Below, one piece after another: positions 1 to 64,000 of a stretch of 64,000 nucleotides of DNA. This DNA comes from an uncultured Dehalococcoidia bacterium (GTDB lineage: Bacteria; Chloroflexota; Dehalococcoidia; Lucifugimonadales; Australimonadaceae): the NCBI GenBank assembly GCA_964560025.1, contig CAZLKC010000002.1, forward strand, positions 11,602 to 75,601. Reading direction: 5' to 3'. Numbering within the stretch: the first letter of the stretch is position 1; each line of letters begins with the position of its first letter. Position numbers and translations under genes: made by a program. The notes under the pieces were generated by a model. That model was not told the DNA's origin. It did no database searches and saw nothing but the letters and a program-made list of their open reading frames with translations.

Positions 1-861
1 CAGCGGCCATGGCAGCGCGGTCAACGCCGGGCGCCGCCACTGCGTCCAGCCGGGGCCGCGCCGCTCGCCCCCGCGAATAGCGTCGCGCGCAGCCTGCGCC
101 AGGTAGTCGTCGTCCGCCCGCGCAGCCTGCGCGAAGCGCGCCAAGGCGCGACGCACGTCCGGATTGACCCTCGCCAGTTCGTCGAGCGCGCGATGGCGGA
201 CGCGGTTGCGAGCGTAGCGCAACGCGCGGTTCGTCGCGTCGGATGCGGGCGTTGCGCCCTGCTCGACGCACACAGCCTCCGTGTCTGCGCGGGAGACGTC
301 CAAGAAGGGGCGAAGGAGGCGCAGCGGGCGGCCTCCGGCGCTGCGGACGCTCCACTCGCGCATCCCCGCTGCGCCGCGCAGGCCGCTGCCCCGCGTCAAC
401 CGAAGCAACACCGTCTCAGCCTGGTCGTCCAGCGTGTGAGCGGTGAGCATCGCGCTCGCGCCATAACGGGCCGCCGTCTCTGCGAGGAAGGCGTAGCGCA
501 ACTCGCGGGCTGCCTCCTCGATGGACGCGCCTGTCCGCTTAGCGTGCGCCGCCGCGTCTCCCGCGCCCTCCTCGAACGCCCAACCCAGTGCGGCGGCGGC
601 GGCGCGCACCAAGGCCGCCTCCTTGCGGTCGGCGCGGGGCCGCAGCCCGTGGGCGAAGCGTGCGACGATGGGCGGCTCCGTCTCCACGCCGCACGCCGCC
701 AGCGCGAACAACAGCGCCAGCGAATCCGCCCCTCCCGAGACGGCGGCGACCAGCGGGCCACTCCCGACGGCGCGCGCGTGACGGCGCAGAGCGGCGGCCA
801 CTGCGTGGGCGGCGCGGGCGGTCGCCGGTCGCCGCTTCTCGCCCCCTTCAGTCGCTCTCAC
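1..861 (-). CDS. tilS: tRNA(Ile)-lysidine synthase, C-terminal part runs off the window edge (partial)
   Basis: Absent from the ORF track (no stop in window). My reverse-strand translation from GTG at 861 gives VAAVSGGADSLALLFALAA (PP-loop SGGxDS), LTAHTLDDQAETVLLRLTRGSGLRG and YARNRVRH, typical of TilS. Confidence 0.85.
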   Translation of the reverse strand, partial: MRATEGGEKRRPATARAAHAVAAALRRHARAVGSGPLVAAVSGGADSLALLFALAACGVETEPPIVARFAHGLRPRADRKEAALVRAAAAALGWAFEEGAGDAAAHAKRTGASIEEAARELRYAFLAETAARYGASAMLTAHTLDDQAETVLLRLTRGSGLRGAAGMREWSVRSAGGRPLRLLRPFLDVSRADTEAVCVEQGATPASDATNRALRYARNRVRHRALDELARVNPDVRRALARFAQAARADDDYLAQAARDAIRGGERRGPGWTQWRRPALTALPWPL

Positions 862-938
862 GCTGCTCGTCCGTCGCCCATCGCATAAGCGCGATGGTAG
901 CAGGGGCCTCCGCCCACGCGCCCATCTCATCTCCTCCA

Positions 939-964
939 TTCGCCCTGAGGGGACTCGAAGGGCG
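939..964 (-). repeat. REP-like hairpin repeat, copy 1 (reverse orientation)
   Basis: ttcgccctgaggggactcgaagggcg is the reverse complement of the family consensus CGCCCTTCGAGTTCCCTCAGGGCGAA; intergenic. Confidence 0.6.
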
Positions 965-1167
965 GACATGACGGTAGTTCAATCCCCTGTAGGGGAGATA
1001 GGCAGATCGCCCTTTCCTCGCCGCCCTCTTATCCGTTGCCATTATGACATTCTCCCGTTGCGCAAACCGCATACCTGTGCAACCCTACCCCTATGAAAGC
1101 TCGTGTCCTCATTCGGCTGTTCCTCTCCGGCCTTCTCCGCCGCCCTGCGGCGGCCGAGCCCACTGCC

Positions 1168-1272
1168 GCAATGTGTAACGCCGCCGCTCGCCGCTGCCAC
1201 GGATCTGCCGTGCGGTCGTGCCTCGCTGGTGCGCCGCCACTCAGATTCCCCCGCGTAAGAGTTACACATTGC
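1168..1272. other. Perfect 12-bp inverted repeat pair (gcaatgtgtaac / gttacacattgc) enclosing 81 nt
   Basis: Arms at 1168-1179 and 1261-1272 in the 534-bp non-coding gap between tilS and the CNNM gene; followed on the plus strand by tacacttttt. Confidence 0.3.
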
Positions 1273-1395
1273 TACACTTTTTCACGAAAATCACAGAGCA
1301 GCCGGGCTGCCGGACGAATCGAGGCGCGGTTCCCGCTCCCCGCTTTCACGCGAACAGCGGAGGAGGATACGGAGAAGGATGGGAAAAGGCGCGGA

Positions 1396-2673
1396 TTAGG
1401 TGGAGGGGTCTTCGGCGGGGGCGTCGGAGATGAGGACGCGCTCGATGCGCACGCCGCGCATCTCGGCGACGCGGATGACGCGCCCCGCGACCGTTGCCGA
1501 TGCGCCGACCTCCGGCACCCGGCCAAGCGCCTCCATCACGAGACCTGCGATGGTGTCGTACTCGCCCGTCGGCAGCCGCAGGCCGTGGCGCTCATTGGCC
1601 TCCGCGATGGACAAACCTGCGTCCACCTCGAACGCGCTCGCGCCCATAGGCACGACCTCCGCCTCTTCGTGCGGCTCGTCGGCGCCGGAGGTGGAGCCGA
1701 CGATGCCCTCGACGAGGCGGCGCAGCGTAACCAGCCCGGCTATGTCGCCGAACTCGTCGGCGACAATTGCTATTTGCTGGCGCATTGCCTGCATCTCCGC
1801 GAGCAGGTCGCGCGCGGGCTTGGTCTCCGGCACGAAGTGCACCTCGCGGAGCGTGTCGGTTACGGGCGTGTCGAGCGGCGCCCCGGCGGCGAGAGACTGC
1901 ATCACGTCCTTCACCGACACCATCCCCGCCACGTCGCCGGTGGCCGCCGAGCGCACGGGAAAGCGCGTATGCGGATGGGCGGCGTAGAGGCGCAGGAAGT
2001 CGGCGGTGCTCGTGCCCTCCTCTACCCACACCATCTCCGGCCGGGGCGTCATCACCTCGCGCACGCGGCGGTCACCCGCCTCGAAGACGCGGCGGATCAT
2101 CTCTGCCTCCTCCTCCTCCACCTCACCCGCTTGCCGTCCGAGAGAGACCATCGTCTTGATCTCCTCCTCGGTTACGATGGAGCGCGGCCTGCCGCCGACG
2201 ACCCTGGCCACGCCGGAACTGATGGCCTGGAGGACGTAGGAAGCGGGGAGCAGCAGGAGGCTAACCAGGCGGACGGGAAGGCTGAGAATCATGGCGGCGC
2301 GCTCCGGGTTGCGGGCGGCCACCGTCTTGGGAATCGTCTCGCCGAAGACGAGCAGCGCCGTGGTTACGGCGGCGGTGGCGGCGATGACCGCCTGCCCCTC
2401 GTCCCGCAGCAGGGCGATGGCGATGGTGGTCGCTATCGCGGCGGCAGCGGTGTTGACGAGGTTGTTGCCCAGTAGGATGGGCGGCAGCAATCGCTCGGGG
2501 TGCTCCGTCATCTGCGCGACGCGCGCGGCGGCGGCGCTGCCGCTGTTCACCAGCGCTTGGATGCGCACGCGCTGCACGGCGAGCAGAGCGGCCTCCGAAC
2601 CGGAGAAGAAGGCGGAGAGCACGAGCAGCACCCCCAAAAGGACAAGGCTCAAGGTGCTCGTATCGTCCAACAT
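1396..2673 (-). CDS. CNNM/CorC-family membrane protein (DUF21 + CBS pair + CorC/HlyC C-terminal domain)
   Basis: 425 aa. N-terminal TM region LSAFFSGSEAALLAV, GNNLVN motif, CBS-like middle, C-terminal transporter-associated domain. Confidence 0.85.
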   Translation of the reverse strand: MLDDTSTLSLVLLGVLLVLSAFFSGSEAALLAVQRVRIQALVNSGSAAAARVAQMTEHPERLLPPILLGNNLVNTAAAAIATTIAIALLRDEGQAVIAATAAVTTALLVFGETIPKTVAARNPERAAMILSLPVRLVSLLLLPASYVLQAISSGVARVVGGRPRSIVTEEEIKTMVSLGRQAGEVEEEEAEMIRRVFEAGDRRVREVMTPRPEMVWVEEGTSTADFLRLYAAHPHTRFPVRSAATGDVAGMVSVKDVMQSLAAGAPLDTPVTDTLREVHFVPETKPARDLLAEMQAMRQQIAIVADEFGDIAGLVTLRRLVEGIVGSTSGADEPHEEAEVVPMGASAFEVDAGLSIAEANERHGLRLPTGEYDTIAGLVMEALGRVPEVGASATVAGRVIRVAEMRGVRIERVLISDAPAEDPST

Positions 2674-2688
2674 CGGCGTCTCTCTCGG

Positions 2689-2804
2689 CCCACTGGTTCC
2701 CAGGTTGGGCGGGATGGTAGCATGTGCCTGTCGCGGCGTAACGGCCTCAATGGTGCCGCCGCCGCGCTCCGCGCGCTCCTCCCATGCTCATCCTCGGCAT
2801 CGAG
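2689..2804 (+). repeat. 116-bp direct repeat, left copy (relic tsaD promoter region plus first 7 tsaD codons)
   Basis: Gapless alignment to 3472-3587 with 11 mismatches by hand. Contains ATGCTCATCCTCGGCATCGAG (MLILGIE), then a stop after 4 more codons. Confidence 0.85.
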
Positions 2805-2841
2805 GGAAAGCGCGTGTAGCGTGTGGTCGCGTGGAGCACAC

Positions 2842-3429
2842 CTATGTGTCGAGGAGGCCGAGCCGCTTGAGCCTCGTCTCAATAGCGGATGGCTGGCGAC
2901 CCAGGTCCGCCGCAATCTCTGCAATCCGCCTGCCTGCGGCAAAGGCTTTCGTGAGAAACGCTTCCTCTCCCAGCGACCAAGGCTCGTACGCACGCGAGTA
3001 GGTACGGCGCAACTTCTCAGGCCACGCGTCTCGTGCGCCCGGCTGTGGTCTCGCCAGTGGGCTATTGCCTGGCTGCTCGGACTGGGGTCTAGGACCTTGC
3101 CGGGTCGACTGTTCAATCAAGAGGGCGCGCAGGTTCTGGCAAGCACGAGGGTGGCGTGCTCGGCGCAGGGCTCTCTTTTCGATTTGCCGGATGCGTTCCC
3201 TTGTGAGGCCGAAGAAGTCTCCGATTTGCTGGAGTGTTTGTCTTTGGCCGTAGGTAGTGCTGTAGCGCATCCGCAAAACAGTGGCGTCCCGCTTGGGGAG
3301 CGCGGCAAGGATATTCTCCACTTCCTCTCTGACCTGTCCCAACGCCTCCGGTTCAACAGTGGCGTCGTCCCCAAACAACGCCTCTATGAGGCTATACACA
3401 TTGGGGCGTTGATGCTCAAGCGCTGCCAA
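2842..3429 (-). CDS. Sigma-70 region 4-like HTH protein with a second Myb/SANT-like HTH; no sigma region 2
   Basis: 195 aa. LPKRDATVLRMRYS...QTLQQIGDFFGLTRERIRQIEKRALRRARHP resembles the RpoD C-terminal region 4. The C-terminal WSLGEEAFLTKAFAAGRRIAEIAADLGRQPSAIETRLKRLGL is Myb-like. Confidence 0.7.
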   Translation of the reverse strand: MAALEHQRPNVYSLIEALFGDDATVEPEALGQVREEVENILAALPKRDATVLRMRYSTTYGQRQTLQQIGDFFGLTRERIRQIEKRALRRARHPRACQNLRALLIEQSTRQGPRPQSEQPGNSPLARPQPGARDAWPEKLRRTYSRAYEPWSLGEEAFLTKAFAAGRRIAEIAADLGRQPSAIETRLKRLGLLDT

Positions 3430-3471
3430 CGCGATGTCCTCACCAGGGCACGGTCCCCTTGGAGGTGGTGC

Positions 3472-3587
3472 CCCACTGGTTCCTAGGTTGAGCGCGATGG
3501 TAGCATGTGGCTGCCGCGGCGTAACAGCCTCAATAGCGCTGCCGCCGCGCTTCGCGCGCTCCTCCTATGCTCATCCTCGGCATCGAG
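3472..3587 (+). repeat. 116-bp direct repeat, right copy (functional tsaD upstream region and start)
   Basis: See 2689-2804; this copy continues in frame into full-length tsaD. Confidence 0.85.
3498..3506 (+). promoter_or_regulatory. Extended -10-like element TGGTAGCAT upstream of tsaD (also at 2715-2723 in the relic copy)
   Basis: TGnTAnnnT pattern about 60 nt upstream of the tsaD ATG, an AT-rich hexamer in GC-rich context; no clear -35. Confidence 0.3.
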
Positions 3588-4586
3588 ACCTCCTGCGACG
3601 AGACGGCGGCTGCGGTCGTCGCCGATGGCGCGCGCATCCTGTCCGACGTGGTCGCCACGCAGATCGACATCCACGCCCGCTACGGCGGCATAGTGCCGGA
3701 AGTCGCCTCCCGCCAACACTTGCTGCAGATCATCCCCGTCATCGAGCGCGCGCTATCGGACGCGGGCGCTACGCTCGACGATCTCGACGCGGTGGGCGTT
3801 ACGCACGGGCCGGGCCTCGCCGGGGCGCTGATGGTGGGCGTGAACGCGGCCAAGGCCATCGCCTACGCCAAGAACCTGCCGCTGGTGGGCGTGCACCACC
3901 TCGAGGGGCACACCTACGCCGCGTGGCTCGAACGGGACGACCCTGCCGTCGAGCCCGGCTTCCCCCTCGTCGTGCTGATCGCGTCGGGCGCGCACACGCA
4001 CCTGGTGCTGATGCGCGGCCATGGCGACTACGAACTGCTAGGCCAAACGCGGGACGACGCGTCAGGCGAGGCGTTCGACAAGGCGGCGCGCATCCTGGGA
4101 CTCGGCTTCCCCGGCGGCCCCGCCATCCAGAAAGTTGCGGATGGCGTGCGCCCCAGCGTCGTCTTTCCCCGCGCGTGGCTTGGCGGCAGCCTCGACTTTA
4201 GCTTCAGCGGCCTGAAGACAGCGCTGCTCTACAAGGCGCAAGAAGAAGGCTTGTGGCCCGAGCCCGACGGCGACGACAATGCCGATGTCGTGGCGGAGTT
4301 GGCCGCCGCTTTCCAGGAGGCGGTGGTGGACGTGGTGGCCGAGAAGGCGGCGGACGCGGTGGAGCGCACCGGCGCGTCAGGCCTCATCCTTGGCGGCGGC
4401 GTGAGCGCCAACAAGCGCCTGCGCGAGGAGTGCACGGCGCGCGCCAACGTCCCCGTCATCGTCCCGCCGCCCAAGCTCTGCACCGACAACGGCGCGATGA
4501 TCGCGGGCGCCGCCTTCTTCCGCCTCCAACGCGCCGCCCCATCCTCCGACGACCTAGACGCCGTGCCCAACCTGGTGATGGCGTGA
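3567..4586 (+). CDS. tsaD: tRNA N6-adenosine threonylcarbamoyltransferase
   Basis: 339 aa. MLILGIETSCDETAAAVV, HLEGH, GPGL.GAL, GGVSAN motifs of Kae1/Gcp/TsaD. Confidence 0.95.
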   Translation: MLILGIETSCDETAAAVVADGARILSDVVATQIDIHARYGGIVPEVASRQHLLQIIPVIERALSDAGATLDDLDAVGVTHGPGLAGALMVGVNAAKAIAYAKNLPLVGVHHLEGHTYAAWLERDDPAVEPGFPLVVLIASGAHTHLVLMRGHGDYELLGQTRDDASGEAFDKAARILGLGFPGGPAIQKVADGVRPSVVFPRAWLGGSLDFSFSGLKTALLYKAQEEGLWPEPDGDDNADVVAELAAAFQEAVVDVVAEKAADAVERTGASGLILGGGVSANKRLREECTARANVPVIVPPPKLCTDNGAMIAGAAFFRLQRAAPSSDDLDAVPNLVMA

Positions 4587-5254
4587 GCGCCTCCTCCTCC
4601 ATCGTTCCTGTGAAGGCGGGAACCTACCTAGGCAGGGTGGTCGCCGTCGCGAAGACGAAGGCGGGGCGCAACGCCGCGCTCTACCGCGTCTCCAGCCGCT
4701 CCTTTCCCAATCGCCGCGCCGTGCCGGCGGACGGCGCCGTCGTCATCCTCCCGCGCGAGGGCGCCGAGGACGACGCGGCGCGCAACCCTTACGTGTCTTA
4801 CAACGCCGTCAGAATCGCCGGACAATGGGCGGTCGCTGCCAACGGCGCCCACGCCGACCCTATCGCCGAGAAGCTCGCGGGCGGCGCGCCCCCCAAGGAC
4901 GCGCTGGCGCTTACCCTGCTTACGATGGACTACGAGCGCGACCACCTGCGCACGCCGCGCATCGCGGCGGTAGTCCCAGTCGAGGGAGACGAGGCGTGGT
5001 TGGGCGTGGTGCGCGCCGACGGCCTCCAAGTCCAGGCCGTGCGCCTCGAGGCGGGCGTCGCCGTCTACCTGGCCACCTACGAGGCAAGCAGCGTAACGCC
5101 GCAACAACGCAGCGAGTTCGACGCGGCGGACGCGGACGAGGCGGCGCGGTTCGCCATCGAGGGCGGCGCGTTCGCCGCAATGCCCCACCCGGTTACGAGC
5201 GCCGCCGCCCTAGCAGACCCGCGCGGCTTCGCGCTAGGAACGGCGCTTGCGTAA
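4583..5254 (+). CDS. IMP cyclohydrolase-like protein (PurO family)
   Basis: GTG at 4583 overlaps the tsaD stop (GTGA). Product has YLGRVVAVAKTKAGRNAALYRVSSRSFPNRRAV, matching the archaeal-type PurO N-terminus as I remember it. Confidence 0.7.
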   Translation: MSASSSIVPVKAGTYLGRVVAVAKTKAGRNAALYRVSSRSFPNRRAVPADGAVVILPREGAEDDAARNPYVSYNAVRIAGQWAVAANGAHADPIAEKLAGGAPPKDALALTLLTMDYERDHLRTPRIAAVVPVEGDEAWLGVVRADGLQVQAVRLEAGVAVYLATYEASSVTPQQRSEFDAADADEAARFAIEGGAFAAMPHPVTSAAALADPRGFALGTALA

Positions 5255-5263
5255 GAGCGGCCT

Positions 5264-5314
5264 CCGTTCGGCCTGAGGCCTCTTCCCGTTCATCCCGAGG
5301 GCAATCGAAGGGCG
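5264..5314 (-). repeat. REP-like repeat, copy 2 (two adjacent degenerate half copies, reverse orientation)
   Basis: ccgttcggcctgagg ... ccgttcatcccgagggcaatcgaagggcg, between the convergent PurO-like and cvpA genes. Confidence 0.5.
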
Positions 5315-5337
5315 AATACAGCCCGTTCCCCCGTCTC

Positions 5338-5871
5338 TTACCCCTCGCCCGTTCCGCTCTGCACTAGTTCCGTCGTCTTGTCTAGCAGATTCTTCACGTC
5401 GTCGAACTCCACGGGGAGCAGGGCGCGGAAGAAGGAGGTCGCCTCGAGCAGCGGCGAGGCGAGCGTGGAGTCGGCCACCGCGTCTTGCACCGACTCCGAC
5501 GGGAGGATGCCCAGCAGCGTAACGAACGTTACGGTGGAGATGACGCCCACGATCAGCCCCAGCGCCAACCCTCCCAGCCTGTCTACCCAGCCGAGCAGCA
5601 GCAGGCTCATGCTCTTCTTGAGCAGGTTGCCCGCGACCCACGCGCCGACCATAACGGCGACGAAGAGCGCGATGAAGGCGAGCGTGCGTTGCTGGCTCTC
5701 GTTGTCGAGGAAGGTGAAGGCGGGCGCGAGGGAGCCGTAGGCGCGGCTGGCGATGATGGCCGCCAAGACGGCGCCGATCAGCATTGCGGCCCAGCGGATG
5801 ACGCCGGTGCGCACGCCCATGATGGCCGACCCGGTGAGGCCGGTGAGGATGACGATGTCCACCCAGTTCAT
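5338..5871 (-). CDS. cvpA: CvpA-family membrane protein
   Basis: Start moved to the internal ATG (MNWVDIVILTGLTGSAIMGVRTG...). Four hydrophobic segments, typical CvpA N-terminus; upstream part of the track ORF is Arg-rich. Confidence 0.75.
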   Translation of the reverse strand: MNWVDIVILTGLTGSAIMGVRTGVIRWAAMLIGAVLAAIIASRAYGSLAPAFTFLDNESQQRTLAFIALFVAVMVGAWVAGNLLKKSMSLLLLGWVDRLGGLALGLIVGVISTVTFVTLLGILPSESVQDAVADSTLASPLLEATSFFRALLPVEFDDVKNLLDKTTELVQSGTGEG

Positions 5872-5893
5872 ACGCTTGTGAGACCTCCGTCGG

Positions 5894-6097
5894 TTAGCCG
5901 CCGCCCACGGGGCGGACGATCTCCACGTGGTCGCCGTCTTGCAGGCGCACGGCATCGAAGGCGGCGCGCTCCAGCACCTCTCCGTTGCGCGCCACGGCGA
6001 TGTAGCGCCGGTCGAAGCCCAGGGACGCCAGGTACGCGCCGACGCTCAGCGGCGCGTCCAGCGCGCGCGCCTCGCCGTTGATGGTCAGGCGTATCAC
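5894..6097 (-). CDS. thiS: Sulfur carrier protein ThiS
   Basis: 67 aa from GTG at 6097: [10 protein letters not shown]...DGDHVEIVRPVGGG (C-terminal GG). 4-nt overlap with the thiE stop. Confidence 0.8.
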   Translation of the reverse strand: MIRLTINGEARALDAPLSVGAYLASLGFDRRYIAVARNGEVLERAAFDAVRLQDGDHVEIVRPVGGG

Positions 6098-6750
6098 GTC
6101 GTCTCCCCGGGGCGCGAACGCCACGCCGCCTCCAACGCTTCGCGCAGCGCCAGCGCCGCTTGGCCTGGGTCGTCGGCTGCCAGCACCGCGCGAATCACCG
6201 CGGCGCCGCTTGCGCCCGCCTCGACGGCCTCGCCGACGTTGGCCGCCGTAACGCCGCCCACCGCCAGCACGGGAACGCTCAGCGCGCCTGCGACTGCGTG
6301 CACCAGACCCGCGCCCGCGGGCGGCTCGCCGGGGTGTGTGAGCGTGGCGAACATCGCGCCCGCCTGGACGAGGTGCGCTCCGTCCGCCTCCGCCTGCCGC
6401 GCCGTCTCCACGTCGTGGACGGAGCGCCCGACCAACAGGCCCGGGCGTTGCTGGCGGACGGAGGCGACGGGGCGGGACGCCTCGCCGAGGTGCACGCCGT
6501 CGGCGCGCACGGCCTCGGCGATGGAGGCGCTGTCGTTGACGAACAGCATCGCGCGCCCTTTGGTGAGGTCGCGCAGGCGTCGGGCGAGGGTGAATTGCTC
6601 GGCGTCGGGCAGGTCCTTCTCGCGCATCTGCACGATGTCCACCGCGCCCGTGTCGAGCGCCGCGTCGAGCGCGTCGAGCAGCGGCTCGACTCCCCCCGCC
6701 GCGTCGCGGTTGGTGACGACCGACAGAAGCGGTGGGCGCAGCGTGGTCAC
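6094..6750 (-). CDS. thiE: Thiamine-phosphate synthase
   Basis: GTG at 6750 overlaps the thiG stop. [34 protein letters not shown] motifs of ThiE. Confidence 0.85.
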
Positions 6751-7529
6751 GTGGAGGAGATGACCCCGGCCAGAGGACTGCTGGGTTGGGCGTACTCTTG
6801 GCGCGTGATGCGTCCGGCCAGATGCGCCTTGCGCCCCGCCTCCACTCCTTGGCGGAAGGCGTCGGCCATAAGCGCCGGGTCTTTGGCGCGGGCGATGGCG
6901 GTGTTGACCAGCACCGCGTCCGCGCCCATCTCCATCGCTTGCGCCGCATCCGATGGCACCGCGAGGCCCGCGTCTACGACCACCGGCACGGATGCCTGCT
7001 CGATGATGATGCCAATCTCCTCCGCCGTGTGGATGCCCTGGCCGGAGCCGATTGCCGAGCCTAGCGGCATCACCGCCGCGCACCCCGCCTCCTCCAACTG
7101 GCGCGCCAACACCGGGTCGGCGTGGATGTAGGGCAGCACGGTGAAGCCCTCGGCCACCAGCGCTTTAGCCGCCTCCAGCGTCCCCACAGGGTCGGGCAGC
7201 AGGTATTTTGCCTCGGGCTGAACCTCCAACTTGATCAGGTTGGGCAGGCCCATAGAGCGGGCGAGGCGGGCGGTGATCAGCGCCTCCTCGACCGTGCGGC
7301 AGCCGGCGGTGTTGGGGAGGATGGTGTAGCGCGCCGGGTCTACGTCGTCGAGGATGGAGCGCTCGGCGGGGTCGTCGAGGTTGAGGCGGCGGATGGCGAC
7401 GGTGACCATCTGCGCGCCGGAGGCACCGAGGGAGGCGCGGAGCTCGTCCGGGCCGCGGTGGCGGCCGGTGCCGACGATGAGGCGCGAGGTGAAGGTGAAT
7501 CCGCCGATGTTGAGCGGCTCGTCTTGCAT
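6747..7529 (-). CDS. thiG: Thiazole synthase
   Basis: Start at the internal ATG ([22 protein letters not shown]...). [24 protein letters not shown] motifs of ThiG. Confidence 0.9.
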
Positions 7530-7581
7530 TGCCCCCTCGACGAACAGAGCGCTGCCCCGGATTCGCGGAGCGCGGTTTAGC

Positions 7582-7610
7582 AGCGTAGCACCGGGGCGGG
7601 TAAGGGTCAA
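7582..7610 (-). promoter_or_regulatory. Sigma-70-like promoter for thiG-thiE-thiS (TTGACC-N17-TACGCT on the minus strand)
   Basis: Reverse complement reads TTGACC (7610-7605), a 17-nt spacer, TACGCT (7587-7582); about 50 nt upstream of the thiG ATG. Confidence 0.4.
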
Positions 7611-7637
7611 ACGCGCGCCTCCCTCGTTCGCCCCACC

Positions 7638-7677
7638 CCCCTTCGTTCGCCCTCCCGAATTCCCTCAGGGCGAACGG
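7638..7677 (+). repeat. REP-like hairpin repeat, copy 3 (explicit 9-bp stem gttcgccct / agggcgaac)
   Basis: cccttcgttcgccctcccgaattccctcagggcgaacgg in the divergent thiG/lhr intergenic region. Confidence 0.65.
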
Positions 7678-7739
7678 AGGGGCGTACGACAGGCGGGGCT
7701 TGGCGGCGCTGGTATGCTTGGGAGGCTATGGAGGCAGGG

Positions 7740-10700
7740 ATGTTCCATCCGGCGGTGGAGGCGTGGTTCGCGCGGCGCTTTGGGCAGCCGACGGAGGCGC
7801 AGGCGGCGGGCTGGCCCGCCATCGCCCAGGGCCGCCACACGCTGATCGCCGCGCCCACCGGGTCGGGCAAGACGCTGGCGGCGTTCCTGAACGCCGTGGA
7901 CGGGCTGGCGCGGCAGGCGGCGACGGGCGAATTGCCGGACGGCGCGCAGGTGGTCTACGTGTCGCCGCTCAAAGCGCTGGCCAACGACGTGCGCCACAAC
8001 CTGTTGGAGCCGTTGGAGGAGATAGCGGAGACGGCGCGCGAGATGGGCCTGCCCTTCGCAGAGATACGGGCGGCGGTGCGGACCGGCGACACGCCGCCTA
8101 GGGAGCGTGCGCTGAACGCCAAGCGCCCGCCGCACATCCTCATCACCACGCCCGAATCGCTCTTCATCCTGCTCACCTCCGAATCGGGACGGCGCGGGCT
8201 GACGGGCGTGCGCACGCTGATCCTCGACGAACTGCACGCCGTCGCGCCGAACAAGCGGGGCGCGCACCTGTCCATCAGCGTCGAGCGCCTCTGCCGCAAC
8301 TCCAAGCACCCCATCACCCGCGTGGGCCTCTCCGCCACGCAGCGCCCCATCGAGGAGATGGCGCGCTTCCTGACGGGCGCCGGAGACGCGGACAGCGGCG
8401 CGCCCGATTGCGCCATCGTGGACGTGGGACACCGGCGCTCGATGGACCTGGCCATCGAACTGCCGGACGACGAACTGGGGCCGATAGCGACGCACGAGCA
8501 GTGGGCGCAGGCGCTCGACGCCATCGCCAAGCTGGTGGAGCAGCACCGGTCGACCTTGGTGTTCGTGAACACGCGGCGGCTGGTGGAGCGCGTCGCGCAC
8601 CTGCTGACGGAGCGTCTGGGCGAGGAGCGAGTGGCGGCGCATCACGGATCGCTGTCGCGGGAGCGACACCTAGAGTCGGAGCGGCGATTGCGCGAGGGCG
8701 AGGCGTCGGTGTGCGTGGCCACGGCGTCGTTGGAACTGGGCATCGACATCGGCGAGGTTGACCTGGCGTGCCTCATCGGGTCGCCGCGCAACATCGGCAC
8801 GGCGCTCCAGCGCGTCGGACGCTCAGGCCACTTCCTCGGCGGCACGCCCAAGGGACGATTCTTCCCGCTGACGCGCGACGAACTGGTGGAGACGACGGCG
8901 CTGATTCGAGCGATGAAGGCGGGCAAGCTGGACGCGCTGACGATTCCGCCATGGCCGCTGGACGTGCTGGCGCAGCAGATCGTGGCGGCCACCGTCGGCG
9001 AGGAGTGGTGGGACGAGCGCGATCTGTACGAGTTCGTGCGGCGCGCCCATCCCTACCGCGAGTTGCCTTACGAACACTACCAACAGGTGCTGGAGGTCTT
9101 GGTGGAGGGCGTCGCCGGGCGCTGGGGGCGCAACGGGGCGTACCTGTACCGCGACGGGGTGAACGCGCGCGTGAAGGCGCGGCGCGGCGGGCGCATCGCC
9201 GCCGTAACCAGCGGCGGCGCCATCCCCGACACGGGCGACTATCTGGTGATGGCGGAACCGGAGGGCGTGTACGTCGGCTCCGTCAACGAGGACTTCGCCA
9301 TCGAGTCGGTGGCCGGGGACATCTTCCTGCTGGGCAATGCGCCGTGGCAGATACGGCGCGTCGAGGCGGGCGTGATGCGCGTGGCCGAGGCGCACGGCAA
9401 GGCGCCCACCATCCCCTTCTGGCTCGGCGAGGCGCCCGGGCGCACGCCCGAGCTGTCGGAGGAAGTGTCGGAGGTGCGGCGCGAGGTGGACGCGCGCCTC
9501 CACGCCCCGGAGCGAGCCGCCGCATGGCTGATGGAGCAGGGAGCGTCGCGCGAAGCGGCGGAGCAGGTCGTTGCCTACGTGGAGGAGGGCAAGCGAGTGC
9601 TGGGCCTTACGCCCACGCGGGAGCGCGTCATCGCCGAGCGCTTCTTCGACGAGGCGGGCGGGATGCAGTTAGTGATTCACTCGCCCTGGGGCAGCCGCGT
9701 CAACCGCGCGTGGGGCTTGGCGCTGCGCAAGCGGCTGTGCCGCACGTTCGACTTCGAGCTCCAGGCCGCCGCCACCGACGATGGGATCAACATCTCGCTC
9801 GGCCCGCAGCACTCCTTCCCCGCCGAAGAGGTGTTCAACTACGTGAAGGCGCAGACGGCGGAGCGCTTGCTGACGCAGGCGGTGTTCCAATCGCCCCTGT
9901 TCGGGACGCGCTGGCGCTGGACAGCCTCCCGTGCGTTGGCCTTGCTGCGCCAGGTGGGCGGCAAGCGCATACCCACGCCCATCCAGCGCATGCGCTCCGA
10001 CGACCTGCTGGCGGCGGTGTTCCCCGCCCAGGCCGCCTGCCAGGACAACCGCCTCGCCGGGGAGGACATCGAGCCGCCCGACCATCCGCTGGTGTTCGAG
10101 ACGCTGCGCGACTGTTTGACGGAGGCGCTCGACCTGGCAGGCCTGCAAGAGGCGTTGCGCGACATCGAGACCGGGCGCGTCGAGGTCTACGGCAAGGACA
10201 CCGTGCAGCCGTCGGCGTTCTCGCACCAGATTCTCAACGCTATGCCCTACGCCTTCCTCGACGACGCGCCGTTGGAGGAGCGCCGCGCCCGCGCCGTAAC
10301 GCTGCGCCGCGCCCTGCCCGAGGACGCTCGAGACCTGGGCGCGCTCGACCAGGAGGCTGTCGCCGCCGAATCGGCCGCCGCGTGGCCCGCGCCCCGCGAC
10401 GTGGACGATCTCCACGACGCGCTTCTCACTCTTGCTCTCCTGTCTGAGGACGACGTCAACGAACGCGCCGACGACCCTGCTCAATGGCGCGAGTGGCTCA
10501 ACGAGCTGGAGCGTGCCGGATGCGCTATGCGCCTGCATGCGGAGGGCAAGGAGTTTTGGCTTGCGACGGAGCGCTCGGCGCTCGTGGCCGCCGCCTACCC
10601 GGACGGCGAACTGTCGGGCGCGGTGTGGGGCAACGGCTCGCCGCGCGAGCAGGACGCGGCGATTGCCGACGTCGTGCGGGGCCGCGTGGAGTGCACGGGG

Positions 10701-12017
10701 CCGTTCACCACCGCTGAGTTAGCCGACCGCATGGCGCTCGGCGAGCACGCGGCGCGTGCGGCGGCGGCGCGCTTGGAGAGCGAGGGCCTTGCGCTGCGCG
10801 GGCGCTACCGCCAAGGCGCCATCGACGCGGGCGTGGACGAGTACTGCGACCGGCGCATCCTCGCCCGCATCCACCGCGCCACTATCGGACGCCTCCGCAG
10901 CGAGGTCGAGCCTGTCCCCGCCGCGTCCTACATCCGCTTCCTGCTGGAGTGGCAGCACGCCGCGCCGAGCAGCCGCTTGAGCGGCGAGGCGGGGCTGATG
11001 GAGGTTGTGGAGCAACTCCAGGGGTTCGAGGCGGCGGCGCAGGCATGGGAGAGCGCCATCCTGCCCGTACGCGTCAGGGGCTACACGCCCTCGATGCTCG
11101 ACCAGTTCTTCTTCAGCGGCGAGGCGACGTGGGGGCGGTTCGCTCGCCGCGCCGCCGCGCCCACCGGCGGCATCTCGCGCAACAGCCCCGTCTCCCTGGC
11201 GCTGCGCCAGGACACGGCGTGGCTGCTGGACGCGCTGCCGGAAGAAGCGCCGCAGCCCGGCGCCGCCGCCGAGGTGTACGACTACCTCCAGCGGCGCGGC
11301 GCCTCCTTCCTGCCCGACATCGTGGCGGAGGTGCGCCGCCTGCCCAGCGACGTTGAGGACGCGTTGTGGCAGCTGGTGGCCGCGGGGCGCGTAACCGCCG
11401 ATGGGTTCGGGGCGCTGCGCGGCCTCATATCGGGCGCCGCGCGCCGCGCCGCCGCGCCATCCAGGCGCTCGCGCTTCGCCAAGCGCCCGCGCGTGCGCTC
11501 CCACCAGAGCCGCTGGACGCTCCTCCACGCCGATGGTCAGCCGCTCCCGCTCGCTCTGGGCAACGGCCTGGGCAAGAACGGTGGAGCGGGGCGCACGATA
11601 GAGGAGGAAGCGGTGGACGCGCGTGCGGCGCAACTCCTGCGTCGCTACGGCGTGGTATGCCGCGAGGCGCTCGCGCGGGAGCAGATGGCGCCGCCGTGGC
11701 GGATGCTGCTGCGCTCCTTCCGCCGCGCCGAGGCGCGCGGGGAGATACGCGGCGGGCGCTTCGTCGCAGGGTTCGTCGGTGAGCAGTTCGCGCTGCCCGA
11801 CGCGGTGGAGGCGCTGCGGACGGTGCACAAGCGCCCGCCGGAAGGCGAGGTCGTGCGCCTGTCGGCGGCGGATCCGCTGAACCTGGTGGGCATCCTCACG
11901 CCAGGCGCCCGCGTGCCCGCCGCCTCAGGCAACGAGGTCGTCTACCGCGATGGCGCCCCGATGGAGTCGGCGGCCCCAACGGAGGCGGCCCCGGCGGAGG
12001 TGGGCGCGGAGGCGTAG
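7740..12017 (+). CDS. lhr: Lhr-family ATP-dependent DNA helicase (DEAH box, large C-terminal extension)
   Basis: About 1425 aa. AAPTGSGKTLAAF (Walker A), ILDELH (DExH), SLELGIDIG, GRSGH. Track ORF starts at 7728, but ATG 7740 has GGAGG 5 nt upstream. Confidence 0.9.
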   Translation: MFHPAVEAWFARRFGQPTEAQAAGWPAIAQGRHTLIAAPTGSGKTLAAFLNAVDGLARQAATGELPDGAQVVYVSPLKALANDVRHNLLEPLEEIAETAREMGLPFAEIRAAVRTGDTPPRERALNAKRPPHILITTPESLFILLTSESGRRGLTGVRTLILDELHAVAPNKRGAHLSISVERLCRNSKHPITRVGLSATQRPIEEMARFLTGAGDADSGAPDCAIVDVGHRRSMDLAIELPDDELGPIATHEQWAQALDAIAKLVEQHRSTLVFVNTRRLVERVAHLLTERLGEERVAAHHGSLSRERHLESERRLREGEASVCVATASLELGIDIGEVDLACLIGSPRNIGTALQRVGRSGHFLGGTPKGRFFPLTRDELVETTALIRAMKAGKLDALTIPPWPLDVLAQQIVAATVGEEWWDERDLYEFVRRAHPYRELPYEHYQQVLEVLVEGVAGRWGRNGAYLYRDGVNARVKARRGGRIAAVTSGGAIPDTGDYLVMAEPEGVYVGSVNEDFAIESVAGDIFLLGNAPWQIRRVEAGVMRVAEAHGKAPTIPFWLGEAPGRTPELSEEVSEVRREVDARLHAPERAAAWLMEQGASREAAEQVVAYVEEGKRVLGLTPTRERVIAERFFDEAGGMQLVIHSPWGSRVNRAWGLALRKRLCRTFDFELQAAATDDGINISLGPQHSFPAEEVFNYVKAQTAERLLTQAVFQSPLFGTRWRWTASRALALLRQVGGKRIPTPIQRMRSDDLLAAVFPAQAACQDNRLAGEDIEPPDHPLVFETLRDCLTEALDLAGLQEALRDIETGRVEVYGKDTVQPSAFSHQILNAMPYAFLDDAPLEERRARAVTLRRALPEDARDLGALDQEAVAAESAAAWPAPRDVDDLHDALLTLALLSEDDVNERADDPAQWREWLNELERAGCAMRLHAEGKEFWLATERSALVAAAYPDGELSGAVWGNGSPREQDAAIADVVRGRVECTGPFTTAELADRMALGEHAARAAAARLESEGLALRGRYRQGAIDAGVDEYCDRRILARIHRATIGRLRSEVEPVPAASYIRFLLEWQHAAPSSRLSGEAGLMEVVEQLQGFEAAAQAWESAILPVRVRGYTPSMLDQFFFSGEATWGRFARRAAAPTGGISRNSPVSLALRQDTAWLLDALPEEAPQPGAAAEVYDYLQRRGASFLPDIVAEVRRLPSDVEDALWQLVAAGRVTADGFGALRGLISGAARRAAAPSRRSRFAKRPRVRSHQSRWTLLHADGQPLPLALGNGLGKNGGAGRTIEEEAVDARAAQLLRRYGVVCREALAREQMAPPWRMLLRSFRRAEARGEIRGGRFVAGFVGEQFALPDAVEALRTVHKRPPEGEVVRLSAADPLNLVGILTPGARVPAASGNEVVYRDGAPMESAAPTEAAPAEVGAEA

Positions 12018-12026
12018 GGCGCAGGG

Positions 12027-12749
12027 ATGATACGAGCGGTCTTCTTCGACTTCTACGGCACGCTCGCGGGATGGCGGTCGGGCGGCGAGCGCATCCAGGC
12101 GCAGGCCGCGCGCGCCGAGGGTCTACGCGTGGACGAGGGGCTGCTCGGCGCAGGCTACCGCGCGGCGGATGCCTACCTAGCGGAGGAGAACGCCGTCCGC
12201 CCCGTGTCGCGCCGCACGGCGGCGGAGCGCGACGCAGTGTTTGCGGAGTACGAGCGTCGCTTGCTGGCGGAGGCGGGGGCGCAGGTGGACGCGGCGATGG
12301 CTATGCGGGTGTGGCGGCGGGTGGACGCCATGCCGAAGCAGCTCGCCGCCTACGACGACGCGCTGCCGACGCTGACGGCGCTGCGCGCCCTGGGCGTGAC
12401 CACGGGCGTCATCTCCAATATGGGTGGTGGGCTGGACGCGCACCTAGAGGAGGTGGGGCTGCAGGCGGCGGTGGACGCGGCGGTCTCCAGTGGCGAAGTT
12501 GGCGTCGGCAAGCCGCACGCGCTCATCTTCCGCACTGCCCTAACGCGGGCGGGAGTCGCCGCGGCAGAGGCGCTCCACGTCGGCGACAGCTACAGCGGCG
12601 ATGTGCTGGGGGCGCAAGGCGCGGGTATGGAGGCGGTGTTCCTCGACCGCGACGGCGCGGAGTACGCGCCCGTCGGCTGCGAGGTGATTCAAACGCTGCG
12701 CGCGGTCGTGCCGTTGGTGGAGGCGCGCGGCCTGCCCGGCTCTAGATGA
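12027..12749 (+). CDS. HAD-superfamily hydrolase (subfamily IA-like)
   Basis: 240 aa. Motif I FFDFYGTL, motif II ISN, C-terminal HVGDSYSGDVLGA. Confidence 0.8.
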   Translation: MIRAVFFDFYGTLAGWRSGGERIQAQAARAEGLRVDEGLLGAGYRAADAYLAEENAVRPVSRRTAAERDAVFAEYERRLLAEAGAQVDAAMAMRVWRRVDAMPKQLAAYDDALPTLTALRALGVTTGVISNMGGGLDAHLEEVGLQAAVDAAVSSGEVGVGKPHALIFRTALTRAGVAAAEALHVGDSYSGDVLGAQGAGMEAVFLDRDGAEYAPVGCEVIQTLRAVVPLVEARGLPGSR

Positions 12750-12790
12750 GGGCGGTCGGCGCTGGCGTGTGGTAAGGTAGGCGGTGCCGA

Positions 12791-13120
12791 TTGCAACGAC
12801 GAGGCGGCGCGCCGTTCGATGCGCACGCCGGACAGGACGATGGAACGTTGGCCTACCAGGTGCATTTCGCCAGCCTAGCCGAAGAGAATCAGTCGCTCAC
12901 CCTCGCCCTCCTGCGTATGAAGGAGGACTCGGGAACGCTGGCGGCTGACGAGGCGGCGCTGCTGCTGCAGATACGCGGCCCGGCGCCCCCCGGCGGCTAC
13001 CGCTACGAGGAGCCGGAGCAGGAGTGGGGAGGAGAGCAGCAGCACCAGCAGCGCCGCCGCCCGCCGCGCCGCCGCCCAGGGCCGCGCGGGCCTATGCGCT
13101 CCGGCTTCAGCGACAACTAG
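12791..13120 (+). CDS. Hypothetical protein (weak call, TTG start, low-complexity Arg/Pro/Gln tail)
   Basis: High GC3 codon pattern only. No recognisable domain and no clear RBS. Confidence 0.25.
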   Translation: MQRRGGAPFDAHAGQDDGTLAYQVHFASLAEENQSLTLALLRMKEDSGTLAADEAALLLQIRGPAPPGGYRYEEPEQEWGGEQQHQQRRRPPRRRPGPRGPMRSGFSDN

Positions 13121-13137
13121 CGGCGGCGTAAGCGGTT

Positions 13138-14526
13138 ATGTCGGCGGGCGGGAGCGTCGCCGCGCCTCGGCGCATCGCCGTCGTTGGGGCGGGCATATCG
13201 GGGCTGGGCGCCGCGTGGGCGCTGCATCGCTGCCCAGACAGATTCGATGTCCGCGTGTTCGAAGCGCAGGGGCGCATCGGGGGCAACGCGGTTACGGTGG
13301 ATATGCCGCAGGACGACGGCGGCGCCGTCCCCTTCGACATCTCGGTGACTGCGTGCATCCCCTCGGTGTATCACCACATTTTGCTGCTGATGAAGCGGTT
13401 CGGCATCGAACTGGTCAAGACCAGGTTCAGTTACAGCGTGAAGTACGGCGGCCAGATCTACGCGCACGACTTCGACTCTGAGATCAAAGCGGAATTGCAG
13501 CACGAGATTGCGAAGTTCCAGCGCCTGCTGCGGCGTTTGCACCGCTTCGGCTGGCTGACCCGCTCGCGGTCGAGATTCTTGAACGCGCTCAATCCGTTCA
13601 ACTACGTAAGCATGGGAACGGTCTTGAATCTCGGCGGCTTTTCTGGGGAGTTCAGATACAAAGTGCTAAAACCGATGTTCGTCAACCTCCTGATGGCGAC
13701 GAACGTGTTCGATATGCCCGCGTCGCTCTTTGCGCGCTACCTCGAGTTCTTCGACATAGAGAAGGCCACGCCCATGCGGACGTGGGATCAAGGCACGCGG
13801 CGCTTCTATGAGCATCTGACCGCCGACTTCCGCGACAAGATATACCTCAACAGACCCATCCGAAAAGTCTACCGGCGCACGAACAGCGTGATAGTCGAGG
13901 ACGCGGACGGCGTTCGGGAGACATTCGACGAGGCGATACTCGCCTGCAACGCGAACCAGACGCTGATGATGCTCGACAAGCCCACGCTGCTGGAGCGCTG
14001 GATACTCTCGTCGGTGCGCTACGAGAGCGAACTGCACAACCACACGGTGGTGCATTCGGACGCATCGGTTCTCCCGGACAACGAAGTGAAGCCGCTGACG
14101 ACGCGGAGCAACCATATCGAGCAGTACGGCTCCAGGCCGGACAACTATGAGATAACCTACATCATGCACAACCAACAGCCGTGGGCGAACCGTTCGGACA
14201 AGCCTTGCCTGGTCACCTACAATCCCGTCAGCAAAATCGACGAGCGTAAGATCGTGGCGACGCACTGGTTCCAGCACGTCGTGCATGACGTGCGCCACGT
14301 CACCTTGCTCGTGCCTCTGTTCCGCTACATCCAGGGCAAGAAGCGAACGTGGCACTGCGGTGCGCACACGCTGGTCAACAGTCAGGAGACCTGCTTCGTG
14401 AGCGGGCTCGCCGCCGCGACGCAGCTAGGAGCCGACTACCCCTTCGACGACCCCGAGGCGAGGCGAGTGTTCAACTACTACGGGAGCGTGATGTACGGCT
14501 GGGGGTTCAGGAAGGCGACGGGCTGA
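13138..14526 (+). CDS. NAD(P)/FAD-dependent oxidoreductase (amine-oxidase-like fold)
   Basis: 462 aa. Dinucleotide-binding RRIAVVGAGISGLGAAWAL ... VFEAQGRIGGN; body of the gene is visibly lower GC than its flanks. Confidence 0.8.
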   Translation: MSAGGSVAAPRRIAVVGAGISGLGAAWALHRCPDRFDVRVFEAQGRIGGNAVTVDMPQDDGGAVPFDISVTACIPSVYHHILLLMKRFGIELVKTRFSYSVKYGGQIYAHDFDSEIKAELQHEIAKFQRLLRRLHRFGWLTRSRSRFLNALNPFNYVSMGTVLNLGGFSGEFRYKVLKPMFVNLLMATNVFDMPASLFARYLEFFDIEKATPMRTWDQGTRRFYEHLTADFRDKIYLNRPIRKVYRRTNSVIVEDADGVRETFDEAILACNANQTLMMLDKPTLLERWILSSVRYESELHNHTVVHSDASVLPDNEVKPLTTRSNHIEQYGSRPDNYEITYIMHNQQPWANRSDKPCLVTYNPVSKIDERKIVATHWFQHVVHDVRHVTLLVPLFRYIQGKKRTWHCGAHTLVNSQETCFVSGLAAATQLGADYPFDDPEARRVFNYYGSVMYGWGFRKATG

Positions 14527-14541
14527 CCTTCCGGCCGCGCG

Positions 14542-15642
14542 CTACGCCGCGGCGGAGGCGGGGATGACGACGGCGTTGTCGGGGTAGATGGTGAGGAACA
14601 CCTTGTCGTCGAGGTCGAACTGCTCCGTCGTCGGGGGCGTGCGCACGCGGAGGGTGTGGTCTCCCAGCGCCACCAGGTACTCCATCGAGCTGCCCAGGAA
14701 AGCGCCTGTTTGCACCACGGCCTCCAGCGCGCCGTCGCTGGCCGTGCGCGACATCGTCATGCCCTCGGGCCGGATGGCGATGATGACCTGCTGCCCCTCG
14801 GCGTAGGCGATGCCCGGCGACGTGCCGCCGATGTCGCCGAAGCCGGCGTCCACGGTTACGCGCTCGCCGTCCACCGAGCGCACGGTCGCGTCGATGACGT
14901 TGCCAGCGCCCATAAAGTCGGCCACGTGCTGGTCGCGCGGCGCTTGGTAGACGTCCCGCGGCGAGCCGATCTGCGCGATGACGCCCGTGTTCATCACGAC
15001 GATGCGGTCGGACAGCACCAGCGCCTCCAGCAGGTCGTGAGTAACGTAGAGTGCCGATAGGTGCTGACGCTGGAAGAGTTCCTTGAACTCGAGGCGCATC
15101 TCCTCGCGCAGCTTGGCGTCGAGGTTGGAGAGGGGCTCGTCGAACAGCAGCAACTTGGGTTCGCGCACGAGGGCGCGCGCGACGGCGACGCGCTGCTGCT
15201 GGCCGCCGGAGAGCATGGTGGCCGAGCGGCTGGCCAACTCGGGGATGCGCACCATCTCCAGCGCCGCGTGGACGCGCTCGGTGATCTCCGCCTTGGAGAA
15301 CTTCTCTTTCCCCACGCGCAGTGGGTAGGCGACGTTCTCGAAGACGGACATGTGGGGCCAGATGGCGTAGGACTGGAAGACCATGGCGATGGGGCGGTTG
15401 TGGGTGGAGACGTTTGTGCCCGAGCCGGTGGCGAAGACGGGCGCCTCGTCGATGAAGATGTCGCCGCCGTCGGGGCGCTCCAGCCCGGCGACGCAGCGCA
15501 ACATAGTCGTCTTGCCGCAGCCGCTGGGGCCGAGCAGAGTGACCACCTCGCCGTCGCCGACCTCGAAGGAGACGCCCTTGACGGCCTGCACGTCGCCGTA
15601 GTCCGTGTGGTATATCTTGACGAGGCCGTCGACCTTAAGCAT
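14542..15642 (-). CDS. ABC importer ATP-binding protein (FbpC/PotA-like)
   Basis: 366 aa. GPSGCGKTT (Walker A), LSGGQQQRVAVARAL (signature), LLLFDEPLSNLD (Walker B), C-terminal TOBE-like domain. Confidence 0.9.
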   Translation of the reverse strand: MLKVDGLVKIYHTDYGDVQAVKGVSFEVGDGEVVTLLGPSGCGKTTMLRCVAGLERPDGGDIFIDEAPVFATGSGTNVSTHNRPIAMVFQSYAIWPHMSVFENVAYPLRVGKEKFSKAEITERVHAALEMVRIPELASRSATMLSGGQQQRVAVARALVREPKLLLFDEPLSNLDAKLREEMRLEFKELFQRQHLSALYVTHDLLEALVLSDRIVVMNTGVIAQIGSPRDVYQAPRDQHVADFMGAGNVIDATVRSVDGERVTVDAGFGDIGGTSPGIAYAEGQQVIIAIRPEGMTMSRTASDGALEAVVQTGAFLGSSMEYLVALGDHTLRVRTPPTTEQFDLDDKVFLTIYPDNAVVIPASAAA

Positions 15643-15664
15643 CGTCCCTCCCCCGTGCGCCGTA

Positions 15665-15690
15665 GTTCCGCGCCGCTAGCGGCGCGGAAC
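15665..15690. repeat. Perfect 26-bp palindrome gttccgcgccgctagcggcgcggaac
   Basis: Self-complementary over its full length. Lies 23 nt upstream of the ABC ATPase start and about 130 nt downstream of the nuclease-like ORF. Confidence 0.6.
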
Positions 15691-15823
15691 CTTACATACC
15701 ACCGACAGGCCCGTGCGTCAAGGCGAGAGGGCCAGGCGCTCGCACGCTCAGCAGTACGCCCCCTTCCGCAAGCCCGACGCAGCGGGATGGTGCGATTTGG
15801 CTGGGGCTGGAATCAGGTTGGCG

Positions 15824-16909
15824 TTAGCCGCTAACTACCGAATTGACGTTCTCATTCCACGCCGTTTTTACTGCGGCAGGCGTATCCGAACTTTCTAGTA
15901 GGCCAATCATGTGCTTTAGGAAGAGTGACCGACCTTTGCCGCCAAGCGTCGCTAGAACTGCATGCATCCATTCAGCAATTAAGACAAAATTGACCTCATG
16001 ACCTTGCGCGAAGTATTGCTGCGTATGCCGCAATGCTTCCTTTGACGGATTACTGTTGACGAAGAATAGATACTCCTCAATGCCCTGCGGCCCGATCTTC
16101 GTATTGAATGTTGAGACAACGCGATTCGCCCCTACCGTACGCTCAGTGACCTCTGCGGTCAACAGCAAAGCCTCGCCTTCAAGCACCTCGATATCTCCGC
16201 CTGCGCCCGATGCGGCGTCGGACACGTTTATGCCTTCCCACTTGATTACCCAGTCGAGGTTATGGCATTTCTTGATAACATGCAGAATGGATACTACTAT
16301 ATAGACGGAGAGCCGTCCGCCGCTGGCGACCCGCAGGAGACCGGAGACGAGATTGTATGTCTGATCTAGGCTCATTCTTTGGATTCGAGTAACAGGAACA
16401 TTTGCAGCCTCTCGTAATAGAACGAAACGATACGCCACGTAGTTGAGCAGCAACGCCAACGCTGCTTCGTTGGCAGTACGCTCTATGTGCGCAATGATAA
16501 TCAGAAATGCATCATAGGCCGACTTGTCGCGAATTCCCTCTCGCGTACTGGCGTTGAACTCCACCGAGCGGCGAAAGACACTGAGGAACGGCCCATTCGA
16601 CGCGGGGATACGCTTCTCTTGCAGCAATGGGTTGACTACGCGCTCGTCCAAAGTCCGGCCATTGTACGCGGCGGCGCCTTGCGACACATAAGGCATCCTG
16701 ACATTGATAGCGCCGTCTAGCATCCGAACCAGCAGACAACCGAGCAACACTTCGCGGAATGCTTGGGTTTTCGATTCGAACAAAACCTCTATCGAATCGA
16801 GCAAATGTTCGGATAGTGCTTCCACCTCCGCGCCGGTCAACACCGTTCTTTCGGCGCTCTCGATTGCGCGCACCAAGAGAACGCGCGCTTGTTCGTAGTC
16901 TACCGGCAT
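15824..16909 (-). CDS. Putative type II restriction endonuclease (family not recognised), cognate to the upstream Dam-like MTase
   Basis: 361 aa, clearly lower GC. Starts 9 nt after the MTase stop on the same strand. GGDIEV...LLLTAEVTER is compatible with a PD-(D/E)xK-like core. The call rests mainly on context. Confidence 0.45.
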   Translation of the reverse strand: MPVDYEQARVLLVRAIESAERTVLTGAEVEALSEHLLDSIEVLFESKTQAFREVLLGCLLVRMLDGAINVRMPYVSQGAAAYNGRTLDERVVNPLLQEKRIPASNGPFLSVFRRSVEFNASTREGIRDKSAYDAFLIIIAHIERTANEAALALLLNYVAYRFVLLREAANVPVTRIQRMSLDQTYNLVSGLLRVASGGRLSVYIVVSILHVIKKCHNLDWVIKWEGINVSDAASGAGGDIEVLEGEALLLTAEVTERTVGANRVVSTFNTKIGPQGIEEYLFFVNSNPSKEALRHTQQYFAQGHEVNFVLIAEWMHAVLATLGGKGRSLFLKHMIGLLESSDTPAAVKTAWNENVNSVVSG

Positions 16910-16918
16910 CGCAGCGCC

Positions 16919-17803
16919 CTAGTAGTTTGTCCAGAGCGCCTCTTGGCGCTCCTTCTTGATGGAGTGGGTGAGCTTGACCGGAGACAAGTGGAGGTTCCAG
17001 TCGGCGTAGAGTCGGTCGAGGAGGCCGCAGCGGTAGCCGGAGAGCGCCACCTTGCCTTTGACTTGCCGCAGCAACTCGGCCAGCTGCTCATGGTCGGCGT
17101 CGGTCATCTCGAAGCCGTAGGCTTTGCCGTCGCCGCGGCTGTCGTGCGGATAGGGAGGGTCGCAGTAGAAGAGCGTCTGCTCGTCGTCGTACAACCTGAT
17201 TACGTCCGCGGCGGGGCGGTTCTCGATCTGCACTCTGAGCAGCCTAAGTGCGACCTCCGGGAAAGCCTCGATGCTCCCGAGCCACCTGGAGACGACGCCC
17301 GACATCCCCGCGCGGCTAGTCTTCTTGCAGTTGGCCCATCTGCCCAGGGTGGCGGTCTGCGCCAGGCCCGTCCGCGCCTGCCTAGCGCGGACGAAGAAGC
17401 GGCGAGCCCTTTCGAGAGGAGAGGCGTCGTCGTCATCCCCGGCGACCGCGATGAAGTACTCCTCCCGGGCGAAGGGAGTGAGGGCGACCATCTCTATCAG
17501 TTCGTCGCGCTGCTCGCGCAGCACGCGGAAGAAGTTCACCAGGTCGCCGTCGATGTCGTTGTAGGTTTCCACTGGCGCGGGGTCCCTGTTGAGCAGCACG
17601 GCGGCTGAGCCGCCGAAGGGTTCGCAGTAGTGGTGCGCTTCGGGCAAGAGGGGCAGCATCCAGTCTAGGTGGCTGAATTTCCCGCCGTACCAGCCGAACG
17701 CGAGCATCTTGCGGCCTCGCTGCCTTACGATGTCGCCCGGCGCGATGCCGTTGGACTTCATGACCTCGGCGTCGAGGAACAACTTGGAGGGCGCTGACGC
17801 CAT
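16919..17803 (-). CDS. N6-adenine DNA methyltransferase, Dam/D12 class
   Basis: FGWYGGKFSHL (AdoMet region), EPFGGSAAV (motif I), FYCDPPYPH (DPPY motif IV). True start may be an internal ATG (17761 or 17707). Confidence 0.85.
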   Translation of the reverse strand: MASAPSKLFLDAEVMKSNGIAPGDIVRQRGRKMLAFGWYGGKFSHLDWMLPLLPEAHHYCEPFGGSAAVLLNRDPAPVETYNDIDGDLVNFFRVLREQRDELIEMVALTPFAREEYFIAVAGDDDDASPLERARRFFVRARQARTGLAQTATLGRWANCKKTSRAGMSGVVSRWLGSIEAFPEVALRLLRVQIENRPAADVIRLYDDEQTLFYCDPPYPHDSRGDGKAYGFEMTDADHEQLAELLRQVKGKVALSGYRCGLLDRLYADWNLHLSPVKLTHSIKKERQEALWTNY

Positions 17804-17896
17804 AAGGCTCTCTCCCCGGCAGGATGGGCAATTCTTCTAGTCCCGACGAGGCGCCTGTCAACCCCCGCCCGTCCCGCCGGGCTGTACACTCTCGCC

Positions 17897-19603
17897 ATGG
17901 CTGCCGCCGCCCGCATCCCCGCCCTTGCTCGGATTGCGCCTACGGGCAGGGGTGCGCTGCGGGCGAGCGCCGTCTTGGGGCTGCTGCTGCTGGTGGGGAT
18001 TCCGCTGCTTCTGCTCATCTTCTCGTCGGTGCGTGGGCCGCAAGGGACACTGCCCTTCCAGAGCGCGGCCTACTTCACGGCGGACAACTTCGCGCAGGCG
18101 CTGACCCACCGCGACCTGCTGCCCACGCTGCGGGACACCGGCTTCTACGTGGGAGGAGCCGTCGTGCTGTCGCTGCTCATCGCGTTTCCGCTGGCGTGGC
18201 TCGCCGAGCGCGCCGACCTGCCCTTCTCCAACGCGCTGTTCGTGCTGGTGCTCGTGCCGTTCCTGCTGCCGCAGGGGACGCTGGTGGGCGCGTGGGCGGG
18301 CTACTTGATGCCGCGCACGGGCGAGTTGAACGTGTGGCTGCGCGGCATGCTCGACTTGCCCATCGACCGCGGGCCGTTCGATCCGTACAACTTGCCGACG
18401 ATGGTTCTGGCGCAGGGGCTCGTGCTGACGCCGGTGGTGTTCCTAGTGCTGGCCGCCACGCTGCGCAACCTGGACGGCGTGATGGAGGAGGCGAGCCGCG
18501 CGGCGGGCGCCAGCGCGCTGACAACGGCGCGGCGCGTTACGTTGCCCCTGGTGTTCCCCGGCGTGTTCACCGCCGCCGTGCTGGCCGCGTGGCTGACGCT
18601 CGACTCCACCACGGTTCCCTTCATTTTTGGTGGGCAGGCGGAAGCGTCGCTGCTGAACTTCCGCATCTGGGCGGCGCTGAATCCGCCCGACCAATCATTC
18701 TCGGGGTTCGGCCTCGCGTCGGCCTTCGCGCTGCTGGCGATGGGACTGCTGGGTTTGCTGTTCGGCCTGTACGCCTTCACGACGCGGCGCGTCGAGCGGT
18801 TCGCGACGGTTACGGGCCGCAGCGCGCGCTCTCACCGCGCCGAGTTGGGCTACTGGTCGATTCCCGCCGCCGCCTTCGTGCTCGCCTACCTCGCGCTGAT
18901 GTGGGGGTTGCCGGGCTACCGCCTGGTGCGAGGGAGCCTGGTTGCAGGCCTCTCCGGCTACTGGGCGCAGTTGACCAACCCGCGCTTCCTCGACGCGCTG
19001 TTCAACAGCGCGGTGATGTCCATCGGCAGCGCCACCATCGGGACGATCGTGGTGGTGCTGGTCGCGTGGGTGGTGGTGCGCTCGCGGGCGGGGCTGTGGC
19101 GGACGGGTCTCGACCTGCTGGCGACGGCGTCGCTGGTGATTCCCGCCGCCGTGGCGGGCGTGGCTTTTCTGATGGCCTTTCTGATGGCGCGCGAGCTGAG
19201 CCTGTACGGTTCACTGGTGGGCGTCACCTACGCGCTGGCCTACCGCGTGGCCATCCCATACCGCATCGCCAACGCGTCGATGCGGCAGCTAGGGAGGGAG
19301 ATGGAGGAGGCGTCGGCGACAAGCGGAGCGTCGCCCTTCACGACGCTGCGGCGAGTAACTTTCCCGCTGCTCGCGCCCGCAGTGTCCATCTCGTGGATAT
19401 TCTTCTTCGTGTTCGCGGTGCGCGAATCGACCATCGTGCGCTACTTGGGCTTCTTGGAGCCGACCATCGGGGCGGGATCGAGGTTCGTGCGGGGCGGGCC
19501 CCCAGGCTCGGCGTCGGCGGGGACGGTGCTCACCTTCCTGTTCATCCTCGGCACGATCCTGCTGGTGCGCTGGCTGCTGTTCCGATGGGGACGGCTGCGG
19601 TAG
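17897..19603 (+). CDS. ABC importer permease, fused double-domain (FbpB-like)
   Basis: 568 aa, about 12 hydrophobic segments. Two EAA-like loops (MEEASRAAGASALTTARRVTLPL and MEEASATSGASPFTTLRRVTFPL). Confidence 0.85.
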   Translation: MAAAARIPALARIAPTGRGALRASAVLGLLLLVGIPLLLLIFSSVRGPQGTLPFQSAAYFTADNFAQALTHRDLLPTLRDTGFYVGGAVVLSLLIAFPLAWLAERADLPFSNALFVLVLVPFLLPQGTLVGAWAGYLMPRTGELNVWLRGMLDLPIDRGPFDPYNLPTMVLAQGLVLTPVVFLVLAATLRNLDGVMEEASRAAGASALTTARRVTLPLVFPGVFTAAVLAAWLTLDSTTVPFIFGGQAEASLLNFRIWAALNPPDQSFSGFGLASAFALLAMGLLGLLFGLYAFTTRRVERFATVTGRSARSHRAELGYWSIPAAAFVLAYLALMWGLPGYRLVRGSLVAGLSGYWAQLTNPRFLDALFNSAVMSIGSATIGTIVVVLVAWVVVRSRAGLWRTGLDLLATASLVIPAAVAGVAFLMAFLMARELSLYGSLVGVTYALAYRVAIPYRIANASMRQLGREMEEASATSGASPFTTLRRVTFPLLAPAVSISWIFFFVFAVRESTIVRYLGFLEPTIGAGSRFVRGGPPGSASAGTVLTFLFILGTILLVRWLLFRWGRLR

Positions 19604-19619
19604 GGAGAGGCGAGAGCGC

Positions 19620-20140
19620 TCAATCTAGCAGGGGCGCGATGTGTCGCTCGAAGTGGTCAATGAGAGGCGCGTAGTCATTTATGTCTTGCCAGAGGAACAG
19701 ATGGGGCTCGACGCCAAGGAACCAATGTTTGATTTCTTGCACGTAACGCGGGTCGGTGGCGATGCCATTCGTGAATATCCACCAGAAGGGAATAACCGAG
19801 GAAGGCTGGTTTGCGATTGCTTGAGCCGACGAGATGATTCCCGGAGCGAAATACTTGCACGCGCGCTCGTGGGCATTGCCCGTTGCCGCTTCACCTCTAC
19901 GTAGATGGCTCGCCCCGTGGCCCTGTTTCGTATCACGGCCTCAGGGACGATGCCGTGTGAGCGCCCACCGGGCAGCGCACCGTAGATTCCCCTAAGGTCG
20001 CTTGGCTTGGATTCGTATTCGTGGGCCGTGTCGATTACGTACTCCCGCATGATGGCGTCGAACGACCACTCGGCCTGGCCGCCCCGGTCGGCAGCTTCCC
20101 GCTGCCAGTTGTCCCTGCGTTCCAAGTGCTCACGTCCCAC
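19620..20140 (-). pseudogene. MunI/EcoRI-family type II restriction endonuclease, disrupted by a frameshift near 19886
   Basis: Frame 1 gives MGREHLERRDNWQ...GIVPEAVIRNRATGRAIYVEVKRQ. After about 19886 the protein-like reading moves to another frame: ATGNAHERACKYFAPGII...PFWWIFTNGIATDPRYVQEIKHWF...HFERHIAPLLD*. Confidence 0.7.
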
Positions 20141-20145
20141 CTATC

Positions 20146-20859
20146 TCACCTCCAAAGCGTAGCAGGTTCCTCATCGTGCGCCAGATCAGGCATGGGCGTT
20201 TCATCTACATCCAGCCCCCACGCCTCCCAGCCGGGGGCGCGGCGGCGCGCGAAGAGTTCGATTTTCGCCTGTTGCGGGAACATGCGCTCGATGCGGCGGC
20301 GCGCCTCCTCCGGCTTGGCGGAGTGGGTGCCGCGCCGCGCGGTGATGAGCTGGCGCTCGTTGCGCGAGCCGCGCGGATGCGGGATGCGCCCCCGCTTGAA
20401 GACGAGGCACAGCTCGCACTGGCTGAGCGTGTAGAAGCCGGGGTTTACGCGCGCCTTGTCCCACACGAAGGCGACGGTCGCCCACGCGAACCCCCACGCC
20501 TTGCCCAGGTCGATGGCCTGGTCGAGGTGCGGGTTGGTCGCCCACATGAAGAGCAGGCTGTCGGGAGCGGCGATGCTCCCCACGTCGAGGCGCTTGAGGT
20601 CGTCCAGCGTAACGGTCGGGTAGTGGCGCGCAGCGCCGCCCGTGTCGGCGCTGCCCGCACCCGCGTGCTGCAGCTGCCCCTTGTAGTCCCACGGCGGGTC
20701 GGCGTAGATGACGGCGTAAGTCGCGGACGGCAGCGGCGGGAAGCGCACGAAGTCGCCGAGGCTGTCGGCGGGAGCGCGCCCGTTGAAGGAGGGCTCGGCG
20801 CCGAGCGCCCACGCCAACTGGTCTCCCGCCTCCGCGCCGTTCACGTCCGCTCGTCGCAC
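20146..20859 (-). CDS. MT-A70-family N6-adenine DNA methyltransferase
   Basis: 237 aa. YADPPWDY (DPPW motif), LFMWATN, SAKPEE, typical of the MT-A70 family. Directly upstream of the broken endonuclease. Confidence 0.85.
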   Translation of the reverse strand: MRRADVNGAEAGDQLAWALGAEPSFNGRAPADSLGDFVRFPPLPSATYAVIYADPPWDYKGQLQHAGAGSADTGGAARHYPTVTLDDLKRLDVGSIAAPDSLLFMWATNPHLDQAIDLGKAWGFAWATVAFVWDKARVNPGFYTLSQCELCLVFKRGRIPHPRGSRNERQLITARRGTHSAKPEEARRRIERMFPQQAKIELFARRRAPGWEAWGLDVDETPMPDLAHDEEPATLWR

Positions 20860-20863
20860 GGCA

Positions 20864-22288
20864 TCAGCCTGCGGCGGTCTCGGCGGGGGGAGCGTCGAGG
20901 CGCGTGTCGGGGGCGACGTCCGTTGCCTCGCCCCGGGCCGAGGCCGCCCGCCACTCGTCCGCCGTGCGCAAGGGCGGCGCCTTCACTGTGCCGTGGGCGC
21001 CCCCGAGGCGCCGGAAGTCGCGCGAGCGGCGCGCGAGGTGGCGGCGGAAGTAGATCAGCCCCGCGTCCATCGGCCCCAGTTTCTGCGGCAGGTCGAAGCG
21101 GAGGCGGTCCTTCTTGAAGGTGGCCAAGTCCTCCTGCTCGTTGGTGGCGACGACGATGCTGGGCTTGCGCCACAGGTAGTACCAGACGTTCTGCCAGAGG
21201 CGTCCGGGGCGCGTGCGCGGCCGCACGCAGATGGTGTACGTCCATACGCGCGTCGTGTCCGCCGTGACCGGCACCATCCACCGCAGGTGGACGCTCTCCG
21301 CTTGCACGACGGCGCGGCTCTTGCTGGGCAACTCGACGCTGTGGTCGAAGGCCTGGCCGGTGAGCATCGAGGCACGGTCGCCGCGCAGACTTGCGCCGTT
21401 GGCGTTCGCCGGAGGGCGGCGGCGGGGCGGCTTGAGGCGCCGCCACCAGACGCGCGCGGGCCAGTGCGCGTTCACGCCGGGGTGGAAGCCCTGGCCGAAC
21501 ACCGGAGCCTTCGCCTTGGTTACAAAGAAGGAGTCCTCCTCGTGGGTGATCTCCACGCCGCCGTAGTAGGCCAGTTTGGGGCGGAAGAAGCCGAGGTGCT
21601 TGTTGAAAGTGCGGAAGAGGTTCATCAGCCCGCGCGCCCACAGCGGCTCCTGCGGGAACATGGGGCGCCACGCGAAGTGCATCCGGTGCAGGTAGCCTTC
21701 GTGGAAGTCCACGCCCTGCGCGATAGGCTCGACCCAGTTGGTCTCCCACTCCTTCACGCGCACGTAGGGATGCGCGCGCGGCAGCAGCAACTCGCCCGGC
21801 AGGTCGTCCTCCAGCGGGACGGGGTCGGTCTCGCCCATCCACACGTAGACGACGCCTCCGTGCTCCTGGGTGGGGTAGGCGCGGGCGCGCATCTTAGGGA
21901 CGACGGGCGACTCGGGGTGGTCGATGAGGCCCGCGACGCACTGGCCGGAGCCGTCGAAGGTGTAGCCGTGGTAGGGGCAGGTGATCGTGCCGGGGAACTC
22001 CACCACGCCCAGGGAGAGACGGGCGTTGCGGTGGGGGCACCAGTCGGTCAGCGCCGCCGCCGAGCCGTCGCGGTTGCGGAAGAAGACGACGTCCTCGTCC
22101 AGCAGCCGCACGAGCTTGGGGCGGCCTTTGGGGACCTCCTTCGTCCACAGGGCGGGGTACCAGTACTCGCGGAAGCCCAGCTTGGGCACGTAGTCGAACG
22201 GGCCGATGCCCGACGAGCCGTGCGCCTCCTGCGCCGCCGCGTCCGCCTGGTGGACGCGCTGCGGACTCTCGCCGTAGGAGCGTGCCAT
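20864..22288 (-). CDS. Rieske [2Fe-2S] domain oxygenase
   Basis: CPHRNARL ... CPYHGYTF Rieske motif. Start moved to ATG 22288, preceded by GGAGGGAGG. Confidence 0.85.
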   Translation of the reverse strand: MARSYGESPQRVHQADAAAQEAHGSSGIGPFDYVPKLGFREYWYPALWTKEVPKGRPKLVRLLDEDVVFFRNRDGSAAALTDWCPHRNARLSLGVVEFPGTITCPYHGYTFDGSGQCVAGLIDHPESPVVPKMRARAYPTQEHGGVVYVWMGETDPVPLEDDLPGELLLPRAHPYVRVKEWETNWVEPIAQGVDFHEGYLHRMHFAWRPMFPQEPLWARGLMNLFRTFNKHLGFFRPKLAYYGGVEITHEEDSFFVTKAKAPVFGQGFHPGVNAHWPARVWWRRLKPPRRRPPANANGASLRGDRASMLTGQAFDHSVELPSKSRAVVQAESVHLRWMVPVTADTTRVWTYTICVRPRTRPGRLWQNVWYYLWRKPSIVVATNEQEDLATFKKDRLRFDLPQKLGPMDAGLIYFRRHLARRSRDFRRLGGAHGTVKAPPLRTADEWRAASARGEATDVAPDTRLDAPPAETAAG

Positions 22289-22367
22289 AGCCTCGCCTCC
22301 CTCCGCCTGCGTCTGGACGCGAATCGTAGCCCGCGCCACGGCGCCGGTCAAACGCGCCCGCGCGCCG

Positions 22368-23144
22368 CTACGCTCCCATCACGTGATAGCCCGCGTCCAC
22401 GTAGACGACCGAGCCGGTTACGCCGGAGGCCAGCTCGCTGGCGAGGAAGAGCGCGACGGCGCCGACCTCCTCCTGCGTTACGTTGCGCTTGAGGGGCGCG
22501 CGCTCGGCGTGAACGCGCTGCATCTCGGTGAAGCCGCCGATGCCCCGCGCCGCCAGCGTGTTCAGCGGCCCGGCGGAGACGGCGTTGACGCGCACGCCGC
22601 GTTCGCCCAGCTCGGAGGCGAGGTAGCGCACGGATGCCTCCAGCGCCGACTTGGCCACGCCCATCACGTTGTAGCCGGGGTACACCTTCTCGCCGCCATG
22701 GAAGGTCAGCGTGACGATGCTGCCTCCCTCCGTCATCCGCGCTGCCGCCGCCCTGGCGACGGGCAGCAGCGAGTAGGCGCTCACCTCCAATGCCGTCCGG
22801 AAGCCCTCCACGCCCGTCGCCCCGAAGGCGCCGGGCGCCAGGTCTTCGCGGTTGGCGAAGGCGATGCTGTGCGCCACGGCGCGCAGAGGCGCCGCGGCCG
22901 CCGCCGCCTCAACCGCCGTCTCGACGCTCGCCTCGTCCAGCACGTCGCACTCGACGGCGCGGGCGCGCTCCAAGCCTTCGACGAGCGCCGCCGCGCCGCG
23001 CGCCATGCGCTCGTTCTGGTAGGTGATGGTGAGGTCGGCGCCGGCTGCGTGGAGGCGCTCGGCGATTGCCCACGCGATGCTGCGGTGGTTGGCGACGCCG
23101 AACACCAGCGCCGCCGCGCCGCTCAGGTCGATGGCGACGCTCAC
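22368..23144 (-). CDS. fabI: Enoyl-[acyl-carrier-protein] reductase (NADH)
   Basis: 258 aa. VFGVANHRSIAWAIA, YNVMGVAKSALE (Y-x6-K), SAGPLNTLAA. Confidence 0.9.
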   Translation of the reverse strand: MSVAIDLSGAAALVFGVANHRSIAWAIAERLHAAGADLTITYQNERMARGAAALVEGLERARAVECDVLDEASVETAVEAAAAAAPLRAVAHSIAFANREDLAPGAFGATGVEGFRTALEVSAYSLLPVARAAAARMTEGGSIVTLTFHGGEKVYPGYNVMGVAKSALEASVRYLASELGERGVRVNAVSAGPLNTLAARGIGGFTEMQRVHAERAPLKRNVTQEEVGAVALFLASELASGVTGSVVYVDAGYHVMGA

Positions 23145-23147
23145 AGC

Positions 23148-23690
23148 CTACGCCGCCCCCGCCGCCATCCTGTCCAACTCGCAGGCGAAAGCCTCGTCCG
23201 CCGCCGGACGCGGCGCGGAGGCCTGCTTGCGCGGGGAGCGCCTGGCGCGCCGCATCTCCGCCTCGAGCATCAGGAAGTCGGCCTTAGGCACGAGGTGCAG
23301 CAGGCCCTGGAAGGCGAGGGGCCAGCGCTCCGCTGTCCACTTGCGCACGTACTCCATACGCGGCGCGAGCATGCGCGCGTCGAGGCGCTCCTCGGGGCGC
23401 AGCGCGACATCCGCCTTGACGGGGACGCGCCAGGGATAGGCCTCGCCGCTCGGCTCCGGCGGGAACAGGGGCGAGTCCTCTTCGTAGCAAGCACCCGCGA
23501 CCGTGAGCGCCGCCGAAAAGACGAGATCGCCCGCGATGAAGACGAGGATGCGGTCGCCGGGCTCCATGCGCTGGGCGCGCTTCTTGTGCGTCCTGCTCAG
23601 GCCTACGACGCCGAACCCGCCCTCTTCCAGCGTTCCGAAGTAGCCGGGGCTGACGGCGATCATCCAGTAGTTGCGTGGTGCGGATGGCAT
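23148..23690 (-). CDS. EVE/PUA-like domain protein
   Basis: 180 aa. NYWMIAVSP..., MEPGDRILVF, YPWRVPVK resemble EVE-domain proteins. Stop is 4 nt from the fabI start. Confidence 0.55.
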   Translation of the reverse strand: MPSAPRNYWMIAVSPGYFGTLEEGGFGVVGLSRTHKKRAQRMEPGDRILVFIAGDLVFSAALTVAGACYEEDSPLFPPEPSGEAYPWRVPVKADVALRPEERLDARMLAPRMEYVRKWTAERWPLAFQGLLHLVPKADFLMLEAEMRRARRSPRKQASAPRPAADEAFACELDRMAAGAA

Positions 23691-23775
23691 AACGCCATTC
23701 TACCAAGAGGAAGAAGTCTCGGGGCGCGTCCCCAGACCCCCGTGAGAGGGGCCGCCGCCGTGCTACGATGCGCAT

Positions 23776-24873
23776 ATGGTTCTTCAGGCCGAGATCCGAG
23801 CGGGGCATCCCTACCACATGTACGACGCCGTCCTGGCGCAGCCGGACGTGATCGAGCGCGTCTTGCTGGCCGAGGCGGACGCCACCGCCGAAATCGCCCG
23901 CGCCGCCGCGCTGGCGCGCGCCGTCCACGTCGTGGGGATTGGCACGTCATGGCACGCCGCTCTTGTGGGCGAGCGCCTGCTGCGCTCCGTCGGCGGCCAT
24001 CCCGGCGCCCGTGCGTGGAACTCCTTCGAGTTCAGCCTCGCCCCGCCGCCTCTTTCCGAGAGCGACCTGGTCGTCCTGATGAGTCACCGGGGAACCAAGC
24101 GCTACTCAGCGGAGGCGTTGGCGCTCTCCCGCGCCCGAGGCGCGCGGACGGCGGTGGTGACTGCCATAGAATCGGCCATCGGCGACGGCGATGCCGACCA
24201 CGTCGTCCGCACCTGCCGACCGGAGCGTTCCGCCGCCTTCACCGTGAGCCACGCGACGGCGCTCACGGCGCTGGCGATGATCGCTATGCGCGTCGGCGAG
24301 GCCAACGGCGTTGCGGAGGCGTCTGCGCTGGCCGGGGCGGTGGAGCAGCTCCACGTGCTGACGGAGTGGGGGCTGGCGACCGAACCGGTCGTGCGCCGGT
24401 TGACGGAGCGGGTAGATCCCGCCGCCTTCTTTGTCTTCGCGGGGGCGGGGGCGAACGGCGCGACGGCGATGGAGGCGGCCTTGAAGATGAGCGAGGCCAA
24501 CTACGCCCGCGCCGTCGGCTACGACCTCGAGCAGTTCCTTCACGGCCCGTTCGTCGCCGTCGACCACGCCGCCGTCGTTACGCTCATCGCCGCCGGGGCG
24601 GCCCGCGACCGCGCTCTCGATATCGCCGCCGCGGCGCGCGCAGCGGGCGCCTACGTGGTCGTGCTCGCGCCGGAGGGCGACCGCCAAGCGCTCGCCCGCG
24701 CAGACGCGCCCATCGCCATGCCGGAGGTTCCGGAGGCGCTGACGCCCATCGTCTACCTCGGCCCGCTCCAGCTGACGGCCTACTGGCTGGCGGCGCGGCG
24801 CGGCGTCAATCCCGACCGCTTCCGCCTGGACGACCCCGCCCACCTAGCCGCCCGCGAGCACTACTCCCTCTAG
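23776..24873 (+). CDS. SIS-domain sugar-phosphate isomerase/aminotransferase-like protein (GlmS C-terminal / FrlB-like)
   Basis: 365 aa, two SIS repeats (VHVVGIGTSWHAA ... FVFAGAGANGATAMEAALKMSE). Confidence 0.8.
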   Translation: MVLQAEIRAGHPYHMYDAVLAQPDVIERVLLAEADATAEIARAAALARAVHVVGIGTSWHAALVGERLLRSVGGHPGARAWNSFEFSLAPPPLSESDLVVLMSHRGTKRYSAEALALSRARGARTAVVTAIESAIGDGDADHVVRTCRPERSAAFTVSHATALTALAMIAMRVGEANGVAEASALAGAVEQLHVLTEWGLATEPVVRRLTERVDPAAFFVFAGAGANGATAMEAALKMSEANYARAVGYDLEQFLHGPFVAVDHAAVVTLIAAGAARDRALDIAAAARAAGAYVVVLAPEGDRQALARADAPIAMPEVPEALTPIVYLGPLQLTAYWLAARRGVNPDRFRLDDPAHLAAREHYSL

Positions 24874-24925
24874 CAGCCTCCTCAAGATATGGGAGCGTGG
24901 GGGCGCGCCCTCCAGACCTCTTCTC

Positions 24926-26095
24926 CTACTCCTGCACCGCCCGCCGGTAGAGGCGCTGCAACCCCAAGTGCTCGGCGGAGGAGAGGCGCGCCGAGGCCAG
25001 CGATGCGCCGGGGCGGACCAGCTCCCAAGCCTCGCGCGTGATGGTGTTGGCGGGCAAAGCAGGCAGGGCAAGGAAGCGGGCGAGGTTAGCCGCGCGAGCG
25101 TCGGCGCCGCCGTCGGCGGCCAGCATGGGAAGGACGGCTGCGGCGAGCAGCGTGCGCGCCCGCCCCGCCCCTAGGCCCGGCGCGGACAACGCGGAGGAAA
25201 GGGAGCGTTCGAGCGCCGCTTCCAGGCTCGCCGCCAGGCCTCGCCGCAGGTGGGGCGCGAGCGCGCGGGCAGCGCACTCGACGCGTGCGGCGGGATGGTT
25301 CTGCGGGCGCACGCCCGCCGTCCGCCACGCGCTCGGCGCCATGGGCGCCATCCCCGCGTAGCGCCGCCACTCGGCATTTGGCGGCGTCAGGCCGCTGCCC
25401 GCCAGCAGCAGGCTCCGCAGCAGTTCCGCGCCCGCCGCCTCCGGCGCCGAGCGCAGCGCCGCCGCCAGGAGCGCGGCGGGAAGCAGGCGCGCCAGTTCGA
25501 CGAAGGGGGCGCGGTTCTCTGCGTAGCCGAACCCGTCCATCAGCGCCTCGTAGAGCGCCTGGTCGGCGCCCAGGGCGGCGGCCTCGGCGACGAGGCGCTC
25601 GGCTCGCTCCGCGAACCACGCCTCGCCCGATGCGCGCAAACGCTCACGCAGCGCCGTGTCGTCCAGCGAGGCCAGCTCCGCGAGCAGGGGCGGCGGAGGC
25701 GAGCGGCGCGGGCGGCCGGGGCGGGAGCCGACAACCACCGTCGGCGTGTCGGGGGATGGGCCGCCGAGGCCGTCCTTGCCCACCACGTGGAGCACGACGC
25801 GGTCGTAGGCGGCGTCGGCGCCGTGGCCGTGCGCCTGCCAGCCGGAGGGCGCGCGGTGCACCTCGACGTCGCCGCGGACAGGCGCGCCGTCGATGGCGAG
25901 GACGGCGTCGCGGAAGTCGGGACCGTGGCCTGGCGCGGGCCGTCCGGGGTAGAGCACCTCAACGCGCCGCCCGTCCGTGGCGGTGAGCCGCCGCCCCGTC
26001 CTCGCGCGCCACAGCCGCGACAGCAGGCGTTCGGGCAGCGTCCCGCTCTCGGCGAGCCAGCGTGCGCCGCCGGACGCGAAGGCGTAGACCGTCAC
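24926..26095 (-). CDS. DUF2851-family protein
   Basis: 389 aa. RRVEVLYPGRPAPGHGPDFRDAVLAIDGAPVRGDVEVHRAPSGWQAHGH...YDRVVLHVV matches the DUF2851 N-terminal signature as I remember it. Confidence 0.65.
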   Translation of the reverse strand: MTVYAFASGGARWLAESGTLPERLLSRLWRARTGRRLTATDGRRVEVLYPGRPAPGHGPDFRDAVLAIDGAPVRGDVEVHRAPSGWQAHGHGADAAYDRVVLHVVGKDGLGGPSPDTPTVVVGSRPGRPRRSPPPPLLAELASLDDTALRERLRASGEAWFAERAERLVAEAAALGADQALYEALMDGFGYAENRAPFVELARLLPAALLAAALRSAPEAAGAELLRSLLLAGSGLTPPNAEWRRYAGMAPMAPSAWRTAGVRPQNHPAARVECAARALAPHLRRGLAASLEAALERSLSSALSAPGLGAGRARTLLAAAVLPMLAADGGADARAANLARFLALPALPANTITREAWELVRPGASLASARLSSAEHLGLQRLYRRAVQE

Positions 26096-26316
26096 CGCTG
26101 CTCCGGCGGGCGTCGCGCCGTGCGGTAGGGAGCGCGTTCCTCGGCGACCATGGAGAGCATGCGCTGCGCCGCGCCCTGGGGCGCGTGGAGGTTCAGCTCC
26201 CAGTCGCTCACCGTCTGCTGGCGCACGCCCAGCAGCGCCGCCAGGCGCCCTTGCGAGACGCCCAACCGGCGGCGCAGGCGGCGCACTTCCTCTCCGTTCC
26301 AGTCGGCGCGCTCCAT
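26092..26316 (-). CDS. XRE-family helix-turn-helix protein
   Basis: 74 aa. LRRRLGVSQGRLAALLGVRQQTVSDWE. Its stop overlaps the DUF2851 start by 4 nt. Confidence 0.75.
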   Translation of the reverse strand: MERADWNGEEVRRLRRRLGVSQGRLAALLGVRQQTVSDWELNLHAPQGAAQRMLSMVAEERAPYRTARRPPEQR

Positions 26317-26418
26317 GCGCCGACTTTACACGATATCAGGTAGCCGTGCGAATAAGAGGTAAGATTGCGGGGCTGGCGCCCGCGCCCCCACATTCCTAAA
26401 GGGGGTGCGGCGAGGGGC

Positions 26419-27201
26419 TTACGCGCGGACGGGCGTGTTCGGCGGCGGAGCGTTCTGCGAGGGCGGGCGCGCGCCCAAGTAGAAGTAGCGGAACGACTCG
26501 GCGTACTCATAGGGCGAGCCCTCGGCGTTGCGACGCGCCATGCCCCGCACGAACTCGTCGAACTCGGGCGTCGGGTTGCGCACCTGGCTGGCGTGGGCGC
26601 GCAGCGCCGCGATCTTCAACTCGATAGTCGTCGCGACGTCGACCTTGACGTTCGCCTCGCCGCCGCGACCGCTCACGTAGAGGTGATCGACCACGTGCGG
26701 CTCCAGCCCCTCGTCGCGGTGCATCTCCGGCCACATGTGGAAGTCGCGCGCCGAGGGGAATACGGCGTCCACGGTCGCGTCGCCGACGGCGCGGTGGTCG
26801 GGATGGTTGATGCGGTTGCCGACGAAGCGCGCCGTCGGGTTTTCCGTAACCACCGCCGAGGGGCGGTGGACGCGGATGAGGCGCGCCACCTCGCGCCGCA
26901 GGTCGAGCGTGTTCTGGAGCGTCCCGTCCTCGTGGCGGAGGAACTCCACTTCGCTCACGCCGAGGACGGCGCACGCCGCGCGCTGCTCATCCTCCCGCAG
27001 CGCCGCCAACTCCGCCGGATCTACGCCGCGGTCGGAGGTTCCCTTGTTCCCGTTGGTGGCGATGACGTAGACCGCCTCGCGCCCTTCGCGCGTCCACTTG
27101 GCCACCGACCCGGCGCACATAAACTCCGCGTCGTCCGGGTGGGCGACCACCACCATAATTCGCTCGCCGGGGCCGAGGTGCTCTTGGGGGGGAAAGGTCA
27201 T
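26419..27201 (-). CDS. PIG-L/LmbE-family N-acetylglucosaminyl deacetylase
   Basis: 260 aa. VVVAHPDDAEFMCAG and HPDH motifs. Confidence 0.8.
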   Translation of the reverse strand: MTFPPQEHLGPGERIMVVVAHPDDAEFMCAGSVAKWTREGREAVYVIATNGNKGTSDRGVDPAELAALREDEQRAACAVLGVSEVEFLRHEDGTLQNTLDLRREVARLIRVHRPSAVVTENPTARFVGNRINHPDHRAVGDATVDAVFPSARDFHMWPEMHRDEGLEPHVVDHLYVSGRGGEANVKVDVATTIELKIAALRAHASQVRNPTPEFDEFVRGMARRNAEGSPYEYAESFRYFYLGARPPSQNAPPPNTPVRA

Positions 27202-27215
27202 GGCTCTTGCCGCTC

Positions 27216-27965
27216 CTAGATGACCAGGCCGCCGTCGACGCCGAGCGTCTGGCCGGTTACGTAGGCTGCGTCGTCGCTCGCCACGAAGGCGCAGACGGCG
27301 GCCACGTCCTCCGGCGTCCCGAAACGGCCCAACGGGATGCGCTCCAGCACGCGGCTTTGCGTCTCCGCCGAGAGGTCCTCGACCATACGCGTGGCGATGA
27401 ATCCCGGGGCGATCGCGTTGACGGTGATGCCGCGCGAGGCCAGTTCGCGGGCGAGCGTCTTGGTCAGGCCGATCAGCCCCGCCTTGGCGGAGGCGTAGTT
27501 GGCCTGACCCGCGTTGCCCGTCAGGCCGACGATGGAGGACATGTTGACGATGCGCCCCCAGCGCGCCCGCGCCATATGGCGCGCCGCCGCCTTCGAGCAG
27601 AGGAAGGCGCCCTTCAGGTTAGTGTCCAGCACCGCGTCCCACGCCTCCTCCTCCATGCGCAGCAGCAGGCCGTCGCGCGTTACGCCCGCATTGTTCACGA
27701 GCACGTCGACGCCGCCGAAGGCGCTCACCGCCGCCTCCACCAGCGCCGCCGCCTCGTCCGGCTGCGAGACGTCGCCGCCGATGGCGACCGCCTCGCCGCC
27801 CCCCGCTACGATGGACGCGGCGGCCTCCTCGGCGGCGGCGCGGTCGGAGCGGTAGTTGAGCGCGACGCGCGCGCCCTCCGCAGCGAAGCGCAGCGCCACG
27901 GCGCGCCCGATGCCGTGGCTCGCGCCCGTCACCAGCGCTCGCTTGCCCTCGAGCGCCCCGCTCAC
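27216..27965 (-). CDS. fabG: 3-oxoacyl-[acyl-carrier-protein] reductase
   Basis: 249 aa. TGASHGIGRA, NNAG, Y-x3-K (YASAKAG), SDR family. Confidence 0.9.
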   Translation of the reverse strand: MSGALEGKRALVTGASHGIGRAVALRFAAEGARVALNYRSDRAAAEEAAASIVAGGGEAVAIGGDVSQPDEAAALVEAAVSAFGGVDVLVNNAGVTRDGLLLRMEEEAWDAVLDTNLKGAFLCSKAAARHMARARWGRIVNMSSIVGLTGNAGQANYASAKAGLIGLTKTLARELASRGITVNAIAPGFIATRMVEDLSAETQSRVLERIPLGRFGTPEDVAAVCAFVASDDAAYVTGQTLGVDGGLVI

Positions 27966-28957
27966 TCCGGCGCCTCCGTCTTGGCGAGCGCGGCGGCCAT
28001 CTCGCTGCGCATGGCGTCCACCACGCCCCTGTCCGCCACTTCGGCGGCTCGGACGATGGCGTTGGCGTAGTGGGGCGCCGTGGAGCGCCCGTGGCCGATG
28101 ACGACGACTCCGTTGACGCCGAACAGCGGGCCGCCGGCCAGCTCAGCCTCCGCCGCCAGGCCGCGTATGGCGCGGACGGCCTCAGCGTCGGCGCCAAGGA
28201 TGCGCGCCAGGTAGCGCCCGGCGGCCTCCGCCAGGCCCTCCGTGTACTTGAGCAGCACGTTGCCGGTGAAGCCGTCGCACACCACCACGTCCGCCTTGTC
28301 GAGGAATATCTCGTGCCCCTCCACGTTGCCGACGAAGCGCAGGCCGCTGCGCTCCAACAACGGATAGGCGTCTTGCACGAGGCGGTTGCCCTTCCCCTGC
28401 TCGCCTCCCACGCTGAGCAGGCCGACGCGCGGCTCGGCTATCCCTTGGTAGGCGCGGGCGAAGGCGGCGCCGAGCGCGGCGAAGCTGACCAGTTGGCCGG
28501 GGCGGCAGTCCACCTGCGACCCCAGGTCGATGACAGAGACACCCGGCGCGAGCGCGATGAAAGGGCCGCCGAGCGCGGGCCGCTCCAGCCCCTCGAACAT
28601 CCCCAGACTGAGCACGCTCGCTGCCATAGCCGCGCCCGTCGACCCCATGGAGACGAGCGCGTCGGCGCGCCCTTCGCGCACCAGGCCCGCCGCGACGGCG
28701 ATGGAGACGCGCGGGTTGGCGCGCAGCGTCCGCACCGGGTTCTCGCCCTCCGCCACCACGCCCTCCGCCGGGACGATCTCCGCCGCGCCGCGCTCCGCGC
28801 CCTGGCGCGCCAGTTCAGCCTCCAGCGGCTCGCGGTCGCCGACCAGCAGCACGCGCACGCCGCGCTCGGCGGCCAGCAGCGCGCCCTTCACCTGCTCGGC
28901 GGGCGCGGCGTCGCCGCCCATCGCGTCGAGGGCGACCGTGCGGCGTGCGTCCGTCAC
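27962..28957 (-). CDS. plsX: Phosphate acyltransferase
   Basis: GTG at 28957 (VTDARRTVALDAMGGDAAP...), SMGSTGA, CDGFTGNVLLK, GHG. Upstream part of the track ORF is Arg/Pro-rich. Confidence 0.9.
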   Translation of the reverse strand: MTDARRTVALDAMGGDAAPAEQVKGALLAAERGVRVLLVGDREPLEAELARQGAERGAAEIVPAEGVVAEGENPVRTLRANPRVSIAVAAGLVREGRADALVSMGSTGAAMAASVLSLGMFEGLERPALGGPFIALAPGVSVIDLGSQVDCRPGQLVSFAALGAAFARAYQGIAEPRVGLLSVGGEQGKGNRLVQDAYPLLERSGLRFVGNVEGHEIFLDKADVVVCDGFTGNVLLKYTEGLAEAAGRYLARILGADAEAVRAIRGLAAEAELAGGPLFGVNGVVVIGHGRSTAPHYANAIVRAAEVADRGVVDAMRSEMAAALAKTEAPE

Positions 28958-29343
28958 TGCGCCGCTCCCACCGACGCCTGGCCGTCGATCACCGCTTGGC
29001 CGTCCTGGTTGCGCACCGCCGCATCGTAGTGAACCGCGCCGTCCTCCTCGCTCCGCTTCGTTGCGGAGGCTTGCACCTTGTCGCCGGGGTAGACGGGGGC
29101 GCGGAAGCGGACGCGGAGCGAGCCGCTCTCCAGCCACCGTTCGCCGAACGCGTCCGTCATCATCTCCGAGATGAAGGCGAGCACGAGCATGCCGTGGGCG
29201 ATGGGCCTGCCGAACATCGTTTCGGCGGCGTAGGCGGGGTCGAGGTGGAGCGGGTTGTGGTCGCCGCTCGCGTCGGCGTAGGCGCGCAACTGCTCCAGCG
29301 TGATAGCGCGAGCCGCCCCTTCCAGCGCGTCGGGCGCGCTCAC
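28954..29343 (-). CDS. MaoC-like (R)-specific hydratase/dehydratase, hotdog fold (HadB-like)
   Basis: 129 aa. YADASGDHNPLHLDPAYA...IAHGM catalytic D/H motif. Confidence 0.8.
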   Translation of the reverse strand: MSAPDALEGAARAITLEQLRAYADASGDHNPLHLDPAYAAETMFGRPIAHGMLVLAFISEMMTDAFGERWLESGSLRVRFRAPVYPGDKVQASATKRSEEDGAVHYDAAVRNQDGQAVIDGQASVGAAQ

Positions 29344-29732
29344 GGTTGCTCCTTGACGCTGATGAGCGCGCTCGAGCGCATGGCCGGTGCGCCCTCCGAC
29401 TCGGCGGCGACGTCCAGCGTCAGGAAGCGCACGCCGCGCCGCACGCTGTTCTGCGCCACGGCGACGCTCACGTCGAGCGGCGCGTCCTCGGGCACGGCGC
29501 GCAGGAACGCGGCCTCCTGCGAGAGATGGACGGCGCCTTGGGGCAGCTCCACGGCGCGCATGGCGGCGCCCATCGCGACAGCGGCCACGGCCATCGCGGG
29601 CGCGAGGCGGCGGGTGTCGTAGAGCGCGTTGTGGTCGCCGACGGCGGCGCGGTAGGCGAGCGCGCGGTCGCGCCCGATCCGCAGCGACTCGCGGGCGACG
29701 GTCTGTCCTACTTGAAGGTCTGCGAGGTTCAC
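29340..29732 (-). CDS. MaoC_dehydrat_N-like hotdog protein (HadA/HadC-like partner subunit)
   Basis: 130 aa. YRAAVGDHNALYD, no catalytic His motif. 4-nt overlap with the downstream MaoC gene. Confidence 0.6.
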   Translation of the reverse strand: MNLADLQVGQTVARESLRIGRDRALAYRAAVGDHNALYDTRRLAPAMAVAAVAMGAAMRAVELPQGAVHLSQEAAFLRAVPEDAPLDVSVAVAQNSVRRGVRFLTLDVAAESEGAPAMRSSALISVKEQP

Positions 29733-29759
29733 GGGCGGCTCGAGGGAGTTGGCTGAGCG

Positions 29760-29765
29760 ATTATA
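29760..29765 (-). promoter_or_regulatory. TATAAT -10 box (minus strand) upstream of the hadA-like/plsX/fabG operon
   Basis: Reverse complement of attata is TATAAT, 27 nt upstream of the GTG at 29732. No convincing -35. Confidence 0.3.
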
Positions 29766-29792
29766 GCGCCCTCCGCCGTCGCGCCGCTCCCA

Positions 29793-29815
29793 TTCGCCCT
29801 GAGAGCAATCGAAGG
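29793..29815 (-). repeat. REP-like repeat, copy 4 (reverse orientation)
   Basis: ttcgccctgagagcaatcgaagg in the divergent hadA-like/MFS intergenic region. Confidence 0.55.
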
Positions 29816-29845
29816 ACGCGCTGGCGGTTCGCGTAGAATCGGCGG

Positions 29846-31153
29846 GTGAACGACAGGCGCGGCGGCGGAACGTGGGCGGCGCGGCTCCCCTTCTACTACG
29901 GCTGGGTGGTGGTGGCGGGGATGGCGTTGGTGGGCATGACCATCACGCTGATGCTGGGCGCGAACGTGGGCGTGTTCATCCGGCCGATGGGCGACGAGCT
30001 GGGCATCGGTTCGACGCCCTTCGGGTTGGCGCAGACGGCGCGGCTGCTGGCGTTCGCCGCGTCGGGCCTGGTGGTGGGGCGGCTGCTCGACCGCTTTGGG
30101 GCGCGGCTGCCGATGGCGGCGGCGGGCGCCGCGCTGGGCGCGGGAGTGGCGGCGCTGGGGCTGGCGCAAGAGGGCTGGCAGGTGATCGCGCTCTTCGCCG
30201 CGGTGGGCGTCATCGGTTTCCAGTCGGGGCAGGCGCTCTACACGACGGTGCCCATCGCGTCGTGGTTCGAGCGTAAGCGCGGCAGGGCGATGGCGTTCGC
30301 CTTCTCCGGCGTGCCGGTCGGGATCGGCGTGTCGGGGCCGCTCACGCAGGCGCTCATCGATTGGGTCGGCTGGCGGTCGGCGTGGTTCGCGCTGGGCATC
30401 GGCGGGGGCGCGGTCATCGTGCTGGCCGCCCTGCTGCTGGTGCGGCGCAGGCCGGAGGACGTGGGGTTGGAGATAGACGGCGGCGCGGCGGACGATGCCC
30501 CGGGCGCCGCGTCCGGGCGATCAGGGGCGGCGCGGGAGCATCCGTGGACGCGCCAGGAGGCGATGCGGACGCCCGCCTTCTGGATGCTGTCCATCGCGTT
30601 CGGCCTCTTTATGTTCGGGACGACGAGCCTGTCGGTCTTCCGCATCGACTTCTTCGTGGAGCGAGGGATCAGCCCGTCGGTCGCGGCGTGGAGCCTGATG
30701 GCGGACGCGGCGGCGTCTACGGCGGTGTCGGTCTCGGCGGGACTCTTCCTCGACCGCTTCAGCCTGCGCGCCATCGCCGCGTGGGGATTCGGCGTGCTGG
30801 CGGTCTCCTACGTAGTAACGATGACGACGGCGAGCGCGGGGCAGATGACGGCGGCGATGCTGCTGTTCGGCTTCGGCATCGCGACGGGGATGGTGGTGCA
30901 GAACGCCATCTGGCCGACCTACTTCGGGCGCGCCCACTTGGGGGCGATACGGGGGAGCGCCCTGCCGGTTACGCTCGCCTTCAGCGCCCTGGGCGCGCCG
31001 GTGGCGGGGCTGACGCGCGACTACGCGGGCGGCTACTACGCCGCGTGGTGGACGGCCATCGCGCTCTTCATCGCCGCCGCCGCGCTGATCCTGGCGACGC
31101 CGAAGCCGCGAGCGCCCGCGCAGGCGGGGGATGTGCCCGGCGCCGGGGGGTGA
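29846..31153 (+). CDS. MFS transporter (oxalate/formate antiporter-like)
   Basis: 435 aa, about 12 hydrophobic segments with a central cytoplasmic loop. GTG start 6 nt after TAGAAT (29834-29839). Confidence 0.85.
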   Translation: MNDRRGGGTWAARLPFYYGWVVVAGMALVGMTITLMLGANVGVFIRPMGDELGIGSTPFGLAQTARLLAFAASGLVVGRLLDRFGARLPMAAAGAALGAGVAALGLAQEGWQVIALFAAVGVIGFQSGQALYTTVPIASWFERKRGRAMAFAFSGVPVGIGVSGPLTQALIDWVGWRSAWFALGIGGGAVIVLAALLLVRRRPEDVGLEIDGGAADDAPGAASGRSGAAREHPWTRQEAMRTPAFWMLSIAFGLFMFGTTSLSVFRIDFFVERGISPSVAAWSLMADAAASTAVSVSAGLFLDRFSLRAIAAWGFGVLAVSYVVTMTTASAGQMTAAMLLFGFGIATGMVVQNAIWPTYFGRAHLGAIRGSALPVTLAFSALGAPVAGLTRDYAGGYYAAWWTAIALFIAAAALILATPKPRAPAQAGDVPGAGG

Positions 31154-31500
31154 GCGGCGCGCCGCGCTTTGCATGCGCCGGACGCCTCTTTGCGTATCGG
31201 GGCCTGGTCTCGTCGAGGTTCTCGCGGAGGCGAGAACAACGGATAGAGAGACGCGAGGGCGATGGATGACGAGGTGCGAGGGCGGTGGACAGAGGGTGAG
31301 GAGGCGAAGGTTTCGTTTTCTGCGCCAAAACGGTCCATTTCGGGCTCTTTACGGCGGGCCGGGTGGCTAGTTTTATCCAGCGGCATCCGGGTTTCGGCGC
31401 AGTTTTGCCCAACGATTGACCGGTTTTGTCCAAGGGCGGCGGGTCGGCCGGGTTCGGACTGCGTCGTGAGAGGCGAGTGGGGTCGGAGGAGTGAAGGTTA

Positions 31501-31600
31501 GCGACCATAGAACGCATTATCGCACGAATGTTCGGTTTTGGCAACAAAGAGATGTCAGAAAGGCGACGTGGCGCCCTTCGAGTTCCCTCAGGGCGAACGG
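31501..31600 (+). repeat. 100-bp 'promoter + REP' module, copy 1 (REP core 31572-31600)
   Basis: Gapless alignment to 34748-34847, 17 mismatches in 100 by hand. Confidence 0.75.
31516..31544 (-). promoter_or_regulatory. Sigma-70-like promoter on the minus strand: TTGCCA-N17-GATAAT
   Basis: Reverse complement of tggcaa (31539-31544) and attatc (31516-31521), spacer 17. No minus-strand CDS downstream. Confidence 0.45.
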
Positions 31601-31615
31601 GGCGGGGGACGGGGG

Positions 31616-32482
31616 CTAGGCGTCGCGCCAGGTGGCTTGGGGGCGCCAGCCTAGGACGCGCTTGGCTTTCTCGTTGCTGATGGGGGAGGCGCAGCCGGGG
31701 AGAGGGCGGGTGCGCTCGGCGTCGGGATACCAGCGGGCGAGCAGCGCCTCGGTCGGCTCGTCGAGCACGGTGTCGTCGGCGTTGATGAAGAAGGCCTCGT
31801 GCCCCGGCCAATCGGCCTCGAGGGCGAGCAGGCAGGAGTCGGCGGCCTCGCCTACGTCCGTCCACGACCAGAAGTTGCGCGCCTGGCGCTCGCCGTCGAC
31901 GCGTTTGGCGGGGTCGGCGTTCCACGCGGCCTGGCGTTCGCGCGTCCACAGGCCGTGGAAGCGCATGCTGGCGATCTGGACGGGGCGGCGGCGCACGAAC
32001 GCCTCGGCCATCTCCTCGCCCAGCCACTTGGATTGGGCGTAGGCGTCGGAGGCCTTGGTGGGCAGGCGCTCGTCGATGGGAAAATATTCGCGCGGCACGG
32101 CGGGGGCGAAGGAGGAGCCGACGGCGTTGATGGACGAGGCCATTACGATCTTGGGGACGCCGTGAACTTCCGCCGCCTGGAGCACGCTCCAGTTGGTCGT
32201 CATATTGATGCGGAAGACCTCGTGCTCGGGGCGTTGGACGGGGTTGGGGATGGCGGCCATATGGACGACGGCGTCGGCGCCGGTCATCGCGGCGAGCACC
32301 TGGCCGTAGTCGGTTACGTCGACGATGACGTGCGTCAAGGCCTGGCCGACCTCGCCGATGGCGGGCAGGCCCTCGGCGGGCGGGCGAACGTCGGCGCAGA
32401 CCACCGTGTGGCCGGCGTCGAGCAGGCGGCGGACGATGTGGGCGCCGGCGTGGCCGACGCCGCCGGTTACGAATACGTTCAC
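31616..32482 (-). CDS. NAD-dependent epimerase/dehydratase family protein
   Basis: 288 aa. VFVTGGVGHAGAHIV Rossmann motif, Y-x3-K (YAQSK). Confidence 0.85.
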   Translation of the reverse strand: MNVFVTGGVGHAGAHIVRRLLDAGHTVVCADVRPPAEGLPAIGEVGQALTHVIVDVTDYGQVLAAMTGADAVVHMAAIPNPVQRPEHEVFRINMTTNWSVLQAAEVHGVPKIVMASSINAVGSSFAPAVPREYFPIDERLPTKASDAYAQSKWLGEEMAEAFVRRRPVQIASMRFHGLWTRERQAAWNADPAKRVDGERQARNFWSWTDVGEAADSCLLALEADWPGHEAFFINADDTVLDEPTEALLARWYPDAERTRPLPGCASPISNEKAKRVLGWRPQATWRDA

Positions 32483-32525
32483 GTCAGCAACTCCTTGGTG
32501 GCATGCGCCATTCGTTCACCATCGC

Positions 32526-32963
32526 CTACGCCCAGCGGGTGGCCGAACGGGGGAAGTCCTGCTCGCGCCATGCGAGCGCCTTGGCGCGGTTCAGGCGGAA
32601 GAGGACGGCGGCGGTTTCGGGGGATACGCCGTACTTCGCCTCGTAGGCTTGGAGCAGCGCCGGGGCCGGGGGGCAGGTATCCATCGTCCCTTCGAGGATC
32701 ACTACGTCGTCGCCGCTTTCGAGGTGGACGACGGCGCGGGGGTCTGCGGTGAGGGAGCGCGCCTTGAGCGAGGCGGGGTCGGTGAAGAAGTAGAACGCGC
32801 CGTCGAACCAGAGTCCCCACACAGGGACGACGTGGGGGCTTCCGCCTGGGCGGGCGGCGGCGACCCAGTAGTTGCGGGCGGCGGTCAGGCGTTCTTCCAC
32901 CCACGCCCACGGGATTGGCTCGAAGCCGTATTGCGGGTCGCCCACGCCGTAGGCAGGGGGCAT
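32526..32963 (-). CDS. Pyridoxamine 5'-phosphate oxidase-family (FMN/F420-binding split-barrel) protein
   Basis: 145 aa from ATG 32963: ...RNYWVAAARPGGSPHVVPVWGLWFDGAFYFFTD.... The rest of the 716-aa track ORF is a high-GC artefact. Confidence 0.75.
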   Translation of the reverse strand: MPPAYGVGDPQYGFEPIPWAWVEERLTAARNYWVAAARPGGSPHVVPVWGLWFDGAFYFFTDPASLKARSLTADPRAVVHLESGDDVVILEGTMDTCPPAPALLQAYEAKYGVSPETAAVLFRLNRAKALAWREQDFPRSATRWA

Positions 32964-32983
32964 GGCGGGACGGCCGGGGGCGT

Positions 32984-34060
32984 TCACGCGGGCGCCTCGC
33001 TCGGGGCGGCAGCGGCGGAGGCACCGGCCTCGGCGGGAATCATGCCGAACGCTTGGGCGATGAGTTCGTAGGAGCGGGTGCGGGCGGCATAGTCGTAGGT
33101 GATGGTCACCATATTCACGTCGTCCGTCTCGTAGAGGCCGGCCACCTCCAGCAGTTGCGCCTTCACCTGTTGCGGGTCGCCGTCGATGTAGCCTGCGCGG
33201 AACTTGGCCATCCACGAGCGCGCCTCGTCCGTCAGCTCGATCGCCTCCGCCTCTTCCGGAGGGATAAGGCCGGGGCGCGAGGGGAGCGTCCAGCCCGCCT
33301 TGTTGAGGTTGCGGCTGGCGCCCAGGAAGAGGGCGCGCTCCTCCGTCTCGGCGCAGAGCGCCTGGACGGTTACGTTGACGCGGGGATGGTCGAGGTAGGC
33401 GGACGGCTTGAAGTTGCGGCGGTAGATGTCGGCGACGACGGGGCCGCGGTCGCGGATGTCGCCGAAGAAGTCGGCGAAGGCGAACGACAAGCCGAGGGTG
33501 GCGGCGAGTTGCGCGCTGTAGTCGCTGGAGCCGAGCAGCCAGACCTCGGGCAGCTCGCCGCTCTGCGGACCGGGCAGGGGGCGCACGTTGGCGAAGGGGT
33601 GCTGCGGGTCCATCGAGCCGTGCATGTAGCCGAGCGTGTCGAACACCTGCTGCGGGAACGCCTGCACGTCGGCGGGCGCCTTCGGGTAGGCGAGCGCGGC
33701 GGCGGTGAGTTGGTCGCTGCCCGGGGCGCGCCCGATGCCCAGTTCGATGCGTCCGGGGTGCAGGGCGTTCAGGACGCTGAATTGCTCGGCGACCTTGAGC
33801 GAGGAGTAGTGGGTGAGCATGACGCCGCCGCTGCCGACGAGGATGGAGGACGTTTCGGCGGCGATCTGTCCGACCATAATCTCGGGGCTGGGGCCTGCGA
33901 AGGAGCCGGAGGAATGGTGCTCGGCGACCCAGTAGCGCTTGTAGCCGAAGCGCTCGGCGTCGCGGGCGAGGTCTACGGTGGCGCGCAGCGCCTCGGCGGC
34001 GGTGCGTCCGCGCGGGATGGGCGATTGGTCGAGGACGCCGAGGTTGAGTTCCTGCGTCAT
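32984..34060 (-). CDS. LLM-class (luciferase-like) flavin-dependent oxidoreductase
   Basis: 358 aa. YKRYWVAEHH, GSGGVMLTHYSSLKVAEQF, GRIELGIGRAPG. Confidence 0.85.
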   Translation of the reverse strand: MTQELNLGVLDQSPIPRGRTAAEALRATVDLARDAERFGYKRYWVAEHHSSGSFAGPSPEIMVGQIAAETSSILVGSGGVMLTHYSSLKVAEQFSVLNALHPGRIELGIGRAPGSDQLTAAALAYPKAPADVQAFPQQVFDTLGYMHGSMDPQHPFANVRPLPGPQSGELPEVWLLGSSDYSAQLAATLGLSFAFADFFGDIRDRGPVVADIYRRNFKPSAYLDHPRVNVTVQALCAETEERALFLGASRNLNKAGWTLPSRPGLIPPEEAEAIELTDEARSWMAKFRAGYIDGDPQQVKAQLLEVAGLYETDDVNMVTITYDYAARTRSYELIAQAFGMIPAEAGASAAAAPSEAPA

Positions 34061-34078
34061 AGGGGGCGTTGCTCCGAT

Positions 34079-34441
34079 CTAGATGGCGGGTTCTTGGAGG
34101 TCGAACTGAGGGTCGAGCCGCACGGCGGCATCCTCGTCCGGCGGATCGCTGCGGAGCGCCTGCTCGAACGCGATGACCGGGACGGCGGGGAGGGTGACGA
34201 TGTGGGCGCCCGCCCGCGCGCCTAGGGCGAGCGAGTAGCGCGCCGCTACGTCGTTGTCGGGCGCCTGGACGATGCCGACGAAGTCGTACTGGCCCAGCAC
34301 GGCGTAGAGGCCGAGCGTCTCCACGCCCTCCATCGCGATGGAGGAGCGGGCGTCGACCATATGGTGCGGGTCGACGGCCATGCGGTCGCGGCCGTCGGGG
34401 GTGAGCGTCATCAGTTGCACGTAGTGGGCCATAGCGAACAC
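34079..34441 (-). CDS. GYD-domain protein
   Basis: 120 aa. AHYVQLMTLT...LGQYDFVGIVQAPDNDVAARYSLAL. Confidence 0.6.
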   Translation of the reverse strand: MFAMAHYVQLMTLTPDGRDRMAVDPHHMVDARSSIAMEGVETLGLYAVLGQYDFVGIVQAPDNDVAARYSLALGARAGAHIVTLPAVPVIAFEQALRSDPPDEDAAVRLDPQFDLQEPAI

Positions 34442-34747
34442 CCGCCGCGTAGGGATAGAGACACCGTATCGCAGGGCGCGCCATCGGGCAACCGGGGGGC
34501 GGCGGACTGTTTGCTGGCGAGCGCGCCAGCGCCGGCCTTCTCAAATCGTCCCGTCTCTTCCGATTTAGGCGTGAGGAGGCCGGCGGAATCGGAAGGAGGC
34601 GAGGCTGAAATCGGAGGGTTCGCTCCCGGGATCGGAAGATTTGCTTCCGAAATCGGACGCTTTCGGAAGGGGGCATGGGGCTGGGAGGCGGGGGCTTCGT
34701 TCTCGCGGGGGAGGCCGCGGGGCGGGGAGGAGGCGGTGCGCGGGCGA

Positions 34748-34847
34748 GCGGCCATAGAGCGCATTATAGCGCGGCCGTTCTGTTTTGGCAACGAATGGAT
34801 GTCAGAGGGGTGGCGGGGCGCCCTTCGAATTCCCTCAGGGCGAACGG
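34748..34847 (+). repeat. 100-bp 'promoter + REP' module, copy 2 (REP core 34819-34847)
   Basis: See 31501-31600. Confidence 0.75.
34763..34791 (-). promoter_or_regulatory. Sigma-70-like promoter on the minus strand: TTGCCA-N17-TATAAT
   Basis: Reverse complement of tggcaa (34786-34791) and attata (34763-34768), spacer 17. Points toward the GYD/LLM/PNPOx genes about 320 nt away. Confidence 0.5.
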
Positions 34848-34923
34848 AGTGGAGGCTTACGCGCCTGTTGGAGGCGGCCGGAACGCCCTGCGGCGTCTCT
34901 TGTCCCGTTGAAGATTAGGGGTG

Positions 34924-34932
34924 TGCTAGCAT
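34924..34932 (+). promoter_or_regulatory. Extended -10-like element TGCTAGCAT upstream of the carboxyltransferase gene
   Basis: Same TGnTAGCAT pattern as upstream of tsaD; 33 nt before ATG 34965. Confidence 0.3.
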
Positions 34933-34964
34933 CGGGAGACGCGTGTGAGAGGACTCCGTCTCCT

Positions 34965-36527
34965 ATGGCCGTCGAGAAGAAAAGCAGCGACCGCTTGGAC
35001 GAGATGCGCCTCCGTAAGGAGGAGGCGCAGGAGTCGGGCGGCAGCGCGCGCGTCCAGCAGCAGCACTCGAAGGGCAAGCTGACGGCGCGCGAGCGCATCG
35101 CCCTGCTGCTGGATCCCGGGACGTTCGAGGAGCTCGATCCGCTGGTTACGCACCGGGCGACGGAGTTCGAGATGGCGGAGAAGCGCTTCGCGGGCGACGC
35201 GGTGGTTACGGGGTACGGGAAGATCAACGGGCGGCTGACCTACGTGTTCGCGCAGGACTTCACGGTGTTCGGCGGCTCGCTGTCGGAGGTGGTGGCGGAG
35301 AAGGTCTGCAAGGTGATGGACATGGCGATGCGCAACGGCGCGCCCATCGTCGGCCTGAACGATTCGGGGGGCGCGCGCATCCAGGAAGGGGTGGTGTCGC
35401 TGGCGGGCTATGGCGAGATATTCATGCGGAACACCATCGCCTCCGGCGTCATCCCGCAGATATCCGCCGTGCTGGGGCCGTCGGCGGGGGGCGCGGTCTA
35501 CTCGCCCGCCATCACCGACTTCACGCTGATGGTGCGCGGCATATCGCAGATGTTCATCACGGGGCCGGACGTGGTGAAGGCGGTTACGGCGGAGGAGGTT
35601 ACACACGAGGAACTGGGCGGCGCGGACAGCCACGCGTCCAAGTCGGGCGTCGCCCACTTCGTCCTCGAGTCGGAGGAGGAGTGCATGGACGCCATCCGCC
35701 ATCTGCTCTCCTTCCTGCCGCAGAACAATCTGGACGACCCGCCGATGGGCGATCAAGAGGACGACCCCGACCGGACGGACGCGGCGCTGCGGGAGGTGGT
35801 GCCGGACGATCCGTCGCGCCCTTACAACATGATGGAGGTCATCGAGCGGGTGGTGGACGACGGGGAGTTCCTGAGCGTGCACGCGGCGTTCGCGCCCAAC
35901 ATCATCGTGGGGTTCGGGCGGCTGGACGGGCGCAGCGTGGGCGTGGTGGCGCAGCAGCCGGCGTACTTGGCGGGGGTTATCGACATCCACGCGTCGGTCA
36001 AGGCGGCGCGGTTCGTCCGCTTCTGCGACGCGTTCAACATCCCCATCGTCACGTTCGTCGACGTGCCGGGGTATATGCCGGGAACCGACCAGGAGCACCG
36101 GGGCATCATCCGGCAGGGGGCGAAACTGCTGTACGCCTACGCGGAGGCGACGGTGCCGAAGGTTACGGTGGTAACGCGCAAGGCCTATGGCGGCGCCTAC
36201 ATTGTTATGGGCTCCAAACACCTGCGCAGCGACCTGAACCTCGCCTGGCCGACGGCGGAGATTGCGGTGATGGGGCCGGACGCGGCGGTGAACGTGATTC
36301 ACCGCAAGCGCATCGCCGATTCGGAGAATCCGGAGTCGACGCGGGACGAGTTGATCGAGCAGTACCGCAACATGTTCGCCACGCCCTACCAGGCGGCGGA
36401 GCGGGGATACATTGACGACGTGATCGATCCGGCGGAGACGCGGCGCAAGCTCATCCGCGCGCTGGACATGCTCCAGAACAAACGCGACACGCTCCCACCC
36501 AAGAAGCACGGCAACATCCCGCTGTAG
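34965..36527 (+). CDS. Acyl-CoA carboxylase carboxyltransferase (beta) subunit, propionyl-CoA carboxylase/methylmalonyl-CoA carboxyltransferase type
   Basis: Start at the internal ATG (MAVEKKSSDRLDEMRLRKEE...). GKLTARERI, DFTVFGGSLSE, PIVGLNDSGGARIQEG, VPGYMPGTDQE. Confidence 0.9.
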   Translation: MAVEKKSSDRLDEMRLRKEEAQESGGSARVQQQHSKGKLTARERIALLLDPGTFEELDPLVTHRATEFEMAEKRFAGDAVVTGYGKINGRLTYVFAQDFTVFGGSLSEVVAEKVCKVMDMAMRNGAPIVGLNDSGGARIQEGVVSLAGYGEIFMRNTIASGVIPQISAVLGPSAGGAVYSPAITDFTLMVRGISQMFITGPDVVKAVTAEEVTHEELGGADSHASKSGVAHFVLESEEECMDAIRHLLSFLPQNNLDDPPMGDQEDDPDRTDAALREVVPDDPSRPYNMMEVIERVVDDGEFLSVHAAFAPNIIVGFGRLDGRSVGVVAQQPAYLAGVIDIHASVKAARFVRFCDAFNIPIVTFVDVPGYMPGTDQEHRGIIRQGAKLLYAYAEATVPKVTVVTRKAYGGAYIVMGSKHLRSDLNLAWPTAEIAVMGPDAAVNVIHRKRIADSENPESTRDELIEQYRNMFATPYQAAERGYIDDVIDPAETRRKLIRALDMLQNKRDTLPPKKHGNIPL

Positions 36528-36550
36528 CCGCCGCGCACCGGGCGTCCGCC

Positions 36551-36579
36551 CACCCTTCGATTTCGCTTAGGGCGAACGG
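36551..36579 (+). repeat. REP-like repeat, copy 7
   Basis: cacccttcgatttcgcttagggcgaacgg between convergent genes. Confidence 0.55.
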
Positions 36580-36588
36580 AAGCCGGGG

Positions 36589-37347
36589 CTAGGCTTCGCC
36601 GCCCGTCAACTCGGCGGCGAAGCCGCTGATTACGCGGACGAACACGTCGGGGTTGACGGTGGTGAGGGTGCTCGCGCCGTTGGGGTAGATGGCGAGCTTG
36701 GAATTGGGGATGATTTTGTGGCCCTCGATGGCGTGGTCGAGAGGGTGGACGGGGTCGGGCACGTTGTCGCCGCGGATGATGAGGACTGGAACCTGGCACT
36801 GCGGTGCGAGCGGGCGCAGGTTGAAGTGCTGCTGAAGGTCGGGCTTGTTGCGGATGCGGAAGTAGTTGGCCAGCACCGCAGCCCAGTCGTCGCCGTGCTG
36901 GCGCTTGGCGGCCTCCTTGCGCTCCTCCGGCATCGTGTCGGGGTTGAAGCCCTGGTTCAGTTGGGCGTTGCCGGCGGGGTCGTTGGCGATGATGAAGGCG
37001 TCGAGCACCGCGCCAAGCGTCCGGTTCGGGTGGTCGAGGGCGAAGCGCAAGACGACGCGCGAGCCGAGGCTCACGCCGTGGACGACGGCCTTGTCGATGG
37101 CGAGGTGGTCGAGCAGGCCGAGCAGGTCGTCCACCCAGGCGGAAGGCGGCAGGTCGTCGACGTGCTCGCTGCGCCCCATCCCGCGCATATCGGGCACGAT
37201 GACGCGGAAGCCCGCGCCGGCCAACTGCGAGGCGACGCCTTCGAAGTAGTGGCCGGAGCCGGCCGCGCCGTGCAGCATGACGATGGGCGCACCCTCGCCC
37301 GTGTCCTCCCAGTGGTGCTTGTGGCCGTTGATGGTTGCGTCCGGCAT
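36589..37347 (-). CDS. Alpha/beta hydrolase
   Basis: 252 aa. MLHGAAGSG, nucleophile elbow HGVSLGS. Confidence 0.8.
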   Translation of the reverse strand: MPDATINGHKHHWEDTGEGAPIVMLHGAAGSGHYFEGVASQLAGAGFRVIVPDMRGMGRSEHVDDLPPSAWVDDLLGLLDHLAIDKAVVHGVSLGSRVVLRFALDHPNRTLGAVLDAFIIANDPAGNAQLNQGFNPDTMPEERKEAAKRQHGDDWAAVLANYFRIRNKPDLQQHFNLRPLAPQCQVPVLIIRGDNVPDPVHPLDHAIEGHKIIPNSKLAIYPNGASTLTTVNPDVFVRVISGFAAELTGGEA

Positions 37348-37422
37348 AGCGCGCGTCCCTCCCCGCGTGGTGAGGCGAGGCTACCACAGGCGTGCTATCG
37401 TCAAGCGCAAGGAGGCGGGCAG

Positions 37423-37599
37423 GTGCGATTCCGAGTAGGGCACGACGTGCGGTATGAGGTGATGGTGGAGGCGGCGAACGCCGCGGAGGCGGAGCGTGTC
37501 GCGGCGGAGATGTCCTACGAGGAGTGGGAGTTGCGCTACGTGTCGAACGAGGACGTGGTGGCGTACGAGGAGGATCCGCGCAACCCGCACGCGGAGTAG
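37423..37599 (+). CDS. Small acidic hypothetical protein (58 aa)
   Basis: GTG preceded by AAGGAGG at an 8-nt spacing: VRFRVGHDVRYEVMVEAANAAEAERVAAEMSYEEWELRYVSNEDVVAYEEDPRNPHAE. No family recognised. Confidence 0.4.
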   Translation: MRFRVGHDVRYEVMVEAANAAEAERVAAEMSYEEWELRYVSNEDVVAYEEDPRNPHAE

Positions 37600-37632
37600 A
37601 GGGGGCGCGCCCCCTCCCCTCTGAGCCCTTCA

Positions 37633-37662
37633 TTGCCGGGGCGGGCGCGCCGCTTCTATAAT
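37633..37662 (+). promoter_or_regulatory. Sigma-70-like promoter TTGCCG-N18-TATAAT upstream of the icd-like/mdh genes
   Basis: TTGCCG 37633-37638, TATAAT 37657-37662; about 75 nt upstream of the TTG start at 37738. Confidence 0.5.
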
Positions 37663-37737
37663 CGCGCCGCCCTAAGATGGCTCGTGCGGGCGGATTCCGC
37701 CCGGCGCGCCGCACGCGAGGGCGGAAGGAGTCGTCCA

Positions 37738-38946
37738 TTGAGTGAGAACAACGAGGCCGTCGGCGCCGCGCAGGAGCAGTTCGCGGTCGTTCTGGAGCAG
37801 CAGTTGGCGCGCGTGGAGCGGCTGAAGCAGGAGCCGCCGCCGGTGGACTACGCGGCAGTGTCGCCCATCATCATCGGCACGCTGGGCGGCGACGGCATCG
37901 GCCCGGCCATCACGGCGGAGGCGCAGCGCCTGCTGGAGAGTCTGCTCGCCGACCAGGTGGCGGTGGGCAAAGTGGAGTTCCGCCCCATCGAAGGGCTGAC
38001 CATCGAGAACCGCGCGGCCAAGCTCCAGGCCATCCCCGACGACGTGCTGGCGGACATCAAGCAGTGTCACGTTACGCTCAAGGGGCCGACGCACACGCCG
38101 GAGCAGGGCGACGGCTACCCGAACATCGAGAGCGCGAACGTCGCTATGCGCAAGGCGCTCGACCTGTTCGCCAACGTCCGCCCCGTCCGCATCCCGGCCG
38201 AGGGGATCGACTGGACGTTCTTCCGCGAGAACACGGAGGACATGTACGCGGTCGGCAGCCAGGGCGTGAACGTGACGGGCGACCTGGCCATCGACTTCCG
38301 CGTCATCACGACGCAGGGGTCGCGGCGCATCATCCGCGCCGCCTTCGAGCACGCCAAGAAGACGGGCAAAGACCAGGTGACCATCGTCACCAAGGCGAAC
38401 GTGGTGAAGAAGACGGACGGCAAGTTCCTGGACGTGGCGCGGGAGGTCGCGGCGGACTATCCGGGCATTACGTGGGACGGTTGGTACATCGACATCATGA
38501 CCGCCAAACTCATCGACACGGCGCGCCGCAGCGACTTCCAGGTGCTGGCGATGCCGAACCTGTACGGCGACATCCTGACGGACGAGGCGGCGCAGATACA
38601 GGGCGGCGTGGGCACGGCGGGGGCGGCCAACGTGGGCAGCCAGTACGCGATGTTCGAGGCGATCCACGGCTCGGCGCCGCGGATGGTGCGCGAGGGCCGG
38701 GCGCAGTACGCCGACCCGTCGTCGATGATTCGCGCGGGGGCGATGATGCTGGAGCACATCGGCTTCACCGAGATGGCGGCTCGGCTGCACAAGGCGCTGG
38801 ACGTGTGCGGCCAGTACGAGCGCCGCATCGCCATCACTGGCCGCGACACGGGGTGCACGACGCGCGAATTCGGCGACTACGTGATCGAGACGGTCGCCGA
38901 CCCGGCGCTGGACGAGCGCTGGGCGGCCTACGTGGACGCGAACTAG
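37738..38946 (+). CDS. Isocitrate/isopropylmalate dehydrogenase-family enzyme (probably isocitrate dehydrogenase)
   Basis: TTG start with GGAAGGAG 7 nt upstream. GDGIGPAIT, NLYGDILTDEAA, HGSAP motifs; sits next to mdh. Confidence 0.8.
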   Translation: MSENNEAVGAAQEQFAVVLEQQLARVERLKQEPPPVDYAAVSPIIIGTLGGDGIGPAITAEAQRLLESLLADQVAVGKVEFRPIEGLTIENRAAKLQAIPDDVLADIKQCHVTLKGPTHTPEQGDGYPNIESANVAMRKALDLFANVRPVRIPAEGIDWTFFRENTEDMYAVGSQGVNVTGDLAIDFRVITTQGSRRIIRAAFEHAKKTGKDQVTIVTKANVVKKTDGKFLDVAREVAADYPGITWDGWYIDIMTAKLIDTARRSDFQVLAMPNLYGDILTDEAAQIQGGVGTAGAANVGSQYAMFEAIHGSAPRMVREGRAQYADPSSMIRAGAMMLEHIGFTEMAARLHKALDVCGQYERRIAITGRDTGCTTREFGDYVIETVADPALDERWAAYVDAN

Positions 38947-38987
38947 CGCAGAGTCGGCGACAGTAAGCAAGAGGAGAAGGAGGCGGG

Positions 38988-39926
38988 ATGCGCAAGAAGG
39001 TAACCGTGGTCGGCGCGGGCAACGTGGGCGCGACCACCGCTCAGCGCCTGTACGAGCGGGGCTACATGGACGTGGTGCTGGTGGACGTGGTGGAGGGGAT
39101 GCCCCAGGGCAAGGCGCTCGACATTCAGGAGTCGGGGCCGGTGCTGGGCGTGGACGCCTCCATCACCGGGACGAATTCCTACGAGGAGTCGGCGGGTTCG
39201 GACGTGGTGGTGGTTACGGCGGGCGTGGCGCGTAAGCCGGGCATGAGCCGCGACGATCTGCTGTTCACGAACATGCGCATCGTCGGCTCGGTCGTGCAGG
39301 AGGCGGTGAAGCGCTCGCCGGAGGCGGTGCTGGTGGTCGTCTCCAATCCGTTGGACGCGATGGTGCAGCACGCCTACGGCGTCGCGGGCTTCCCCAAGGA
39401 GCGCGTCGTCGGCATGGCGGGCGTGCTGGACACGGCGCGATTCCGCACCTTCTTGGCCGACGAACTGGGCGTGTCGGTGCGCGACGTGCAGGCCTACGTG
39501 CTGGGCGGCCACGGCGACCAGATGGTGCCGTTGGTGAAGCACACCACCGTCGGCGGCGTGTCCATCGGCGAGTTGCTGAGCGCGGAGCGCCTCGAGGCGG
39601 TCATCAAGCGCACGCAGGGCGGCGGCGGGGAGATTGTGGCGCTGCTGAAGACCGGCTCGGCCTACTACGCGCCATCGGCGGCGACGGCGGAGATGGTGGA
39701 CGCGATCCTGCTCGACCAGAAGCGGCAGTTGCCCTGCGCGGCGCTGCTGGAGGGCGAGTACGGCATCGACGGCGTCTATATGGGCGTGCCGGTGATCCTG
39801 GGCGCGGGCGGCGTGGAGCGCGTGGTGGAGTTGGAGTTGACGGCGGCGGAGCGCGAGGCGCTCGATCGCTCGGCGGACGGCGTGCGCGAGCTGGTCGAGG
39901 CGATGGCGAACGCGCCCGCGTCGTAA
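38988..39926 (+). CDS. mdh: Malate dehydrogenase (LDH-like type)
   Basis: 312 aa. [36 protein letters not shown]. Confidence 0.95.
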
Positions 39927-40562
39927 GTGCCGCCGCAACGCATCATCCCGCTGGAGCCGGCCGGGGAGCAGGAGGCGCCGCCCTCGCTCACCGACGTGGT
40001 GATGGCGCTCCACCTCGAGGCGCTGCCCCACGACCTGCATGAGGTGGACGAGCGCGAGCCGCTGTTCGAGGCGGAGCCGCTGCGCAGCGCGGCGCGGGCG
40101 GCGTTCGGCTTGGGGTGCGCCGTGGGCGTCGAGTTCCCGGACAAGGTCGCGCCGCTGCTGCTCCAGACGCACGCCGACGCGGCGGAGATTCTGGACGAGT
40201 GCCGCGAGCCGTTGGCGGCGCAGGCGGCGCAGGTACGCGCGTCGGGCGAGGCGGTTACGGCGGACGCCTTCCTCGAAGACCTGCTGAGCGTGGTGGAGGG
40301 GGAGGAGGCGGTGGAGCGGGACGTGGCCTACAACGTGCTCAGCATCGCGTTCGAGTACGGGTGCATCCTCGCGGTTACGGAGCGCAGCGCGGCGCTGGTG
40401 GTGCGCAACGCGGAGAGCCGCACGCTAGCCGAGGCCGCCGCTGCGTTCGAGGCGGGAGAGGCGGCGCATCCACCGCCCGCCCCCGACCCTATGCGCCCGC
40501 TGCGCGACTTCTCGCTGGAGTTGGTGTCGGCGTACGAGACGGACTTCGGGGCGCTGGGGTAG
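39927..40562 (+). CDS. Hypothetical strongly acidic protein
   Basis: 211 aa, GTG immediately after the mdh TAA. Coding-like GC3, many D/E and almost no K. No family recognised. Confidence 0.5.
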   Translation: MPPQRIIPLEPAGEQEAPPSLTDVVMALHLEALPHDLHEVDEREPLFEAEPLRSAARAAFGLGCAVGVEFPDKVAPLLLQTHADAAEILDECREPLAAQAAQVRASGEAVTADAFLEDLLSVVEGEEAVERDVAYNVLSIAFEYGCILAVTERSAALVVRNAESRTLAEAAAAFEAGEAAHPPPAPDPMRPLRDFSLELVSAYETDFGALG

Positions 40563-40656
40563 AGAGGGAGGGTCGGGGTGTGACGCGCGCGTATTGACAA
40601 GCGCGGCGCGCGCCGCAAACCTTAGCCTACGGCCCCGCCGCTAAGAGACCGCCCTC

Positions 40657-42165
40657 ATGCCCGCCGCCCCCCAACGCAACTTCGAATCGCGCACGCTCTA
40701 CCACGGCGACAACCTGCCCTTCCTGCGCGGGATGAACTCCGGCACGGTGGACCTCATCGCCACGGATCCGCCGTTCAACAAGAGCAAGGACTTCCACGCC
40801 ACGCCCGACAGCATCGCCAGCGGCGCGCGGTTCGTCGACCGGTGGTCGTGGGACAGGGACGTGCACGAAGAGTGGGTGGACGCCATCAAGGACGACTGGC
40901 CCGCTGCGTGGTCGGTCATCGAGTCCACGCGCATCGCGTCGGGAGACGACATGGGCGCGTTCCTCTGCTGGCTCGGCGTGCGCCTGATGGAGATGCACCG
41001 CGTCCTGACCGACGACGGCAGCATCTACCTGCACATCGACCACACCGCCCACGCCTACGTCAAGACGCTGATGGACGCCATCTTCGGGCGCAAGAACTTC
41101 CGCAACGAGATTGTGTGGCAGAGAATGAGCGGAACCAAAAGCAATGCCAAACGGTTCTTCACTCAGCATGACACCTTGCTGTACTACGTCAAATCAGACA
41201 ACAGCGTATGGAACCGAGAATTGGAACCGTTCACGGATGAGGAGGTCGAAGCATCATGGTTCAAATACGTCGATACAGACGGACGCCGGTATAAGGTAAA
41301 TGACCTAACTGCTCCCGGTAGGCAGGGTGGCCATCAATACGAGTTTTTGGGCGCAGTACGACGCTGGCGATATCCGTTGGACAAGATGAATGAACTGTTG
41401 GCGATCGGACAGATTCATCACAAGTCATGCACCCCTGGTGCCGGTAACGATGTCGCTGTCAGGAAACGCTACTTGGACGAAATGGATGGGAGGCCACTCG
41501 GCAGTGTTTGGACGAACATCAAGAATCTGAACCGAAATAACACCGAACGCACCGGTTACCCAACCCAGAAGCCGCTTGCTCTCTATGAGCGCATCATCAG
41601 GGCAAGCAGCAACGAGGGCGACTTGGTGCTCGACCCGTTCTGCGGTTGCGCGACCACGCCCGTGGCGGCGGAGCGGCTTGGCCGCGAGTGGGTAGGCATA
41701 GACATCTGGGACGGCGCGCACCAGATGGTGCTCGACCGCCTGCGCGACGAGAAGCTCGCCGTCCCGGACGCGGAGTCGGGCGCCAGCCGGAGCCTCATCA
41801 CCTTTGGCAGCGTAACCTACTCCACCACGCCGCCCGTGCGGACGGACGAGGGGAAGACCGCCGCGCCGACGCTCAACCTCAAGGTGCAGATACCGGAGCC
41901 GCCCGGCCCCAAGTTGACGAACGCGCAGATGAAGGCGCAACTCGTCGAGCGCAACGGCATCGTCTGCGCGGGCTGCGACCGCACGTTCGACGATGAGCGT
42001 TACCTGCAACTCGACCACAACGCGCCGCGCTCGCAGGGCGGCTTGCACCACATCAGCAACCGCCTGCTCCTCTGCGGCCCGTGCAATCTCGCCAAGAGCA
42101 ACACGCTGACGCTGGAGGGTCTGCGCCGCCACAACCGCGCGAACGGCTGGATGGCGAAAAGGTGA
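40657..42165 (+). CDS. Beta-class N6/N4 DNA methyltransferase fused to a C-terminal HNH endonuclease domain
   Basis: 502 aa. IATDPPF (motif IV) near the N-terminus, PTQKP, VLDPFCGCATT (motif I). C-terminal CAGCD...LQLDHNAPRSQGG...NRLLLCGPCNLAKSN is an HNH with CxxC pairs. Confidence 0.85.
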   Translation: MPAAPQRNFESRTLYHGDNLPFLRGMNSGTVDLIATDPPFNKSKDFHATPDSIASGARFVDRWSWDRDVHEEWVDAIKDDWPAAWSVIESTRIASGDDMGAFLCWLGVRLMEMHRVLTDDGSIYLHIDHTAHAYVKTLMDAIFGRKNFRNEIVWQRMSGTKSNAKRFFTQHDTLLYYVKSDNSVWNRELEPFTDEEVEASWFKYVDTDGRRYKVNDLTAPGRQGGHQYEFLGAVRRWRYPLDKMNELLAIGQIHHKSCTPGAGNDVAVRKRYLDEMDGRPLGSVWTNIKNLNRNNTERTGYPTQKPLALYERIIRASSNEGDLVLDPFCGCATTPVAAERLGREWVGIDIWDGAHQMVLDRLRDEKLAVPDAESGASRSLITFGSVTYSTTPPVRTDEGKTAAPTLNLKVQIPEPPGPKLTNAQMKAQLVERNGIVCAGCDRTFDDERYLQLDHNAPRSQGGLHHISNRLLLCGPCNLAKSNTLTLEGLRRHNRANGWMAKR

Positions 42166-42181
42166 GCGGGATAAGCGCAGC

Positions 42182-42442
42182 GTGGCGCGCCTAGAGCTGG
42201 AATACTCGCTGCATGCGATCAAGTCTATGCGCGACCGCGAGATTCCCCAGGCCTGGGTAGAGTCCACTGTGGCGGAGCCTGCACTCCGCGAACCCGACCG
42301 TCAGCGCCCTGGCGTTGAACTCTTCTTCCGCCCCATCCCGGAGTTCGGCGGCCGAGTCCTCTGCGTTGCCGTCAACACGCGCGTTGACCCATGGCGGGTG
42401 GTAACGCTATTCTTTGACAAGAGAAAGAGAGGAGCGCTATGA
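42182..42442 (+). CDS. DUF4258-domain protein (putative toxin)
   Basis: 86 aa. YSLHAIKSMRDREIPQAWVESTV resembles DUF4258. ATGA overlap with the next gene. Confidence 0.6.
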   Translation: MARLELEYSLHAIKSMRDREIPQAWVESTVAEPALREPDRQRPGVELFFRPIPEFGGRVLCVAVNTRVDPWRVVTLFFDKRKRGAL

Positions 42443-42639
42443 AGCTCAGAGTGGACAAAGAGAGCGATGCCCTCTACCTGCGCCTCGACGACTCTCGCAT
42501 CATCGAGTCGGAAGAGGTGGCATCCGGCGTGGTGCTCGACTACAACGAGGCGAACGAGGTGGTCGGCGTGGAGGTGCTCTACCTCTCTACGCGCTCCTCC
42601 GACCTCGACCTCTCGTCGCTCCAGTTCGAGACGGCCTGA
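42439..42639 (+). CDS. DUF2283-domain protein (putative antitoxin)
   Basis: 66 aa. MKLRVDKESDALYLRLDD...VVLDYNEANEVVGVEVL is the typical DUF2283 pattern. Confidence 0.65.
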   Translation: MKLRVDKESDALYLRLDDSRIIESEEVASGVVLDYNEANEVVGVEVLYLSTRSSDLDLSSLQFETA

Positions 42640-42685
42640 CCTCCCGCTCCGTCGTTCCCGCATCCCCCCGTCCGCGCCGCTGCTG

Positions 42686-42712
42686 CTCTTCGAGTTCGCT
42701 CAGGGCGAACGG
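42686..42712 (+). repeat. REP-like repeat, copy 8
   Basis: ctcttcgagttcgctcagggcgaacgg; extended similarity 42673-42715 to 43026-43075. Confidence 0.6.
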
Positions 42713-42801
42713 TCGGCGTATATGCTGGCGCGTAAGGAAGTCCGGCGGCGGGTGGTTGAACCTGCCGCGGCGCTCGTAGCGGGCGTAAGGGGGTACGCGC
42801 A

Positions 42802-43023
42802 ATGAGGGAGATGCCGATTTCGGGGTGGGCGATCATCGGCGCGGTGGTCGGCGCGGGGGTAGGCGTCGTCGTTGGCCTGCTGGTTGCCCAAGCCCTCGTC
42901 GGGCAGGGCATCCTGGGGGACGAGGCCGCCGGTTGGGGGCGCTTTGCCCTGGCGCTCATCGGCGCCGCTGTCGTCGGCCTGTTGGGCGTTGGGATGGGCG
43001 ACTGGGCAACGAGAAGGTTCTGA
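42802..43023 (+). CDS. Small Gly/Val-rich membrane protein (73 aa, two hydrophobic segments)
   Basis: GWAIIGAVVGAGVGVVVGLLVAQALV ... FALALIGAAVVGLLGVGMG. No family recognised. Confidence 0.4.
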   Translation: MREMPISGWAIIGAVVGAGVGVVVGLLVAQALVGQGILGDEAAGWGRFALALIGAAVVGLLGVGMGDWATRRF

Positions 43024-43043
43024 TTCGCGCCGCTGCTGAGCGT

Positions 43044-43072
43044 CGCCCTTCGAGTTCCCTCAGGGCGAACGG
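43044..43072 (+). repeat. REP-like repeat, copy 9
   Basis: cgcccttcgagttccctcagggcgaacgg (consensus copy). Confidence 0.65.
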
Positions 43073-43084
43073 TCGAGGCATGGG

Positions 43085-43927
43085 CTAGTGGGTGAGGAAG
43101 TCTAGGACGAGGCGGTTGAACTCGTCGCGGTGCTCGTATTGGACGAAGTGGCCTGCGCCGCGCCAGATGTGGACGCGCAGGTTGGGGATCTCGCCCATCG
43201 CGCGCAGCACGCCCTCCACGGGCACCATCCAGTCCTGCCCGCCCCATAGCAGGAGCGTCTCGGCCTTCAGGTTGGCGGCCTCGCGCTGGAGGTTGCTCAT
43301 ATTGGCGCTGCCGCCGAATCGGGCGGCGGCCTCGAGGTGGCCGGGGATGGTTGCGGCGGCGAAGCGGCGGTCGACCAGCTCCTTGCTGCGCAGCGCGGGA
43401 TTGGGGATGAAGTAGTCCATCATCCGCTGCATGCGCTCGTAGGTTGGCTCTTCGCGGAACTCCATCAGCGTCTTGATGCCCTCGGCGGGCGTGGGAGAGA
43501 GCATCAGCGGCAGGCCGGTGGAGGCGTAGGAGGCTTGGAGGATGAGTTTGCCGGTGCGGCCGGGGTAGTCGAGGCCGAAGCGGACGCCGAATGGGCCGCT
43601 GAAGGAGGAGCAGTAGAGGTGGGTGGTCTCGATGCCGAGGTGGTCGAGCAGGCCGCGCATCAGTCCGGCGAGGAAGCCGTCGACGGTCTTGCCCTGGGGG
43701 AGCGCGGCGGTCTTGTCGGAGCCGCCGTAGCCGGGGAGGTCTACCAGCAGCATGCGGAAGTGCTTGGAGAGTTCGGGGACGTTGAAGCGGGTGTTGTCCC
43801 ACGCGTTGGCGCCGGGGCCGCCGCCGTGGAAGGTCATCAGCGCGGGGCCGGAGCCGACGTCGTTGTAGTGGAGTTCGACGCCGTCGATGGTGGCGTAGCG
43901 GTCGGAGTCTGCCTTGTCGAGGGTCAC
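43085..43927 (-). CDS. Alpha/beta hydrolase, meta-cleavage-product (C-C bond) hydrolase-like, paralog 1
   Basis: 280 aa. FHGGGPGANAW, GAGHFVQYEH. Nucleophile elbow reads CSSFS instead of GxSxG. Confidence 0.8.
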   Translation of the reverse strand: MTLDKADSDRYATIDGVELHYNDVGSGPALMTFHGGGPGANAWDNTRFNVPELSKHFRMLLVDLPGYGGSDKTAALPQGKTVDGFLAGLMRGLLDHLGIETTHLYCSSFSGPFGVRFGLDYPGRTGKLILQASYASTGLPLMLSPTPAEGIKTLMEFREEPTYERMQRMMDYFIPNPALRSKELVDRRFAAATIPGHLEAAARFGGSANMSNLQREAANLKAETLLLWGGQDWMVPVEGVLRAMGEIPNLRVHIWRGAGHFVQYEHRDEFNRLVLDFLTH

Positions 43928-43949
43928 GCGGTCTCTCCTGCGGGCGGGG

Positions 43950-44780
43950 TTAGTCGGTGAGGAAGCGGATGACGAGGCGGTTCCACTCGTCGGCGCGCTC
44001 GTACTGGGGCCAGTGGCCGCATCCCGCGCCGAAGAGGTGGAGGCGCGCGTTGGGCATCTCCCACATCGCGGCGAGGGCGCGGTCCATCGGCACGTCGCGG
44101 TCGGCGGCGCCCCAGATGATGAGGGTGGGGGCGGCGACGCGTCCGATGAAGTTGAGCAGCCCCTCCATCGGGCCGGAGATGTTGCCGCGCGCCTCCTGGT
44201 AACCGGGCGCGTGGGCGGCGGCGTAGCGGAGTTCGATCGCCTCGTCGCGTAGTTCGGGGCGCGATATCTGGATCTCCATCACCTCGCGCAGGCGCTCCAT
44301 CGTCGGCTCGCGCCCGAAGGCGGCGGTGTAGGCGGCGCCCTCGACGGGCATAGGGTTGAAGAGGCTCTTGCCCAGGCCGGTGGGCGCGTCGACGACGATG
44401 CGGCCGACGCGCTCGGGGTGAAGCGCGGCGAGTTTGAGGACGGGGCCCGCGCCGGGCGAGCCGCCGTAGAAGTGGGCGCGGTCGATGCCGAGGGCGTCGA
44501 GGAAGTCGCGCAGCACGCGGGCATAGAAGTCGAGGCGCGGCTCGCTGCTCTTCACCTGCTTGTCGGAGCCGCCCTGGGGCGGCAGGTTGACGAGCATGGT
44601 GCGGAAGCGCTGGGAGAGGGCGTGAAGGTTACGGCGGTTCTGCCCCCATGCGGTTGCGCCGAACGCGGTTGCGGCGACGCAGACGAGGGGCGGCCCGTCG
44701 CCCGCCTCGTGGTAGTGGACGCGGACGCCGTTGGCGTCGGCGTAGCGGCTGGTGTTCTCGGCGGTGAGCGTCATCGCCAT
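43950..44780 (-). CDS. Alpha/beta hydrolase, C-C hydrolase-like, paralog 2 (divergent)
   Basis: 276 aa from ATG 44780. GGSPG elbow and GCGHWPQYE retained, but the HGGGPG oxyanion motif is replaced by VAATAFGA. Confidence 0.75.
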   Translation of the reverse strand: MAMTLTAENTSRYADANGVRVHYHEAGDGPPLVCVAATAFGATAWGQNRRNLHALSQRFRTMLVNLPPQGGSDKQVKSSEPRLDFYARVLRDFLDALGIDRAHFYGGSPGAGPVLKLAALHPERVGRIVVDAPTGLGKSLFNPMPVEGAAYTAAFGREPTMERLREVMEIQISRPELRDEAIELRYAAAHAPGYQEARGNISGPMEGLLNFIGRVAAPTLIIWGAADRDVPMDRALAAMWEMPNARLHLFGAGCGHWPQYERADEWNRLVIRFLTD

Positions 44781-44827
44781 TGCGTCGCTCTCCTTGCGCG
44801 CCGGAGGGCTGCGCCCGCGGCTAGGGG

Positions 44828-45667
44828 CTAGTCGTTGGCGATGAAGTCCATAATGAGGCGGTTGAACTCGTCGGACTTCTCGTACTGCACCCAGTGGCCG
44901 CACTCGGGGAAGACGTGCACCTGCGCGTCGGGGATGCGCCAGAGCATATTCAGCGCGAAGTCGAGGGGCGAGAAGCGGTCGTCGCGCCCCCAGATGATGA
45001 GCGTCTTGGCCTGCACCTTGTGCAGTTCGGAGGTGAAGTCGGGGGTGACGCGGTTGGTGGAGTTGCGGCGCGCCTCGATGTGCTGCGGGCGGCTGAGGCC
45101 CGCGTTGTGGCGCATGTCGATCAGTTCGTCCGTCTTGAACTTCTCGTCGTAGACGAAGAGGTCGACGATCTTGGCCATCTGCTCGCGGGAGGGGTTGTCC
45201 CACCACGCGTTCAGCGCCTTGATGCCCTCGAGCGGACGGGGCATGAAGTAGGAGGGGCCGCTGCCGGCCGGGCCCATCACGACGAGTTTGCCGACGCGGT
45301 CGGGGTAGTCGATGGCGAAGCGCAGGGAGGTGGCGCCGCCGAAGGAGTTGCCGATGAAGTGGGCCTTGTCGACGCCCAGTTCGTCGAACATCGCCTTGAT
45401 GGAGGCGGCGTTGTAGCGGGTGGCGTCGCCGTTGATGACGACGGGGTCGGACTTGCCGTACTGGGGCAGGTCGAGCAGCATCGTGCGGTAGGTCTCGGAG
45501 AAGGCGCCGATGTTGGTGCGGAAGTTGCTCCAGCCGGAGGCGCCGGGGCCGCCGCCGTGCAGCATAATCACCGCCTCGCCCGAGCCCGCCTCGTTGTAGT
45601 GGAGGCGGATGTCCCCGGCCTGGACGTACTTGCTGGTGCTCTCTTCGGTGAGGGTCTGTGTCGCCAT
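44828..45667 (-). CDS. Alpha/beta hydrolase, C-C hydrolase-like, paralog 3
   Basis: 279 aa from ATG 45667. MLHGGGPGASGW, GNSFGG, WGRDD, CGHWVQYE. Confidence 0.85.
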   Translation of the reverse strand: MATQTLTEESTSKYVQAGDIRLHYNEAGSGEAVIMLHGGGPGASGWSNFRTNIGAFSETYRTMLLDLPQYGKSDPVVINGDATRYNAASIKAMFDELGVDKAHFIGNSFGGATSLRFAIDYPDRVGKLVVMGPAGSGPSYFMPRPLEGIKALNAWWDNPSREQMAKIVDLFVYDEKFKTDELIDMRHNAGLSRPQHIEARRNSTNRVTPDFTSELHKVQAKTLIIWGRDDRFSPLDFALNMLWRIPDAQVHVFPECGHWVQYEKSDEFNRLIMDFIAND

Positions 45668-45705
45668 AGTCGCGCCTCTCTGATGCTTCGGTGTTTCGCG
45701 GGGGG

Positions 45706-46542
45706 CTAGCCGAGGAAGTCGAGCAGCAGGCGGTTGAAGCCGTCGGCGTGCTCGTACTGCGCCCAGTGGCCGCAGCGGGGGAAGACGTGCAGCCGCGCGT
45801 TGGGGATGTGCCACATAAACTTCAGGGCGTGGTCGAGGGGGACGAACAGGTCGTCCCGTCCCCAGACTACGAGGGAGGGCGCCTTGATCTTGCCCAACTC
45901 CATCGTGAGGTCGGGCAGCATCGGGTTGGAGCGCCGCTGGCCGTCGATGTGCTCGGGGTGCTCCAGCAGGCCCGCGACGCGCTGCTCCAGCAGTTCCTCC
46001 GTTACGAATGAGGAGTCGTAGACGAAGAGGTCGATCATCTCGCGGAAGGACTCTTTGGTCTGCTTGACGTAGACGTCGCGCAGCGCCTTGATGCCCTCCA
46101 TCGGCAGCGGGTTGAAGAGGCTCTTGCCGCCGCCCGCCGCGCCCATCAGCACCAGTTTCTCCACGCGCTCGGGGTTTTGGATGGCGACGACGGCGGAGGT
46201 TCCGCCGCCCATCGAATTGCCAACGAAGCTGGCCTTGTCGATGCCGAGCGCGTCGAGGAAGTCGACGAAGATGCGGGCGTTCTCGTGCAGGCGGTCGGAG
46301 TCGGCGCCGATGACGATGGGGTCGGACTTGCCGAAGCCGGGCATGTCGACGAGCAGGACGCGGTAGCGCTCCGACATAGGGCCGATGTTGCGGACGAAGT
46401 TGCTCCATCCGCTGGCGCCGGGGCCGCCGCCGTGGATGAAGATGACGGGATGGCCGGAGCCGGCTTCGTTGTAGTGGATCTTGAAGCCGTTGGCGTCGGC
46501 GTAGCGGCTGGTGCTCGCTTCGGTCAGGGTCTGCGTGGCCAT
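45706..46542 (-). CDS. Alpha/beta hydrolase, C-C hydrolase-like, paralog 4
   Basis: 278 aa. IHGGGPGASGW, GNSMGG, WGRDD, CGHWAQYE. N-terminus MATQTLTE is shared with paralog 3. Confidence 0.85.
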   Translation of the reverse strand: MATQTLTEASTSRYADANGFKIHYNEAGSGHPVIFIHGGGPGASGWSNFVRNIGPMSERYRVLLVDMPGFGKSDPIVIGADSDRLHENARIFVDFLDALGIDKASFVGNSMGGGTSAVVAIQNPERVEKLVLMGAAGGGKSLFNPLPMEGIKALRDVYVKQTKESFREMIDLFVYDSSFVTEELLEQRVAGLLEHPEHIDGQRRSNPMLPDLTMELGKIKAPSLVVWGRDDLFVPLDHALKFMWHIPNARLHVFPRCGHWAQYEHADGFNRLLLDFLG

Positions 46543-46618
46543 AGGCGCCTCCTCGGGAACTGCGAGGCCAACGCTACCAAATCGGCGCGGGCTGTCAAGC
46601 GGGGGCGCGCCGGGGCGC

Positions 46619-47470
46619 CTAGCCGTATTCGAGCGCCTCTTTCAGTTCGAAGATGCGCGCGTCCACCTCTTGGGAGATGGCGGGGGGCATAGGCGCTTCG
46701 CGGTTGAGGTAGGTGTCGAGCAGCTCTAGTTCATCGAATATCTGGAAGCAGTCCACGTCGCGCTGGAGCCACGCGGAGAGGTACTGAGTGCGGGTGGCCA
46801 CGTCCTTGGCGATGGAGAATTGATAGACCTGGCGGAGGTTGTCCTTGAGGTAGGAGATGACGGGCATAAAGTCGGCGTCGCCGCTGATGAGGACGGCCAC
46901 GTCGTAGTTGGGCATCTTGGCGATCATATCGACGGCGATGCCGATGTCCACGCCCTTCTCGCCGAGGCGCGTGCCGAGGTAGTAGAGGGCGCCGTCGTCG
47001 CGGCGTTCGATGCGGTAGGGCTGGTACGGGCGGATGGAGTATTGGCCGACGTACTTGAACTCGAGGAAGTCGGTGTCGCGCTGGAGGTTGGAGAAGACGC
47101 GCTCGCGCAGCGTCTCGAAGTATTGGCGCTCGCGGTCGTACCACTCCTTGGCGGCCTCGGTCACCTCCTCCATCGTGAGGGCGGGCACGTCGTAGCTGTA
47201 GTTGTCGATGATGTTCTGGGCGAGGCGAATGCTCTCCGACCAGGGGGTGATGGAGGCGGCGTGGTACCAGTAGACGCGGACGAGGCGGTGGTCGAGGTGG
47301 GTCGCCTCGTTGAACTTCTCGATGACGCCGGAGAAGAAGTCGCGCCAGTGGAAGTGGCGTTCCTCCAGTTGGTAGGAGGGGTATTCTTCGCCGGAGCGGA
47401 AGGAGAATTGGCGAAGGTTGCTGCGGAAGTTCTGGCCGTCGACGAATACCACGGTGCGGAGCGGGTTCAT
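46619..47470 (-). CDS. NYN/LabA-like (PIN-related) ribonuclease-domain protein
   Basis: 283 aa. VVFVDGQNF ... EKGVDIGIAVDMI ... YDVAVLISGDADFMPVI. Confidence 0.75.
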   Translation of the reverse strand: MNPLRTVVFVDGQNFRSNLRQFSFRSGEEYPSYQLEERHFHWRDFFSGVIEKFNEATHLDHRLVRVYWYHAASITPWSESIRLAQNIIDNYSYDVPALTMEEVTEAAKEWYDRERQYFETLRERVFSNLQRDTDFLEFKYVGQYSIRPYQPYRIERRDDGALYYLGTRLGEKGVDIGIAVDMIAKMPNYDVAVLISGDADFMPVISYLKDNLRQVYQFSIAKDVATRTQYLSAWLQRDVDCFQIFDELELLDTYLNREAPMPPAISQEVDARIFELKEALEYG

Positions 47471-47605
47471 AGGAGATGGTCTCCTTTCAATCTCCGGAGT
47501 GTTGGACGGAATATGAAAAAAGGGGCGGCCTCCGTGGCGGCGATGCTAGCCGCGCGCGGGAGGGCTGTCAACGCCGCTCCGGAGGCGGGGTAGTATGGGC
47601 GGGCT

Positions 47606-48808
47606 ATGGCGCTAGACCTGAACAAGACGGCGGCGCAACTGGGCGGGCTAACGGCGGGCCTGCGGCAGCGTGGCGAGGCTCGGGCGGACGCGCTCGCGCT
47701 CGCGCTGACGGCGCTGCGCGAGGCCGACCCGGAGGCGGTGGAGGCGCGCCGCGCCGGGGGGCGCGTAACGTGGCTCGTCGCGGGCGTGGAAGAGCCGCTG
47801 CACGCCGCGTTCGCCGCGCCGCCCTTGCCGGACGACTACGCGGCGCTGTCGGTGGACGGCTCGCACGTCGACGTAGACCGCCACTCGCCCGCGCGCTGCT
47901 ACCTCATCAACATCGGCTCGGCGGCGCTGCGCTACGGCGCGCGGCCGGGCGCGGAACTGCGCAGCACGCCGACGCTGTACGCGCGCGACGAGGAGTTGGC
48001 GCTGGCCGACCCTGCGGCGGCGCGCGACGTGGCGGTGGAGGGGCCGCTGCTGGGCATGATGCGCGCGGTCGCCGAGGCGGAGGCGTTAGCCGATCTGGTG
48101 GAGGCGTCGCCGCCGGACATTCCGGCGGTGGCGCTGCTCGACGGCACGCTGGTGCTGTGGGGGCTGACGGGGCAAGGCTACCCGGAGTTCGTGCGAAGGC
48201 GCTTGCTGGAGGAGGGGTTGCTGCCCGCGCTCGACCGCCTGCGCTCAGCCGCCGAGGGGAGAACGCTGGCGGTCGCGTCGTACGTCAGCCTGCCGCGCAG
48301 CACGGAGGTGGTGAACGCGCTGCGCCTGCACGTCTGCCCCTATGAGCGGGTGGACTGCGACGCGCATTGCGGCGCGCTCCGTTCGGGAACGCGCCCGTGC
48401 GACGCAGTAGGCGGCGTTACGGACGGCGAGTTGGCGGCGGCGGCGCTGCGGCCTGGAGAGCGGTCGGCGGCGTTCCGCAGCAACTCGAGCGTGGTGGGCG
48501 AGCACTACGGCCCGCACGCGGTGCGCTTCTTCTACCTGCACGTGGGTGAAGAGGTGGCGCGGGTGGAGACGCCGGAGTGGACGGCGCAGGATTCGCAGGC
48601 GATGGCGCTGCTGCACGGGGCGCTGGTCTCGCAGGCGGACAAAGGTCACGGCTACCCCGTGGCGCTTCAGGAGGCGCACGAGCAGGCGGTGATCAGCGGG
48701 CGCGACCGGCAGGCGTTCGCGCGGCTGGTCGAGGAAGCGATGACGGCGGAGGGGCTGCCGACGGCGACGTCGCAGAAGGCGCGCAGCAAGCGCACCCGGT
48801 GGGTTTAG
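47606..48808 (+). CDS. NurA-domain 5'-3' nuclease
   Basis: 400 aa. LSVDGSHVD, ALLDGTLVLWGL, GHGYPVALQEAHEQAVISG match NurA signatures as I recall them. Confidence 0.7.
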   Translation: MALDLNKTAAQLGGLTAGLRQRGEARADALALALTALREADPEAVEARRAGGRVTWLVAGVEEPLHAAFAAPPLPDDYAALSVDGSHVDVDRHSPARCYLINIGSAALRYGARPGAELRSTPTLYARDEELALADPAAARDVAVEGPLLGMMRAVAEAEALADLVEASPPDIPAVALLDGTLVLWGLTGQGYPEFVRRRLLEEGLLPALDRLRSAAEGRTLAVASYVSLPRSTEVVNALRLHVCPYERVDCDAHCGALRSGTRPCDAVGGVTDGELAAAALRPGERSAAFRSNSSVVGEHYGPHAVRFFYLHVGEEVARVETPEWTAQDSQAMALLHGALVSQADKGHGYPVALQEAHEQAVISGRDRQAFARLVEEAMTAEGLPTATSQKARSKRTRWV

Positions 48809-48893
48809 CGCCGTCCCTGCGCGCCGCGTGGTAGCATCTCGCCGCTCGCGGCGGTCAGCCGCGAGTTTCCATTCGCGCGTTGGAGGAAGCAGG

Positions 48894-50108
48894 GTGAGCG
48901 AGGCAGTGAGGTTCATCGATGGCGGCAGCGTTACGACGCCGCGCGGGTTCACGGCGGGCGCGGTCTACGCGGGCGTGAAGACCTACGCTCAGGACAAGTT
49001 GGACGTGGGCATCCTGCTGTCGGACGCGCCGACCGTAACGGCGGGCGTCTTCACGCTGAATCGCGTCAAGTCGAAGTCGGTGGTGCTGACGCAGGAGCGG
49101 GTGGAGGCGGGGCGCGTCCGCGCGGTGGTCGCGGTGAGCGGCATCGCCAACGCGGTGGTGGAGGCGGGGATGCGGGACGCGGTGGAGACGACGGCGTTGG
49201 CCGCGCGCCAGGCGGGCGTAGAGCCGGAGGAGGTGGCTATCTGCACCACAGGCCTGATCGGCGTGGAGTTGCCGATGGGGCTGGTGCGCGCGGGGGTCGG
49301 GCGCGTCGAACTTTCCCCTCACGGCGGCGACGACTTCGCGCGCAGCATTATGACCACCGACCGTGGGCCGAAGTCGGCGGCGGCGCGGGTGGAGGTCGGC
49401 GGCGCGTCGGTGACGATAGGCGGCTGCGTGAAGGGCGCGGGGATGATTCACCCGCAGATGGCGACGATGCTCGGCTTCTTGACGACGGACGCGGCGGTCG
49501 AGCCGGAGTTCCTGAACCAGGCGCTGACGCAAGCGGTGAACGACACGTTCAATATGGTTACGGTCGACGGCGACGGCAGCACGAACGACACAGTGTTGCT
49601 GCTGGCCAACGGCCAGGCCGGAAACCCGCCGCTGAACGCCGATTCGCCGGGCGCGGCGGCGTTCGCTGCGGGCTTGCGCGCAGTGGCCGACCACCTGTGC
49701 AAGCAGTTGGTGCGGGACGCGGAAGGCTCCGAGCGCATCTTCTCCGTAAGCGTGGAAGGGGCGCGGAGCCGCGATGACGCGCGGGCAGTCGCGCGGGCAG
49801 TCGCTGGGTCGTCGCTGGTGAAGTCGGCGATTCACGGCAGCGACCCGAACTGGGGGCGCGTGCTGGCGGCGGCGGGACGCGCCGGAGCCGAGATCGTCGA
49901 AGAGAAGGTCACCTTCTACATCAACGACGTGTGCATTATGGACGAGGGGTTGCCTATCTCGTTCCATAAGGACGCGGTGGTGGCGATGATGCGTCAGCCG
50001 GAGATCGCGCTCTCCCTCAACCTGGGGCTGGGAGAGGCGTCGGCCACGGCGTGGGGGTGCGAGCTGAGCGAAGAGTACGTGACCTTCAACAGCGCCTACA
50101 CGACCTAG
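48894..50108 (+). CDS. argJ: Bifunctional ornithine acetyltransferase/N-acetylglutamate synthase
   Basis: GTG with GGAGGA upstream. KGAGMIHPQMATMLGFLTTDA (autoproteolytic T site), GSDPNWGR. Confidence 0.9.
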   Translation: MSEAVRFIDGGSVTTPRGFTAGAVYAGVKTYAQDKLDVGILLSDAPTVTAGVFTLNRVKSKSVVLTQERVEAGRVRAVVAVSGIANAVVEAGMRDAVETTALAARQAGVEPEEVAICTTGLIGVELPMGLVRAGVGRVELSPHGGDDFARSIMTTDRGPKSAAARVEVGGASVTIGGCVKGAGMIHPQMATMLGFLTTDAAVEPEFLNQALTQAVNDTFNMVTVDGDGSTNDTVLLLANGQAGNPPLNADSPGAAAFAAGLRAVADHLCKQLVRDAEGSERIFSVSVEGARSRDDARAVARAVAGSSLVKSAIHGSDPNWGRVLAAAGRAGAEIVEEKVTFYINDVCIMDEGLPISFHKDAVVAMMRQPEIALSLNLGLGEASATAWGCELSEEYVTFNSAYTT

Positions 50109-50119
50109 AGGCTTGGAGT

Positions 50120-50896
50120 ATGGCGGGGCAAGGCTCCATCGTTCTCGTGAAGATCGGCGGTTCCACGCTGGGCGCGCAGGACACGGCCATCGCCGACGTG
50201 GCGGCGCTGCGTAAGGAAGGGCGCCGCCCCATCGTGGTGCACGGCGGCGGCGCGATGATCAGCGATTGGATGGGGCGCTTGGGCGTGCAGTCGGAGTTCG
50301 TAGACGGGCTGCGCGTTACGGACGCGGCGAGCGTGGAGGTGGTGGCGGCGGTGCTTGCGGGGGCGGTCAACAAGCGGCTCGTGCAGGAGTTGAGCGCGGC
50401 GGGGGCGACGGCGAGCGGCATATCGGGCGCGGACGGCGGCTTGCTGGAAGGGCGCGTGGATAGGCCGGAGTTGGGGCGCGTCGCCTCGTCGCTCAGGGTT
50501 GACCCGACGCCGCTGACGCGCCTGCTGGACGACGGGTGCGTGCCGGTGGTCGCGCCGCTTGCGCTCGACGGCGCGGAGGAGCGAAATCTGCTGAACGTGA
50601 ACGCGGACACGGCGGCGGGCGCGATTGCGGCGGCGGTCGGCGCCGATTGGCTGGTGTTCCTGACCGACGTCGATGGCGTGCTGGACGCGTCGGGCCGCCT
50701 GCTGCGCCGAGTCTCTCCCGAGCGGGTGGAGCAGTTGATCGGCGAGGGAGTGATCGGCGGGGGGATGATTCCGAAGGCGCGGGCATGCTTGGCGGCGGCG
50801 GAGGCGGGCGTGCGCGGTCATATCGTCAACGGAACGCGGCCAAGCGCGTTGGCGGCGTGTCTGGGCGGCGCGGAGACGGGCACGGCGATCGGGTAA
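50120..50896 (+). CDS. argB: Acetylglutamate kinase
   Basis: Start at the internal ATG. VLVKIGGS, IVVHGGG, GLRVTD, NVNADTAAGAIA. Confidence 0.9.
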   Translation: MAGQGSIVLVKIGGSTLGAQDTAIADVAALRKEGRRPIVVHGGGAMISDWMGRLGVQSEFVDGLRVTDAASVEVVAAVLAGAVNKRLVQELSAAGATASGISGADGGLLEGRVDRPELGRVASSLRVDPTPLTRLLDDGCVPVVAPLALDGAEERNLLNVNADTAAGAIAAAVGADWLVFLTDVDGVLDASGRLLRRVSPERVEQLIGEGVIGGGMIPKARACLAAAEAGVRGHIVNGTRPSALAACLGGAETGTAIG

Positions 50897-50908
50897 GGCG
50901 GGAAAGGG

Positions 50909-53752
50909 ATGGCGGGGTTCAACGGGGGCAACAACGGAGGGGGCGAGCGCGGGTTGATGGACTCGCTGTTCGGCGACCCGTCGCAACTGCCCAGCCGGAT
51001 GCGGCTGTACACGCGCATCGCGCTCGCTGTCTTCGGCGTGCTCGCGGCGTTCATCTTCGTCTCCATAGCGCGAGACATCTACACCGATTGGCTCTGGTTC
51101 TCGACGTTAGGGCTGAGCAGCGTCTACCGCGACATCCTGATCACGCGGCTGTGGCTCTTCGGGGCAGGGTTCGCGGTGATGGGCGGGCTGACGTGGCTGA
51201 CCTGTTGGGCAGCGGTGCGGAGCGCGTGGGGGCCGCCGGGCTACCACGCGGCCCCGGCCGTCTACGCGGTGATGCGCCGGATGTTGCTCGCTACTCTGGC
51301 GATGACGAGCTTCGTGGCCGCGCTGACCTTCGCCCGCGCCTTGAGCGGGCGCTGGGAACTCTTTCTGAAGTTCATGAACTCGGCGCCGTGGGGGGCGGAA
51401 GATCCCGTGTTCGGGCACGACGTGGGTTTCTACGTGTTCACCATGCCGATGCTCCACACGGTGCAAGGCTGGCTGATGGCCGCGGCCATTGCGTTGATCG
51501 CCGTAACCGCAGTCGCCTACCTAGGCGTGTTCTACTTTCGCGCGGTGAGGGCGCACTTGACGCGCTCGATCCTGCGCCACGCGGCGGTGTTGGGCGCGTT
51601 CCTGATGGCGGCCATCGCGGCGGGGCATTGGCTGGACACGTACGAGACGCTCTTCTCGGCGGACGCGGCGGTTACGGGGGCGACGTACACGGACGTTACG
51701 GCGCGCATCCCGGCGCTGCGGCTGCTGACGGGCATCGCGGCGGTCTCTGCGCTGACGATGCTGGTCAGCATGCGGATGTCGAGCCGGCAGCAGAGCGTGC
51801 GGCTGCTGACCTCGGCGGCGGGATTGTGGCTGGCCGGCGCGCTGCTCGCCGGGCTGCTGTGGCCGAGCCTCGTCCAACGCTTCTCGGTGGAGCCGAACGA
51901 GTTGGAGCGGGAGCGGCCGTACATCGAGCGGAGCATCGCGTGGACGCGGGAGGGGTTCGACCTGGCGCGCGTGTCGGAGCGGCCCTACGACGTGGCGGAC
52001 GACCGCCTGGCGGCGGACATCGCGGCGAACCCGGCCACCATCTCCAACATCCGCCTCTGGGATCCGCGCCCGCTGCTCGACGTGTACAACCAGATTCAGC
52101 ACCTGCGCCTCTACTGCTCCTTCCTCGACCCCGACATCGACCGCTACTACGTGGACGGCGAGTACCGCCAGGTGCTCCTGGGGACGCGCGAGTTGATCCA
52201 GGACGGCCTCGACCCGACGGCGCAGAACTGGGTGAACCGCCGCCTGGTCTACACCCACGGCTACGGCGTGGTGATGAGCCCGGCGACCGACTTCACGGAG
52301 GGCGGGCAGCCCACGTTCTTCCTGAAGGACGTACCGCTGACGGGCGTGTTCGAGGTTACGCAGCCGCGCGTCTACTACGGGGAGTCGACGTCGACGGACG
52401 TTGTTCCGACGCTGCCGGATGCGCCCCGCAGCGACGACGCGGTGATCGTGAACACGACGGAGCCGGAGTTCGACCGTCCGCCGGGTGAATTGGGCGGCCA
52501 GCCGGAGTTCATCGACCGCTACGAGGGGACGGGCGGCGTGCGGCTTTCGAGCTTGCTGCGCCGCGCCGCGTACGCGTGGGAATTGGGAGACCTGAACCTC
52601 CTCATCAGCGGTCAGCTCACGAGCGAGAGCCGCGTGCTCTACCGCCGCCACGTCCAGGAGCGGACGGCGGCCATCGCGCCGTTCCTGCGCTTCGACCGCG
52701 ACCCGTACATGGTGGTGCACGACGGGCGGCTGTTGTGGATACAGGACGCCTACACGGTTACCGACCGCGTGCCCTATGCGCAGCGCTTCGAGCAGCCGCC
52801 CGACACGACGCGGCAGATACCCTTCATCGGGTTCAACTACATCCGCAACAGCGTGAAGGTGGTGGTGGACGCCTACAACGGCTCCGTAACCTTCTACACC
52901 ATCGAGCCGCAGGGCGAAGACCCGATGCTGCGCGTCTTCCGCAACGCCTTCCCCGACCTGTTCACGCCCATCAGCGAGATGCCGCCCGGCCTGCGCGAGC
53001 ATATCCGCTACCCGGAGGTGCTGCTGCGCGCGCAGGCGGAAACGTTCCTTCAGTTCCACATGACCGACCCCAAGGAGTTCTTCCTGAAGGAGGATCAGTG
53101 GGAGATTCCGCTGGAGGTGGTCAGGCAGAGTCAGCCGGTGCGCGTGCAGCCCTACTACGTCATCATGCAGCTGCCGGGCGAGGAGCAGGAGGAGTTCGTC
53201 CTGATTCTCCCCTTCACGCCGCAGGATAAGCCGAACCTGGTGGCGTGGATGGCCGCGCGCTCGGATGGCGAGAACTACGGCGAGATTCAGCTCTTCACCT
53301 TCCCGACCGACCGCCTCTTCAACGGCCCGGAGCAGGTGGAGGCGCGCATCGACAACGACCCCGCCATCTCCGAGCAGTTCACGCTGTGGGGGCAGTCGGG
53401 CTCCATCGTCATACGCGGCAACCTGCTGGTCATTCCCATCGGCGAGTCGCTGCTGTACGCCGAGCCGGTCTACCTCCAGGCGGACACGCTGGACTTCCCG
53501 GAGTTGAAGCGCGTCATCCTGGCGACGGCGGACACGGTGGTGATGGAGCCGACGCTGACGGACGCCATCGAGGCATTGCTAGGCCGCAGCATCGCGCCCG
53601 CGCCCAGTACGGGCGACCCCGTCCCAGGCGGCATCCCTCCGGAGCAACTGCGCCGCGCCCTAGAAGCGCTCCAAGAGGCGTTGGACGAACTGCGCAAAGG
53701 CGTAGAGGGCATAGACGACGCGGTAGAGGGGCTAGGCGCGCTGGCGGGGTAA
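50909..53752 (+). CDS. UPF0182-family large membrane protein
   Basis: 947 aa. N-terminal multi-TM region with YTDWLWF, then a long extracytoplasmic domain (RLWD, YVHGYG-like YTHGYGVVMSP). Confidence 0.8.
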   Translation: MAGFNGGNNGGGERGLMDSLFGDPSQLPSRMRLYTRIALAVFGVLAAFIFVSIARDIYTDWLWFSTLGLSSVYRDILITRLWLFGAGFAVMGGLTWLTCWAAVRSAWGPPGYHAAPAVYAVMRRMLLATLAMTSFVAALTFARALSGRWELFLKFMNSAPWGAEDPVFGHDVGFYVFTMPMLHTVQGWLMAAAIALIAVTAVAYLGVFYFRAVRAHLTRSILRHAAVLGAFLMAAIAAGHWLDTYETLFSADAAVTGATYTDVTARIPALRLLTGIAAVSALTMLVSMRMSSRQQSVRLLTSAAGLWLAGALLAGLLWPSLVQRFSVEPNELERERPYIERSIAWTREGFDLARVSERPYDVADDRLAADIAANPATISNIRLWDPRPLLDVYNQIQHLRLYCSFLDPDIDRYYVDGEYRQVLLGTRELIQDGLDPTAQNWVNRRLVYTHGYGVVMSPATDFTEGGQPTFFLKDVPLTGVFEVTQPRVYYGESTSTDVVPTLPDAPRSDDAVIVNTTEPEFDRPPGELGGQPEFIDRYEGTGGVRLSSLLRRAAYAWELGDLNLLISGQLTSESRVLYRRHVQERTAAIAPFLRFDRDPYMVVHDGRLLWIQDAYTVTDRVPYAQRFEQPPDTTRQIPFIGFNYIRNSVKVVVDAYNGSVTFYTIEPQGEDPMLRVFRNAFPDLFTPISEMPPGLREHIRYPEVLLRAQAETFLQFHMTDPKEFFLKEDQWEIPLEVVRQSQPVRVQPYYVIMQLPGEEQEEFVLILPFTPQDKPNLVAWMAARSDGENYGEIQLFTFPTDRLFNGPEQVEARIDNDPAISEQFTLWGQSGSIVIRGNLLVIPIGESLLYAEPVYLQADTLDFPELKRVILATADTVVMEPTLTDAIEALLGRSIAPAPSTGDPVPGGIPPEQLRRALEALQEALDELRKGVEGIDDAVEGLGALAG

Positions 53753-53759
53753 GGGGCGA

Positions 53760-53821
53760 CTTTCAACAAACTGTTAGCCGCCGGGCTACATGTAGGCGGC
53801 CTTCTAAATTTATGTTGAAAG
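53760..53821. terminator. Nested inverted repeats between convergent genes (probable bidirectional terminator)
   Basis: Outer arms ctttcaaca / tgttgaaag (53760-53768, 53813-53821), inner gccgcc...ggcggc. AT-rich flanks between the UPF0182 and selB 3' ends. Confidence 0.5.
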
Positions 53822-53843
53822 GCAATCTCTGCCTACCGCTCCC

Positions 53844-55691
53844 CTATTCCCCCAGCAGCGTGCGGGCGTCGCCCTGGCGGCGGGTTACCTTTTGGTCGTC
53901 TAGGTGCTCTAGGAGGGCTAGGGCGTACTTGCGGCTTGTGCCTAAGAGGTCGCGGACGTCGGCGACGGTGGCGGCGCCGCGCTCGCGGATGTGTTGCGTC
54001 ACGCGATCAGCGAGAACGTCGTAGGCGGCGCGTTCGAAGACGACGCCCGCGCCCGTGCGCACTACCCGCCCTTGCTCGCTGAGCAGGCCGAGCAGGTCGG
54101 GCGCGATGGCGGGCGCCTCCAATGGGAAGGGGTCGGCGGCGAGGCGCGCGACGTAGGCGTCCATCGCCGCCTGCTGTTGCGCGTCCACGGAGACGGCGTG
54201 CTCGGGCAAGCGCATCGTCTCTCCGTCGTCCGCCGCCACGCCTGTTGCGGCTAGGCGGTGAAGCGCGGCTTGGCCAGCCGCGCCCTTGAAGCCCAGGCGT
54301 GAGCGCAACTCCTCGCGCGGCATTCCCTGGCGCAGCGGGTGCTGCGCGTGGAAGGCGGCGAGCGCCTGCTCCGCCTTAGCAGATACGCGCGCCCAGCCCG
54401 CCGCCGTCATAAACAGGCCGCCGTCCAGCTCCACGACCTGGCGCTCCGCCGCCGCTTGGCGGGCGAGCGCCGCCGCCTCCGCGTCAGAGACGTTGGCGCG
54501 CCTGGCGAGCGTTGTCAGGTCGGCGGGTTCGCCCGCCTCGAGGGCGGTTACGAGGCGCGCCGAGGCGCTGCCCTGCGCGAGCGTGTGCAACCGCGCGATG
54601 ACCGCGCTGTCGCGTCTGCGATGGCGGCGCGCGCCTACGTCCACGACTACGCCGCCGCCGAGCGTCGCGTCGGAGGAGCGGACGACGAATCGGTCGCCGG
54701 GCGCTAGGGGCGCCGCTTGCTCGGCGACCACCTGCGCCCACGCCTCGCCGCCCGGTTCCAGCGTGTCCTGCTCTAGAAGGCGCACCTTGGCGGGCGATTC
54801 GGTGGTATGGGCATGGAAGGTCACCGGCGCGTTGTGGCGCAGCGCGCGGGGCGCGTCGGGGAGCAGGTGCAGGCGCACGTCCGCCGCTTTGGTGGGACGC
54901 AGCCAGCCGGGGGAGGTCAGCACCTCGCCGCGCTCCAGTTCGTCGGCGGAGAGGCCGCTGAGGTTGACGGCGACGCGCGTGCCGGGCTGCGCCTCCTCGA
55001 TGGAGGCGCGGTGGGTTTGGAGGCCGCGGATGCGCGCCGTCTTGCCACTCTGCGCCAACTCGACCTGCTGGCCCACGCGCAGCGCCCCGTCGATGAGCGT
55101 TCCCGTAACCACGGAGCCGAACCCTGTCATCGTGAATGCGCGGTCGACGGCCAGCCGCGGCCGCCCCACGTCCTGGCGCTGTTCCGTAACGTCCAGCGCC
55201 TCGTCGATGGCCGCCTTCAGCTCGTCGAGGCCCTCGCCCGTTACCGCCGAGACGGCCAGCGCGCGCGACCCGGCGAGCACCGTGCCCGCCATCGCCTCCT
55301 CCACCTCCAACTGCACCAACTCCAGGAGGTCAGGGTCGGCTAGGTCGCGCTTGGTTACGACGGCCATGCCGCGCCTGACGCCTAGCAGGTCGAGGATGGC
55401 GAGGTGCTCGCGCGTCTGCGGCATCACCGATTCGTCGGCGGCCACGATCAGCAGGGCGAGGTCGACGCCCCCGGCGCCTGCGAGCATATTCTTGATGAAG
55501 CGCGCGTGGCCGGGCACGTCGACGATGCTGACCTCGCGCCCGCTGGGGAGCGTGAGCCACGCGAACCCCAGGTCGATGGTGAGGCCGCGCTCCTTCTCCT
55601 CCCGCAGCCGGTCGGGGTCGATGCCCGTGAGCGCCTGGACGAGGGTGGACTTGCCGTGGTCGACGTGTCCCGCAGTGCCGATGACGTACAC
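53844..55691 (-). CDS. selB: Selenocysteine-specific translation elongation factor
   Basis: 615 aa. GTAGHVDHGKSTL, DVPGH, TKRD GTPase motifs plus a long winged-helix C-terminus. Confidence 0.9.
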   Translation of the reverse strand: MYVIGTAGHVDHGKSTLVQALTGIDPDRLREEKERGLTIDLGFAWLTLPSGREVSIVDVPGHARFIKNMLAGAGGVDLALLIVAADESVMPQTREHLAILDLLGVRRGMAVVTKRDLADPDLLELVQLEVEEAMAGTVLAGSRALAVSAVTGEGLDELKAAIDEALDVTEQRQDVGRPRLAVDRAFTMTGFGSVVTGTLIDGALRVGQQVELAQSGKTARIRGLQTHRASIEEAQPGTRVAVNLSGLSADELERGEVLTSPGWLRPTKAADVRLHLLPDAPRALRHNAPVTFHAHTTESPAKVRLLEQDTLEPGGEAWAQVVAEQAAPLAPGDRFVVRSSDATLGGGVVVDVGARRHRRRDSAVIARLHTLAQGSASARLVTALEAGEPADLTTLARRANVSDAEAAALARQAAAERQVVELDGGLFMTAAGWARVSAKAEQALAAFHAQHPLRQGMPREELRSRLGFKGAAGQAALHRLAATGVAADDGETMRLPEHAVSVDAQQQAAMDAYVARLAADPFPLEAPAIAPDLLGLLSEQGRVVRTGAGVVFERAAYDVLADRVTQHIRERGAATVADVRDLLGTSRKYALALLEHLDDQKVTRRQGDARTLLGE

Positions 55692-55780
55692 ATTCCGAGC
55701 ATAGCAGCGCAGCAGCCGGGCGGGCGGGGGATGGACGCCGCTGACTGCGCGCCGATTATCATGGCGCGTAAGGAGGGGTT

Positions 55781-56074
55781 ATGACGTTTATGCGCGCTGT
55801 CCACCCCGGCGAGGTGCTCAAGGACGAACTGGTCGAGTTGGGGGTGAGCCAAGCGGTGTTCGCGCGGCAGATAGCCGTGCCGCCCAACCGCGTGAGCCAG
55901 ATCATCGCAGGGAAGCGCTCGATCAGCGGCGACACGGCCTTGCGGTTCGGGCACTGGTTCGGCGTCGAGCCCCAGTTCTGGCTGAACCTGCAGACGCAGT
56001 TCGACCTCGCCGCGGCGGAGCGGCAGGCCGGCGCCGCCGTGCGCAAGCTGCCCACCGTTGCCGGCAACAAGTAG
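55781..56074 (+). CDS. higA: HigA-family antitoxin-like HTH protein
   Basis: 97 aa. HPGEVLKDELVELGVSQAVFARQIAVPPNRVSQIIAGKRSISGDTALRFGHWFGVEPQFWLNLQ. Confidence 0.8.
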   Translation: MTFMRAVHPGEVLKDELVELGVSQAVFARQIAVPPNRVSQIIAGKRSISGDTALRFGHWFGVEPQFWLNLQTQFDLAAAERQAGAAVRKLPTVAGNK

Positions 56075-56168
56075 GGGAAAGGAGTTCGGGCAGCGAGTTG
56101 GGGTCGGAATGGTGGTAGAGTTCGGGAGCGCACTGCGCCCGGACTGATAACCGCCAGGAGGAGACGCT

Positions 56169-58448
56169 ATGACGGCGCCGCTCGTTGAATCCAGCCCCGC
56201 CTTCGTGGAGGAGGCCTACCGCACGATCGACCAACGCCTGCGCGCCGTGCGGGAGCGGCTCGGCAGGCCGCTCACCTACGCCGAGAAGGTGTTCCTCGGC
56301 CACCTGGACGACCCTGCGGGCGCGGAGTTGGAGCCGGGCGGCAGCTACGTCCAGGTGCGCCCCGACCGCGTCGCACTCCAGGACGTTACGGGGCAGATGG
56401 CCATCCTCCAGTTCATGCAGGCGGGCCGCCCGACCGCCGCCGTGCCGACCACCGTCCACTGCGACCACCTCATCCAGGCGCGCGTCGGCGCGGCGTCCGA
56501 CACGAGCGAGGCGGTCGTCGAGAACAAGGAGGTGTACGACTTCCTGCGCAGCGCCTCCAACAAGTTCGGGCTGGGCTTCTGGGGGCCGGGCTCCGGCATC
56601 ATCCACCAGGTGGTGCTGGAGAACTACGCCTTCCCGGGCGCGCTGATCATCGGCACCGACTCCCACACGCCCAACGCGGGTGGGCTGGGGACGTTCGCCT
56701 CCGGCGTGGGCGGCGCCGACGCGGTGGACGTGATGGCCGGATTCCCGTGGGAGGTGCTCTACCCGCGCCTCATCGGGGTGAAACTCACCGGGGCGCTCTC
56801 CGGGTGGACGGCGCCCAAGGACGTGATTCTGAAGTTGGCGGGCATTCTGACGGTGAAGGGCGGCACCAACGCGGTCGTCGAGTACTTCGGCCCGGGCCTG
56901 GCGTCGATCAGCGCCACGGGCAGGGCGACCATCGCCAATATGGGCGCGGAGATCGGCGCGACCACCTCCATCTTCCCGTTCGACGAGCGCGCCGCGACCT
57001 ATCTGCGCGCCACCGAGCGCGGCGACCTGGCCGACCTCGCCCGCCGCTACGCTCACCTGCTCGCCTGCGACGCTGAGGTGGAGGAGGCGCCCGAGCGCTT
57101 CTTCGACCGCGTGATAGAGATCGACCTCTCCGCGCTCGAACCGCACGTCGTCGGCCCGCACACGCCCGACCTCGCCCGCCCCATCTCCGAGATGGCCGCC
57201 GCCGTCGCCGGCGAGGGCTACCCCGACCGCGTCTCCGCCGCCCTCATCGGCTCGTGCACCAATTCGTCCTACGAGGACATCTCGCGCGTGGCCGCCGTGG
57301 CGCGGCAGGCGGAGGCGCGCGGCGTGAAGGTGGCAACGCCGCTGCTGGTTACGCCCGGCTCAGAGGCGGTGCACGCGACCATCCGGCGCGACGGCCAGAT
57401 GCGCGACCTCGAGCAGGCGGGCGCGACGGTGCTCGCCAACGCCTGCGGGCCGTGCATCGGCCAGTGGCGAAGGCCGTCGGTCGCCAAGGGCGAGGCCAAC
57501 GCCATCGTAACCTCCTTCAACCGCAACTTCCCCGCCCGCAACGACGGCAACGCGGCGACGATGAACTTCATCGCCAGTCCCGAGATCGTCCTCGCCTTCG
57601 CCCTGGCCGGACGCCTCTCCTTCAACCCGCTCACCGACGCGCTGGGCGAGAACGGCGGCGCGTGGAAACTCGACCCGCCCGGCGACGCGCCCGACGTTCC
57701 GCCGGACGGCTACGCGGGGCGCGGCTACGGCTACCAAGCGCCCGCCGAGGACGGCAGCGGGATCGCCGTCGAGGTTGACCCTGCCTCCAACCGCCTCCAG
57801 CTGCTCGAGCCGTTCGCGCCGTGGGACGGCGCCGACTTTGAGCGCATGCCCGTGCTGGTGAAGGCGCAGGGCAAGTGCACCACCGACCACATCTCGCCCG
57901 CGGGGCCGTGGCTGCGCTTCCGCGGCCACCTCGACAACATCAGCGACAACGCCTTCCTCGGCGCGGTCAACGCCTACACCGGCGAGGCGGGGCAGGGGCT
58001 GAACGTGGAGACGGGCGAGCGCGGCGCCGCCTTCCCCGCCATCGCCCGCGACTACAAGGCGCGCGGCCTGTCGTGGGTGGTCGTCGGCGACGAGAACTAC
58101 GGCGAAGGCTCCAGCCGCGAGCACGCCGCGATGAGCCCGCGCCTGCTCGGCGCCAAGGCGGTCATCGTCCGCTCCTTCGCCCGCATCCACGAGTCGAACC
58201 TGAAGAAGCAGGGCATCCTGCCCTTCACCTTCGACGACCCCGCCGACTACGACAAGGTGCGCGAGACCGACCGCGTCAGCGTCCACGGCCTCGCCGACCT
58301 CGCCCCCGGCACCCCCGTGCGCGCCACCCTCCACCACGACGACGGCTCCGCCGACGCCATCACCCTCCGCCACACGATGAGCGCGGAGCACATTGCCTGG
58401 TTCCAAGCAGGCGCCGCGCTGAACATCCTGCGGCAGGGGGCGGGGTAG
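56169..58448 (+). CDS. acn: Aconitate hydratase (about 760-aa type)
   Basis: DRVALQDVTGQM, GTDSHTPNAGG, IGSCTNSS, CGPCIGQW cluster ligands, GDENYGEGSSREHAA. Confidence 0.95.
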   Translation: MTAPLVESSPAFVEEAYRTIDQRLRAVRERLGRPLTYAEKVFLGHLDDPAGAELEPGGSYVQVRPDRVALQDVTGQMAILQFMQAGRPTAAVPTTVHCDHLIQARVGAASDTSEAVVENKEVYDFLRSASNKFGLGFWGPGSGIIHQVVLENYAFPGALIIGTDSHTPNAGGLGTFASGVGGADAVDVMAGFPWEVLYPRLIGVKLTGALSGWTAPKDVILKLAGILTVKGGTNAVVEYFGPGLASISATGRATIANMGAEIGATTSIFPFDERAATYLRATERGDLADLARRYAHLLACDAEVEEAPERFFDRVIEIDLSALEPHVVGPHTPDLARPISEMAAAVAGEGYPDRVSAALIGSCTNSSYEDISRVAAVARQAEARGVKVATPLLVTPGSEAVHATIRRDGQMRDLEQAGATVLANACGPCIGQWRRPSVAKGEANAIVTSFNRNFPARNDGNAATMNFIASPEIVLAFALAGRLSFNPLTDALGENGGAWKLDPPGDAPDVPPDGYAGRGYGYQAPAEDGSGIAVEVDPASNRLQLLEPFAPWDGADFERMPVLVKAQGKCTTDHISPAGPWLRFRGHLDNISDNAFLGAVNAYTGEAGQGLNVETGERGAAFPAIARDYKARGLSWVVVGDENYGEGSSREHAAMSPRLLGAKAVIVRSFARIHESNLKKQGILPFTFDDPADYDKVRETDRVSVHGLADLAPGTPVRATLHHDDGSADAITLRHTMSAEHIAWFQAGAALNILRQGAG

Positions 58449-58454
58449 GGGCTG

Positions 58455-59831
58455 CTATGACGCTGCGGCGGCTGATGTCGGCGCGGTCGGTTGGCGCGAC
58501 GGGTCCACGTATAGAGCTTTCACTAGGAAGAACAGAGTCAGAAAAGAATCTGCCAAAATGCCAAGCGAAAAGAGGACCATCACGCCTTCGAAAGTAGGTT
58601 CCCACACTCCGGAGACATAGAGCAAAAACGCGGCAAAGTAGATTGTCCCGTTGGTCAATATTGACTGATATGCCATGTATTTCGTAAGCCCGATGCCGTA
58701 AAAGACGCTGTCGGTTACGGTATTGAACGAGAATAGCACGTAAGGCACAAACAGTATTCCAAACGCTGTCACAGCCCACTCAATGGTCTCGATATCGTTA
58801 TTTAGTAGACTTGCGAATCCCCTGAACATAGGAGCAATGGCAATCCAAACAAGCATCATAGCAACAGTTATAATCATTGAAGAATGCCACAAGGTTCTGA
58901 CACGCTGGATGTCGCCGGAGGCATTGGCGACGAGGGCCTTCGCAGATTCGGCCAAAGCGAGAATCGGCACTAGCATAAAGCTCCATAGTATCTGGATAGC
59001 CAGATAGTATCCCCCAATCTCAGTTCCACCGATAGTATTCACGATTCGGATGATCAAAAAGAAATAGGCCAAATTACGAACAAGGCTGTCAACTCCGCTG
59101 CCTAGCCCAACGCGTAAGTACTCGCGCATGTCGGTGAAGGAGGGCGGTGTCTTGAGTTCTTCTAGCCGAAGACCTTTAGCGCGCAGCAACAGAACAAGTC
59201 CTATCAGGAATAGCGCGAGGCTGGCTAACAAAGTCGACCAGCCTACTCCTGTGACATCCGTATTGAGCGAGAAGGCGTGCCCTCCAAAGAAGAGGCTGTC
59301 GGTCACAAAACGGAGCCCGACATTGGCAATCGCCATAATGAAAACTAGTTTGCGCAGACCAAGTGATTCGAAGAGGACGATGATGGCAGCAGCCAGCATC
59401 ATAAACGGGACGCTAAAAATACTGATGCCGAGGAAGTTTCGGGTCTGTTCCTGAATCTCTTCCGGTGTGCCGATAACCGTGATGAAAGCATCACGAAACA
59501 GGAATATTCCTGCCGAGAAGATCAGCGACGCAAGGAATATGAAAGTGAAAACGCTCTTGGCTCTATCAAACTGCACCGCAACCCCACTGCGTATCTGCGA
59601 GCCTAGGAAGAAGAAAATTGCTAAGACGGTCGCTTCTTGGAAAACCTCAACGGCAAGTCCAACGAACTGCCATTGCGACACGATGGCCAGGCTTCCCGGA
59701 TCGGGCAGTTCGTTTCCTATGAGGCGAACCCGGTAGAGTTGGTAGACGTTGGGCAGACCGAGGAAGAGCAAAATGAACAGGAAAAGCCGCCAGTCCCACA
59801 CTTTGACGTAATGGCGAAGGAGAGCCCACAT
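58455..59831 (-). CDS. MATE/MOP-superfamily polytopic membrane transporter
   Basis: 458 aa, about 12 hydrophobic segments, strikingly AT-richer than its flanks. Family assignment from topology and length only. Confidence 0.7.
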   Translation of the reverse strand: MWALLRHYVKVWDWRLFLFILLFLGLPNVYQLYRVRLIGNELPDPGSLAIVSQWQFVGLAVEVFQEATVLAIFFFLGSQIRSGVAVQFDRAKSVFTFIFLASLIFSAGIFLFRDAFITVIGTPEEIQEQTRNFLGISIFSVPFMMLAAAIIVLFESLGLRKLVFIMAIANVGLRFVTDSLFFGGHAFSLNTDVTGVGWSTLLASLALFLIGLVLLLRAKGLRLEELKTPPSFTDMREYLRVGLGSGVDSLVRNLAYFFLIIRIVNTIGGTEIGGYYLAIQILWSFMLVPILALAESAKALVANASGDIQRVRTLWHSSMIITVAMMLVWIAIAPMFRGFASLLNNDIETIEWAVTAFGILFVPYVLFSFNTVTDSVFYGIGLTKYMAYQSILTNGTIYFAAFLLYVSGVWEPTFEGVMVLFSLGILADSFLTLFFLVKALYVDPSRQPTAPTSAAAAS

Positions 59832-59928
59832 TGTCCGACCTCCAGACTTTGCGCATCAATGCGCCAGCGTTGCTACAACCGTCGCCAGGGAATGTCAAGC
59901 TTCATAGCGGCGTCCTGGCAGACGGCCC

Positions 59929-61200
59929 CTACCCCCGCGCTGCGACGGCCACTACCCGCTCGAACACCTCGTTTCCTAGGAGGCGGCCGTGCTCGGTTAG
60001 GAGGGTGCGGCCGTCTTTGCGTGCTAGCAGGCCTAGGGCGGCGCACTCGGCTAGGGGGGCGGCGAAGCGGGCTTCGATGGGTTCGTTGAAGCGGGCGTGG
60101 AAGTCGGCGTCGGCTACGCCTTCGTTCAGGCGTAGCGCCATCATCAGGTAGTCGCCCATCGCCGCCGCGCGAGTGAGCGCCTCGCGCTCGGAGATTAGCG
60201 GCAACCGGGCGAGGGCGTCGGGAGCGCCTGCGCCGTCGGGCGACCAGCCCGCCGCTGCCTCTACGTAGGCGCGGGGGGAGCGGAGCGTGGCGAAGCGCGC
60301 GCCGTCGGCGCCCATCGCCTCCAACGCGGGGAGGCCGTTCGCCCACAGGTAGGAGTGGGCGCCGGGGCCTACGCCCAGGTAGGGGCGGCTTTGCCAGTAG
60401 GCGAGGTTGTGGAGGCTGGCGCGGCCAGGCTTCGCCCAGTTGGAGACCTCGTACTGGACGTACCCGGCGGCGGCCAGCATCTGCTGCGTGAGGCGGTACA
60501 TCTCAGCGCCGACGTCGGGGTCGGGCTCGCGGAGGCGTCCGGCGGCGACGTCGGCGGCCATGGGCGTGCCCTCCTCCAGCGTGAGCGCGTAGGCCGACAC
60601 GTGGTCGGGCGCGAGGGCGAGCGCTTCCTCCAGCGTGTGCTCCCACGACGCGACCAGTTGGCCGGGCAGGCCGAAGATGAGGTCGAGATTGAGGTTGTCG
60701 AACCCCGCCTCGCGCGCGGCGGCGACGCCCGCCTTGGCCTGCTCCGCGCTGTGGCGGCGGCCTAGCAGGCGCAGTTCCTCGTCGTCGAGCGACTGGACGC
60801 CGATGCTGACGCGGTTGAATCCGGCGCGGCGTATGGCGGCTAGGCGCTCGCGGACGGTGTCGCCGGGGTTGGCCTCGAGCGTTACCTCGGCGCCGCGCGG
60901 CAGGTCGAACGCGGCGCGGACGGCGCGCATCAGTCGCGTGAGGTCGCGCGTGGGCAGGTAGGAGGGCGTGCCGCCGCCGAAGAAGACGGAGCGCAGCGGC
61001 GGACGCTCCAGCGCCTTGCCCCACCCGGCGATCTCGTTGGCCAGTGCGCCTACGTAGGAGGGCATCAGCGCCTCGATGCCCGCGTAGGTGTTGAAGTCGC
61101 AGTAGGGGCACTTGGTCTCGCAGAAGGGGATATGGACGTAGAGCGCCAGCCCGGAGGGCGCGGGAGCGCGGGCGGCGGTCTTGCGGGCGGCGTCGGCCAT
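59929..61200 (-). CDS. hemW: Radical SAM HemN-like protein (heme chaperone HemW type)
   Basis: 423 aa. YVHIPFCETKCPYCDF radical-SAM CxxxCxxC, GGGTPS. Confidence 0.85.
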   Translation of the reverse strand: MADAARKTAARAPAPSGLALYVHIPFCETKCPYCDFNTYAGIEALMPSYVGALANEIAGWGKALERPPLRSVFFGGGTPSYLPTRDLTRLMRAVRAAFDLPRGAEVTLEANPGDTVRERLAAIRRAGFNRVSIGVQSLDDEELRLLGRRHSAEQAKAGVAAAREAGFDNLNLDLIFGLPGQLVASWEHTLEEALALAPDHVSAYALTLEEGTPMAADVAAGRLREPDPDVGAEMYRLTQQMLAAAGYVQYEVSNWAKPGRASLHNLAYWQSRPYLGVGPGAHSYLWANGLPALEAMGADGARFATLRSPRAYVEAAAGWSPDGAGAPDALARLPLISEREALTRAAAMGDYLMMALRLNEGVADADFHARFNEPIEARFAAPLAECAALGLLARKDGRTLLTEHGRLLGNEVFERVVAVAARG

Positions 61201-61238
61201 AGGCGCGGATTATAGGCGCGCGCTTCGTCTGCGCCGCC

Positions 61239-62321
61239 TCACACGTTGAAGAGGAAGTTGACCACGTCGCCGTCGCGCATCGGATACTGCTTGCCCTCCT
61301 GGCGCAGCAGCCCGGCGCGGCGCGCCTCGGCGAACCCGCCCGCGCGCATCAGGTCGTCGTAGGCGGTAACCTCGGCGCGGATGAAGCCGCGTTGGATGTC
61401 GGTGTGAATCTTGCCCGCCGCTTCCACCGCCGGAGCGCCGTCGGGAACCGTCCACGCGCGCGTCTCGTCCTCCCCCGTGGTCAGGAAGGAAACGAGGCCC
61501 AGCAGGCGGTAGCAGAGGCGCACCATCCGGTCGAGGCCCGGTTCGCCCGCGCCGAGCGACGCGCGGAACTCCGCCTCGTCCTCCGGCGCCATCTGCGCCA
61601 ACTCCATCTCCAACTTGCCGCACAGCGCGATGGCCGCCACGCCGGGCACGGTCAGGCGCTCGGTCAGCGCAGCTTCGGCCTCCGCCTTGCCCACATCCTC
61701 CTCGCCGATGTTGAAGACCGCCATCAGCGGCTTGGCCGTGAGCAGTTGGAAGTTCTCGAGCAAGCGGCGTTCTCCCGCGTCCAGCGCCTGCTCGCGGACG
61801 GCGACGCCCGCCTCGAGCGCGGCGCGCACGCGCTCGACGAGCGCCGCCTCGCGCGTTAGGGCGTCGCGCTCGCCGGCTTTGGCGGCGCGGAGCTGCTTGG
61901 CGATGCGCTCGGCGCGCCGTTCGAGGAGGAGGAGGTCAGAGAAGGTCAGCTCCGTCTGCATCGTCTCGGCGTCGCGGATGGGGTCAACGACGCCGCCGGG
62001 CGCGGGGGCGGAGGGGTCGTCGAAGGCGCGCGCGACCAGCAGCAGCGCCTCGCAGCGCTGGAGCGTGTTGAGGTGGACGCCGTCGATTCCGCCCTCGACG
62101 CCGCCGGGCGCGTCGACGTAGGACACCTCGGCGGGGACGACGCGCTTGGAGCGGGTCATCTCCGCCAGCACGGCGAGGCGCGGGTCGGGCACCTTGACCA
62201 CGCCCACGTTGGGCTGGCGGCCGGGCGCGCGGAAGGAGGCGACCTCCGCCCGCCCGCGCGTTACGGCGTTGAAGACGGTGGTCTTGCCGCTCTGCGGCAG
62301 TCCGATGACGCCGATGGCCAA
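61239..62321 (-). CDS. ychF: Redox-regulated ATPase YchF
   Basis: 360 aa. GVIGLPQSGKTTVFNA ... C-terminal GKQYPMRDGDVVNFLFNV. Confidence 0.95.
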   Translation of the reverse strand: MAIGVIGLPQSGKTTVFNAVTRGRAEVASFRAPGRQPNVGVVKVPDPRLAVLAEMTRSKRVVPAEVSYVDAPGGVEGGIDGVHLNTLQRCEALLLVARAFDDPSAPAPGGVVDPIRDAETMQTELTFSDLLLLERRAERIAKQLRAAKAGERDALTREAALVERVRAALEAGVAVREQALDAGERRLLENFQLLTAKPLMAVFNIGEEDVGKAEAEAALTERLTVPGVAAIALCGKLEMELAQMAPEDEAEFRASLGAGEPGLDRMVRLCYRLLGLVSFLTTGEDETRAWTVPDGAPAVEAAGKIHTDIQRGFIRAEVTAYDDLMRAGGFAEARRAGLLRQEGKQYPMRDGDVVNFLFNV

Positions 62322-62476
62322 CGCTCGATGCCTCCTTGGCGGGGCTGTCCGCGCCGCTTATCAAGAGCATACGCCGCGCGCGCCGTCCCGCGCCGTTGAC
62401 CGCAGGGGCGCGGCGGCGTAGATTTGCGAATCACGCCGCACCGTATGAGAACGCGGAGGCGGCGTGAGGCTGCCCT

Positions 62477-63514
62477 ATGGTCTTGAACGACCGCCGCCAA
62501 GCAATCCTCGAGCTCATCGTCGACGACTACATCCAGACGGCGGCGCCCGTCGCCTCCCAGCAGATCGCGCGCCGCCACTCGCTGCGCGTCAGCGCCGCCA
62601 CGGTGCGCAACGACATGGCGGAACTGGAGGAGATGGGCTACATTCGCCGCCCCCACTCGTCGGCGGGCGGCGTCCCCGCCGACCTGGGCTACCGCTTCTA
62701 CGTGGAGCAGGCGGTGGTGGACGACCGCCCTCCCGCGCACTTGGAGGCGCTGGCGGGGCAGGCGCTCCACGACCTGGAGGCGGGCGACGCCGACCGGATG
62801 GCGCGGGAGGCCGCCGCCGTGCTCTCCCTCGCCATACGCAACGCCGCTGTGGCGACCGCTCCCCGCGCCTACGACACGCGCCTCAAGCAGTTGCAGTTGG
62901 TGCACCTGAAGGAGGGTCAAGCGCTGCTGGTGGTGGTGCTGCAAGAGGCGCGGGTGCTCCAGCACCTCATCCACTTCGACCAGCCCGTCGACCAACTCGC
63001 GCTCACGCAGACCGCCAACCGGCTGAACACCCTCTTCGAGGGCGCGTCGGCGCCGGAGATGCGCGCGCTCTGGGCGGACGAGCCGCGCGACGCCGCCGCC
63101 GACGGTATCGTCCAGGAGGCGATTCGCCTGCTGGAGGAGGAGAACGGCGCGCTGTCGCAGCACCTCTACGTGGACGGGCTGCGCCATATGCTCGCGCAAC
63201 CGGAGTTCGCGGACGGCGGACGCGCGCGGGAGGCGGTGGAGGCGTTGGAGGACCGCGATCAGGTGAGCAAGGCGTTGGAGGAGGAGTTGCCGGAGGGCGC
63301 GGTGCGCGTCATCATCGGCGGCGAGAACGCCTCGGAGCGGATGCGCCGCTACAGCGTCATCATCTCGCGCTACGGCAGGCCCGGGCGCGACGCGGGGACG
63401 CTCGCCGTCATCGGCCCGACGCGCCTCGACTACGCCCGCGCCATCGCCTCCGTCCGTTACCTCTCCGCCTTTATGACGCGCCTCATCGAGAGCCTCGACG
63501 GCCCCGCCGCCTAG
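62477..63514 (+). CDS. hrcA: Heat-inducible transcription repressor
   Basis: 345 aa. LNDRRQAILELIVDDYIQTAAPVASQQI...SAATVRNDMAELEEMGYI..PHSSAGGVP. Confidence 0.9.
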   Translation: MVLNDRRQAILELIVDDYIQTAAPVASQQIARRHSLRVSAATVRNDMAELEEMGYIRRPHSSAGGVPADLGYRFYVEQAVVDDRPPAHLEALAGQALHDLEAGDADRMAREAAAVLSLAIRNAAVATAPRAYDTRLKQLQLVHLKEGQALLVVVLQEARVLQHLIHFDQPVDQLALTQTANRLNTLFEGASAPEMRALWADEPRDAAADGIVQEAIRLLEEENGALSQHLYVDGLRHMLAQPEFADGGRAREAVEALEDRDQVSKALEEELPEGAVRVIIGGENASERMRRYSVIISRYGRPGRDAGTLAVIGPTRLDYARAIASVRYLSAFMTRLIESLDGPAA

Positions 63515-63598
63515 CGCCGCCGCGCCTTTGGCGGATTGTAGCGCGCTACGCCCGCGTGGTAGCGTAGCCGCGAGTGCGCCCGCCGCGCTCAGAGTGCC

Positions 63599-64000
63599 AT
63601 GGCAACCAAACGCGACTACTACGAGGTGCTCGGCGTCTCCCGCTCCGCTACGGAGGAGGAGGTGCGCCGCGCTTTCCGCCGCCAGGCGATGGAGCACCAT
63701 CCCGACAGGAACAAGTCGGAGCAGGCGGGGGAGCGCTTCCGCGAGATAAACGAGGCGTACCAAGTGCTCAGCGACGCGGAGCGCCGGCGCCAGTACGACC
63801 GCTTCGGCCACGCGGGCGTGGGGTCGGCGGCGGGCGGCGGGCGCGGCGCGGACGACTTCAGCGACCTCTTCGGCGGCATCGGCGACATCTTCGAGTCCTT
63901 CTTCGGCGGCGGGCGCAGCCGCGCGCAGCCGGGCCGCGATCTCCAGACGATGCTCTCCCTCGCGTTCGAGGAAGCGGTGTTCGGCGCTAGGAAGGAGATC
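63599..64000 (+). CDS. dnaJ: Molecular chaperone DnaJ (N-terminal part, runs off the window)
   Basis: [38 protein letters not shown] (J domain HPD) followed by a G/F-rich region. Confidence 0.95.

Follow-up and report, generated by a model that had tools for sequence, protein, structure and literature searches.

Restriction-modification enzymes of Type IIC/IIG, such as MmeI, Eco57I and BpuSI, carry a methylase and a nuclease in one chain, with one nuclease active site per chain and one recognition module serving both activities, and they diverge in specificity through changes in the recognition domain; MmeI has no obligatory partner gene. Their usual make-up is an N-terminal PD-(D/E)XK nuclease, a gamma-class (NPPY) methylase and a C-terminal recognition domain (PMC4081073), BtgZI being the lone exception in the Type II set in which the methylase precedes the nuclease (PMC4081073), and combined Type II enzymes can alter the specificity of both activities together (2014 review, PMC4081073). 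Among the beta-class methyltransferases, M.MboIIA, M.RsrI, CcrM and M.BceJIV have no nuclease domain, any restriction enzyme being a separate protein. The Type III methylase EcoP15I Mod, a beta-class adenine methylase, has a central variable recognition domain, and in Type III mod genes the recognition domain is exchanged between alleles. The HNH domains of Cas9/IscB, Septu PtuB, KpnI, MnlI and Hpy99I have in common a beta-beta-alpha-metal motif of the form CxxC...DH...N...CxxCN..K.

The window (the whole 64-kb stretch of Chloroflexota chromosomal DNA that was analysed) contains a single copy of a gene whose product shares features with each of these. Like the Type IIC/IIG enzymes, it has a methylase and one nuclease active site in the same chain, no partner gene and, as proposed below, probably one recognition module for both activities; divergence of specificity through the recognition domain is likewise common to the family to which it belongs, and it shares the methylase-then-nuclease order of BtgZI. 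Unlike the usual Type IIC/IIG enzyme, it is built from a beta-class DPPF methylase, a central recognition domain and a tethered C-terminal HNH domain. The gene and its parts are as follows.

40657..42165, plus strand: whole gene, beta-class DNA methyltransferase with C-terminal HNH nuclease (ATG start, 502 aa and stop codon)
40657..41118, plus strand: conserved N-terminal methyltransferase core, residues 1-154 (motif IV DPPF, long helices)
41119..41544, plus strand: variable cassette with the target-recognition domain, residues 155-296 (GC-poor, replaced in orthologues)
41545..41751, plus strand: conserved SAM-binding block, residues 297-365 (PTQKP and motif I)
41752..41964, plus strand: linker, residues 366-436, about 70 aa (structured piece, then disordered proline-rich tether)
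41965..42165, plus strand: HNH nuclease domain, residues 437-502 (Pfam HNH, invariant residues)

The first-pass annotation had described a beta-class methylase fused to a C-terminal HNH domain, and the open reading frame, the motifs at the positions given and both Pfam domains were all found: PF01555 (N6_N4_Mtase) covers residues 31-356 (161.1 bits against a cut-off of 26.7, E 5e-47) and PF01844 (HNH) covers residues 437-482 (32.7 bits against a cut-off of 21.4, E 8.5e-8), the two being joined through the linker. The motif order is permuted in the beta-class manner, from motif IV through the recognition domain to motifs X and I, with DPPF at residues 37-40 (nt 40765-40776), PTQKP at residues 302-306 (nt 41560-41574) and motif I VLDPFCGCATT at residues 324-334 (nt 41626-41658). 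The SAM-binding block matches MboIIA, M.BceJIV, CcrM and RsrI in sequence, and the catalytic core as a whole resembles these enzymes in sequence, fold and motif order. Median identity of the family to the window protein is 76% in the N-terminal core and 81% in the SAM-binding block, and 29% in the recognition domain. The AlphaFold2 model of the 502-aa protein is confident (pLDDT 88.4), and Foldseek matches its methyltransferase part best to EcoP15I Mod (PDB 4zcf, E 8e-20), together with M.BceJIV, MboIIA, RsrI and CcrM (E 1e-15 to 8e-20 overall). NCBIfam scores were all far under the cut-offs. Motif IV of the form DPPF, as against SPPY/F, is an established pointer to N6-adenine methylation, so the base methylated by the window enzyme is probably adenine, at N6.

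The motifs for SAM binding and catalysis, DPPF, PTQKP and DPFCGCATT, are intact and nearly invariant in the family alignments, and for this reason the domain should methylate DNA. It is therefore barely credible that the protein is a modification-dependent (Type IV-like) nuclease whose methylase domain would read methylated DNA for the HNH domain to cut, although HNH is a common effector in enzymes of that kind such as McrA, TagI and VcaM4I (PMC12707154); such an enzyme would itself make the DNA that it cuts and so be lethal to the host.

A linker was correctly foreseen, at about 60 aa; its length is closer to 70 aa. Its structured piece, YST.PPVRTD, includes R395 and D397, which are invariant in the alignments; residues 380-400 are conserved (pLDDT 96 and 85 for residues 381-400), and the proline-rich tether (about residues 401-420) is disordered at residues 404-414 (pLDDT <50). 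In database searches the linker-plus-HNH module is almost confined to the methylase-HNH fusion family. The HNH motif CAGC...LDH...N...CGPCN spans residues 437-477, with zinc cysteines C437, C440, C473 and C476 and catalytic residues D453-H454, N468 and N477, and K480 in addition; none of these nine residues varies among 119 sequences, they align with HNH domains of the Cas9/IscB type, and the corresponding region of the model has beta-beta-alpha secondary structure. The HNH domain was rightly called canonical, and by sequence it is catalytically intact. Matches to IscB (34 bits against a cut-off of 175), PtuB and REase_II profiles are weak, as are the PtuB, REase_II and Cas9 matches of the C-terminal region to PADLOC models, which recognise no known system there. 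Unlike Cas9, IscB and PtuB, the window protein has no RuvC domain, guide RNA or ATPase, and its HNH has no DNA-recognition domain of its own. An intein or homing endonuclease inserted in a methylase was rejected as an explanation, there being no match to a Hint splicing domain in the protein and the HNH lying at the terminus, after a conserved linker. Compared with the syntenic orthologue L163, dN/dS is 0.14 in the HNH domain, 0.08 in the linker and 0.09-0.13 in the methyltransferase; thus every part of the fusion gene is under purifying selection (dN/dS about 0.1). The single HNH site per chain and the lack of a separate protective methylase are features that speak against a restriction-modification role.

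The surroundings of the gene contain four further elements.

40594..40599, plus strand: TTGACA hexamer, possible -35 element, conserved in L163
40603..40616, no strand: 14-bp palindrome GCGGCGCGCGCCGC, probably not functional
42182-42442: downstream DUF4258 gene (Pfam)
42439-42639: downstream DUF2283 gene (Pfam)

Both upstream elements lie where the first-pass annotation had placed them, but its suggestion that the palindrome is an operator was rejected. The window has eight perfect 14-bp palindromes, where first-order Markov simulations predict 14.5, and GCGGCGCGCGCCGC is not conserved at L163; no -10 box lies 16-18 nt from TTGACA, and a sigma-70 scan found no promoter there. For these reasons the hexamer and the palindrome are weak evidence. 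The DUF4258 and DUF2283 genes are indeed the next genes downstream, but their link to the fusion gene did not hold up: the pair is absent at the syntenic loci L163 and L165 and does not recur among 80 loci (ORFs of at least 70 aa), so an operon of the fusion gene with a toxin-antitoxin-like pair was discarded.

As had been claimed, no nuclease or specificity gene adjoins the window fusion, and neither does a helicase gene. Clustering of all ORFs of at least 70 aa from the 80 loci and the window revealed no conserved partner gene. In the flanks of the 80 loci, generic genes for ABC-transporter ATPases and Uma2 turn up repeatedly without positional linkage, and the sole recurrent adjacent gene is an IS1595 transposase (13 loci). 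A res gene (SF2 helicase plus nuclease) is neither present in the window nor conserved across the 80 loci, which eliminates a Type III restriction-modification system; unlike such systems, the window protein has a fused HNH domain and no ATPase motor. The neighbours of the window gene are syntenic housekeeping genes. The position of the loci outside defence islands, and the recognition by PADLOC of the methyltransferase part only, are observations that weigh against restriction-modification.

The middle of the window gene is a swapped recognition cassette that was replaced in situ. At the same chromosomal site, the window and the loci L163 and L165 have fusion genes with three mutually unrelated cassettes, in genomes that are about 10% diverged and in which the gene is stably syntenic, and a fourth genome (L166) has an empty site. 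The DNA of the N-terminal core is 87% identical to L163 and about 90% identical to L165, both alignments stopping exactly at 41118, and the SAM-binding block is 90.6% identical to L163; the cassette has no DNA similarity to either locus, though both flanks align. The breakpoints are thus at 41118/41119 and 41544/41545, and the cassette between them has a GC content of 0.50 (range 0.47-0.56) versus about 0.67 for the rest of the gene. Mosaicism of the recognition domain is clear in the wider family as well: one relative (P0003) is 84% and 86% identical to the window protein in the N-terminal core and the HNH domain, yet 37% in the recognition domain, whereas another (P0014) is 71% identical in the recognition domain, yet 58% and 45% elsewhere. 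Genomes contain one to three fusion paralogues, and wherever there are several their recognition domains are unrelated to each other (16-29% identity). A fresh cassette swap would leave the host genome initially unmethylated at the new sites, a consideration that goes against restriction-modification.

Free exchange of the recognition domain next to a conserved nuclease is the evolutionary signature expected of shared recognition, and that signature is present here. The window gene product is predicted, with a probability of roughly 0.5, to be a combined restriction-modification or nicking enzyme that acts alone, functionally of the Type IIC/IIG kind. The central recognition domain of the beta-class methyltransferase would read a specific DNA sequence, which the enzyme would methylate, and the HNH domain, on its flexible tether of about 20 residues, would cleave one or both strands of unmethylated DNA close to the recognition site. 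With two activities served by one recognition, a cassette swap would shift methylation and cutting at once; because recognition would be shared, the family would be free to diversify its specificity. Beta-class methyltransferases usually act as dimers, and the window protein probably has this in common with the beta-class Type II enzymes. Because of this, a double-strand break is possible: a dimer would present two HNH sites, and a single chain would only nick. The self-contained enzyme that the first-pass annotation had suggested is still the best reading, favoured by the cassette swaps, the unrelated recognition domains of paralogues, the purifying selection on the HNH domain and the occurrence of another nuclease-fold domain in a sister family.

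It is unlikely that the protein is instead a solitary (orphan) methyltransferase, its HNH domain serving as a DNA-binding anchor or regulatory module, or acting on repair or recombination intermediates, without restriction of foreign DNA. Such a role would suit a gene that sits amid housekeeping genes, outside any defence island, and in which PADLOC sees no known defence system past the methyltransferase, and sponge symbionts are methylase-rich in general (PMC4453008). In addition, the Pfam family that best matches the C-terminal domain of the sister family bears the name of an inactive restriction-endonuclease fold, for which reason the C-terminal module of the clade might bind DNA rather than cut it. 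However, the catalytic residues of the HNH domain, all invariant and under purifying selection, would be needless in a mere anchor, and the rampant exchange of recognition domains and the non-redundant domains of paralogues are the mark of conflict systems, not of housekeeping epigenetic methylases.

The sister family is represented by phage methylase-Mrr_cat fusions, the closest relatives without HNH. The gp48 protein of Streptomyces phage Hippo is 41% identical to the window protein over residues 14-376 and has a recognition domain homologous to the window cassette. Like the window protein, these fusions have a nuclease-fold domain after the methylase, in the same position, but it is PD-(D/E)XK-like (Mrr_cat/NA-iREase1, motif D.G.DG...VK) rather than HNH, and they are located on phage genomes, unlike the window gene. 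More broadly, methylases from Streptomyces and Mycobacterium phages and from many IMG/VR contigs show about 40% identity to the methyltransferase part, and one of these contigs (L083) holds a true fusion. These similarities could suggest a module derived from a phage, plasmid or integrative element, such as a methylase for anti-restriction whose HNH is associated with packaging or a terminase, but such an origin, which the first-pass annotation had also raised, is very improbable. None of 50,697 records of cultured phages and none of 72,556 plasmid records covers at least 80% of the protein, 72 of 76 viral relatives in IMG/VR have an Mrr-like tail instead of HNH (L083 being the only one of the 76 with HNH), and BFVD contains no match to the whole architecture. 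Within the window there is no tRNA gene, and no IS1595 ends, transposase or flanking inverted repeats lie near the fusion gene, which keeps its syntenic housekeeping neighbours. In sum, the architecture, the intact HNH and the missing partner of the earlier interpretation stand, and its palindromic operator and phage or integrative-element origin find no support.

The methylase-HNH fusion family is apparently large and unstudied. Nearly all of the best 120 database matches are the same fusion, with both domains at full length, and at least 598 relatives were found in species-representative genomes, mostly metagenome-assembled genomes of Chloroflexota but also members of nine or more other groups, among them one archaeon. 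The proteins are 430-550 aa long with cassettes of 80-170 residues, and identity across phyla reaches 72%. The exact window protein is not on record in assemblies. No homologue bears a name save one annotated as 'DNA methyltransferase', and no paper was found that treats methylase-HNH or methylase-Mrr_cat fusions like these; thus, of the prospect that the fusion is a common, already characterised type, only the first half is borne out, in that it is common in metagenomes. One relative (P0008) lacks HNH and two others (L059 and L063) have frame changes between the methylase and HNH domains, which tells against a restriction-modification role.

The family spreads horizontally and is carried in other genomes by IS1595 transposons. 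In nine of the 13 loci where an IS1595 transposase abuts the fusion gene (L009, L010, L020, L022, L024, L031, L036, L064 and L078), terminal inverted repeats of 19-33 bp enclose both genes in an element of 2.9-3.6 kb. IS1595 subgroups reportedly carry passenger genes, according to Siguier and colleagues in 2009; the fusion is such cargo in at least 9 of the 80 loci, no description of it in this capacity was found, and the window copy, with neither transposase nor IS ends, is not a passenger. Carriage by IS1595 transposons in at least nine loci, presence/absence polymorphism at one chromosomal site, the high cross-phylum identity, recombination breakpoints that recur at the same codon boundary and a GC content below that of the flanks in high-GC hosts would all agree with a selfish mobile gene, in which HNH acts as a homing or nicking endonuclease that aids spread of the gene or gene conversion of the cassette and the methylase protects carriers. 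This explanation is nevertheless distinctly doubtful: the IS1595 transposase accounts for mobility without any need of HNH, the window copy has neither transposase nor IS ends and is stably syntenic in three genomes, and homing endonucleases usually read one long site and have no swappable methylase recognition domain. Moreover, it is compatible with a restriction-modification enzyme that acts selfishly and is not a true alternative to one.

Should the HNH domain prove to cut or nick cognate DNA that is unmethylated, the predicted combined enzyme would be a new restriction-modification architecture, consisting of a beta-class methylase, a central recognition domain and a C-terminal HNH. Going further, the window protein may be the founding example, though the odds are somewhat against it, of an uncharacterised one-protein restriction (or nicking)-modification class with hundreds of natural specificities, built from a beta-class methylase, a recognition cassette of the plug-in type and, on a tether, a Cas9-like HNH. 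In sponge-type microbiomes the class would pass among bacterial phyla and to archaea, in part as 3-kb IS1595 cargo, and it would have a phage-borne sister class with an Mrr-like nuclease domain. Such a class would constitute a large natural library of small sequence-specific nucleases or nickases, with a specificity set by an exchangeable cassette and therefore useful for reagents and engineering. It would also help to account for the long-noted excess of methylases and restriction-modification genes in sponge symbionts, in which the latter are enriched and laterally transferred (PMC8163846). The three syntenic alleles and the empty site amount to a natural experiment, in which the same core with another cassette would be expected to yield another methylation motif, and the IS1595-borne copies offer a compact case of a transposon with its own candidate restriction-modification gene.

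The 502-aa product of the fusion gene combines a beta-class DNA methyltransferase with a C-terminal HNH domain, both scoring above their Pfam cut-offs, and every motif named in the first-pass annotation lies at the residues assigned to it there, so that the proposed architecture is upheld. Alignments of 24, 119 and 120 family members distinguish five parts of the protein, listed last below.

40657-42165, + strand: fusion gene, an ORF of 502 aa
Residues 31-356: N6_N4_Mtase domain (Pfam E-value 5e-47, 161 bits against a cut-off of 26.7)
Residues 437-482: HNH domain (Pfam E-value 8.5e-8, 32.7 bits against a cut-off of 21.4)
Residues 37-40: DPPF
Residues 302-306: PTQKP
Residues 324-334: VLDPFCGCATT
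Residues 437-477: CAGC...LDH...N...CGPCN
Residues 8-155: conserved N-terminal core (N-core)
Residues 156-298 (approximately): hypervariable middle (median identity 29%, length 78-171 aa in two size classes)
Residues 299-365: conserved SAM-binding block
Between the SAM-binding block and HNH: linker, conserved in one piece (YST.PPVRTD, with invariant R395 and D397)
C-terminal part: conserved HNH

Nine positions of the HNH domain (C437, C440, D453, H454, N468, C473, C476, N477 and K480) do not vary across 119 sequences; the domain aligns residue by residue with HNH domains of the Cas9 type, and matches the models of IscB, PtuB and Type II restriction endonucleases weakly. The AlphaFold2 model of the protein is confident (pLDDT 88.4, pTM 0.75), with disorder at residues 404-414 and beta-beta-alpha secondary structure in the HNH part. 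Foldseek matched this model to methyltransferases only (best match EcoP15I Mod, E-value 8e-20), and no counterpart of the whole architecture was found among the solved and viral predicted structures searched. The linker-plus-HNH module (residues 380-502) retrieved 286 cluster representatives with E-values of 1e-10 or better; nine of the ten checked were pieces of methylase-HNH fusions.

The fusion is not a one-off: at least 598 relatives were found when each species was represented by a single genome. The best 120 homologues (E-values below 1e-174, 54-78% identical, most of them full length), many of which are carried on megabase-sized contigs, contain both Pfam domains with a single exception (P0008); they come from a word-indexed protein search that gave at least 8000 candidates. 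Chloroflexota account for 56 of the best 80 loci, the others belonging to Poribacteria, 'Poriferihabitaceae', Latescibacterota, Nitrospira, Alpha- and Gammaproteobacteria, Flavobacteriaceae, Acidimicrobiales, an acidobacterial order and one Nitrosopumilus archaeon; among the loci listed, members from different phyla are up to 72% identical over their full length. The window itself belongs to a Chloroflexota host: its malate dehydrogenase is 85-97% identical to proteins of MAG contigs, and those few among them that are named are assigned to Chloroflexi/Chloroflexota. To judge by taxon names and bin labels, family members probably come from marine-sponge microbiomes, in agreement with the published enrichment and lateral transfer of restriction-modification (R-M) genes and methylases in sponge symbionts (PMC8163846; PMC4453008; PMC6697440). 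Source annotations name these proteins 'DNA methyltransferase' at most, and no description of a methylase-HNH fusion was found in the full-text literature searched. The fusion is real, common in nature and apparently uncharacterised.

Judged by their sequences, family proteins are mosaic, the middle of the gene being evidently a swapped target-recognition cassette. GC content drops across 41050-41650 from approximately 0.67-0.70 to 0.47-0.56 (0.504 in the cassette, versus 0.657 and 0.675 in the adjoining parts of the gene). One homologue (P0003) is 84% identical to the query in the N-core and 86% in HNH, but only 37% in the cassette, and another (P0014) reaches 71% there versus 58% and 45% elsewhere. 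Two syntenic loci (L163 and L165, with flanking DNA 88-93% identical to the window) share with the window the gene order of carboxyltransferase, hydrolase, isocitrate dehydrogenase, malate dehydrogenase, a 211-aa ORF and the fusion, followed by four hydrolases, NYN, NurA and ArgJ. L163 is 87% identical to the window up to 41118, has no similarity over 41119-41544, and is 90.6% identical over 41545-42172; homology with L165 ends at 41118, identical to the base with the L163 breakpoint. The alleles of the window, L163 and L165 (502, 444 and 462 aa) contain three unrelated cassettes.

L165 10696-12084: fusion allele of 462 aa, with the N-core in common with the window and another cassette

The C-terminal half of this L165 allele is far more diverged and extends 31 aa beyond HNH. 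In a third syntenic locus (L166, from a related genome whose malate dehydrogenase is 89% identical), the site between the flanking genes is empty, a 247-nt spacer (10757-11003) taking the place of the fusion. The low dN/dS between the window and L163 (N-core 0.13, SAM block 0.09, linker 0.08, HNH 0.14) indicates purifying selection on all parts, including the nuclease. Wherever a genome has two or three copies, their cassettes are unrelated (16-29% identity).

Two fusion genes stand in tandem in L013 (9389-12135), and L023 (10001-12051) contains an extra partial copy. In L059 and L063 (10001-11441) the reading frame changes between methylase and HNH; a frameshift, a pseudogene and an error of assembly are all possible causes.

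As noted in the first-pass annotation, no nuclease or specificity gene lies near the fusion in the window, nor does a helicase, and clustering of all ORFs of at least 70 aa from the 80 loci and the window gave no conserved partner gene. The next two genes are indeed the predicted pair, with a small ORF beyond them:

42182-42442: DUF4258, first gene downstream
42439-42639: DUF2283, second gene downstream
42802-43023: Gly/Val-rich ORF of 73 aa

However, the segment containing this toxin-antitoxin-like pair and the small ORF (42173-43085) is missing from L163 and L165, which indicates a separate insertion or deletion beside the fusion gene; the pair is not part of the fusion system. The elements noted upstream are also present:

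40594-40599: TTGACA hexamer
40603-40616: 14-bp palindrome

No -10 box was found at suitable spacing from the hexamer. The proposal that the palindrome is an operator is not upheld: the window contains eight 14-bp palindromes versus 14.5 expected by simulation, and L163 has TTGACA without the palindrome.

Only one gene is repeatedly found next to the fusion, a transposase of the IS1595 family (13 of 80 loci). At nine loci (L009, L010, L020, L022, L024, L031, L036, L064 and L078, at approximately 8.7-12.7 kb in each), transposase and fusion lie together within terminal inverted repeats of 19-33 bp, many starting with GGGnnTTATA, as compact elements of 2.9-3.6 kb that span at least three phyla (Chloroflexota, Alpha- and Gammaproteobacteria, Flavobacteriaceae). 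In L010, a third ORF (11517-12173, 218 aa) without a Pfam match lies within the element. Neither transposase nor IS1595-type ends were found at the window copy. That the fusion is a selfish element, its HNH promoting its own spread or cassette exchange, is distinctly unlikely, and would not conflict with an R-M role.

A phage or ICE module, also suggested earlier, is very unlikely: no record among 50,697 cultured phages and 72,556 plasmids contains 80% or more of the fusion protein, matches being restricted to the methyltransferase part at about 40% identity. The best, Streptomyces phage Hippo gp48 (L167 2465-4105), shows 41% identity across residues 14-376, its recognition domain being homologous as well, and ends in an Mrr_cat/NA-iREase1 domain of PD-(D/E)XK-like fold. 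Among the 76 IMG/VR relatives whose ORF could be identified, 72 have a tail homologous to this domain and one (L083) has HNH; the HNH form occurs in cells and the Mrr-like form in phages. Thus, this methyltransferase clade habitually carries a C-terminal nuclease-fold domain. The phage-borne sister family is large (Hippo gp48 and IMG/VR loci L082-L160), has a conserved C-terminal motif D.G.DG...VK.G, and is annotated only as 'DNA methylase'; no description of it was found in the full-text literature.

The swappable recognition domain, the flexibly tethered nuclease that is strictly conserved and under selection, the lack of a partner gene, the several non-redundant copies per genome and the horizontal spread favour a restriction (or nicking)-modification enzyme that works alone, to which we assign a probability of about one half. 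The main hypothesis of the first-pass annotation, a self-contained candidate R-M or defence enzyme, is thereby retained. One recognition module would serve both methylation and cleavage, as in combined R-M enzymes, whose two specificities can change at once (PMC4081073). HNH would cut DNA, possibly as a dimer providing two HNH sites, and methylation, probably of adenine N6 given the DPPF motif, would prevent the cutting; that the enzyme is instead a modification-dependent nuclease is hardly credible. Combined enzymes in that review pair PD-(D/E)XK nucleases with gamma- or alpha-class methylases only (PMC4081073), whereas this fusion joins HNH to a beta-class methylase, a new make-up among them. 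Against the R-M reading are the single active site per chain, the few family copies that are broken or without HNH, the sister-family domain's best Pfam match to a fold family labelled inactive, and a location outside any defence-island setting. That the methylase is a solitary one, its HNH having no part in restriction, is unlikely, though not negligible.

Several Uma2-family genes (PF05685, putative restriction endonucleases) recur no more than 10 kb away from the fusion in Chloroflexota loci (including L039, L055, L067, L073 and L079), at no fixed position relative to it. Downstream in the window, four alpha/beta-hydrolase paralogues (43085-46542, - strand) form a tandem array that L163 and L165 also have. 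A direct repeat of 114 nt (42685-42798 and 43045-43158, 72% identical) resembles a remnant of the 3' end of a further paralogue. An NYN-domain gene (46619-47470, - strand) adjoins a divergent NurA-like nuclease gene (47606-48808, + strand), a pair conserved in both syntenic loci and unrelated to the fusion.
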